Shown one piece after another: positions 1-38,691 of a DNA stretch of 38,691 bases. How positions within the stretch are numbered: position 1 is the first letter of the stretch; every line of letters begins with the position of its first letter. The notes beneath the pieces are model-generated. The model made no database searches, had not been told where the DNA came from, and saw only the letters and a program-made list of their open reading frames with translations. Made by a program: the position numbers and the translations under genes. The DNA comes from Candidatus Aminicenantaceae bacterium (GTDB taxonomy: Bacteria > Acidobacteriota > Aminicenantia > Aminicenantales > Aminicenantaceae), in contig JBATYS010000293.1 in the NCBI GenBank assembly GCA_049674205.1, positions 1 to 38,691 of the forward strand, read 5' to 3'.

Positions 1-657
1 ACAAACATCCTCCTTGCTGGATTGAATTTTGTCATAGCCGGTTATGGATGGTGTGGCCGGGGAGTTGCCATGAGAGCCAGAGGAGCCGGATCAAAAGTCG
101 TTGTCTGTGAAGTGTATCCGTTGCGTGCGTTGGAGGCTGTGATGGATGGGTACCAGGTGATGTCCTTAAAGGATGCCGCAAGAGTCGGCGATGTGTTTGT
201 GACCGTGACAGGAGACAAAAACGTAATAACCAAAGAACATTTTGCAATAATGAAGGATGGGGCTATTGTCGCTAACTCAGGACATTTTAATGTGGAGATC
301 GATATCCCCTCTTTAGAAGAATTGAGTAAGAGTAAAAGAACAATCAGGGAGTTTGTGGAAGAATACACTCTCAAAAGCGGGAGAAAGATTTATCTTTTAG
401 GACAGGGACGCTTGATCAATCTGGCTGCGGCAGAAGGGCATCCTGCTGTGGTTATGGACATGAGTTTTGCAAATCAGGCGATGAGTGCTCTCTTCCTGTT
501 GAAACCGGGGAAAAAACTTGAGAAAAAAGTCTATCCTGTTCCCAGAGAGATCGATGATGATATTGCACGCATGAAGCTGAAATCTCTGGGAATCACCATA
601 GACACACTCACACCCGAACAACAAAAATATCTTGCGGGGTGGGAAGAAGGCACTTAA
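1..657 (+). CDS. ahcY: S-adenosyl-L-homocysteine hydrolase, C-terminal ~218 aa (5' end outside the window)
   Basis: Frame 1 is open from base 1, so the TTG at 22 is internal. GYGWCGRG dinucleotide-binding motif, [10 protein letters not shown], and the C-terminal tail [10 protein letters not shown] are typical of adenosylhomocysteinase. Confidence 0.9.
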
Positions 658-689
658 TTTTCCGGTTTCCTGTTTGTTGCTAGGAAGGA

Positions 690-1445
690 TCACTTGATGA
701 GTTTAAGATACTCATCGATCTTCTTTTTCATCTCTATGCCGGCACCGGAATAGATCTCGTCGAACATCTCTCTGGCAAGATTGTATTGCGTGTTTTTAAA
801 ATAAGCTACTGCGAGATTGAATTTTAAATTAAGATCTTCTTCAGAAAGCTTTAATCCGGCCTTATAGCTTTCGATAGCCTTATCAAAATCATTGAGCCTT
901 TCATACAGAACACCCTCAAGGTTATGAGCCATTACTAATCTGGGATTCGCTTCGATGGACTTTTGAACATAATAGAGCGCATCTTTGGACATGTCTTTCG
1001 TTAAATACAGTCGAGCTAGATTATAATAGGGGAGCTCTCTGGATTTATAGTTGGCATCGGATGCCGCTGTTCTAAATTCCTCTTCAGCTTTATCGAGCAT
1101 GCCGATTTCCTGGTAAGCGGTTCCCATATAATTATGTGCCTCGGTCAGAGCTGGATTGAGCTGCAGACTTTTCTGAAAAAAGTCGATTGCTGTTTTGAAC
1201 TCACCCTTCATCAAATTGGCGATCCCAATGCCGTTGTATGAAAGATAATACTTTGAATCAAGGGAGATGCATTTATTGAAAAATTTGATGGCTTCATCAG
1301 GATTTCCGTTGTTCAGATGGAAAAGAGCTAAGTTATATTGATAACGGGGATCTTGTTCTCTCTGTTTTTCGAATTTTTTCTCAGGCGAGGAACAAAACGC
1401 TAGAGATAAACACACCAAAAGAATTCCTGCTGTTCTTATTTTCAT
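690..1445 (-). CDS. Exported TPR-repeat protein (possible lipoprotein)
   Basis: Signal peptide MKIRTAGILLVCLSLAFC-SS. The body is made of degenerate 34-aa TPR units (AIKFFNKCISLDSKYYLSYNGIGIA, AIDFFQKSLQLNPALTEAHNYMGTAY, and others). GAGGTG Shine-Dalgarno (SD) upstream of the ATG. Confidence 0.7.
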   Translation of the reverse strand: MKIRTAGILLVCLSLAFCSSPEKKFEKQREQDPRYQYNLALFHLNNGNPDEAIKFFNKCISLDSKYYLSYNGIGIANLMKGEFKTAIDFFQKSLQLNPALTEAHNYMGTAYQEIGMLDKAEEEFRTAASDANYKSRELPYYNLARLYLTKDMSKDALYYVQKSIEANPRLVMAHNLEGVLYERLNDFDKAIESYKAGLKLSEEDLNLKFNLAVAYFKNTQYNLAREMFDEIYSGAGIEMKKKIDEYLKLIK

Positions 1446-1467
1446 CGTTTCACCTCTCTAAAACTTA

Positions 1468-1751
1468 CTGGATTATTTACGAGTTGAGTCCAACCCACCC
1501 CACCCTAACATTAAGGTTAAGGCAGCGGCCCATGAAGCTGTGGGTGTCCACTGCGAACCGTCCCAACCTAACCCGGGCTGCAACGAAGCAGATGCGGTGA
1601 AATCGACTCGCCCAGAGGGTAAAAGATTTCGATATAAAAATATAAACTATTCTTTCTAGATATCCAATATTCGATCTCTTGAACATGAACATTATAACTA
1701 ACTCATATCACCGAAAAAGTTATATATCGAAATATTTTATAAATAATCCAG
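1468..1751 (+). mobile_element. MITE-like element, copy A (subfamily 1, 284 bp)
   Basis: TIRs ctggattattta / taaataatccag. TTA on both flanks (1465-1467, 1752-1754). Shares the core ggcagcggcccatgaag...gggctgcaacgaag...cgcccagagggtaaaagat with copies B, C and D. No ORF is conserved between copies. Confidence 0.75.
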
Positions 1752-2747
1752 TTATTCGTCTTTTAGTTTTCTTGCCATCAAGTCCTGCAACGCTGTCCGT
1801 GGATCCTTATTCTTGTAGAGGACAAGATAAGCCTGTTCATGGATGGGCATCTCGACATTTTCCCTTGACGCCAATTGGTGGCTTGAGAGTGTTGTGGTTA
1901 TACCCTCTGCAACCATTTTCATGTGAGATACGACCTCTTCCATCCGCTTTCCCTGACCTATCTCATAACCCACATAATGGTTTCGGCTGAGTTGTCCTGT
2001 ACAGGTAAGGACAAGGTCTCCCACGCCAGTCAAACCAGCAAATGTTTCTCTTTTTGCCCCGAGTGTTATCCCCAATCTGGTTATTTCTGCTAACCCTCTT
2101 GTGATCAAGGCGGCACGAGAATTATCTCCGAACTGAAGCCCATCGGATATTCCTGCAGCTATGGCTACAACATTTTTAAGCGCACCTGCGATCTCAACAC
2201 CTAGTACATCCTCAGAAGTATAGGCACGCAGATTAGACCCTGACACAAATTGTTGGACCTCCTTTGCCACAACATTGTCTTCAGATGCAACGACGACAGC
2301 GGTGGGATGAGCAACAGCGACCTCTTTTGCAAAACTAGGGCCTGAAAGCACAGCGAGATGAGGCACAAAATGGGGTGAAAAGATCTCTGCCATCACCTCA
2401 CTCATCCTTTTGAGTGTTCCATCTTCAATCCCTTTAGTCAAGCTGACAATGATGTGTTGTGATGAGAGGTGGGGTTGGATTTTTGTGTATATGTAACGAC
2501 AGAATTTGGAAGGGACGGCGACAAAGACGATCTCAGTCGATTGGACACACTCTCCCATCTCTTGAAAAAAGGATACGGAAGACGGAAATATTGCTCCAGG
2601 AAGGAATGTTTTGTTTTCTCTGAACTGGATGGTATCTTCATAGATATCCTTTTCTCTGATCCAGAGATGTGTGTCTATGTTCTTTCGGCCAAGATGCAAG
2701 GCAACGGCACTTCCCCAGGATCCACCTCCGATGACGCATGCCTTCAT
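1752..2747 (-). CDS. gpsA: NAD(P)H-dependent glycerol-3-phosphate dehydrogenase
   Basis: N-terminal Rossmann MKACVIGGGSWGSAVA, plus GPSFAKEV and NVVAIAAGISDGL motifs. ATGA overlap with the plsY stop. Confidence 0.9.
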   Translation of the reverse strand: MKACVIGGGSWGSAVALHLGRKNIDTHLWIREKDIYEDTIQFRENKTFLPGAIFPSSVSFFQEMGECVQSTEIVFVAVPSKFCRYIYTKIQPHLSSQHIIVSLTKGIEDGTLKRMSEVMAEIFSPHFVPHLAVLSGPSFAKEVAVAHPTAVVVASEDNVVAKEVQQFVSGSNLRAYTSEDVLGVEIAGALKNVVAIAAGISDGLQFGDNSRAALITRGLAEITRLGITLGAKRETFAGLTGVGDLVLTCTGQLSRNHYVGYEIGQGKRMEEVVSHMKMVAEGITTTLSSHQLASRENVEMPIHEQAYLVLYKNKDPRTALQDLMARKLKDE

Positions 2748-3334
2748 TTGCCTTTTTCTCTAAATTTTCTTTCGTTTCCGGCGATCAACCTCTTGATATT
2801 ACCCATATGTCTAAAAATTATCAAACAAAAGATGGCAATGCTCAAGGCGATAACGTAAGGGTCTCCTATTAGGTATAGGACGAAAATGGGAAAAAAAAAC
2901 ATTGCCAGCAGAGATCCTAGAGAAACATACCGTGTGAGTAAGACAGCAGCCAGAAAAATCCCGACAGAACACAGGAGCGGGACAGGAGCCAAAGCTGCAT
3001 AAACTCCTACAGTAGTAGCAACTCCTTTCCCGCCCTTGAATTTGATAAATATCGGAAAACAATGCCCCAGCACAGCCAGAAATCCGCACAGAAGAGCCAA
3101 TCTTTTATCCGGAAATAGCTTGAGAGCGAAATAAACGACAAGAAATCCTTTGAGAATATCAAACAGCCCAACAGGAAGGGCGTACTTCCACCCTTTAAGC
3201 CGGAGAACATTAGTAGCGCCTGTCGCCTGACTGCCAAATCTGCGGATATCCTTTTTTTCGCTGAGCTTGTACATTATGTAGCCGGTTGGGATGGACCCGA
3301 CAAGATAGGAGAGCGTAGCATAGATAATTGTCAT
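2744..3334 (-). CDS. plsY: Glycerol-3-phosphate acyltransferase PlsY
   Basis: 196-aa polytopic membrane protein with GSIPTGY, GSQATGATNVLR and FKGGKGVAT signatures. Confidence 0.9.
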   Translation of the reverse strand: MTIIYATLSYLVGSIPTGYIMYKLSEKKDIRRFGSQATGATNVLRLKGWKYALPVGLFDILKGFLVVYFALKLFPDKRLALLCGFLAVLGHCFPIFIKFKGGKGVATTVGVYAALAPVPLLCSVGIFLAAVLLTRYVSLGSLLAMFFFPIFVLYLIGDPYVIALSIAIFCLIIFRHMGNIKRLIAGNERKFREKGK

Positions 3335-3888
3335 TTGAGTTGAACTTTTGCGAGGGCGCTGTATTCTGCGCCTGTGGGATTAAGTGTGCTCTTAAAAAAA
3401 GTGATCTCCTCCACTTCCATGCTTCCAAATTCTGTGTCTCTGTTTTCAGACAACTCTTCCAGGACTGGCGCGATATTGTGACTCGATCTGACCCTTCCCA
3501 AAGTCAGGTGGGGATGGAACCTTCGCTTTTCTCGGGAAATAGATAATTTTTCCAGCATGGATTCAACCTCATTCTGCACTGACATCAGTTTCTGGCTTTC
3601 CTCGATCCCCACCCAAAGAATTCTTGGGTGTCTGCTCCTTGGAGGGAATGTGCCCGTGCCCAACAGTTTCATCGGAAAGCGCTCATGCCTTAAAGAAAGG
3701 TCCATCAATACCGATCGAATTTCACGGGCTTTGTCATCCGTGATTTCTCCGACAAACTTTAGCGTCAGGTGCATGCCCTGGTTTTTCACCCATCTGGCAT
3801 TGGGATTGTGACTTTCGAGTTTTTGTATGAATTGAGAAATGTTTTTTTTGATTTCAGGTTTGAGATCTATGGCCACAAAAGTTCTCAT
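3331..3888 (-). CDS. thpR: RNA 2',3'-cyclic phosphodiesterase (2H / LigT family)
   Basis: Two H-x-T-x motifs (HLTLKF and HLTLGR) at the spacing expected for 2H phosphoesterases. 185 aa. Confidence 0.85.
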   Translation of the reverse strand: MRTFVAIDLKPEIKKNISQFIQKLESHNPNARWVKNQGMHLTLKFVGEITDDKAREIRSVLMDLSLRHERFPMKLLGTGTFPPRSRHPRILWVGIEESQKLMSVQNEVESMLEKLSISREKRRFHPHLTLGRVRSSHNIAPVLEELSENRDTEFGSMEVEEITFFKSTLNPTGAEYSALAKVQLK

Positions 3889-3907
3889 GTCAAGTTATTT
3901 GATTACT

Positions 3908-5176
3908 TTATCTCTTCTTTTGGTATTTTAGAAGATGACGTCGAAGCATATCAAGAGCTTTCTGAGAGGATTGGGTCTTGATGATTTCTCTGTTCCCCAA
4001 AAAAATATTCTTCGCAACTTCTACATCGCCTTCCCAGGATAGCCCAACGTAGACAAGGCCAACAGGTTTCTCTGGTGACCCTCCATTAGGTCCTGCAATT
4101 CCTGTAATAGAGAGGGCAATATCTGACCCTGATATTTTCCTGATTCCGATGGCCATAGCCTTAGCAACTTCATGACTGACAGCACCGTGCTGGAGAATGA
4201 GATCATACGGAATATTCAATAGTTGTACCTTGGAATCATTCGAATATGTCAGAACTCCCTGTTGAAAATAGTCCGAACTGCCTGAAACATTCGTGATGCG
4301 ATGACCCAGTAAGCCACCCGTACATGATTCCGCTATGCTTAGAGTTTTTTGAGCTTGACGCAATAATGACCCTACTACTTCCTCAAGTTCTTCACCGGAT
4401 GAGGAAAAAATATTATCTCCCAGGCGTTTTTGGAGATCGTATTCGAGATCATCGAGAGCTTCATCCGCTTTTTTATGGCTTTCCATTGAGCGAGAAAAAA
4501 GGTGAAGCTCAATTTGTCCTGGATAGGCGAGAGTCGTCAGGTTGACTGATGGTTGCAGAGGATAGACATCTAAGAGAATGGAATCGATCTTGGATTCTGT
4601 AAGTCCTGAAGTCTTTAACACCCGTCTTGCCACAAACTGTTTCTGGAACTCCAGGAATCGTGGCCATACATAATTTTCAAACATGGGCTTGATTTCATGG
4701 GGAGGGCCTGGGAGGAGTATGAGGAGTTTATCGCCTGCTTCTAGCCAAAGTCCCGGGGCCGTTCCATGCTTGTTTTCGAGAATAGAGGAATCTTCGATGA
4801 TATATGCCTGTTTGTTATTCACAGAAGGCATCTCAAAGCCTCTAAGTTCAAAGCGCTGTCTTATTTTGTTTAGGATCTTTTCCTCAAAGATAAGCTTTTT
4901 TCCGAGAGTGGATGCAACAACCTCACGGGTCCGGTCATCTTCAGTTGGACCGAGTCCACCGATGAGAAATATTATGTCCGAACGGACGAGGCTGCTGCTA
5001 ATACAATCAGCTAGATCATCCCGGCTATCTCCAACAATGGACTTGAAATTGATCTCCATTCCCAAGTCATTCAAGCGTTGGGTGATGTAAAGAGAATCGG
5101 TATCTTGATAGTGGGGAGTGAGGAGTTCATTGCCGACTGCGATGATTTCTATTCTGCTGTTTTCCCCGAGTTTCAT
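3908..5176 (-). CDS. cinA: CinA-family protein (MoCF-like domain + nicotinamide-nucleotide amidohydrolase PncC domain)
   Basis: N-terminal IIAVGNELL...GGLGPTEDD and C-terminal AESCTGGLLG...GIAGPNGG motifs. 422 aa. Confidence 0.85.
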   Translation of the reverse strand: MKLGENSRIEIIAVGNELLTPHYQDTDSLYITQRLNDLGMEINFKSIVGDSRDDLADCISSSLVRSDIIFLIGGLGPTEDDRTREVVASTLGKKLIFEEKILNKIRQRFELRGFEMPSVNNKQAYIIEDSSILENKHGTAPGLWLEAGDKLLILLPGPPHEIKPMFENYVWPRFLEFQKQFVARRVLKTSGLTESKIDSILLDVYPLQPSVNLTTLAYPGQIELHLFSRSMESHKKADEALDDLEYDLQKRLGDNIFSSSGEELEEVVGSLLRQAQKTLSIAESCTGGLLGHRITNVSGSSDYFQQGVLTYSNDSKVQLLNIPYDLILQHGAVSHEVAKAMAIGIRKISGSDIALSITGIAGPNGGSPEKPVGLVYVGLSWEGDVEVAKNIFLGNREIIKTQSSQKALDMLRRHLLKYQKKR

Positions 5177-5622
5177 GTTAGAAGTAAGTAGAGATTAATA
5201 ATAATGCCTGAACATACACCGGCTACGACGTCGTCCATCATAATTCCCCATCCTCTGGGAAAATTTTCAGATTTCTTAATTAAATACGGCTTTAAGATAT
5301 CCAGCATCCGGAAAAGCAGAAAGCTGGCAATAAGGAGAGGCCATGCGGGAGGCATGCGGAATAACACGATAAGTTGTCCCAACACTTCATCTATAACTAC
5401 ACTCCGAGGATCCTGCTTTTTTATGGTTTCTGCATGAACAGAGGAAGCGAGCGCTCCAAAGATAAATATTAAAACAAGAACTCCCAAATATACTGGCCAA
5501 TTCCATGTGTAGAGATAATACTTGTAGAGAAGAATCATCAAAAAACTTGCGATTGTACCCGGTGCTAAGGGTAGGTAGCCGACACCAAAAAAAGTGGCAA
5601 TTATTTTCGAAAGAATTTTCAT
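5173..5622 (-). CDS. pgpA: Phosphatidylglycerophosphatase A
   Basis: 149-aa membrane protein with GTIAS, DEVLGQ and MMDDVVAG motifs. ATGA overlaps on both sides. Confidence 0.8.
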   Translation of the reverse strand: MKILSKIIATFFGVGYLPLAPGTIASFLMILLYKYYLYTWNWPVYLGVLVLIFIFGALASSVHAETIKKQDPRSVVIDEVLGQLIVLFRMPPAWPLLIASFLLFRMLDILKPYLIKKSENFPRGWGIMMDDVVAGVCSGIIINLYLLLT

Positions 5623-6938
5623 TGGATAGGTTTTCCAATTAAATCATATACATCCCTGTCAATGATTTCAACTTTTTGGATGGAATTCACTAAATCAGGC
5701 ATGTTTTTGTCCACGTTTATCAAGACGACGCCATCGACTTCAGGTGCTTGAAACCGGCCTCGGGAGAGAAGGAGGTTTGTATTGTCCTTTAGATGCCCTT
5801 CAACGAGCACATCAAATGATTGACCCAAGTATTTTAAATTTTTTTTAAAAGATATCTCAGCCTGGATCTGGAAAATTTCTTCCAGTCTGTCTTGCTTGAC
5901 ATTGTCCTGGATGGGATCGCCGAGTGAAAAACAATCGGTTCCTTCTTCTGGGGAATAGGCAAAAACTCCCAAATGATCTAACTGAGCAGATGAGACAAAG
6001 TTTTTAAGATGGGAAAATTCTTCTGGTCCCTCTCCAGGAAAACCTACGATTAGGGAAGTTCGTAAGCTGATATCTGGAAGCTTTTTTCTAATTTTATCAA
6101 TCAACTTTAGTGATCTATGTCCATCAAATCCTCTTTTCATAGCCTTTATGATTTTCACATTGGCATGCTGAAAGGGAATATCAAGATAAGAACAGATTTT
6201 TTCTTCTTGCATAATATCAAGAAGGGGTTCGGATATTTCTTCAGGATAGCCGTACAGAATTCGAATCCACTCGAGTCTCTCAATATCGATGAGTTCTTCC
6301 AGAAGTTCAGCGAGTCCGTTTGAAAGCCCTGCATCTCGACCATAGTAAGTTGAGTCTTGTGAGATCAGGTTGATTTCCTTAACCCCGCGAGAGACAAGGA
6401 TCAAACATTCCTTTTTTATAGAAGAGATACTGCGTGACCGATAGGGGCCTTTGATCAGAGGGATCGCACAGAATGAACAATTATGGGCGCATCCTTCAGA
6501 AATTTTAACATAAGCCCAAGCTGTTGGAGTGGAAACAAACCGCGGTGATTTATGATCATACAAATAGCATTGGGCCGCACTTTTGTAAGGGAGTCCCTCC
6601 ACTGCTGAAACGATCTTATCGAAATCCCTAGTCCCCATCCAAGCGTCTACGTCTGGGAAGGTCTTTTGGAGCTCATGCTGGTTTCGTTCCACATAGCACC
6701 CGGCAGCTATTACCCTTATATTCTTTCCCTTTTTTTTAGTTTTTACGGCATTCGCCAACGTTTCGTTGGCCTCATCCTTAGCTGGTTTGATGAATCCACA
6801 TGTGTTGACGATTAAAACATCTGCCTTTTGAGTGTCTGTGACGAACGAGTAGCCGCTCTTTTTGAGAAAACCGAGCATCACTTCGCTGTCGATTAGATTC
6901 TTGGCGCAACCCAAGCTGATCAAAGCGACTTTTTTCAT
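5619..6938 (-). CDS. rimO: Ribosomal protein S12 methylthiotransferase RimO
   Basis: Start moved to ATG 6938 (MKKVALISLGCAKNLIDSE, the RimO-type N-terminus). Radical-SAM CAHNCSFC and a C-terminal TRAM-like domain. The 27-codon upstream extension of the ORF has no homology-like character. Confidence 0.85.
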   Translation of the reverse strand: MKKVALISLGCAKNLIDSEVMLGFLKKSGYSFVTDTQKADVLIVNTCGFIKPAKDEANETLANAVKTKKKGKNIRVIAAGCYVERNQHELQKTFPDVDAWMGTRDFDKIVSAVEGLPYKSAAQCYLYDHKSPRFVSTPTAWAYVKISEGCAHNCSFCAIPLIKGPYRSRSISSIKKECLILVSRGVKEINLISQDSTYYGRDAGLSNGLAELLEELIDIERLEWIRILYGYPEEISEPLLDIMQEEKICSYLDIPFQHANVKIIKAMKRGFDGHRSLKLIDKIRKKLPDISLRTSLIVGFPGEGPEEFSHLKNFVSSAQLDHLGVFAYSPEEGTDCFSLGDPIQDNVKQDRLEEIFQIQAEISFKKNLKYLGQSFDVLVEGHLKDNTNLLLSRGRFQAPEVDGVVLINVDKNMPDLVNSIQKVEIIDRDVYDLIGKPIQ

Positions 6939-7054
6939 GTCCCCCCTATGGTAATAAGTTCGAAATGAATAGTAAATAATATCTTTAAAATTATAAACGC
7001 AAAAAGAAAAATGTCTCAATTTGTAACGCTTGATTTTTCCCTCTAATAACAGAA

Positions 7055-8347
7055 TTAGGGATAGATTTTGTAGAGAAGTCGTGGAAATGGAATGGTTTCT
7101 CTGATGTGCTTGATCTTACAGATCCAGGAAAGAGTCCGTTCAATGCCCAAACCGAACCCAGAGTGAGGGACCGAACCATATTTTCTCAGGTCTAGATACC
7201 ATTCATACGCGTCCCGGGGCAAGTTAAACTCCTTTATGCGCTGCTCCAAGAGCTCAAGATCGTGGATTCTCTGGCCACCACCAACGAGTTCTCCATATCC
7301 TTCGGATGCCAGGATGTCCACGCCCAATACTAGGTCAGGCCGCTCTTTATCAGGCTGCATGTAAAAGGCCTTTATTGCCTTAGGAAAGTGTGTGATGCTA
7401 ACCGGAGTATCAAAGATCTCAGAGATGAGCGTTTCCTCAGGAGCTCCTGGATCATCCCCATACTCCATCTCCGATCCTTTTTCCTTAAGGAGTTTATACG
7501 CTTCATCGTAGGTGATTCGTGGAAATGGTGTTTTTACTTTTTCGAGAGGCTTTGTGTCTCTTTCAAGGACATTGAGTTCATCCTTTCTCTTTTCCAGGAT
7601 CCGTTCGATAATGTAAACTATGAGGTCCTCTGCCAGTTTTATAGTGTCATCTAGGAGCGCGAAGGCAACCTCGGGCTCGACCATCCAGAATTCGATCAAG
7701 TGCTTTCGTGTCTTTGATTTTTCTGCTCTGAACGTCGGTCCAAAACAATACACTTTCCCAAATGCCATGGCCGTGGCTTCATTGTAAAGCTGTCCGCTTT
7801 GGCTTAAATACGCTTTCTGGTCAAAATATTCTGTCTCGAAAAGCGTAGTTGTTCCTTCACAGGCACTGGGAGTCAGGATGGGTGTGTCCATAAGGCGAAA
7901 ACCTCTTCCATCGAAAAAGTCGCGAATGGCTTTGATAAGCTCTGCCCTGATCTGTAAAACAGCATTTTGTTTTTGAGATCGAAGCCAGAGATGCCGATGT
8001 TCCATAAGAAAGGGGATACCGTGTTCTTTCGGAGTTATGGGGTATTCTTCTGCGATCTGAACGATTTCCAGGTCTTTGACGCTGAGTTCAAATCCTCCGG
8101 CTGCTCTCTTTTCTTCCCTAACAGTACCGCGTAGAATGATCGAAGACTCTTGAGTGAGCTCATCAAACTTGACAAAGAGAGGATGATCTTTGTCTGCACT
8201 GTACATTGTAGATTGGATCAATCCTGTTCCATCTCTCACTAGGATGAAGCGAACCTTTCCACTGGAGCGTTTGTTGTAAACCCATCCCCGTATCTCGACA
8301 TCCTGGTCCTTATAACGAGCGATATCTTCGATGTATACCCACTTCAT
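7055..8347 (-). CDS. asnS: Asparagine--tRNA ligase
   Basis: Start moved to ATG 8347 ([31 protein letters not shown]). Class II motifs [21 protein letters not shown] and GFGLGIERT. Collinear with Thermus-type AsnRS as I remember it. Confidence 0.85.
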
Positions 8348-8592
8348 GATGTCAAAATTATAAGGGTTCTCTCTGCTCAGGTCAATTAAAAAGGATTGTA
8401 TAAACACCACGTTTTTTGGCTATAATTATAGAAGCAATCTTTGCTGAATCAAGGTCTATGAAATGGAGACATTTAAAAATTAAGGAAACAAAGGCCTGCC
8501 CTTAAAAAAGAGAGGTCGATTCATCGTTGATTTGATATAGGGAATGGTGTATTAAGGTGAGTCACTCTACTTGAGTGAGGAGACGCATTCCG

Positions 8593-9273
8593 ATGGGTTC
8601 AAATAAAAAAGACATTCTAGAGAGAATTGCCGTCTGTGTAGAAAAAGGCAAAGTTAACCTCCAATCACTCCATCCCCCAGATATGAAAGACCAAGAGGGT
8701 GCGGATGAATTGGTACGGCTTGCTTTGAAAGAGGATATCCCACCCGCCGAGATTTTGGGGAAGGGCTTGGTTGCTGGGATGGGACAAGTTGGCGAAAAAT
8801 TCCAGAGGAACGAGATATATCTCCCCGATGTTCTGATAGAAGCAAGAGCGATGACCGCTGGGATGGAGCATCTCAGGCCCTATTTTTTATCAGGGGACAT
8901 ACAGTACCGGGGGAGAATCGTCATGGGAACGGTGGCCGGAGATTTGCACGATATCGGGAAAAAGATTGTGGCGATGATCTTTGAGGGGGGTGGATGGGAA
9001 GTCATTGATTGTGGAGTTGATGTTTCAGCAGAAAGCTTCATCGAGGCCATAGATCGCAATTCTCCTCATGCCGTTGGATTGAGCGCTCTTCTCACTACGA
9101 CAATGGTCAGCATGGAACAGATCACAAATGAAATCAAGTCCGCACATCCCGGAGTTTTGGTTGTTATCGGAGGAGCTCCGGTCACGGTCGAGTTCGCCAA
9201 AAGGATAGGCGCGGACATGTATTCTTCTGACCCTCAAGACGCTCTAGAATTGTTAAATGCATCCCGCACATAA
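8593..9273 (+). CDS. Corrinoid (cobalamin-binding) protein, MtbC/MtmC-like
   Basis: B12-binding D-x-H-x-x-G motif (GDLHDIGKKIV), an N-terminal helical cap domain, and GLSALLTTTM. ATG 8593 is preferred over GTG 8575 because GGAG lies about 10 nt upstream. Confidence 0.75.
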   Translation: MGSNKKDILERIAVCVEKGKVNLQSLHPPDMKDQEGADELVRLALKEDIPPAEILGKGLVAGMGQVGEKFQRNEIYLPDVLIEARAMTAGMEHLRPYFLSGDIQYRGRIVMGTVAGDLHDIGKKIVAMIFEGGGWEVIDCGVDVSAESFIEAIDRNSPHAVGLSALLTTTMVSMEQITNEIKSAHPGVLVVIGGAPVTVEFAKRIGADMYSSDPQDALELLNASRT

Positions 9274-9342
9274 TCTTTTGCATTTGACTTTGCACCCTTC
9301 TTCAGTGTTTATAAAGATTGTAGCCAAAATTATTCATAGAAA

Positions 9343-9885
9343 ATGGCAGAAGCGATACCATTTACACTCGTAAAACTTATTTGCGGGATCATTGCAGTCG
9401 GAGGTGACATCTTTGCCAGGTCCACGGCATATCTCACAGATAGTTTCGGGCCCATCGACCATACAAGCACGCTCATGGATTTTAAATTCACTGATTATTA
9501 TGAGAAGCAGATGGGGGAGGGGCTAAGAAGGAAGTTTGTCAGCTTTGCTGAAATTGTTCCCCCTGAAAAGTTAAGTGAAGCAAAGATCCAAACGAATGTG
9601 CTGGAGGAGGAAATAAAAAAGGAGTTTGGATCGGTAAAGCGTATCGTGAATCTCGATCCAGGATACATGACAGCTTCTGCTCTAATCATGGCAACTGCCA
9701 AAGATTTTTCCCATAGGATCCCTCTGAAAAAGGGGATCTATGCACATCTGGAGCTTCTTTTTGGAAAGAATGAAGTGAAGACATTGAACTGGACCTACCC
9801 AGATTACCGGACAGAAGAATATCAACGATTTTTCCTCGAAGTTCGCAAAATCTACTTGAAGCAACTTAGAAGTTTGAATGCGTAG
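9343..9885 (+). CDS. Conserved hypothetical protein (resembles the DUF4416 family)
   Basis: 180 aa. FTDYYEKQMG and RIVNLDPGY motifs as I recall them for DUF4416. No catalytic motif recognised. Confidence 0.5.
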   Translation: MAEAIPFTLVKLICGIIAVGGDIFARSTAYLTDSFGPIDHTSTLMDFKFTDYYEKQMGEGLRRKFVSFAEIVPPEKLSEAKIQTNVLEEEIKKEFGSVKRIVNLDPGYMTASALIMATAKDFSHRIPLKKGIYAHLELLFGKNEVKTLNWTYPDYRTEEYQRFFLEVRKIYLKQLRSLNA

Positions 9886-9895
9886 TTTGATGTAA

Positions 9896-10122
9896 TTTGG
9901 ATTATTCACGAGCCGAGATCGCTGCAAAGGCGAGGCAGTGGCCCACGAAGCTGTAGTGAACTACCGCGAGTGGGCTACAACGAAGGCTTTGTAGTGAGAT
10001 CGGCGGGTTAGGTTGGGTCGGCGCCCGAAGGGTAAAAGATGCTAACAATAAAATATTGAGTTTTCCTTTCTGATAAGTTTTTCTAACATAAATATGTTAG
10101 CATCTTTTATGAATGATCCAAA
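9896..10122 (+). mobile_element. MITE-like element, copy B (subfamily 2, 227 bp)
   Basis: TIRs tttggattattca / tgaatgatccaaa. Core ggcagtggcccacgaag...gggctacaacgaag...gcccgaagggtaaaagat. Fills the gap between two convergent stop codons. Confidence 0.75.
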
Positions 10123-11280
10123 TTAAAAGTCGTTAGGGTCAAGTCCTGAGATCTCTCTCAGCTTCTCTACGATTTCCGGAAGTTCAGTAAGCACTGTATC
10201 AATATCCTCTTCTGTGTTAAACCGCCCGAGGGAAATCCGAACAGTGGACCTTGCGACTTCTGGCCTCAGGCCAATAGCGCTGAGGACATGAGAGACATCC
10301 TCAGATTCTTCACTACAGGCTGAACCCGTAGAGACATAGATTTCTTTTGTCCCTAAAGACAGGAGAATCGCTTCTGCTTCAAGTCCGAAAAAAGAAAAGT
10401 TGAGTGTTCCCTTGATCCTGTTTTTCTCATGACCGTTGAATTTGACGTTAGGAATCTTTTCCTCAATTCCCTTTTTCAACCTCTCAGCCAGCTTCGCGAT
10501 CGTTGTTTTATCTTTATCCCCTCGGTCGAGGAGAATACGTACGGCCTCTCCGAATCCCACTATGCCAGCAGTGTTTTCTGTTCCTGCTCGCATCAGCCTT
10601 TCTTGATGTCCTCCATAGATGAGTGGTTTAAGAGGAGTTCCCTTCCGGACATAAAGGGCTCCGATTCCTTTGGGGCCATATACTTTATGCGCAGAGATTG
10701 AGAGAAGATCGACACCCAACTTATTGACTAGAACATCGATTTTGCCAAAGCTTTGGACTGCATCGGTATGGACAAGAACTCCTCGGTCCTTAGCTAAACG
10801 GACAACCTCTTCTATAGGCTGGATGGTTCCGATTTCATTGTTTGCATGCATTATAGAGATTACTGCCGTTTGAGGCGTAATCGCGTCCCTTAGGAAATCG
10901 ATGTCAATGGTGCCTTCTGAGTCAACTGGTACAAAGCTGACTTTTTTCCCTTTGCTCTCCAGGTAATTACCTGTTTCTATAATGGCTGGGTGTTCGATGG
11001 CTGAAGTGATGAATTCGTTCTTATCAGGGAGCGCATCCATGACACCACGCACAGCCATGTTATCTGCCTCGGTTCCGGATCCTGTAAAAACGATCTCCGA
11101 CCGCTTCACGCCCAGTGCATTGGCGATGAACTCTCTGGCTTCAGTTATAAATTCTTTCACTTCTCTGCCGATAGGGTAGATAGAAGAGGGATTCCCGAAA
11201 TGCGTCTTTAGAAACTGATACATTTTTTCACTGACGTCTGGGTCTAGCGGGGTTGTCGCGTTATTGTCCAGATATACCAT
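10123..11280 (-). CDS. Cysteine desulfurase (NifS/IscS family)
   Basis: PLP lysine in SAHKVYGPKG and active-site loop STGSACSEE. 385 aa. Confidence 0.85.
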   Translation of the reverse strand: MVYLDNNATTPLDPDVSEKMYQFLKTHFGNPSSIYPIGREVKEFITEAREFIANALGVKRSEIVFTGSGTEADNMAVRGVMDALPDKNEFITSAIEHPAIIETGNYLESKGKKVSFVPVDSEGTIDIDFLRDAITPQTAVISIMHANNEIGTIQPIEEVVRLAKDRGVLVHTDAVQSFGKIDVLVNKLGVDLLSISAHKVYGPKGIGALYVRKGTPLKPLIYGGHQERLMRAGTENTAGIVGFGEAVRILLDRGDKDKTTIAKLAERLKKGIEEKIPNVKFNGHEKNRIKGTLNFSFFGLEAEAILLSLGTKEIYVSTGSACSEESEDVSHVLSAIGLRPEVARSTVRISLGRFNTEEDIDTVLTELPEIVEKLREISGLDPNDF

Positions 11281-11327
11281 ATGCGCCTCTTTTTAAACAG
11301 GGCAAACTCCCTGAGATAATTATCATA

Positions 11328-12233
11328 TTAAGTGAGCCTTTCTCTGAGTATCCTAACGACTTCAAAACCAGCCCTTTTCTGGCCTTCAATGGCTGCAGCG
11401 CCAATATGAGGCATCGCGATAACATTCGGATGATCGATCAGAGAAAAGTCATCGGGAGGTTCTTTTTCAAAAACATCAATGGCCGCTGCTCTCACTTTCC
11501 CTGATTCGAGAGCTTTCAAGAGTGCCTGCTCATCGACAACGCCTCCTCGGGATGCATTGATGATGATGACGCCATCTTTCATTTTAGCAAAAGCTTCATC
11601 GCTGATCATATGTTTTGTGCTGGGGATGAAAGGGAGATGAAGAGAGATCATATCTGATTGAGCAAGAAGCTCATCCAGCTCGACCTGTTGGATATCTAGC
11701 GGTGTTTGAACGTCGACGATGTCAAACACAATCACTTTCATGCCAAAAGCAATGGCCCGTAAAGCAACAGCAAGCCCGATGCGACCGCTGCCTATGATCC
11801 CCAATGTTTTTTCAAAAAGTTCCGTCCCTTTGAATTTTTTCTTCTCCCATTTGTGTTCTTTCATCGAGAGGTTAGCTTTTCCGTGATTTCGAACAGTGGC
11901 CAGCATTAATCCGAATGTATGCTCAGCAACGGAAATCGTGGTTGCAGAAGGTGTGTTGGACACTTGAATGCCCTTTTTATCTGCCTCTGCCACATCGATG
12001 TTGTCAAGGCCGATACCCGCTCTCACAAGAAGCTCCAAGTTTGTCCCTGCATCGATAACAGGCTTTGTAATCTTTGTTGCGCTGCGAACGACAGCAGCAT
12101 GATAATCCGGTATTATACTGACGATTTCCTCTTCATTCATTCCAGTTTTTAGAGTGACATCTAACCCAGGGATCGACTTGAGTTCTTCGAAGGCATCGGG
12201 ATCCATAGGATCACAGATAAGCACTTTTTTCAT
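11328..12233 (-). CDS. serA: D-3-phosphoglycerate dehydrogenase / D-2-hydroxyacid dehydrogenase (short form)
   Basis: Start moved to ATG 12233 (MKKVLICD), which forms an ATGA overlap with the upstream aminotransferase stop. NAD motif GIIGSGRIG, plus ASRGG and PHIGA catalytic-region motifs. Confidence 0.75.
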   Translation of the reverse strand: MKKVLICDPMDPDAFEELKSIPGLDVTLKTGMNEEEIVSIIPDYHAAVVRSATKITKPVIDAGTNLELLVRAGIGLDNIDVAEADKKGIQVSNTPSATTISVAEHTFGLMLATVRNHGKANLSMKEHKWEKKKFKGTELFEKTLGIIGSGRIGLAVALRAIAFGMKVIVFDIVDVQTPLDIQQVELDELLAQSDMISLHLPFIPSTKHMISDEAFAKMKDGVIIINASRGGVVDEQALLKALESGKVRAAAIDVFEKEPPDDFSLIDHPNVIAMPHIGAAAIEGQKRAGFEVVRILRERLT

Positions 12234-13375
12234 TTCCAATTCTCCTTTAAAATTTCTTTGGCTGCACAAAGAGAGGCGCCTTTTTGAAAACTATATCCAA
12301 GGTCTTCGAGTGTCATTTCTAATGCACTCAGAGCGGTTATAACATCAAATCCACCCATGTATCCAAGATGAGCGATCCTGAAAAATTTTCCCTTATGAGG
12401 ATCTTGAGCACCAGCTATGTACGTTTTGTATTTCTCCTGCATCGTTTTTACAAGTATTTCACCATCGATCCCGTTTGGGGTCTTAACGGCTGTGAGTATG
12501 TTTGCTGGCCGTTTGGACAGTAACTCCAAGCCGATACTCTGGACTCCAGCACGTGTGGCCTCTCCGAGAATTCTGTGATGGCTGATAAAATTTTCCAGTC
12601 CAAAACGAGCAATGATCTTCAGCGCTTCTTGTTGTTGGAGAATGAGTGAAATGGCCGGTGTCCAGGGGGACGTTCCTCTCCTCATACTCGTTTTGGCTTC
12701 TTTCACATCAAAATAATACTTTGGTGAGGTGGATCGTTCCACAAGGCTCCAAGCCTTTTTGCTGAATGAAATATAGGCAAGCCCTGGAGGAACCATGAAT
12801 GATTTTTGTGAGGCAGAGAGCAGGACATCCAGATTCCATTCGTCCATAGGACAAGAGATTGCACCGATTCCTGAAATACCGTCAACGACAAGGAGGGCCT
12901 CACTCTGAGCGACAATCTCTCCATAACCGCGGATATCATATTCCGTACCGGTCGATGTTTCGGCCAGAGTAGAGAAAACAGCATTGACATCGGGATTTAT
13001 TTCCAATTCCTCTGAGAGTTGTTCTTTGGCGTATGGTTCACCCCACTCGAGAATGATCTCTCGAACGCTCACCCCATACGCACGGCAGATCCTTCCCCAT
13101 CGGTTTCCGAACTTCCCCCCGTTGATGACAATAGCGGAGTCTCCAGGCGATAGAGTGTTGACTACAGCAGCCTCCATCGCTCCAGATCCCGAAGAGGCGA
13201 GAATGAACACGTCGTTTTCCGTTTGGAAAATAGTTTTGATGCCGGTGACCACATCCATGAATATTCGGGAGAATTCCGGTGTGCGATGGTGGATCATGGG
13301 GTGTGTCGCGGCAGCCAGAACGCCTTCTGGAATAGGAGTGGGACCGGGAGATAGGAGATAGTGCTTCTTGATCAA
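12230..13375 (-). CDS. Class V aminotransferase (serine-pyruvate / alanine-glyoxylate / archaeal-type phosphoserine aminotransferase)
   Basis: SGSGAMEAA and PLP-lysine region SASQKSFMVPPGL. TTG start with GGAGG 7 nt upstream. Coupled to serA. Confidence 0.75.
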   Translation of the reverse strand: MIKKHYLLSPGPTPIPEGVLAAATHPMIHHRTPEFSRIFMDVVTGIKTIFQTENDVFILASSGSGAMEAAVVNTLSPGDSAIVINGGKFGNRWGRICRAYGVSVREIILEWGEPYAKEQLSEELEINPDVNAVFSTLAETSTGTEYDIRGYGEIVAQSEALLVVDGISGIGAISCPMDEWNLDVLLSASQKSFMVPPGLAYISFSKKAWSLVERSTSPKYYFDVKEAKTSMRRGTSPWTPAISLILQQQEALKIIARFGLENFISHHRILGEATRAGVQSIGLELLSKRPANILTAVKTPNGIDGEILVKTMQEKYKTYIAGAQDPHKGKFFRIAHLGYMGGFDVITALSALEMTLEDLGYSFQKGASLCAAKEILKENWK

Positions 13376-13541
13376 ATACGACCTCCAAAAGACTTAACGA
13401 GATGGGCAACTCTGGCAAGATAAAGGATTTGGATCTATTCTTTTTTTAATGACTTGTTAGGCCTCGTAAGGTAATGCCGATCCCTGATTTCAAATGAACT
13501 CTTCAACACGATAAACTAACAGAATTTGTTTCAACAGTCAA

Positions 13542-14672
13542 TCAAAGTTGGCATAACAACTCTGTGAGCAGGGCAGTTCTCTCGATGAGAGAGGGAAGAA
13601 AAAGATGTTCATCGTCGGCATGAATACCCGCACCATCAGGCCCGAGTCCATCCAGGGTTGCAACCCCCGTATTTGCAGCGATCGATGCATCAGAACCTCC
13701 GCCCGATTTTCCGGCTTCGAGTTGTATATTCATCGAAGAGGCAATTTCTATTATCCGGCCAAAGAGCCTATCAGAAGCCTTGTTTTTTTCTAGCGGTGGA
13801 AGATAACTCTCCACAGAGTATTTAACTTTGGCCCCTAGTAAAGTCGGCTGGATCTGCTTGAGTAAGTTTAAGATGTTAGTTTTTTGTGTGCTGTTCCAAA
13901 ATCGAATATCAAGGTATGCGCTGGCGCTGTCAGGAACGATATTGATTCTTTCACCGCCCTCGATAATCCCTATGTTTACTGTAATAGCGTTCGACTTAAG
14001 TCTTTGGACAGCCTTGAGTTGAGCCATAAGCTCTTCAACGGCATTGATCCCCTCATCGGGATTCCCAGCATGTGCTGATTTCCCCTTGGTGTTAAGCCTG
14101 ATGACCAAACGTCCTTTTCTCTGGTTTTTCAGGGCACCTCCAGGAAGAGACGGCTCCAGACAAAGAACACAACTCGATCGTTTGGCCAATTTTTGGATCA
14201 TCTCGTTCGCGACCTCACTCCCCACTTCCTCGGCAGAATTCATGAAAACAGCGATTTTTTTCTGTGGTTCTATATTTAGCTCATGAATGGCCTTGAGAGA
14301 AGAAATTGCCATAACAAGCCCCGATTTCATATCTAAAACTCCAGGACCGAACACTTTATTTCCCGAGATGTAGAAGGGCATTTCCTTTATTTTCCCAACA
14401 GGCCAGACCGTATCGATATGGGTTAAGATGAGAATCTGCTCTTTTCTCTCCTTAGGTTTGAGGCGCGGATATTCTGCCAGATAAAGATCTCCCAAGTCCT
14501 TGAATGGATAGCGAGTGACCTTAGCCCCAGATTTTTGGAATTCTTTGGCTAGGAAGGAAGAACACTTATCGACAGCGTCCTTATCCGAAGATGGTGACTC
14601 AAGGCTGACGATATTCTTCAAGAGATTGACCATTTCTCCCTGGCGGGACTTAAAATAGTGCTTAAATTGCAT
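13542..14672 (-). CDS. M20-family metallopeptidase (carboxypeptidase G2 / ArgE-DapE-like)
   Basis: THIDTVW, GPGVLDMKSG, NSAEEVGS and GIHADDEH metal-ligand motifs. 376 aa. Confidence 0.75.
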   Translation of the reverse strand: MQFKHYFKSRQGEMVNLLKNIVSLESPSSDKDAVDKCSSFLAKEFQKSGAKVTRYPFKDLGDLYLAEYPRLKPKERKEQILILTHIDTVWPVGKIKEMPFYISGNKVFGPGVLDMKSGLVMAISSLKAIHELNIEPQKKIAVFMNSAEEVGSEVANEMIQKLAKRSSCVLCLEPSLPGGALKNQRKGRLVIRLNTKGKSAHAGNPDEGINAVEELMAQLKAVQRLKSNAITVNIGIIEGGERINIVPDSASAYLDIRFWNSTQKTNILNLLKQIQPTLLGAKVKYSVESYLPPLEKNKASDRLFGRIIEIASSMNIQLEAGKSGGGSDASIAANTGVATLDGLGPDGAGIHADDEHLFLPSLIERTALLTELLCQL

Positions 14673-14756
14673 ATCGATGGTTCCTTGTTATAGCTAATCT
14701 TATTAGTGCTAAATGTATCATAGGTTAGAAGGAGTCGTAAAGCACAAATTAATAAT

Positions 14757-14785
14757 TTGACAATGTATATTGATTCCAGTAATTT
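14757..14785 (+). promoter_or_regulatory. Candidate sigma70-type promoter (TTGACA, 17 nt spacer, TAATTT), possibly giving a leaderless mRNA
   Basis: -35 TTGACA at 14757-14762, 17-nt spacer, weak -10 taattt at 14780-14785. The ATG of the next gene is at 14792 and has no convincing SD. Confidence 0.3.
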
Positions 14786-14791
14786 TAGGGC

Positions 14792-16135
14792 ATGAACTTC
14801 TTGATTTTCCTCGGGGAAATTTCTTTTCTAGTTTTGATAGGATTTTTTTTGATATTCACTCTGTACAATCGTAGAGAAAGGGAGGAAAAAGCGTTTCGTT
14901 CAAGCCTTATAATTCTGCTCGGCTTGATTACGGTAAATGTCTTTTTTCTCATCATGCCCGGTATTTTGAGAAATCTATTGTTCTTGACCGTTTTCCTGGT
15001 GACTTTAGCCGCGTTCTTTATCATCTGTTTTTCATCAACACCGAGCGGAAACATTGAATTTATCGGCGAAAAGAAAAGAGTGGATGAAAGAGATACGATT
15101 TTTGCTAGATTCGAACTGAAAGAAAGAAGTAATAACTACAACGATTATTATAATCGTAGATCCGAATATAAAGACATTGATGATGAGATCCGCACATTAC
15201 CTGATATTCTTGCGCCTGAACACATGAAAAAAGATCCCGTTCTTTTTTCCTTAACGGCTGCAGAGGATGGTTATTTAAAACATCACGTAAAACTTGTGAA
15301 TGGAGATGTCAAATCGGATAAAATGGAGTTTTCACCCTTCGACAACACACGGACTGTTAAAAATATCGTGAAATATTTAGGGGGTGACATCTGTGGCGTG
15401 TGTGAGTTGGACCGAAACTATGTTTATTCTCATGTCGGCCGGGGGCCAGAACCTTTTGGAATGGAGATAGAACTGAAGCATAAGTATGCCATAGTATTTG
15501 CGATAGAGATGGACGTCGATATGATCGCCGCTTCTCCGAAGCCTCCAGTCATTGTTGAAACAGAAAAAAAGTACGTTGAGATCGCGAAGGTCTCTGTTAT
15601 CGTAGCTGACCTTATTCGCCGTATGGGCTATGATGCGCGCGCGCATATCGCAGGCAGCAACTATCAAGCAATGCTTCCACCACTCGGATGGCGTGCGGGA
15701 CTCGGAGAGATCGGCCGGATAGGTATTTTAATCACAGAAAAGTATGGGCCGCGTGTTCGGTTGGGACTTATCACCACAAATCTTCCTCTAACTCCTGATT
15801 CATCCAAAAATTTTGGTGTCCAAGATTTTTGCAAGAATTGCAAAAAATGTGCGAACAACTGTCCTGCTCAAGCTATTCCCTATGGCGATAAGACGGAAGA
15901 AAACGGCGCATTGAAATGGGTTTTGAACAGAGAAGGGTGTTACAGATTTTGGAGAAAAGCAGGAACGGATTGTGCCATGTGTCTCTATGTCTGTCCTTAC
16001 AGCAAACCTCAGAACTGGTTTCATGACTCGGTGAGAAAATTGGTCAATCAGTCCTCAAATGCACAGAAAGTGTCCTTGTGGGCAGACGATTATTTCTATG
16101 GGGCCAATCCGTTACCTAAAGAGCCTCCCTTCTAA
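14792..16135 (+). CDS. Reductive-dehalogenase-like iron-sulfur protein with an N-terminal membrane anchor
   Basis: About 85 aa N-terminal with 3 hydrophobic helices and no twin-arginine motif. RdhA-like body (GWRAGLGEIGRIGILITEKYGPRVRLG). Two ferredoxin-type clusters, CKNCKKCANNCP and CAMCLYVCP. Confidence 0.6.
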   Translation: MNFLIFLGEISFLVLIGFFLIFTLYNRREREEKAFRSSLIILLGLITVNVFFLIMPGILRNLLFLTVFLVTLAAFFIICFSSTPSGNIEFIGEKKRVDERDTIFARFELKERSNNYNDYYNRRSEYKDIDDEIRTLPDILAPEHMKKDPVLFSLTAAEDGYLKHHVKLVNGDVKSDKMEFSPFDNTRTVKNIVKYLGGDICGVCELDRNYVYSHVGRGPEPFGMEIELKHKYAIVFAIEMDVDMIAASPKPPVIVETEKKYVEIAKVSVIVADLIRRMGYDARAHIAGSNYQAMLPPLGWRAGLGEIGRIGILITEKYGPRVRLGLITTNLPLTPDSSKNFGVQDFCKNCKKCANNCPAQAIPYGDKTEENGALKWVLNREGCYRFWRKAGTDCAMCLYVCPYSKPQNWFHDSVRKLVNQSSNAQKVSLWADDYFYGANPLPKEPPF

Positions 16136-16145
16136 CCTCTCTATA

Positions 16146-16373
16146 CCTGAATTATTCATAAAAGCTACTGCCTAATATATACTTTAAAATCATTCAATAT
16201 CTTATTGGCAGTATCTTTTACCCTTCGGGCGAACTGATCTCACAGCATCGGCTTCGTTGTAGCCCGGGTTAGGTTGGGTCGGCTTGCAGTAGTTTACTAC
16301 AGCTTCATGGGCCACTGCCTCAACCTTGATGTAAGGGTGGGGTGGGTTGGACTTGACTAGTGAATAATCCAGG
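16146..16373 (-). mobile_element. MITE-like element, copy C (subfamily 1, 228 bp, inverted relative to A)
   Basis: TIRs cctgaattattca / tgaataatccagg. The reverse complement aligns with copy A through the whole core (gtccaacccaccccaccc...ggcagtggcccatgaag...gggctacaacgaag...gcccgaagggtaaaagat). Confidence 0.75.
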
Positions 16374-16521
16374 TTCAAAAAAAGGGAGTTGTGTTCTATG
16401 TTTTTGTTTACCGCTTACAAATGAATATGATATGTTTATGACAATTCGTTGAAGAGAATTAATAAAATCTCCGATTCATTCTATGAATGAGTGTTTCCGG
16501 AGGATCAAGGAGGGAGACGCA

Positions 16522-17829
16522 ATGAAAACTAGTCGACGTCAGTTTTTAAAAGGTTTGAGTCTTGGCCTCAGCAGTGTAGGGATGTTTGGCCTTGAAAGAA
16601 AAGAGGCAGCGGCCGCATTTGCCAAGAAGCGTGAAGAGGTAAAAAATTCTACAGCGTTCGAGATCGCTCGAGATGAAAGCTATTGGTTTCATGCCCAACA
16701 GGCATTCGATATCGATCGAAGTATCATCAACCTCAACAATGGGGGAGTGCATCCTGCCCCGCGGATCGTCATCGACGCAGTTAAGCGCTATATGGACTGG
16801 TCGAACGGAGCACCAGTGTTAAATTCATGGAGATACATGAGGCCCCGAAAAGAATTGATCCGAAAAAAAATTGCCGACATGTTCGGGTGTTCTCCTGAAG
16901 AAATCGCTCTTGTCAGGAATGTAACAGAAGCTCTCCAGATCGCGCTATTGGGTCTCAACTTGAAGGCGGGGGATGAAGTTCTCACCACACTCCATGATTA
17001 TCCTTCGATGAAAAATGCTCTTTATCAAAGGGAGAAACGAGAGGGGATCGTGGTCAAAACTTTTAATTTTCATTATCCTCTTGAAAACCTGAACGTGCTT
17101 ACGGACATGTTCGAAAAAAATATTACACCGAAGACCCGAATGATCCTTATGTGCCACATCACCAACTTGACCGGCCAGATTTTCCCTGTCAGAGACATCT
17201 GCCAGTTGGCAAGAAAATACGGGATAGAAGTTGTGATCGATGGGGCTCATGCATTTGCCCATTTTGAATTCAAACAGAAAGATTTGGACTGTGATATTTA
17301 TGGTGCTAATCTCCATAAATGGATGATGGCCCCGATCGGAACAGGTTTTTTATACGTAAAAAAGGACAGGATAAAAGACATTTGGCCTCTGTTTCCCGCG
17401 CCCGAACCTCTTGGTGATGATATCAGGAAATTTGAACACGTCGGCACGCAGCCCGAAGCTTTAAAACTTGCGGTGGGCGAAGCGATCACTTTTCACAATG
17501 GTCTCGGTGGAGCGAATAAGCAGGAACGTCTCCGGTATCTCCGGGATTACTGGGCGAAAAAACTGGAAAAATTAAGAGGTGTCAGGATCCTCACATCCTA
17601 TTCTCCAGAACAATCTTGTGGGATCGGAACGTTTACAGTAGATCATATTGACATCCCAAAATTATCTGAAGTACTTTTTGAAAAACACAAGATCTATACC
17701 ATTTCTGTCGGCATTCCAAAAGACACAGTTGGGATCCGAATGACTCCCAGTGTTTATACAACTCTCCGGGAGCTTGACATATTTATTGAGGCTGTCGATC
17801 ACTACATTACGAATGGACTCCCTTCATAA
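16522..17829 (+). CDS. Tat-exported class V-fold PLP enzyme (isopenicillin-N-epimerase / cysteine-desulfurase-like)
   Basis: Start at ATG 16522 with AGGAGGGA upstream. Twin-arginine leader MKTSRRQFLKGLSLGLSSVGMFG...AAAAF. PLP lysine region ANLHKWMMAPIGTGFLYV. Confidence 0.7.
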   Translation: MKTSRRQFLKGLSLGLSSVGMFGLERKEAAAAFAKKREEVKNSTAFEIARDESYWFHAQQAFDIDRSIINLNNGGVHPAPRIVIDAVKRYMDWSNGAPVLNSWRYMRPRKELIRKKIADMFGCSPEEIALVRNVTEALQIALLGLNLKAGDEVLTTLHDYPSMKNALYQREKREGIVVKTFNFHYPLENLNVLTDMFEKNITPKTRMILMCHITNLTGQIFPVRDICQLARKYGIEVVIDGAHAFAHFEFKQKDLDCDIYGANLHKWMMAPIGTGFLYVKKDRIKDIWPLFPAPEPLGDDIRKFEHVGTQPEALKLAVGEAITFHNGLGGANKQERLRYLRDYWAKKLEKLRGVRILTSYSPEQSCGIGTFTVDHIDIPKLSEVLFEKHKIYTISVGIPKDTVGIRMTPSVYTTLRELDIFIEAVDHYITNGLPS

Positions 17830-17875
17830 AACACACAAATGATTTTGATCTAAAGCTCACATCCAGGAGAAGCCG

Positions 17876-19108
17876 ATGAATAAAATGGATTGGGACCTCG
17901 ATAAGGATTTGAAGGCCATTAGGAAAGAGTTTCCGATACTGGCAAAGTGCGTGTACTTGATCAGCAACTCTCTGGGGGCAGTTCCCCGAAAAGTCCGTGA
18001 TGATATTTTGGCTTACTATGGCCTTTGGTCAAACCAAGGTGTCAGCGCTTGGAGCCAAGAATGGTGGGATCTGGCAAGAAGTTTGGGGAATCAAGTTGCG
18101 TCTCTTCTTCATGCGGAAAAGAACTCCGTAGCTATGATGACGAATGCCACTCATGCCCATTGGATCGCCCTCTCTACAAGATTTTTGGTTAAAGATCGAA
18201 GCCGAACAAAGATCATCATGACAGACCATGATTTCCCTTCGAGTCTTTATGCTGTGCAAAAGATCAGTGAATTCATGGATTGGGAAGTCCAGGTTATCCA
18301 AAGTAATGGTAAGCCCGGTATTGATGTTGAAAATATCCTTGATCACATCGATGATCAAACACTCTTCGTTGCCACATCGCATGTGTATTTCAAGACAGCT
18401 TATGTGCAAGATGTATCAAAGATCGCAGATCATGCTCGCCGAGTGGGTGCATGGACAGTTATCGATGGTTATCATGCTCCAGGTTGCATTCCCGTTAACC
18501 TCTCAGAGCTTGGTGTTGATTTTTACATCGGAGGTTGTCTTAAATGGCTCTGTGGTGGGCCGGGGAATGCGTTCCTCTATGTCAAGCCAGAATTGGCATC
18601 GCGCATTCAACCTCAACTTACAGGATGGTTGGCCCACAAATCTCCATTTTCATTCTCACAAGACATGGATTACACCCAGGGTTCATACAGATTTATGTCC
18701 GGAACACCTCCCATCGCTTCTCTGTATACTGCTCGTGCGGGATTAGAAATTATAAACAGTATCGGTATTCCTCAGATTCGACAAAAGTCCATCACTCAGA
18801 CTAGACTGGTCATTGAGAACTCCAAAAAAAGGAACTTCGGCGTTTTTTCTCCTGAAGAAGACACTCATCGAGGCGGCGCGGTTTCTATTCATCTCCCTCA
18901 CGCATACCAGGTCAAACAGGCACTCGAGAAGCGACAGTTCAAAGTGGATTACAGGAAGGGGAAGAACATTGAGACGGATGTCATTCGAATAGGTCCGCAT
19001 TTCTACACGCAGGATGAAGAGATCCTTTCTCTTTTTAACACGATCGACACCATCTATGCTACACAGGAATACAGGTCGTTCCCTGAAGAAATAAAGCATG
19101 TCACATAG
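17876..19108 (+). CDS. Kynureninase-family PLP hydrolase
   Basis: Collinear with bacterial KynU as I remember it: YLISNSLGAVP, DHDFPSSLY, HVYFKTAY, IGGCLKWLCGGPGNAFLYV, LTGWLAH, MSGTPPIASL. Confidence 0.7.
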   Translation: MNKMDWDLDKDLKAIRKEFPILAKCVYLISNSLGAVPRKVRDDILAYYGLWSNQGVSAWSQEWWDLARSLGNQVASLLHAEKNSVAMMTNATHAHWIALSTRFLVKDRSRTKIIMTDHDFPSSLYAVQKISEFMDWEVQVIQSNGKPGIDVENILDHIDDQTLFVATSHVYFKTAYVQDVSKIADHARRVGAWTVIDGYHAPGCIPVNLSELGVDFYIGGCLKWLCGGPGNAFLYVKPELASRIQPQLTGWLAHKSPFSFSQDMDYTQGSYRFMSGTPPIASLYTARAGLEIINSIGIPQIRQKSITQTRLVIENSKKRNFGVFSPEEDTHRGGAVSIHLPHAYQVKQALEKRQFKVDYRKGKNIETDVIRIGPHFYTQDEEILSLFNTIDTIYATQEYRSFPEEIKHVT

Positions 19109-19420
19109 TCAAGCCTCAAGCTCAATCGGAAGCATCTCCAAAACTGTGATGAATGGAATTCCGAGTGTTCCAATTGGTGATCTCGAAAACACTCTCAGTT
19201 TCCCCAGCGAGGAAACTTCGCTCGATTCCGGGCTTCCCTCACTTCTCCCTTTAGGAGATGTACCATGCCCGTACAGCCCTCCATACGGTTTTCTCCACCG
19301 CACAATTGGAACACTCAATAATGCATTGTGACTACTGCCATTACGACAGGGAGATACTGCTCAACTGTACAATTCAATCCATTGCGTTATATTATGAACA
19401 TAGAGATCGTGCACATGCAT

Positions 19421-19687
19421 ATGACGCAAAAATATTCACGTCGTTTGTTTTTGCATAACGCACTCTTAATACTCGGATCTTCTCTGTGTTATGCCTCATC
19501 CCCTCCATTCCTATCTCAAAAAAAAAGCTTATCGGCCTCAGAAGAGACTGAGGATTTCCCCTCCTACTTGAAACTCTACAAATCAGGAGAACTTTCCAAG
19601 AGAGTAAATACCTTGAAATCTTTTTACGAGGATTGCCATTTATGTCCCAGAGATTGCCCGTCAGCTCAAAAAACAGGAATATATTGA
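19421..19687 (+). pseudogene. 5' remnant of a Tat-leader radical-SAM (PflX/AmrS-like) gene
   Basis: MTQKYSRRLFLHNALLILGSS (Tat-like leader), then LKLYKSGELSKRVNTLKSFYEDCHLCPRDC. The frame stops 10 codons after the CxxCPRxC motif. The roughly 250 aa expected downstream are absent, because the next gene starts at 19805. Confidence 0.4.
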
Positions 19688-19804
19688 AACCTTCTAATGG
19701 GCAAAAAAACTCGGACTCACAAGGTTTGATAGATAGTTCTATGAAAAAGTTGATTTCAAATCCGTTTTGCCTTAAATTACTCATGAGGGATCTTGTATTT
19801 TAGA

Positions 19805-22168
19805 ATGGAATGCGTTCTGAGAAAAAATAAACTATTTCTTGGCTTTATTTTCCTATTTCTCTATCTGAATCATGGATTGAGTTCCGAGGTTTACTATCCA
19901 TGGAAAGATGCCTATATCGGGGCGCTCGATGCAGAGAAATGGGCAGGTTTGGTTTTTATCCCTCAACACGATAGTGCTTTTGCCTTCCACTTGAGAGTGA
20001 AAAAAGGAGAGGAAACAGCGGAGGGGATTGATCTTTTTTATCTCATCTCGGAAGTAGGCCCTCATTCACCCGATGGTCAGTATGCTCGGATAAAAATTGA
20101 CTTGAGCCTCCCTTTTGGTCAGAAAAGCGAAACCCCGATCATGAAAAAACCCTCTTCTGGTTCTGACACTTTGGTTATTGAATGGTCTCGAAAGGATGAA
20201 AGAACGGCCGTCGGGAGGATCTTGATCCCTAAAAATATCACTGTCCAATTGATCCACTATTTTCCATGGGATTTTAAGGGAAGATACCAAGTCATATCCG
20301 ATGGTCAGGTCAGAGGGAACAGCCTTCCGAACAACGGTCAACACTATCTTTTTTGGTCAAGCCAGCGTGGGGATCTGACCTCTCCGTCTCAAGGTGAAGA
20401 ACTGACTGTTGCATTCCCAGAAAAACGGAGTATCTATTTTGTCGCTGGTGTGGGTGATGACTTCCGGATCCTATCTAATCATATCTACAGGTACAAGAAC
20501 GAACGGACGATCGATAAAATCCTTGACGAGGAAAAGACAAGGTATAATAAAAAAAGAGTTGTCGTTAATGGCCTTCACAAAGGCATAGCCAGATCGATAA
20601 CAAATAATCTCTTTTGGATGTCTCTTTACCAGCCCGGGAAACACCGGCTCTATACACCCGCTGGACGCAGATGGATTTTTCCTGCACCCGATGGATCTGC
20701 TGATCACTGGACCATTTTTGAATGGGACTCTTTTTTTAATGCTCTGGAAGTTAACGTAGAGAGCAGCAAGCATGCTGTAGATATCTTAAAGTCTGTCCTG
20801 GAGACACAGTACACGAACGGCAATATTCCCAATTGGAGAGGGCGCTTTGGAGGATCGAGTGACCGCTCACAACCACCTGTCGGCTCCTTTGTCGTCTTGA
20901 AGTATTTTCTTAAGACTGCAGACTTGGAGCTTCTACAATTTGCCTATCCGATTCTAGTGAAATGGCACGCATTCTGGAAAGAACCGAGATCCAACGGATT
21001 TCCCCGAAGAGACGGCAACAATGATGGACTACTGGAATGGGGATCAGATGAAGAGCTTCTAGCGCAAAGTGTGCCCAGTTGGGAGGAAAATGCACCCGGG
21101 AAAACCCGCGCTATGTGGGAATCCGGTCAGGATGATCTGCCGAACTGGGATGATACGATATTTGATGAGAGTTCGGGAACACTGTCGATGAACTGCGTTG
21201 ATCTTAATTCTCTCTATACTCTCGATTGCTGGTGTCTAGCCCAGATGGCACAGATCCTCGAAAAGATTGAGGACTACAAGACATACATGGAAGAGTATGA
21301 GACTATGAAGTCACTGTTCGAAGAAACCTTTTGGGATGAGAAGGAAGGATTCTATTTTGACCGGTACTGGGATGGACGATTTTCAAGAAGAAAGGCGGCT
21401 TCAAACTTTTATCCTCTTCTTGCCGGAATCCCCGATCAAAGCAAGGCTCTGAGGATGTTGAGACGTTTGCTGAATGAAAACGAATTCTGGGGAGACTATG
21501 TTCTGCCCACAATATCTCGAGATGATCCGGCTTTTAAGGATCAGCAGTACTGGAGAGGGACCATATGGCCTCCGACAAATTATTTGATATATCAAGGATT
21601 GAAGGCGTATGGTTTTGATGCTGTGGCCTCTGAATTCGCCAGCAAAAGCTCATCTCTTTTCCTCAGGAGTTGGAACAATTTTGGACTTTGTCCGGAGAAT
21701 TATGATTCAAGGACAGGTGAGGCAGGCGGGCAGAGATACCAGAGTTGGGGACCTCTCTTTGCTCTGATCGCAATGGAAGAATTTGTAGACGTCACTCCAT
21801 GGGAGGGATTCCGGTTTGGGATGATCAATCCGGAAAAGAAAGGGAGGCTTTCCCGCATAGCTGTTCAGGGAAGGCACTACGATGTGGAGGTGAACAAGTC
21901 TTCGATCAAGCTGTGGGAGGAAGGAAAAGAAATCATCAATTGTAATGGGAGCGCTGTGTTCAGGAATTTTCTATACTCGAAAAACGAAGTGTATTTTGAA
22001 ATAAAAACTCTGGAGCCCCGAGAGGTTAGAGTCCGCTTTCTCACAAAAGGAAAATACGAGCTCCTTCTGGATGACCGTGTTGAAAATCTGTTCGAAGGCA
22101 ATTCGACAAAAATCCGTATTCCTGAGGGAGAACACTCTGTGCTTATTCTTCTGATCTCTGAGAAGTAG
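19805..22168 (+). CDS. Secreted (alpha/alpha)6-barrel glycoside hydrolase, GH63/GH37-like (MGH1-like)
   Basis: ATG 19805 gives the signal peptide MECVLRKNKLFLGFIFLFLYLNHGLSS. Motifs FEWDSFFNALE, PPVGSFVV, ESGQDDLPNWDD, NFYPLLAG, YWRGTIWPPTNYLIYQGLKAYG, ENYDSRTGE...YQSWGPLFAL. Confidence 0.65.
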   Translation: MECVLRKNKLFLGFIFLFLYLNHGLSSEVYYPWKDAYIGALDAEKWAGLVFIPQHDSAFAFHLRVKKGEETAEGIDLFYLISEVGPHSPDGQYARIKIDLSLPFGQKSETPIMKKPSSGSDTLVIEWSRKDERTAVGRILIPKNITVQLIHYFPWDFKGRYQVISDGQVRGNSLPNNGQHYLFWSSQRGDLTSPSQGEELTVAFPEKRSIYFVAGVGDDFRILSNHIYRYKNERTIDKILDEEKTRYNKKRVVVNGLHKGIARSITNNLFWMSLYQPGKHRLYTPAGRRWIFPAPDGSADHWTIFEWDSFFNALEVNVESSKHAVDILKSVLETQYTNGNIPNWRGRFGGSSDRSQPPVGSFVVLKYFLKTADLELLQFAYPILVKWHAFWKEPRSNGFPRRDGNNDGLLEWGSDEELLAQSVPSWEENAPGKTRAMWESGQDDLPNWDDTIFDESSGTLSMNCVDLNSLYTLDCWCLAQMAQILEKIEDYKTYMEEYETMKSLFEETFWDEKEGFYFDRYWDGRFSRRKAASNFYPLLAGIPDQSKALRMLRRLLNENEFWGDYVLPTISRDDPAFKDQQYWRGTIWPPTNYLIYQGLKAYGFDAVASEFASKSSSLFLRSWNNFGLCPENYDSRTGEAGGQRYQSWGPLFALIAMEEFVDVTPWEGFRFGMINPEKKGRLSRIAVQGRHYDVEVNKSSIKLWEEGKEIINCNGSAVFRNFLYSKNEVYFEIKTLEPREVRVRFLTKGKYELLLDDRVENLFEGNSTKIRIPEGEHSVLILLISEK

Positions 22169-22202
22169 ATTAATCCAGGTTAAATATAGAGAGTATGAGG
22201 TC

Positions 22203-23411
22203 ATGAAAATCCTTGTCATCCAGAACACCCCTGCAATAAAAAATCTGCTTTTAGAAACTCTCGGTCAAAAAGAGAATGAGCTGACATTTGCCACAGATAG
22301 TAACGATGCATTGCGTTTAATTAAAAAAAGAAAGGATATTCGGATCGTTATTGCTGAGTTAAACATGCCCGGAATGAATGGAATAGAATTGTGCAAACAA
22401 ATCAGGAGTGCCGAGTTTCCTTACTACATTTACATCATACTGATGACCTCAAAGAATCACAAATCTGAAGTGATCAAAGGGATTAAAGAGGGCGCGGATG
22501 ATATTCTCACAAAACCGATCGATCCGGATGAACTTCAGATCCGGGTCCTGGCAGGAGAGCGCATCGTCCATCTTGAAGAGGATCTTATCGAAAAGAACAA
22601 AAGGCTTCACATGGCCAATGAAATCTTGAGAGGAAATCTCGTTTCGGGTCAAGAGGCCCAAAAAAGCCTCCTTCCTTCAGGTTTTCCCGATGTTTCTAAT
22701 ATGAAGTTTGCGGCCAGTTTCATACCCAGTGCATTCGGATCGGGGGACATCTATAATATTTTTCGGCTGGATGAGAAAAACATCGGACTCTACAACATCG
22801 ATGTTTCCGGCCATGGCGTGTCGGCAGCACTTTTCAGTGTGTGTCTCAATCAGCGCCTGAGTCAAGGCCCTCAATCTTTTGGCCTAGTTAAGGCTCCTCT
22901 CACTGCCCCTCCTTTTTATCACATAAACTCTCCCGTCAAAGTTGTGACCTCGCTGGATGAGGAAGATATGTTGGGAAAATATGGCCGGTATTTTACTATG
23001 GTCTATGCCATTGTAAATGTCGAGACAGGAGGAATTTCTTTTTACAGAGCAGGCCACAATTATCCCCTGCTGATCCATAACAAAAAAAACTCCTGTTATA
23101 TCGAAGGAGGAGGACCTCCTATCGGCCTGGGCATATCGCTCAGCAAAAAACGGGAGCAAGACATAAAACTTGAAGCAGGAGATCAACTTATATTTTTTTC
23201 GGATGGAATCAATGATGCGTTCTCGCCCAGGAGCAGGAAGAGATATGGATTGGAAAGAGCTAGAAAGATTCTCACTAAACACTATCCAGAATCACTGGAG
23301 AGGTCATTTGACCGTCTCATTTCTGATGTCCAGAAATTTATAGGACAGGACGGTTTTTCTGATGACATCTCCATCATCGGATTCAAATGGCTGGGAAGCA
23401 GGGTGAACTGA
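22203..23411 (+). CDS. Receiver-domain (degenerate) + PP2C/SpoIIE-type serine phosphatase (RsbU/HsbR-like)
   Basis: The N-terminal CheY-like fold keeps T (LMTSKN) and K (LTKPID) but lacks the acidic pocket (see findings). The PP2C domain has DVSGHGVSAA and FFSDGINDA. Confidence 0.8.
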   Translation: MKILVIQNTPAIKNLLLETLGQKENELTFATDSNDALRLIKKRKDIRIVIAELNMPGMNGIELCKQIRSAEFPYYIYIILMTSKNHKSEVIKGIKEGADDILTKPIDPDELQIRVLAGERIVHLEEDLIEKNKRLHMANEILRGNLVSGQEAQKSLLPSGFPDVSNMKFAASFIPSAFGSGDIYNIFRLDEKNIGLYNIDVSGHGVSAALFSVCLNQRLSQGPQSFGLVKAPLTAPPFYHINSPVKVVTSLDEEDMLGKYGRYFTMVYAIVNVETGGISFYRAGHNYPLLIHNKKNSCYIEGGGPPIGLGISLSKKREQDIKLEAGDQLIFFSDGINDAFSPRSRKRYGLERARKILTKHYPESLERSFDRLISDVQKFIGQDGFSDDISIIGFKWLGSRVN

Positions 23412-23836
23412 TGGAAGAAATTCGTCTAACCTTCCCTAGAAAAGTCTCCTATTTGTATTTTGCTACAAGCATATCCAAGCAGATCTGCCAGCAGATCCAA
23501 GAATGCCGTGAAGACAAAAAATTTGCCGCTGATGTAGAACTCTGTGTGAGCGAAGCATGCACAAACGCCATCAAATATGGTCGGAGCAGTGAGAGAGAGG
23601 ATGTGATTTCCCTGTATTTTCAGATCCATGCGGACAAACTCATCATTAAAGTGCAGGATAAGGGGAGTGGATTCAACCTGAATAGCCTTCCTGATCCGGA
23701 CATAGAAAGCCTTCCTGATAGGGGATACGGTCTTTACATTATCCGGAGCAAAATGGATGATGTGCAGTATTCCCAGACAGAAAAAGGGAATTTTTTAACT
23801 ATGATAAAATCCTTCAAAGGAGAACATAACACATGA
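23411..23836 (+). CDS. RsbW/SpoIIAB-like serine kinase (anti-sigma-factor-type HATPase)
   Basis: ATG 23411 overlaps the upstream TGA (TGATG). N-box EACTNAIKYG, G1 box VQDKGSGF, G2 box GYGLYI. 141 aa. Confidence 0.7.
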   Translation: MEEIRLTFPRKVSYLYFATSISKQICQQIQECREDKKFAADVELCVSEACTNAIKYGRSSEREDVISLYFQIHADKLIIKVQDKGSGFNLNSLPDPDIESLPDRGYGLYIIRSKMDDVQYSQTEKGNFLTMIKSFKGEHNT

Positions 23837-23849
23837 ATGGAGGAACGGG

Positions 23850-24191
23850 ATGAAGTTGAACGTTACCAGGAAAGATGGAATCCTAATCATTACACCCAAA
23901 GTCAAAAGGATCGATGCGAGCGTGGCTGCGGATTTTAAATCAAAATTGATAGATTTTTTAGATAACGGAGACAAAGTTATTGTGATCAATCTATCAGAGG
24001 TTGATTTTATCGACAGCTCTGGCTTGGGTGCAATGGTATTGATACTGAGAAAGATCGGTACAGACGGCAGGATCAAACTCTGTAAATTAAATGAAGGCGT
24101 GAGATCCATTTTTGAGCTGACCCGCTTGGATGAAGTCTTTGAAATACATAAATCTGAAGAGGGTGCCCTGGAAAGCCTCAAAACGGGCTAA
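23850..24191 (+). CDS. STAS-domain anti-sigma-factor antagonist (RsbV/SpoIIAA-like)
   Basis: 113 aa, with the conserved phosphorylatable-serine motif VDFIDSSGLGAMV. Confidence 0.8.
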   Translation: MKLNVTRKDGILIITPKVKRIDASVAADFKSKLIDFLDNGDKVIVINLSEVDFIDSSGLGAMVLILRKIGTDGRIKLCKLNEGVRSIFELTRLDEVFEIHKSEEGALESLKTG

Positions 24192-24208
24192 ATTTTTGGA
24201 GGTAGTGC

Positions 24209-25471
24209 GTGATTCAAATAGTAGAAAATCCTGAACGGATCAAAAGAGCAGAGATTGTGGTGGGGATCCCATCATTCCAAGAGGCGGATTCCATCGGACA
24301 TGTTGTCTCAAGGGTCGATCAAGGACTGATGCGATTTTTTGAGAAAAAGAACTCTGTTATCATCAATGTGGACAATTTTTCACCCGACGGAACAAAGGAT
24401 GCCTTTCTTAACACAGAGTCCAAGACGCCTAAACTCTACTGTTCTACGGCAAAAGGAGTGCGGGGGAAAGGCCGGAACATTAAGAATCTTTTCCAAGCGG
24501 GAGTAGAACTCGGTGCTAAAGCGATCTTGATGGTAGACGCAGATCTAAAAAGTATAACACCCGAGTGGGTTCAGTATTTTACTGAGCCTATCTACATGGG
24601 ATATGACTATGTGATCCCCATTTATGTGCGCCATAAGTATGATGGAACGATCACGAATAACATTACTTATCCATTGACCCGTGTCCTCTATGGACTGAGA
24701 ACCAGGCAACCTATAGCTGGAGATTTTTGTTTTTCCGGAAGGCTAGCAAGAGCATTTTTAACTGAGAAGACGTGGAATCGAAACGTATCCGAATTCGGTA
24801 TAGATATCTGGATGACGACAATTGCGATCGCAAGAGGATTTAATGTGTGTCAGACATTCCTTGGGGCTCCAAAATCCCATCGGACGAAAGATCCCAGCGG
24901 ACACCTCGGTCCTATGTTCTATCAAGTAGTCGGAACTCTTTTCGATTTGGCAGTTGATTTTGAATACTTGTGGAAGGATACCTCAGCCAGCCGTCCGACC
25001 AGTATTTTCGGGTTTGGCCTTGGAGTCAAAGAAGACCCGCCGATCGTCGATGTCAATGAAAAAAATCTTCTTATGCAATTCAAAAAAGGCAGTCGGCGAT
25101 ATGGGAAAATATGGAACAAAGTTATTGCTGAGATAAACCTGGAGGACCTGCTGAAAAATATAAATAGAGAGGTCAAGGATGTAATTCTTCCAGCTGATCT
25201 TTGGGCGAGGATCCTGTTTGATTATATCGTTGCTTATCGAGATGAATCGGATTTACGGAATCAGCTCCTTCTGTCTTTGATCCCGATCTATTTCTTGCGC
25301 ACTCTTGGCTTTATTAACGGAACTCGGGAATTAGACACAAAAGAGGCCGAAGACTATCTGGATATTGAATGCCGGAAAATGGAAGAAGAAAAATATTATC
25401 TTATAGCCAAGTGGAATCAGACTCCCCGAAAAGACGGGATTCCTTCGATCGCCCAATATCTCGCCGACTAA
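24209..25471 (+). CDS. GT-A glycosyltransferase resembling mannosylglycerate / glucosylglycerate synthase (GT78-like)
   Basis: GTG start with GGAGG 6 nt upstream. The motif series GKGRN, VDADLKSITPEW, MGYDYV, QPIAGDF, EFGIDIW and KSHR parallels the Rhodothermus mannosylglycerate synthase series (GKGDG, YDADITSFGPDW, FGYGLV, QPLGGEL, DWGIDT, KAHR) as I remember it. Confidence 0.55.
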   Translation: MIQIVENPERIKRAEIVVGIPSFQEADSIGHVVSRVDQGLMRFFEKKNSVIINVDNFSPDGTKDAFLNTESKTPKLYCSTAKGVRGKGRNIKNLFQAGVELGAKAILMVDADLKSITPEWVQYFTEPIYMGYDYVIPIYVRHKYDGTITNNITYPLTRVLYGLRTRQPIAGDFCFSGRLARAFLTEKTWNRNVSEFGIDIWMTTIAIARGFNVCQTFLGAPKSHRTKDPSGHLGPMFYQVVGTLFDLAVDFEYLWKDTSASRPTSIFGFGLGVKEDPPIVDVNEKNLLMQFKKGSRRYGKIWNKVIAEINLEDLLKNINREVKDVILPADLWARILFDYIVAYRDESDLRNQLLLSLIPIYFLRTLGFINGTRELDTKEAEDYLDIECRKMEEEKYYLIAKWNQTPRKDGIPSIAQYLAD

Positions 25472-25486
25472 ACAAAACCTATTTGT

Positions 25487-26296
25487 CTATATGTTCCAGT
25501 TTTTATTAGCTAGATAGGCTCGTTTGAGCGTGTCTCCTCGAACACCCTGTCTAAGGGCTTCTAGGGCTAGTATCTCATCTGGAGGGATATTTCCGAGGTT
25601 AACATTGGTGCCACAGCGGATAATCAGCGCCTGCTGCTGGTTTTTAATGGGAGCTTCCCACATAATTGTGTCTATATCTTTTACGCCTGAAATGATCCCC
25701 TCGACTTCGTCTTGCTTGATCTTTCCATCTGCATCAAAAATGCCCACTCCTTTTCCTGCTTCTCTCGCTTCAATGATGACTTTCACGGCACCGTTTGACA
25801 GGTCTTCCTCGATGAGTCGATGAACTTGGGAGAGCGGAATAGCTTCTTTGGGATCTTTTTTTCCCACCTCCGTGATTATTTTAAAACCCCGATCGCGAGC
25901 CGTTGAAATGGCGTTCTTTCTGGTATTGAGATCCATGTCGATCGTCCCATCCGATATCTCGATAGCTGAGAATCCGAGCTCTTTTGCTCGGTCGAGGTAT
26001 TCATCAAGTTTCTTTTGCCATATGGCGATCTCGAGGAAAGTTCCTCCTGGCATCACATCGATATCGGCGGAGGTGATGATTGTGTTTTTTCCCTTGAGAA
26101 ATTCTTTATCATAAAAAGCTGAAGTCCCGAATGTCAGTTTGACGATGTCGATGTATTCCGATGCGGATTGGATCAAATCCTCAATACGATGAATCCCCAT
26201 GCCTTTATCGATGACCATGGTCAATCCTGTTGACCTGGGCTTGGTTGACCTATCAGATATTGGCATTTCGATAGTTTCTTCCCATGCTTTGTTCAT
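25487..26296 (-). CDS. comA: (2R)-phospho-3-sulfolactate synthase
   Basis: KPRSTGLTMVIDKG, YIDIVKLTFGTS, GGTFLEIA, LGFSAIEISDGT and EVGKKDP match the ComA family pattern. GAGGAG SD. Confidence 0.75.
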   Translation of the reverse strand: MNKAWEETIEMPISDRSTKPRSTGLTMVIDKGMGIHRIEDLIQSASEYIDIVKLTFGTSAFYDKEFLKGKNTIITSADIDVMPGGTFLEIAIWQKKLDEYLDRAKELGFSAIEISDGTIDMDLNTRKNAISTARDRGFKIITEVGKKDPKEAIPLSQVHRLIEEDLSNGAVKVIIEAREAGKGVGIFDADGKIKQDEVEGIISGVKDIDTIMWEAPIKNQQQALIIRCGTNVNLGNIPPDEILALEALRQGVRGDTLKRAYLANKNWNI

Positions 26297-26322
26297 ATCT
26301 ATCTCCTCATTTATAGTTATTA

Positions 26323-26573
26323 CCTGAATTATTCACGAGCTGATATCGCTGCAAAGGCGAGGCAGTGGCCCATGAAGATGTAGTATACTACTTCGAATGG
26401 GCTACAATGAAAGCTATGTAGTGAGATCAGTTCGCCCGCAGGGTAAAAAATGTCGATTATAGTAATGAGGGCAGCGGCAACGGAATTGTCAGATTGGTTC
26501 ACAAGAAAAAAGCGAAGTGTTGAGATCGTTTTCGTTGAAATAAGTATCAACATTTTTTTATGAATAATTCAGG
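26323..26573 (+). mobile_element. MITE-like element, copy D (subfamily 2, 251 bp)
   Basis: Perfect 13-bp TIRs cctgaattattca / tgaataattcagg. TTA on both flanks (26320-26322, 26574-26576). Core ggcagtggcccatgaag...gggctacaatgaaag...gcccgcagggtaaaaaat. Confidence 0.8.
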
Positions 26574-27540
26574 TTAAAAGGTCACCCCAGCATTCCTTAG
26601 GATTCGATAGGATCGATACTATCTGAGTTATCGAAGGATGTTTTACGCACTCAATAACACTCTTTAATCTCAATCGCGCCATATCTTTATCGTCTAGACC
26701 TAAAACGGGAACTTGGTCATACAGGATTGTGGTTTCCGCGATCTTCTGGGAGATGTTATCGAATAGAATTTTACTGGATTTATTAGCGTCGCTGATCGTG
26801 TTTTGGATAAATTCTTTCCGTCCTTCCTCGATATGAGAGAAAAGGATGTGTACTGCTTCAGTGTTTTTGAGAATTTCAAAGTCAGTGGCATACGAAGACA
26901 GGTCAAGGGCAATTTTCTTTTGCCATAGCTTATCCGGTGCTGGCACCTTTACATCAGGGATAAATTGGGGGAAATCGTACACAAGAGTTCCGAATCGGAC
27001 ATTGTCTATTAGAGAGCCCTTGAACCACTCGATCTGATTGTTCTTTATACAAAAATGCACTGTTTCAGTGGAAAAAAGCCGCAAACCTTTTGCCAATCCG
27101 CTGAGTAGATAGACGGTCTTCCCGCTTCCTGCACCTCCGATGATGAGATAGAGGAATTGATCTTTCTGGTCAAAAAGAGCGCAAGCATGGAGATTGTAGA
27201 TCTTGTGGTATTTCTCGAGAAGATACAGGGCATAACGGTATAAAAAACCCTGATTCCCCCATAAGGAGAACCTTAGGTCGGAAGCCGTTCGGGAAAGTCT
27301 CGCGAATGGACCAGAGAAAACATATTCGTTCCCATGCCTTTCATAGTGTGGGGCCTCGTGTGAATCAAGAATCCGAACATAACCGTCAAGATCTTCTGTG
27401 TAGGGAATTCGATCTAACCGATGGAAATCAGTGAGAAGTGATTTCACCTCAATATGAAACGGGAAGGGAGGAAGAAGCTCTTTTTTGTTCGTCTCGATCC
27501 CAACGGTCGCTTTTAGTATTTTGAGCGCAGTTTTGAACAT
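26569..27540 (-). CDS. HPr-kinase-like P-loop protein (HprK C-terminal-domain / PEPCK-like fold), function unknown
   Basis: LHACALFDQKDQFLYLIIGGAGSGKT resembles the LHAxAV...G.SG.GKS/T signature of HprK-related kinases. The stop codon TGA (26569-26571) lies inside the TIR of copy D. Confidence 0.45.
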   Translation of the reverse strand: MFKTALKILKATVGIETNKKELLPPFPFHIEVKSLLTDFHRLDRIPYTEDLDGYVRILDSHEAPHYERHGNEYVFSGPFARLSRTASDLRFSLWGNQGFLYRYALYLLEKYHKIYNLHACALFDQKDQFLYLIIGGAGSGKTVYLLSGLAKGLRLFSTETVHFCIKNNQIEWFKGSLIDNVRFGTLVYDFPQFIPDVKVPAPDKLWQKKIALDLSSYATDFEILKNTEAVHILFSHIEEGRKEFIQNTISDANKSSKILFDNISQKIAETTILYDQVPVLGLDDKDMARLRLKSVIECVKHPSITQIVSILSNPKECWGDLLT

Positions 27541-27622
27541 TCCTTTCCTCTCCTTTAAGAGAGCCTTATATCATACTCAATATCGCTTATTGCGTAAACC
27601 TTTTGCGAGTGTGTTTGCAAAG

Positions 27623-28315
27623 TCATTTTGTGGCAAGATGGATAGCGGCAAATCTCAAAAAAGCTGAGCGATGCTTAGCCCTTAGAAATCCAGCCTCAAG
27701 GAGCAAAGAAGAGAATTCCTCAGGAGGATAGAACCGGGGAACAGTATAGGCGAGATAGCCATACCCTGCTTTCGATCCCGATAGGAATGAACCTACAGGC
27801 CGGACAACCTTTCGGATGTAAAAATGAAATATCTTTCGAAGAAATTTTGATGGGGGTTGACTTGTTTCGAGGTTGAGAAATTGTCCTCCAGGTTTAAGGA
27901 TGCGGTAAAATTCTCCAAGATGAGCCAGTAACTCGTTGCGATTCAAGTTTAAATTGCGTATCGAAAAAGAAATGGTTACAAGGTCGAACGTTTCATCTAG
28001 GAAAGGAAGCTGGGCCACATCGGCAATAGCAAAATTCACGTGATGTTTAAAATTTTTCTTTTTTGCTCGGGATAACATCGGGAAACTAAAATCTACGGAA
28101 TAAATTTTCGTTGAGGCGTCTGCTCTTTTGGAAAGATTATGGGTCATCTCTCCTGTCCCGCTGCACACATCCAACCAATACTGGCCCTCCGTACACGTGA
28201 TTTCTCGCGAAGCTTTGTTTCTCCATAACATATCCAGGCCAAATGTAAGAATATGATTGATAGATTCATACGTTTCGGCAACTTCTGTGTAGATCTTCTG
28301 GACGCCTTTTCTCAT
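27623..28315 (-). CDS. ubiE: Class I SAM-dependent methyltransferase, UbiE/MenG family
   Basis: YESINHILTFGLDMLWR (UbiE/MenG N-terminal signature), SAM motif I LDVCSGTGE, and post-I/II motifs DLVTISFSIRN and LKPGG. Confidence 0.65.
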   Translation of the reverse strand: MRKGVQKIYTEVAETYESINHILTFGLDMLWRNKASREITCTEGQYWLDVCSGTGEMTHNLSKRADASTKIYSVDFSFPMLSRAKKKNFKHHVNFAIADVAQLPFLDETFDLVTISFSIRNLNLNRNELLAHLGEFYRILKPGGQFLNLETSQPPSKFLRKIFHFYIRKVVRPVGSFLSGSKAGYGYLAYTVPRFYPPEEFSSLLLEAGFLRAKHRSAFLRFAAIHLATK

Positions 28316-28588
28316 AATCTTTCAGCCCATACTAAGTAATAATTTTAAAATGTTCAACCCCTGTAGTTCGCATTTCCAAATCCGTGATCAAGTCCTTCTC
28401 GCGGTTTTTTTCATCACACAACCTGATCACTCGACAACGCTACTGAGAATTCAAAACAAAACGAATTTGGAAATGCTGCTAATTTTATTTACGTAAGAAT
28501 TTGAATTTGTTAATATAATTCGTCTTATGAAGTATAGATGGGTGTGGGATGTGTATTGATACAAGAATTTTTATCTAAAAGGAGGAAC

Positions 28589-30214
28589 ATGAAACCTTTA
28601 AAGATACTTTTAGTCGTTGTCCTCTTCATTTCTCTTGCCTTAACTAATCTATCCTCCGCTGAACTCAATCCAACGTATGCCATTGTGGATTGCACGATTT
28701 TTCCTGTTAATGGCGTTCAGGTCGATAACGGAGTGATCATCATCCGGAATGGTTTGATCGAAGCGATAGGCCCGAAGGCAAATATTTCTATTCCGGAAGA
28801 GGCGGAAATCATCAAGGCTGAGGGACTGTATGCCTATCCTGGACTGATCGATGCACATTCGGAACTCATGCTTGTTACACCGAAACCTGAACCTCAATCA
28901 CAAAGACAAAATTCCTCTCCACGACCGGGAGACAGTCCAAGTTGGCAGAAAGCAGATTTTATGGCATTCGACCATTTTGTGCCGAAAAAGACTGTCCTTG
29001 AGGGATTGAGAAGAATCGGGATCACAACCGCCTGTTTGGCACCAGACAAAAATATCTTTGCAGGCCAGAGTGTGATCGTTAATTTTAATAGTGATCAGAA
29101 AAAACAAATGGTCCTGGGTAATCCCTTTGCTCTTCACATCAATTTTGTCATGTCAAGGGGAGAGTACCCCTCGAGTTTGATGGGTACAATGGCAGTACTT
29201 CGCCAGACCTTTCTCGATACCGAGCACTATTATTTCTACTCCACACAATATACCAAGTCACCCCTTGGCCTTAAAAGGCCTGAATTCAATCCTTTTCTTG
29301 AAACTCTTATTCCTTATGTGATCAATAAAAAACCGATCGTATTCAACTGTGCAAACCTCGAGGATATCAAGAGAGCTGTTCGTCTTGCCGATGAGTTTAA
29401 ACTTAAAGCTTATATCAGCGGAGCCAACGAGGCCTGGAGAGTTGCCGGGCTATTAAAAAAGACCAAGGCACCGCTGTTGGTCTCCTTGAAATTCACTCCT
29501 CCTTTTACGAGCAAATACATCAATCAGGGTGAAGAATTGAAGAAAAAAGCCGAAGAGGAGATCTATCCGGCGAATGCGTTTAACCTTTATAAGGAGGGGA
29601 TCCCATTTGCGTTGACATCAAATGGCCTATCCAAGCCTGCTGATATACTGAAGAATGTAAAAAAAACGATCAAAGCTGGTTTGCCAAAGAATGAAGCTCT
29701 TAAAGCTATGACGATCCATCCAGCTGAAGCACTAGGCGTCGATAATATACTCGGTAGCCTGGAAAAAGGAAAAATTGCCAACATCGTCTTGACGTCTGGT
29801 GAGATATTCGATGAAAAATCTCAGGTGAGAAGAGTGTTTGTGGATGGGATCTCATTCACGATCGAACAGCCTCCAGAAAAGTCGAAGGCAACAGAAGCTC
29901 AAACGGATATCTCAGGAAAATGGCAGGCAGAATTAGCGAGTGCAATGGGAAACATGGAATCCACCATTGAATTCAAACAGGATGGGAATCAAGTGAACGG
30001 AACCATCTCTACAGAGATGGGGAAATGGGAGATCGAGAACGGCGTTTTAAGCGGGAAAGCCCTGACCTTCACGGTCACAGCAAACATCATGGGAGAATCG
30101 ATTAGCATGGAATTCAGTGGAATGGCGGAAACAGATAATATTGAAGGGAGCCTATCTTTTACGCAAGGCAGTGCGCAATTAAAAGCGAAAAGAATACCGG
30201 AGTCCTCTTTTTAG
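28589..30214 (+). CDS. Secreted amidohydrolase-superfamily paralog 1 (metal ligands degenerate) with an extra C-terminal domain
   Basis: ATG 28589 follows AAGGAGG. Signal peptide MKPLKILLVVVLFISLALTNLSSA. Strand-1 motif PGLIDAHSELM (H-x-E instead of H-x-H) and strand-8 ALTSNG (Asn for Asp). About 110 aa of extra C-terminal sequence. Confidence 0.7.
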   Translation: MKPLKILLVVVLFISLALTNLSSAELNPTYAIVDCTIFPVNGVQVDNGVIIIRNGLIEAIGPKANISIPEEAEIIKAEGLYAYPGLIDAHSELMLVTPKPEPQSQRQNSSPRPGDSPSWQKADFMAFDHFVPKKTVLEGLRRIGITTACLAPDKNIFAGQSVIVNFNSDQKKQMVLGNPFALHINFVMSRGEYPSSLMGTMAVLRQTFLDTEHYYFYSTQYTKSPLGLKRPEFNPFLETLIPYVINKKPIVFNCANLEDIKRAVRLADEFKLKAYISGANEAWRVAGLLKKTKAPLLVSLKFTPPFTSKYINQGEELKKKAEEEIYPANAFNLYKEGIPFALTSNGLSKPADILKNVKKTIKAGLPKNEALKAMTIHPAEALGVDNILGSLEKGKIANIVLTSGEIFDEKSQVRRVFVDGISFTIEQPPEKSKATEAQTDISGKWQAELASAMGNMESTIEFKQDGNQVNGTISTEMGKWEIENGVLSGKALTFTVTANIMGESISMEFSGMAETDNIEGSLSFTQGSAQLKAKRIPESSF

Positions 30215-30224
30215 GAGAAAAATC

Positions 30225-31565
30225 ATGAAGAACCTGAAAAAAACAATTTTATTCACTGTTTTGGTGATAGGCTTTGTTCTGTGTGCAAGTACACTCCAAG
30301 CCCAGGATCTCCTGATAAAGAATGGCACGATCTTGACTGTGTCCAGGGGAACGATCCTAAATGGCGATATACTTGTGATGGATGGCAACATAAAAAAAAT
30401 CGGACAAAACATCCAGGCACCAGAGAACGTGAAAATTATCGATGCCACAGGAAAATTTGTTATGCCAGGGATCATCGATTCCCATTCGCATATCGGCCTT
30501 TCCGGAACCAATGAAAGCGGAGAAACAATATCTGCTGAAGTTAAAATGGGAGATGTCCTCAATGCCGAGGATACATCTATATACACAGCGATAACTGGCG
30601 GGGTAACGATGACTCACACAATGCATGGGAGCGGGAATCCCATTGGGGGTGAGAATATAGTCATCAAGACAAAGTGGGGAAAGACGTCCGAAGAGATGGT
30701 GGTGCATGAAGCTTACAGAACCCTAAAGTTTGCTCTAGGAGAAAATCCCAAACAGGCTAACCGGCAACGACAGGCAACAACAATCCGGTATCCTCAGTCT
30801 CGTATGGGTGTGAACGCGATCATTCGCCGCGAGTTCCTCAAGGCGCATAATTACATGGAGCAGTGGGACCGGTATGAAAAAGCAAAAAGGTCCCTAAAAG
30901 GATCAAACACTCTTATTCCTCCGAGAAAAGACCTGAAGATGGAAGCGTTGGCCGATATGCTCAGAGGAGATATGTATGCGCGCTGTCACACATACCGGGC
31001 TGATGAGACACTCGAGTTTATCAAGCTTTCTAAAGAATTCGGTTTTAAGATTATATGTTTTGAACATGCTTGGGAGGCGTACAAGATTGCCAAAGAGATA
31101 GCGGCTGAAAACATCGGCATTTCAATTTTTGCGGATAATTGGGCATATAAAGTAGAGGCTGCAGAGGGCACTGCATACAATGCTGGATACTGCACAAAAC
31201 AGGGCGTTCTCGTCTCAATTAACTCAGACAGTGGTGAGCGGATCCGGAGACTGTTCAACGATGCAGCAAAAGCAATGAAATACGGGGGACTCACTGAGGA
31301 TGAAGCCTTAAAGCTTGTGACGATCAATCCGGCAATCCAACTGGGTGTTGATAAAATCGTCGGCAGCCTGGAAGTTGGAAAACACGGAGATATCGCTATT
31401 TTTAACGAGCACCCCATGAGTGCCTACACACGGTGCGACATGACAATAATCGAAGGGGAAGTCTATTTTGACAGGGCACAGTACCTAAAAAAGCAGGAGG
31501 AAATGGCAAAAAAGAAAAAAGAGAAAGATAAAGAGAGTCAAAAGAAGAAGGGAGAGCCAGAATGA
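30225..31565 (+). CDS. Secreted amidohydrolase (imidazolonepropionase/COG1228-like dipeptidase-carboxypeptidase group), catalytic residues intact
   Basis: Signal peptide MKNLKKTILFTVLVIGFVLCASTLQA. PGIIDSHSHIG (H-x-H), HTMHGSGNPIGG, RCHTYRADE and SINSDSG (Asp). Lys/Glu-rich C-terminal tail. Confidence 0.8.
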   Translation: MKNLKKTILFTVLVIGFVLCASTLQAQDLLIKNGTILTVSRGTILNGDILVMDGNIKKIGQNIQAPENVKIIDATGKFVMPGIIDSHSHIGLSGTNESGETISAEVKMGDVLNAEDTSIYTAITGGVTMTHTMHGSGNPIGGENIVIKTKWGKTSEEMVVHEAYRTLKFALGENPKQANRQRQATTIRYPQSRMGVNAIIRREFLKAHNYMEQWDRYEKAKRSLKGSNTLIPPRKDLKMEALADMLRGDMYARCHTYRADETLEFIKLSKEFGFKIICFEHAWEAYKIAKEIAAENIGISIFADNWAYKVEAAEGTAYNAGYCTKQGVLVSINSDSGERIRRLFNDAAKAMKYGGLTEDEALKLVTINPAIQLGVDKIVGSLEVGKHGDIAIFNEHPMSAYTRCDMTIIEGEVYFDRAQYLKKQEEMAKKKKEKDKESQKKKGEPE

Positions 31566-32842
31566 ACAGGAAACTTATTGTCTTTTCAGTAACCCTTCTT
31601 CTTATTACCTGTTATGCGGCCAGCCGAGAAGAAAGCATTGAGATCATCGCCATCAAAGATGTCACTATAATTCCGGTAGTCGGTCAGGACATTCCTGGAG
31701 GTACCATTGTTATTAAAAATGGTCTTATTGAAGAGATCGGGCGTGACATTACTATTCCTGCAGGTGCAAAGATCTATGACGCCAAAGGCCTTCGTGCTTA
31801 TCCCGGCATGATCGATGGTACTTGTTATCTCGGCTTGTACGAGATCGGATCGGTGCAGGCCACTATCGACAATAGAGAGACGGGTAATTTCAATCCACAA
31901 GTCAGGGCCATTGAAGCGTTGAGGCCGGATTCGATGCACATTCCCGTTTCTAGGTCGAATGGAATAACAACCGCTCTCATTGTCCCAACGGGAGGTTTAG
32001 TGGCTGGCCAGAGCGGATTGATCAGGCTGGAGGGAAAAACACCGGACGAAATGGTCATCATAGAATCAGTCGCCATGCACATCGAACTTCCTGGCTTGGG
32101 CAGATCCCGAAGAAGTCCTACGACACAAGAGTCTCAGCCCGCTTCCAAAAAGATCACAGAGCTCAAAGAATTATTCCATAAAGCACGAATGTACCAAAAG
32201 CAAAAAAATGCAGCAAAAAAAGATACTCGGCTTGTTCTCCCAGAGTTCGACGAAAAACTTGAATTCATGCTCCCAGTTATCAATGGCAACCTCCCTGTTA
32301 TGATATCGGTCCACTCTGAGCAGGATATTCTTGATGCCATTCAATTCGTCAAAAACGAAAACGTCAAAGCCATATTTTTTGGAGTCTCTCAAGGTTGGAA
32401 GGTTGCCGACAAGATCAAAGAGGCTGGAATACCAGTTATCTTTGGGTCTCTGTATGCCATGCCACCGAAATGGGAGGATGGATATGACGCTCTTTACAGA
32501 AATCCTGCAGTGCTTCAAAAAGCGGGAGTTCAGTTTGCGTTTTCATCGCAGAGTGCTGCCCTGGCTAAGGATTTGCCATATCATGCCGCCAAAGCCGCGG
32601 CATTTGGGTTGGACAAAAGAGAAGCGTTGAAGGGCGTCACAATTTATCCTGCACAGATCTTTGGCATCGATGACAAAGTAGGAAGCTTAGAAAAGGGAAA
32701 GATCGCAAACATTGTGCTGGCTGATGGCGATATCCTTGAGATGAGAACCAACATCAAACATGTGTTCATCGATGGGAAGGAAATGGATCTATCATCTGTT
32801 TACAGCGAACTGCTCGATAAATACAGGACCCGAAACAACTGA
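31562..32842 (+). CDS. Secreted amidohydrolase-superfamily paralog 3 (metal ligands lost)
   Basis: ATGA overlap with the previous gene. Signal peptide MNRKLIVFSVTLLLITCYAAS. Strand-1 motif PGMIDGTCYLG (no His) and strand-8 AFSSQSA (Gln for Asp). Shares GSLEKGKIANIVL with paralog 1. Confidence 0.7.
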   Translation: MNRKLIVFSVTLLLITCYAASREESIEIIAIKDVTIIPVVGQDIPGGTIVIKNGLIEEIGRDITIPAGAKIYDAKGLRAYPGMIDGTCYLGLYEIGSVQATIDNRETGNFNPQVRAIEALRPDSMHIPVSRSNGITTALIVPTGGLVAGQSGLIRLEGKTPDEMVIIESVAMHIELPGLGRSRRSPTTQESQPASKKITELKELFHKARMYQKQKNAAKKDTRLVLPEFDEKLEFMLPVINGNLPVMISVHSEQDILDAIQFVKNENVKAIFFGVSQGWKVADKIKEAGIPVIFGSLYAMPPKWEDGYDALYRNPAVLQKAGVQFAFSSQSAALAKDLPYHAAKAAAFGLDKREALKGVTIYPAQIFGIDDKVGSLEKGKIANIVLADGDILEMRTNIKHVFIDGKEMDLSSVYSELLDKYRTRNN

Positions 32843-32845
32843 TTG

Positions 32846-32897
32846 ATTGAATGATTTTAGAGTATATATTTGGCAGCAGCTTTTATGAATAATTCAG
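32846..32897 (+). repeat. Truncated MITE fragment, copy E (right-hand 52 bp only)
   Basis: attgaatgattttagagtatatatttggcagcagcttttatgaataattcag matches the right end of copy C (reverse complement of 16146-16198) at 49 of 53 aligned positions. No core and no left TIR. Confidence 0.65.
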
Positions 32898-32934
32898 TAT
32901 AGTTGTAATGAGTTATGAAAATAGAGGAGATCCT

Positions 32935-34755
32935 ATGAAAACAAAAATCTTAGTCACATGTTTTGTTATGACCATTATGCTGGTCTTTCTTTCAGGCCTT
33001 TCCAGTTGGGGAAACAATGTCAGCGCAGATTCTTACGATGTTCTCATCAAGAACGGAAGGATCTTTGATGGATCTTTGAAAAATGCTGTAAATGCTGATA
33101 TCGCTATACGGGGTGATACGATCGTAAGAATCGCTAAATCGATCAGGGGGAATGCGAAAAGTATTGTTGATGCCCGTGGCCTTTATGTGAGTCCAGGATT
33201 TATAGATCTCCACACACATGTGGATGACAATATGTATTTTCCCGAGAACAGGGCAATCATCAATTTTCTGAAACAAGGAGTAACTTCTGTTATCGTCGGA
33301 CAATGTGGGGGGAGTGCCTGGCCCATCGTAGAAAAAGCGGAAGACCAGATCGAGAGATGGACAACAGAGGAGATCGCCCCCAATGCCGCATTGCTCGTCG
33401 GTCATGGAACAGTCAGACAGATCGTTATGGGGATGGAGAACAGAGCTCCCACTCCGCAGGAGCTGGAAAAGATGAAGGTGCTGGTCAAAGAAGCAATGGA
33501 ACAGGGAGCCCATGGAATATCCACAGGTTTGATCTACCTGCCCGGACGATACTCAAAAACTGACGAGATTATCGAGCTGGTCAAGGTTGTTTCTCCGTAC
33601 AAAGGAATTTATCATACACACATTCGTGATGAACGAGACAAGCTCCTCGACGCGGTTAAAGAGGCGATCGATATATCCAAAAAAGCCCAAGTGCCTGCAC
33701 ACATATCCCACTTCAAAGTGATGGGAAAGGCAAATTGGGGGCTTGTCAAGGATGCGTGTGTACTCATAGAACAAGCCAATGCTGAAGGATTAACCATATC
33801 AGCAGATCAGTATCCCTATCAATTTTCCAACGGTAATCCTTACAGGAGTCCGATTCCTCGTTCGACATGGGTAGGGAGTACGGAAGTTCCGAGGCTTTCC
33901 TCATCAGATATCTTCATGATATTCGATCATCTCAGAGATGCACAATTGGTGGACCTTTATACGAAGATCACACCCTACTTCCCGCTCAGTGAACATCATA
34001 AGCAGTATCTCGATGGACTTCCGCGAAACAGACTTGTTGAACTTGTCAGCCAGAGTTTGATCAGCACCGGTGATTTTTATGGCCCAGAAAATCGGCGCTC
34101 AAGGATGCTCTTTTTGGAGCGAATGAATGCCCCCGAAGAAGCCGCAAAGATCCGGAGAGAAATCACAGAATATATGGAGAACCTCATAGGTGCAGACAGG
34201 TTCATTGTGGGAATTTGTGTGAAGAAAAACCTAGAGGGTAAATCCATCAAACAAGTGGCCGAGCTCAAGAGGATCTCCATCGCAGATGCCGCCATGGAGC
34301 TGGAACTCATGGGGGCTAAGATCATTCCTTTACAGATGTGCGAAGAGGATATCGAATACATAATGAATAAAAGCTTTGTCGGGACAGGAAGCGATGGAGT
34401 TGCCCCTTACTATGGGATCGGACCGACTCACATCCGCTCTTACTCCACATTTCTCCACAAGATAAAAAAATACGCTCTGCAGAGAAAGTCTGTATCTGTA
34501 CCCCATGTGATTCGCTCCCAGACCTCTCTCCCTGCAGAAATCATGGGCTGGCAGGACCGTGGATGGATCAAAGAGGGATACAAGGCCGACATCGCCATTT
34601 TTGACCTCAAGAACATAGAGACAAGAACATCCATATCCAATCCTCATCAATACAGTGAAGGCGTCGAATATCTCTTCATCAACGGGGAAATGGTCCTAGA
34701 TAAGGGTAGTTGGACTCACAAGCTGCCCGGGAAAGTTATAAAACCAAAGAGGTAA
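32935..34755 (+). CDS. N-acyl-D-amino-acid deacylase (D-aminoacylase) family amidohydrolase, exported
   Basis: ATG 32935 follows AGGAG. Signal/anchor MKTKILVTCFVMTIMLVFLSGLSSWG. SPGFIDLHTHVD (H-x-H), YHTHIRDE, AHISHFK and GTGSDG motifs. Confidence 0.8.
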   Translation: MKTKILVTCFVMTIMLVFLSGLSSWGNNVSADSYDVLIKNGRIFDGSLKNAVNADIAIRGDTIVRIAKSIRGNAKSIVDARGLYVSPGFIDLHTHVDDNMYFPENRAIINFLKQGVTSVIVGQCGGSAWPIVEKAEDQIERWTTEEIAPNAALLVGHGTVRQIVMGMENRAPTPQELEKMKVLVKEAMEQGAHGISTGLIYLPGRYSKTDEIIELVKVVSPYKGIYHTHIRDERDKLLDAVKEAIDISKKAQVPAHISHFKVMGKANWGLVKDACVLIEQANAEGLTISADQYPYQFSNGNPYRSPIPRSTWVGSTEVPRLSSSDIFMIFDHLRDAQLVDLYTKITPYFPLSEHHKQYLDGLPRNRLVELVSQSLISTGDFYGPENRRSRMLFLERMNAPEEAAKIRREITEYMENLIGADRFIVGICVKKNLEGKSIKQVAELKRISIADAAMELELMGAKIIPLQMCEEDIEYIMNKSFVGTGSDGVAPYYGIGPTHIRSYSTFLHKIKKYALQRKSVSVPHVIRSQTSLPAEIMGWQDRGWIKEGYKADIAIFDLKNIETRTSISNPHQYSEGVEYLFINGEMVLDKGSWTHKLPGKVIKPKR

Positions 34756-34967
34756 GGCATCACTGCACCTATGGCAATCCAAAGGGCAAGGTAAAGCCCT
34801 GTCTTACCCAACGAGATATGAAATTTGTGATGAAAAAGAGAGGGGGTATAGAAAACCGTGGTTCCCCAGCATGCACCTCCGAAAAAGAAACCGGGAAAAT
34901 ACACTGAGGTCTCACTTATAGCCTGTTTCCAAGAAGAGAAGTCCGATGGAAATCCGCTTGAATCGTC

Positions 34968-35621
34968 TCAAAACTCTTCAACAATAAAAGCCACATACCC
35001 TTCCTTGTTGAGCCTTCGCGTGATCGATTCGGCATCATCTCTAGCAGTAGCTTTGATCCTCACTCTGTAGAAGGTCTGTGTGGGTGTCTGGAACGCGGAC
35101 ACATAAACATCTCGAAACGTATTTTTGAGTTTTTTTTGGAGAGATCTGGCATTTTTTTTCTTTGCAAATGATCCCACCTGCACGGCGTATCCCTGTGAGG
35201 ATTTTGGCGGCGATTCATCCTCTAAAATTTCGATTTCCACGGGAATGACACCAGGGCCGACGGCGTCCAACACTTGCGCAGCAGCAAAGGAAAGGTCGAT
35301 GATCCGCCCTTCCACAAACGGGCCTCGATCGTTGATCTTAACCTTCACCGATTTTCCGCTATTCATATTCGTCACCATGACATAAGTGCCAAAAGGAAGA
35401 GATCGATGAGCTGCTGTCATGTCATACATATTGTAAATCTCTCTGCTGGAAGTGGTCTTGCCATGAAAATTTGGCCCGTACCATGATGCGAGACCTATCT
35501 GCACATTCGACGATTCTTTTTCTGGGAGGCTGGAGCACGAATACATCAGGAGTAATGGAATGAAGATTATGAGGGGTGTTTTTATCCGTAAACAATGTGC
35601 TGTCATCGGCTCAGTGTACAA
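34968..35621 (-). CDS. rlpA: Septal-ring lytic transglycosylase RlpA-family lipoprotein with a C-terminal SPOR domain
   Basis: Leader ...IIFIPLLLMYSC-SS. DPBB core GLASWYGPNFHGKTTSSREIYNMYDMTAAHRSLPFGTYVMVTN...VKINDRGPF. SPOR-like C-terminus YAVQVGSFAKKKNA...FYRVRI. The start could be ATG 35606 instead. Confidence 0.8.
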   Translation of the reverse strand: MYTEPMTAHCLRIKTPLIIFIPLLLMYSCSSLPEKESSNVQIGLASWYGPNFHGKTTSSREIYNMYDMTAAHRSLPFGTYVMVTNMNSGKSVKVKINDRGPFVEGRIIDLSFAAAQVLDAVGPGVIPVEIEILEDESPPKSSQGYAVQVGSFAKKKNARSLQKKLKNTFRDVYVSAFQTPTQTFYRVRIKATARDDAESITRRLNKEGYVAFIVEEF

Positions 35622-35651
35622 CTTTTAACTTTTTATGTTTTACCCCTTACA

Positions 35652-36383
35652 TCACAAAAGAGTTTCAAGCGTTTCTTTCAAAAATAAAAAAGTTTCTTTA
35701 GGATTTGAGCAATACTGGAAAAGATGGATATCTTCGGATGATATGGCATCGTGTTCCAAGAGTGCTTCAAAATTCACGACCTCTCTCCAATATTTTTCAC
35801 CATAAAGACAAATAGGAAGGACTTTTTTTTGCATTTTTTCTGTTTGGATTAAAGTTAGGGTCTCGAAGATCTCATCCAAAGTGCCATATCCACCCGGGAA
35901 GGCAATCACAGCTTTGGCTTGATAGACAAGCCAAAATTTCCGCATGAAAAAATAATGGAACAGGAACGAAAGTTCGGGGGAGATATATGGATTGGGGAAC
36001 TGTTCATGAGGCAAAGAGATGTTCATCCCGATAGACTTTCCGCCCGCTCGAGAAGCACCTCTGTTGGCGGCCTCCATTATGCCCGGACCTCCCCCCGTAC
36101 ATAAAACGAAATTTTTCCCCTTGGCTTTAAGTTTTATCGCCCACTTGGCCAATCGGAAAGCCAACTCCTCGGCTTCCCAATAATATTTTCCGAGAACACT
36201 GTCTTTCCTGTTTGGATCCGCTCTAGCTGAACCAAGAAACAAAACTGTGCTGTTCACTTTGAGATGTTTCATTCTCTGCAAGGGTTCTAGGTATTCACTC
36301 AAAACCCTGATAACACGTGCGTCCCTTGAATTTAAAAAATTCAGGTTTTTATACGCTTTTTCGGGGACAAAGAAATTTTCCAT
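35652..36383 (-). CDS. LOG / TIGR00730-family protein (nucleotide 5'-monophosphate nucleosidase type)
   Basis: TGGGPGIMEAANRGA and PGGYGTLDEIFE signature motifs. 243 aa. Confidence 0.8.
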   Translation of the reverse strand: MENFFVPEKAYKNLNFLNSRDARVIRVLSEYLEPLQRMKHLKVNSTVLFLGSARADPNRKDSVLGKYYWEAEELAFRLAKWAIKLKAKGKNFVLCTGGGPGIMEAANRGASRAGGKSIGMNISLPHEQFPNPYISPELSFLFHYFFMRKFWLVYQAKAVIAFPGGYGTLDEIFETLTLIQTEKMQKKVLPICLYGEKYWREVVNFEALLEHDAISSEDIHLFQYCSNPKETFLFLKETLETLL

Positions 36384-36430
36384 GAAATGCCTTCCTTTTT
36401 AGTCAATTACCCTTCATCAGATCAAAGACA

Positions 36431-37273
36431 ATGATATCACAAACGGGAATAATAATCGGAATGATTTTGATTTTGACTTCGTATATGTCCTGTGATATCT
36501 ATACAATCTTGATGAACCAGGCTATCCTCATGAGTAATGATTTTTCCAATCTTAGAGACAAAGAATATCCCGGAAGACTCATCATAATCGGAAGAGATCT
36601 GTCGGACGAAAATGTTATTATCGTGTATGCCATCACAGGAAGGTCTCCCTCCAGTCAGGCCAGAAGGATATCTCTTACGACGGAAGGAGCCTGGGTTATG
36701 CCTACTGACGAGAAGATCCTCGGAGAGGGAAACAGAGATTTGCTCATCTATCCGGCCATTCTTTTTGGGCAGGACCTAGCAGTCAGCAACGGGAAACAGA
36801 CTTTGGATATCCATAACCATCTCTCTCCTGGCTTAGATGCTAAGGATATCCTATCCAATGCTCTACATCATTGGGAATATGAGCCCGACGCTCCCTCGTT
36901 TACACCCAGGATCAGCGGATGTGTTCTTTCTGATGGGAAGGCGGCCTTAAGCATCATAAAAAGAGCCGATGACTGCTCGGCCTCAAAACACTATTTCAAA
37001 GTGCCCATGCTTCCTGGAGAAGGGAAAATGATCTCTACTTATTCTGGAGAGAACAGAGATCCTCTTCCATCTTTCCAGGGGGATCCCGAGGATGTCAGAT
37101 TGACTTATGATACAGCAAAAGAGACAGCGGAAGCTGTCTATTCAGCATTGAGACCCAAAAAACAAGCCCAGGATTTTAGGGTAGCGGTGGTGTGTGTATT
37201 TTCAAGAGAACAAACAACCGCTGATTTTAATATATCTGTGATAAACAAATCGGAGATAAAACAAAATGAGTAA
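36431..37273 (+). CDS. purO: IMP cyclohydrolase, archaeal PurO type (start uncertain: 36431, 36512 or 36530)
   Basis: YPGRLIIIGRD...VIIVYAITGRSPSSQAR is the PurO N-terminal signature. The first ~33 codons are hydrophobic and unlike PurO, so an internal ATG (36530, MSNDFSNL) is likely. Confidence 0.7.
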   Translation: MISQTGIIIGMILILTSYMSCDIYTILMNQAILMSNDFSNLRDKEYPGRLIIIGRDLSDENVIIVYAITGRSPSSQARRISLTTEGAWVMPTDEKILGEGNRDLLIYPAILFGQDLAVSNGKQTLDIHNHLSPGLDAKDILSNALHHWEYEPDAPSFTPRISGCVLSDGKAALSIIKRADDCSASKHYFKVPMLPGEGKMISTYSGENRDPLPSFQGDPEDVRLTYDTAKETAEAVYSALRPKKQAQDFRVAVVCVFSREQTTADFNISVINKSEIKQNE

Positions 37274-38345
37274 GATCGACAAAACAACCCGCGCCCAATA
37301 CAGGACTAAGGTGGCAGAACAATTCTCCGAAACCATAGCACTTGGGAACATCACATTCAGGAAGAAGATGTCGATGCGATATGGGGAGAATCCCGGATAT
37401 CCGGCAGCCTTCTACCAGGAAGAAGGTGCATCCGGACCCAATATGTCCTCTCTGAGGGTCCTCCAGGAAGGGACTAAGGGACTTGGCTATATCAATGTCG
37501 GCGATATGGACTTGGGTCAAAGGCTCATCAAAAAACTCACCGATATATACCCCGGAAAGAATATCTGTGCCCTTATCAAGCATGAGATGCCCAGTGGAGT
37601 CGCCATGGAGGGAGACACTGCTGATGTTTTCGGGAAAGCTTGGAATAGCGACCCTCTGTCGAACTTTGGCAGTGTCGATGTATTCAATACCACTCTCGAT
37701 AAGGACACGGCATTAAAGATCGTCGAGAAGGGGAGGAATGTTGAGGTTGTGTATGCTCCCGGTTTTTCGCAGGAAGCACTCGAGGTCTTATCTACAAGGA
37801 AGGTGCTGCGGGTTGTGAAAATGGGAGATACGCTCGAGACTTCTTCAAAGGATCATAAGATCGAATTCAAGCGAGTCGCTGGAGGCCTCCTGATCCAGGA
37901 GCGTTTCGACTCGAGGATCGTTTCCCCTGATTCTGTGGATGTTGTTTCAGAGAGAAAAGCGAGCATTGAGGAATTGGAGGCAGCCATCTTCAATTGGACA
38001 GTGGCTTGTTTTACACGCTCCAACGCTGTCGTGATCGGGACTCGAGACAAAGTCCATGGAATTGGATCGGGTCAAAGAAGCCGGATCGATGCGGCTGAAG
38101 ATGCCATTCGGTTTTCCCATAGGGGGTATGGCTCCAAAGGGTGTGTTATGGCTTCGGATGCTTTTATGCCTTTTCCGGATGTTGTTGAACTGGCAGCAAA
38201 GAATGGCATTACCGCAATAATCTACCCTTTGGGTTCGATCAGAGATCTTGATGTTATCGAGAGTGCAAATACCCATAATATCGCTATGATCGCCACAAAA
38301 AAACCTGACGAACAAGAGAGCGAACGCTGCTTCCTCCACCGATAA
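37266..38345 (+). CDS. purH: AICAR transformylase (PurH C-terminal AICARFT domain only; no MGS-like IMP cyclohydrolase domain)
   Basis: Starts ~35 aa before the RYGENPGYPAAFY motif that opens the AICARFT domain. IKHEMPSGVA, GGLLIQE, GIGSGQRSRIDA, ASDAFMPFPD and C-terminal ERCFLHR. 8-nt overlap with purO. Confidence 0.8.
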   Translation: MSKIDKTTRAQYRTKVAEQFSETIALGNITFRKKMSMRYGENPGYPAAFYQEEGASGPNMSSLRVLQEGTKGLGYINVGDMDLGQRLIKKLTDIYPGKNICALIKHEMPSGVAMEGDTADVFGKAWNSDPLSNFGSVDVFNTTLDKDTALKIVEKGRNVEVVYAPGFSQEALEVLSTRKVLRVVKMGDTLETSSKDHKIEFKRVAGGLLIQERFDSRIVSPDSVDVVSERKASIEELEAAIFNWTVACFTRSNAVVIGTRDKVHGIGSGQRSRIDAAEDAIRFSHRGYGSKGCVMASDAFMPFPDVVELAAKNGITAIIYPLGSIRDLDVIESANTHNIAMIATKKPDEQESERCFLHR

Positions 38346-38420
38346 TTCGGATCGATCCACTTCCTCTTATCTTGGGTTCTTTCCTCAACAGATAGATCGG
38401 GAAACGATCTTAATCTTTTT

Positions 38421-38548
38421 TATCTATTCACGAGATGAGGTTATTGTAGATTCGAGGTGTCAGCCCATGAAATTGGGTCTGAAATCATATCAGGAAAGAG
38501 TTTGTACTTTGAAATAAAATGATTTTATCGGTTGTTTTTTAGAATAGA
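38421..38548 (+). repeat. Possible degenerate, internally deleted MITE copy F
   Basis: tctattcacgag...cgaggtgtcagcccatgaaattgggtctgaaatc resembles the left TIR plus core (attattcacgag...cgaggcagtggcccatgaag...gggct...gtgaaatc) with the apical hairpin deleted. There is a 7-bp inverted match, tctattc / gaataga, at the ends. Weak. Confidence 0.3.
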
Positions 38549-38576
38549 GTTGACATGAGGTTATATAGGTTTATAA
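38549..38576 (+). promoter_or_regulatory. Near-consensus sigma70 promoter (TTGACA, 16 nt spacer, TATAAT)
   Basis: TTGACA at 38549-38554, 16-nt spacer, TATAAT at 38571-38576. Lies about 80 nt upstream of an AGGAG + ATG (38656). Confidence 0.5.
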
Positions 38577-38655
38577 TTACATTTTTAAGATCATATTTCA
38601 CATTTTTTGGTGACGTTGTTTTTTTTCTAAGACAATGCCAAAAAAAGGAGCAATA

Positions 38656-38691
38656 ATGAAAGAAGTCACTGTGGAAGAGTTGTTGGCCAAG
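38656..38691 (+). CDS. Start of an unidentified CDS (MKEVTVEELLAK...), runs off the window
   Basis: AGGAG (38646-38650) lies 5 nt before ATG 38656. Only 12 codons are visible. Confidence 0.3.
   Translation, partial: MKEVTVEELLAK

Follow-up and report, generated by a model that had tools for sequence, protein, structure and literature searches.

A strand-specific folded module in a family of small mobile repeats from Aminicenantes-like genomes

Bacteria are known to contain dispersed repeats that fold as RNA. Miniature elements of the MITE type arise by internal deletion of an insertion sequence (IS) with retention of both ends; IS5-group insertion sequences and MITEs are the bacterial relatives of PIF/Harbinger-Tourist, and in IS200 and IS10 the translation of the transposase is limited by a structured leader. 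In the Bacillus cereus group, the MITE-like repeat bcr1 (~155 bp) has been reported to carry compensatory changes that keep its fold at the RNA level (PMC3184786). Repeats of the Correia/NEMIS, ERIC, RUP, BOX, and SPRITE families may carry promoters, terminators, or RNase sites, and SPRITE is terminator-like (PMC3184786). The window, i.e. the whole 38.7-kb stretch of DNA analysed here, contains four full copies and one solo end of a repeat that is well supported as a small, non-coding, mobile repeat (MITE) family, previously undescribed and of a known kind. The copies share a folded 5' module with several possible roles.

Copies, termini, and target sites

Each element comprises a conserved 5' part of ~124 nt, a CCC-NNN-GGG mini hairpin, and an AT-rich variable part with pairing ends. 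The 5' module (~105 nt) consists of four stacked helices (H1-H4) with conserved purine-rich internal loops between them. The features of the four window copies (A-D), including their terminal inverted repeats (TIRs), and of the solo end are as follows.

1468-1751, + strand: copy A, whole element, subfamily 1 (covariance model R1, 19-38 bits)
1490-1505, + strand: copy A, C-rich box 1
1525-1531 with 1575-1581, + strand: copy A, H3, gcggccc/gggctgc
1537-1543 with 1548-1554, + strand: copy A, H4
1558-1574, + strand: copy A, box 2
1611-1613 with 1617-1619, + strand: copy A, mini hairpin
9897-10121, + strand: copy B, complete TIR-to-TIR element of subfamily 2, carrying an inserted G-rich box
9897-9909, + strand: copy B, TIR-L, ttggattattcac
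9909-10003, + strand: copy B, long irregular hairpin (MFE -54.9 kcal/mol, z -7.35)
9913-9916 with 10000-10003, + strand: copy B, H1, ccga/tcgg
9919-9929 (plus 9931) with 9987-9997 (plus 9985), + strand: copy B, H2
9938-9946 with 9970-9978, + strand: copy B, H3
9947.9969 and 9948.9968, + strand: copy B, tandem G.A/A.G between H3 and H4, with bulged A9949
9950-9956 with 9961-9967, + strand: copy B, H4, with loop tgaa at 9957-9960
10004-10021, + strand: copy B, G-rich box cgggttaggttgggtcgg, inserted in the 3' strand of H1
10024-10032, + strand: copy B, mini hairpin ccc-gaa-ggg
10033-10109, + strand: copy B, variable AT-rich 3' domain with A-tract, closing stem, and T-tract
10038-10047 with 10096-10105, + strand: copy B, closing stem of the 3' domain, gatgctaaca/tgttagcatc
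10039-10041, + strand: copy B, ATG, 6-7 nt after a Shine-Dalgarno-like GAAGGG
10110-10121, + strand: copy B, TIR-R, tgaatgatccaa
16146-16373, - strand: copy C, whole element, subfamily 1 (model R1, 42 bits on the - strand)
16315-16309 with 16265-16259, - strand: copy C, H3
16303-16297 with 16292-16286, - strand: copy C, H4
16282-16266, - strand: copy C, box 2
16229-16227 with 16223-16221, - strand: copy C, mini hairpin
26323-26573, + strand: copy D, whole element, subfamily 2, no boxes
26336-26344 with 26426-26434, + strand: copy D, H1
26346-26356 with 26414-26424, + strand: copy D, H2
26365-26373 with 26397-26405, + strand: copy D, H3
26377-26383 with 26388-26394, + strand: copy D, H4
26435-26437 with 26441-26443, + strand: copy D, mini hairpin
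32846-32897, + strand: solo right end, comprising the 3' part of the variable domain and TIR-R but lacking the folded module, with 94% complementarity to the copy C right end

The G-rich box of copy B is the reverse complement of C-rich box 2 of copies A and C, and boxes of both kinds occur inside elements only. The pairing ends of the variable part differ in each copy, namely TTTCGATATA/TATATCGAAA (A), GATGCTAACA/TGTTAGCATC (B), TACTGCC/GGCAGTA (C), and ATGTCGAT/ATCAACAT (D). The module splits an otherwise continuous inverted repeat of ~27 nt, which reads CCTGAATTATTCATAAAAAATGTCGAT on the right and TTCA-module-TAAAAAATGTCGAT on the left.

More than 100 further copies were collected from metagenome-assembled genomes (MAGs) labelled Aminicenantes and from sediment metagenomes. 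The pattern used in the first scan of reference genomes, with 16 specified bases, was too loose, and approximately 100 of the 115 stretches recovered were chance matches; genuine copies were present in five MAGs, of which three carry the label Candidatus Aminicenantes and two the label 'uncultured Eubacteriales'. A tighter pattern applied to metagenome contigs yielded at least 120 stretches, almost all of them genuine, and viral contigs gave no matches. One metagenome contig, L199, is conspecific with the window, to which it is 98.7% identical over 8.4 kb, and carries the orthologous copy A. Across 0.66 Mb of related loci, covariance model R1 matched at 121 places, of which nearly all are sense-strand copies. 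That the family is abundant in Aminicenantes-like genomes is well supported, the assignment to Aminicenantes following the labels of the MAGs.

In total, 84 non-redundant elements extending from TIR to TIR were extracted, with lengths of 173-296 bp. Nearly all copies carry 13-nt TIRs (CCTGRATTATTCA / TGAATAATYCAGG), and a second type of outer terminus, AAGATRGATTATTCA, is present in some; each window copy opens with (C)CTGRATTATTCA and closes with its inverted complement. The consensus of left flank, element, and right flank is NTAR, CC...GG, and YTAR, respectively, both flanks being of the form xTAR, and in copy D it reads TTA, CC...GG, and TTA. Identical flanking 4-mers were found in 6 of the 36 testable elements (TTAG and CTAA twice each, TTAA, and TAAA), whereas 5000 shuffles gave 1.0 on average and never more than 5; several other elements have near-matching duplications, and most copies have no visible duplication. 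These numbers, although small, are consistent with 3-4-base YTAR-type target duplications in the style of the IS5 group. The elements are thus short (<~500 bp), non-coding, bounded by TIRs, associated with target duplication, and present in many dispersed copies, as is characteristic of MITEs.

Among the fetched loci, we found no autonomous IS with CCTGRATTATTCA ends, and a search of the same loci for a parent IS detected no long multi-copy segment. TIR pairs lying 0.6-2.7 kb apart were considered as autonomous IS candidates and rejected, as they proved to be host genes between two MITEs or chance matches, and copies with no nearby right end have decayed ends. No transposase gene was present among the ten flanking genes scanned in the window, and none was linked to MITE termini in the loci. 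No empty insertion site was recovered among the fetched loci, where queries of joined flanks matched tandem-array artefacts only.

The flanks are unrelated among copies, except at orthologous sites and in tandem copies, and the gene contexts differ. The ten flanking genes scanned in the window are of housekeeping types, including those for a TPR protein, GpsA, DUF4416, class-V aminotransferases, and ComA; one of the ten, ORF 26569-27540, has no Pfam match. The window contains no tRNA genes. The elements lie in short intergenic gaps, frequently abutting a stop codon or lying 10-27 nt ahead of a start codon, and ORFs of at least 100 codons end flush with the right terminus in 21 of 74 elements and with the left terminus in 5 of 74. 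Both strands of YTAR contain a stop codon, and the elements are for this reason often located exactly at stop codons. In copy D, the element itself supplies one: the TGA of ORF 26569-27540 (- strand) lies inside TIR-R. Elements placed in this manner, flush with stop and start codons, will disturb gene calls and break assemblies in the host genomes. The copies also recombine, as one insertion site carries different cassettes in contigs L026 and L190 on the one hand and L102 on the other.

Covariation and strand specificity of the fold

The earlier note had proposed, on the basis of the window copies, a common fold whose differences between copies are compensatory. Its base pairs are all present, and the variants of copies A, C, and D read as it described. 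In copy B, gtggccc (9938-9944) pairs with gggctac (9972-9978) in the closing helix, the hairpin gctgtag-tgaa-ctaccgc occupies 9950-9967, and cgctgcaaag (9920-9929) pairs with ctttgtagtg (9987-9996) with two G:U pairs, while the outer helix is ccga/tcgg in copy B and ctgat/atcag in copy D. As was also claimed, all four copies share the two inner helices only, the outer ones of copies A and C being partly replaced by a C-rich box.

Two alignments were used to assess covariation. Alignment A2 comprises 44 box-free copies from the window, MAGs, and metagenomes and is gap-free, and alignment A3 comprises 118 distinct copies and was produced with a covariance model derived from A2; the scored structure contains 40 pairs, i.e. 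helices H1-H4 and the mini hairpin. In A2, 91.1% of cells are paired, and 23 of the 40 pairs have changed on both sides (83 cells). The corresponding values for A3 are 88.4% and 30 of the 40 pairs (224 cells). The observed values were reached by 0 of 500 shuffles in A2 and by 0 of 500 in A3, and slid controls gave 9-13 pairs and 11-17 cells in A2 and 11-17 pairs and 33-49 cells in A3. Collecting more copies had been suggested as a check, and in these copies the pairs covary far beyond chance. RNAalifold, given A2 as its sole input, returned the same helices as proposed and added pair 49-76 (CG 21, UA 19, and UG 3), which extends the closing helix to 9 bp. The claim of compensatory change is therefore borne out by both wider alignments (44 and 118 copies) and by RNAalifold.

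Individual copies illustrate the extent of the replacement. In L135:11132-11254, the whole closing helix is GCAAAGGA/TCCTTTGC instead of the usual GTGGCCCA/TGGGCTAC, and in L128:5917-6039 it is altered at three pairs (GTGACCTA/TGGGTCAC). The mini-hairpin pairs 115-123, 116-122, and 117-121 also covary (CG to UA or UG). While the stems vary, the loops GAGGCA with AACGAA, the tandem G.A/A.G with its bulged A, and the U-pyrimidine mismatch are nearly invariant; the mismatch, which the note had seen as conserved in the hairpin, is found at position 55-68 in 43 of the 44 copies. These data confirm that the fold of the 5' module is conserved by matching base changes across more than 100 copies.

The fold is specific to one strand. 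Across the pairs, 220 cells hold G:U and 9 hold A:C, and switches between G-C and A-U pass via G:U rather than A:C, as at pairs 17-108 (UG 8, CA 1), 42-83 (UG 5, CA 0), and 15-111 (GU 9, AC 0). G:U is present at the fixed positions 24-101, 27-98, and 43-82 in 73-93% of copies; the last of these is the G:U that the note had described as kept in the closing helix, and it is found in 41 of the 44 copies. In single-sequence folding, the sense strands of copies B and D form the proposed long hairpin with energies of -54.9 and -47.9 kcal/mol, respectively; the corresponding z-scores for RNA folding are -7.35 and -7.44, and those of the antisense strands are -4.12 and -1.77. Model R1 scores 131 bits for copy D and 111 bits for copy B (over 9898-10037) on the sense strand, whereas the antisense strand reaches 25-27 bits. 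Both strands of the variable 3' domain are structured, and after composition control neither is favoured (z -3.2 versus -2.9). Pairing of the TIRs as an RNA helix was considered and rejected by inspection, since C.A and U-A variants both occur at a covarying TIR position and carry no strand signal.

The large excess of G:U over A:C excludes a symmetric double-stranded cruciform, and to this extent the earlier argument from strand specificity to RNA stands. It does not extend to single-stranded DNA, which is also compatible, since folding with DNA parameters favours the same strand (z -4.5 and -4.2 versus -1.9 and -1.6). RNA and single-stranded DNA forms of the fold cannot be told apart from the sequence.

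The note could place the fold in no RNA family, and in the Rfam search that it had called for, no family matched. Rfam 15 gave no match to the whole window at gathering thresholds, and for copy B a search at E values up to 10 yielded nothing beyond one chance match of 16.3 bits, to a model of a Tetrahymena snoRNA with a gathering score of 100. Three motifs were considered and rejected by inspection, namely a K-turn (there is no 3-nt bulge beside the tandem G.A), SRP RNA domain IV, and bridge-RNA-like loops complementary to the termini or target. No site with the features of an intrinsic terminator or a SPRITE-like element (GC-rich stem of at least 5 bp, loop of 3-8 nt, and T-run) occurs in 9700-10300; the 3' domain has A and T tracts around an AT-rich stem with a loop of 40-130 nt. 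A derivative of IS200/IS605 (PATE) or an omega RNA does not match what was found, i.e. TIRs and duplications, no adjacent ORF, and no Rfam match. The literature that we searched contained nothing on MITEs of Aminicenantes or on the sequence strings of this one.

Rare states in 58 clean sense copies were used as a proxy for mutations that arose after insertion. Among one-sided stem transitions from Watson-Crick pairs, singletons gave 6 G:U versus 8 A:C, and states present in two copies or fewer gave 16 versus 16; the singleton rate per cell is 0.0099 in paired columns and 0.0106 in unpaired columns. Since rare stem mutations break pairs as often as they keep them, the resident copies look unconstrained, which, with such small counts, is an indication rather than proof. 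This argues against each copy being a working RNA gene. Covariation at the level of lineages, combined with the lack of constraint on single copies, points to selection on the lineages that spawn copies and not on the resident copies. The neutral-looking decay within copies, set beside covariation between lineages, thus suggests that the fold matters for spreading rather than for the adjacent host gene.

Possible roles of the module

Our best reading, to which we assign a probability of roughly 40%, is that the MITE retains a leader-type RNA domain of its parent transposon. The fold would be an RNA domain of the strand chosen by the earlier note, and the module would represent the 5' untranslated region that once preceded the transposase start in an autonomous parent. 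Selection would maintain the fold in the propagating (source) elements, and dispersed copies would inherit it and then decay. The sequence GAAGGGTAAAA(A/G)ATG occurs at a fixed place after the fold in 62 of 81 copies, with a near-cognate start in 8 more, and the Shine-Dalgarno-like GAAGGG lies directly after the module, half buried in the mini hairpin, with the ATG 6-7 nt later. Beyond the ATG, the copies diverge into several unrelated cassettes with short ORFs, and the ORFs that start with the ATG after the module have a median length of 15 aa, the longest being 39 aa. Coding cassettes were considered and rejected by eye, as related ones differ by frame-breaking indels and early stops. The ATG region also pairs with sequence just inside TIR-R, and the conservation of the ATG after the module may reflect a stem with the right end rather than a start codon. 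Many module variants have recombined with several cassette types, and a leader origin would then require that elements were born repeatedly from diverged parents or that gene conversion was frequent. Since no autonomous IS with the MITE termini was found among the fetched loci, the parent transposon and its leader are hypothetical. We tentatively regard a leader origin as the simplest account that joins the strand specificity, the lineage-level selection, the absence of a promoter, and the lack of orientation bias.

The promoter and the orientation are two points on which the earlier claims need revision. Copies A, C, and D, as antisense copies, had been expected to need their own promoter, and this expectation finds no support in the data: only the 13 nt of the TIR precede the fold within the element, and sigma-70-like sites, the type scanned, occur on the sense strand of 18 of 84 elements versus 18.3 expected by chance, with none in copy B. 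A search of the left flanks for a hidden left extension or promoter found no conserved sequence beyond orthologous sites and upstream tandem copies. An antisense, outward-facing TTTGCA-16-AATAAT at the left end of 25 of the 84 copies was rejected as a promoter, being a 9-of-12 match within conserved sequence that is absent in other subfamilies. If, as this suggests, the element has no promoter of its own, module RNA would arise solely from transcription that comes in at the left terminus. The sense strand had also been described as convergent with the gene ending at the right TIR, which is true of the four window copies and does not hold as a general rule: relative to the neighbouring genes, the left side shows 35 same and 29 opposite orientations and the right side 39 and 30, giving an unbiased pool of 74 same versus 59 opposite.

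Four other explanations were weighed, which we rank, in descending order of probability, as a host-level cis-acting RNA, a fold needed for mobilisation, a promoter-driven small RNA, and neutral maintenance of a palindrome. The host-level explanation, which we consider unlikely while placing it ahead of the other three, holds that read-through from the left terminus would produce a stable, structured 3' or intercistronic mRNA segment followed by a terminator-like AT-rich hairpin. Such a segment would act like REP, ERIC, and bcr1, as an mRNA stabiliser, a processing site, or an insulator, and transcription from the opposite direction would meet the hairpin first, such that only the sense module would be made. 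The placement of the elements in short intergenic gaps, often flush with stops or 10-27 nt before starts, accords with this explanation, as do the polar layout of module, A-tract, stem, and T-tract, the equal structure of the 3' domain on both strands beside a strand-specific module, and the fact that no promoter is required; precedents have been reviewed (PMC3184786). However, rare stem mutations are unbiased, with mutation rates in paired columns equal to those in unpaired columns, and orientation relative to neighbouring genes is unbiased as well. Moreover, flush ORFs mostly face the right terminus (21 versus 5), from which the mRNA would carry the antisense strand, and the simple terminator scan of copy B was empty, its loop being too long. 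The fold may instead be needed in cis for mobilisation, acting either in single-stranded DNA form or as an RNA by which the transposase is recruited or positioned, such that only copies with an intact fold proliferate, which we rate as rather improbable. Selection apparent on source lineages and not on resident copies would follow, the strand specificity is seen with DNA and RNA parameters alike, the folded module would unite the two halves of the split ~27-nt inverted repeat, and the internal loops are conserved as in a protein-binding site. Against this, the TIRs and YTAR duplications point to DDE (IS5-type) cut-and-paste on double-stranded DNA, a class for which no requirement for a fold in cis is known. 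The strong gene-orientation bias expected of a lagging-strand, single-stranded DNA mechanism is not seen, and inspection revealed no loop with complementarity to the termini or target. In a bolder form, which we consider slightly less probable again, the strand-specific fold (RNA or single-stranded DNA) would be an obligatory cis partner for a TIR-type transposase, and a MITE of cut-and-paste appearance would depend on a structured nucleic acid to spread; if true, this would explain the lineage-level selection, the interrupted 27-nt inverted repeat, and the conserved loops.

The reading implied by the earlier note for copies A, C, and D, that each or many of the copies are discrete, trans-acting small RNA genes with their own promoter, appears to us quite improbable. 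The conserved unpaired loops of the fold, the C-rich single-stranded box of subfamily 1, which could serve as a seed, and the A-tract, hairpin, and T-tract on the 3' side would suit such a gene, but the fold is preceded by 13 nt of TIR, promoter-like sites are at chance (18 versus 18.3 expected), the left flanks have no conserved sequence, and the copies decay neutrally. We give least credence of all to a functionless fold, in which complementarity would be kept neutrally by intra-strand gene conversion in a palindromic repeat or would reflect a double-stranded DNA cruciform or a protein-binding palindrome. The whole element is indeed hairpin-like, its 3' domain has no strand bias, and the copies recombine, as shown by the L026/L190 and L102 cassettes at the same site. 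Conversion or a cruciform, however, would yield Watson-Crick pairs on both strands, and what is observed is G:U fixed at 24-101, 27-98, and 43-82 (73-93%), 220 G:U versus 9 A:C, and a pyrimidine-pyrimidine mismatch and purine-rich loops conserved amid varying stems.

Comparison with known repeats and transposons

The present repeat constitutes a new family, which neither Rfam nor the searchable literature contains, and its fold has unusually clear comparative support. Its host lineage is uncultured and has been little studied. Also unusual are how strongly the pairs covary, the confinement of this covariation to a single strand, and the sign that selection acts on propagation over resident copies. 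These features raise the testable question of why a TIR-type mobile element would need a one-strand fold.

The omega RNA of the IS605 family and the bridge RNA of IS110 resemble the module as structured non-coding RNAs in the non-coding end of a mobile element. They belong, however, to families without TIRs or duplications and lie beside TnpB, IscB, or the IS110 recombinase, genes that have no counterpart near the MITE. The IS5 group and its MITEs are similar in having TIRs and 3-4-bp YTAR/TWA-type duplications (TTAG, CTAA, TTAA, and TTA). They differ in that no IS5-type transposase or autonomous partner was found here and in that the duplications are intact in 6 of 36 elements; the CCTGRATTATTCA termini are also presumably unlike those of IS5. 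If the module originated as a leader, it resembles the 5' UTR hairpin of IS200 and RNA-IN/RNA-OUT of IS10, in which a strand-specific structure lies at the transposase-proximal end, next to the start codon and its ribosome-binding site, and selection on it operates in the element and not in the host. IS200 and IS10 are, in contrast, autonomous elements with a transposase gene and shorter structures, and the link to the MITE is drawn from a non-autonomous derivative.

Correia/NEMIS of Neisseria, ERIC, RUP, BOX, and SPRITE are likewise abundant intergenic repeats that fold when transcribed, and BOX is also modular in its make-up. These families fold mainly by pairing of two arms, and Correia duplicates TA, whereas the present MITE contains an internal, strand-specific module with covariation at 30 of 40 pairs; none of them was reported in the literature with its sequence. 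The repeat bcr1 shares more features, being a short, dispersed, non-coding repeat with short direct repeats at its flanks and independent stem-loops rather than a simple TIR hairpin (PMC3184786). It differs in its host phylum and, by description, in its sequence, has 5-bp direct repeats, and has been shown to be transcribed; the present MITE forms one long four-helix hairpin and a variable domain. Of the repeats described so far, bcr1 comes closest, with Correia, ERIC, BOX, RUP, and SPRITE more loosely related (PMC3184786).

Orientation of the element relative to neighbouring genes

Among the 74 elements with at least 300 nt of flank, long ORFs end flush with the right terminus, antisense to the module (the 5' part with the strand-specific fold), in 21, whereas they do so at the left terminus in only 5. 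Start codons also lie nearer the right end (~16 nt) than the left end (~100 nt). This right-end polarity is seen at three sites in the window:

1752-1754, right end of copy A (+ strand)
10123-10125, right end of copy B (+ strand)
26569-26573, right end of copy D (+ strand); the stop codon of the neighbouring ORF lies within the terminal inverted repeat (TIR)

The complement of the 5' strand of module helix H2 and the left TIR together make up an outward-facing sigma-70-like site, TTTGCA-16-AATAAT (window 9928-9901, - strand), which matches the consensus at 9 of 12 positions. The same site is present in 25 of the 84 non-redundant TIR-to-TIR elements, and the other subfamilies do not have it. 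This putative promoter would direct transcription into the left flank.

Short boxes inserted in the module

In the window and at many loci, the module carries three short boxes, each variably present, at no fewer than six different positions within it. Box 1 (CCAACCCACCCCACCC) is C-rich, the second is box 2 (CCGNCCCAACCTAACCCG), and the third (CGGGTTAGGTTGGGTCGG) is its exact reverse complement. All three are confined to these elements, with none found outside them, and boxes 1 and 2 are found together (Fisher p ~1e-6). In an element containing both box 2 and its complement, the two could pair with each other and compete with the main hairpin. In the window, boxes are located as follows:

1490-1505 and 1558-1574, copy A (+ strand)
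10004-10021, copy B (+ strand)
16350-16335 and 16282-16266, copy C (- strand)

Tandem, partial, and cassette-variant copies

Head-to-tail tandem arrays were identified at L154:4362-4745, L120, L136, L206, L221, L082, and other loci, with a recurring spacer of 5-9 nt (...TTCAGG-AGAAAGA-TGGATT...) and a second type of outer terminus, AAGATRGATTATTCA with GAATAATCTATCTT. Tandem copy number is unequal at the orthologous sites of L154 and L120.

Two partial elements were found:

window 32846-32897, solo right end (3' half of the variable domain and TIR), between two amidohydrolase-family genes
L025:2404-2490 (approximate), deletion derivative of ~85 nt

The former shows 94% complementarity to copy C's right end and represents either a truncated copy or a remnant of recombination. 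The latter retains both TIRs, the 5' strand of the outermost helix H1, a G-rich box, and the mini hairpin, and has lost H2-H4.

Three further copies, L026:4749-4945, L190:1063-1254, and L102:1770-2018, occupy one shared insertion site, where the flanking sequences are orthologous and 80-90% identical. Their 3' cassettes are wholly different, of a short versus a long type, which suggests either that cassettes are exchanged among copies, or gene conversion occurs among them, or that this site has been hit repeatedly.
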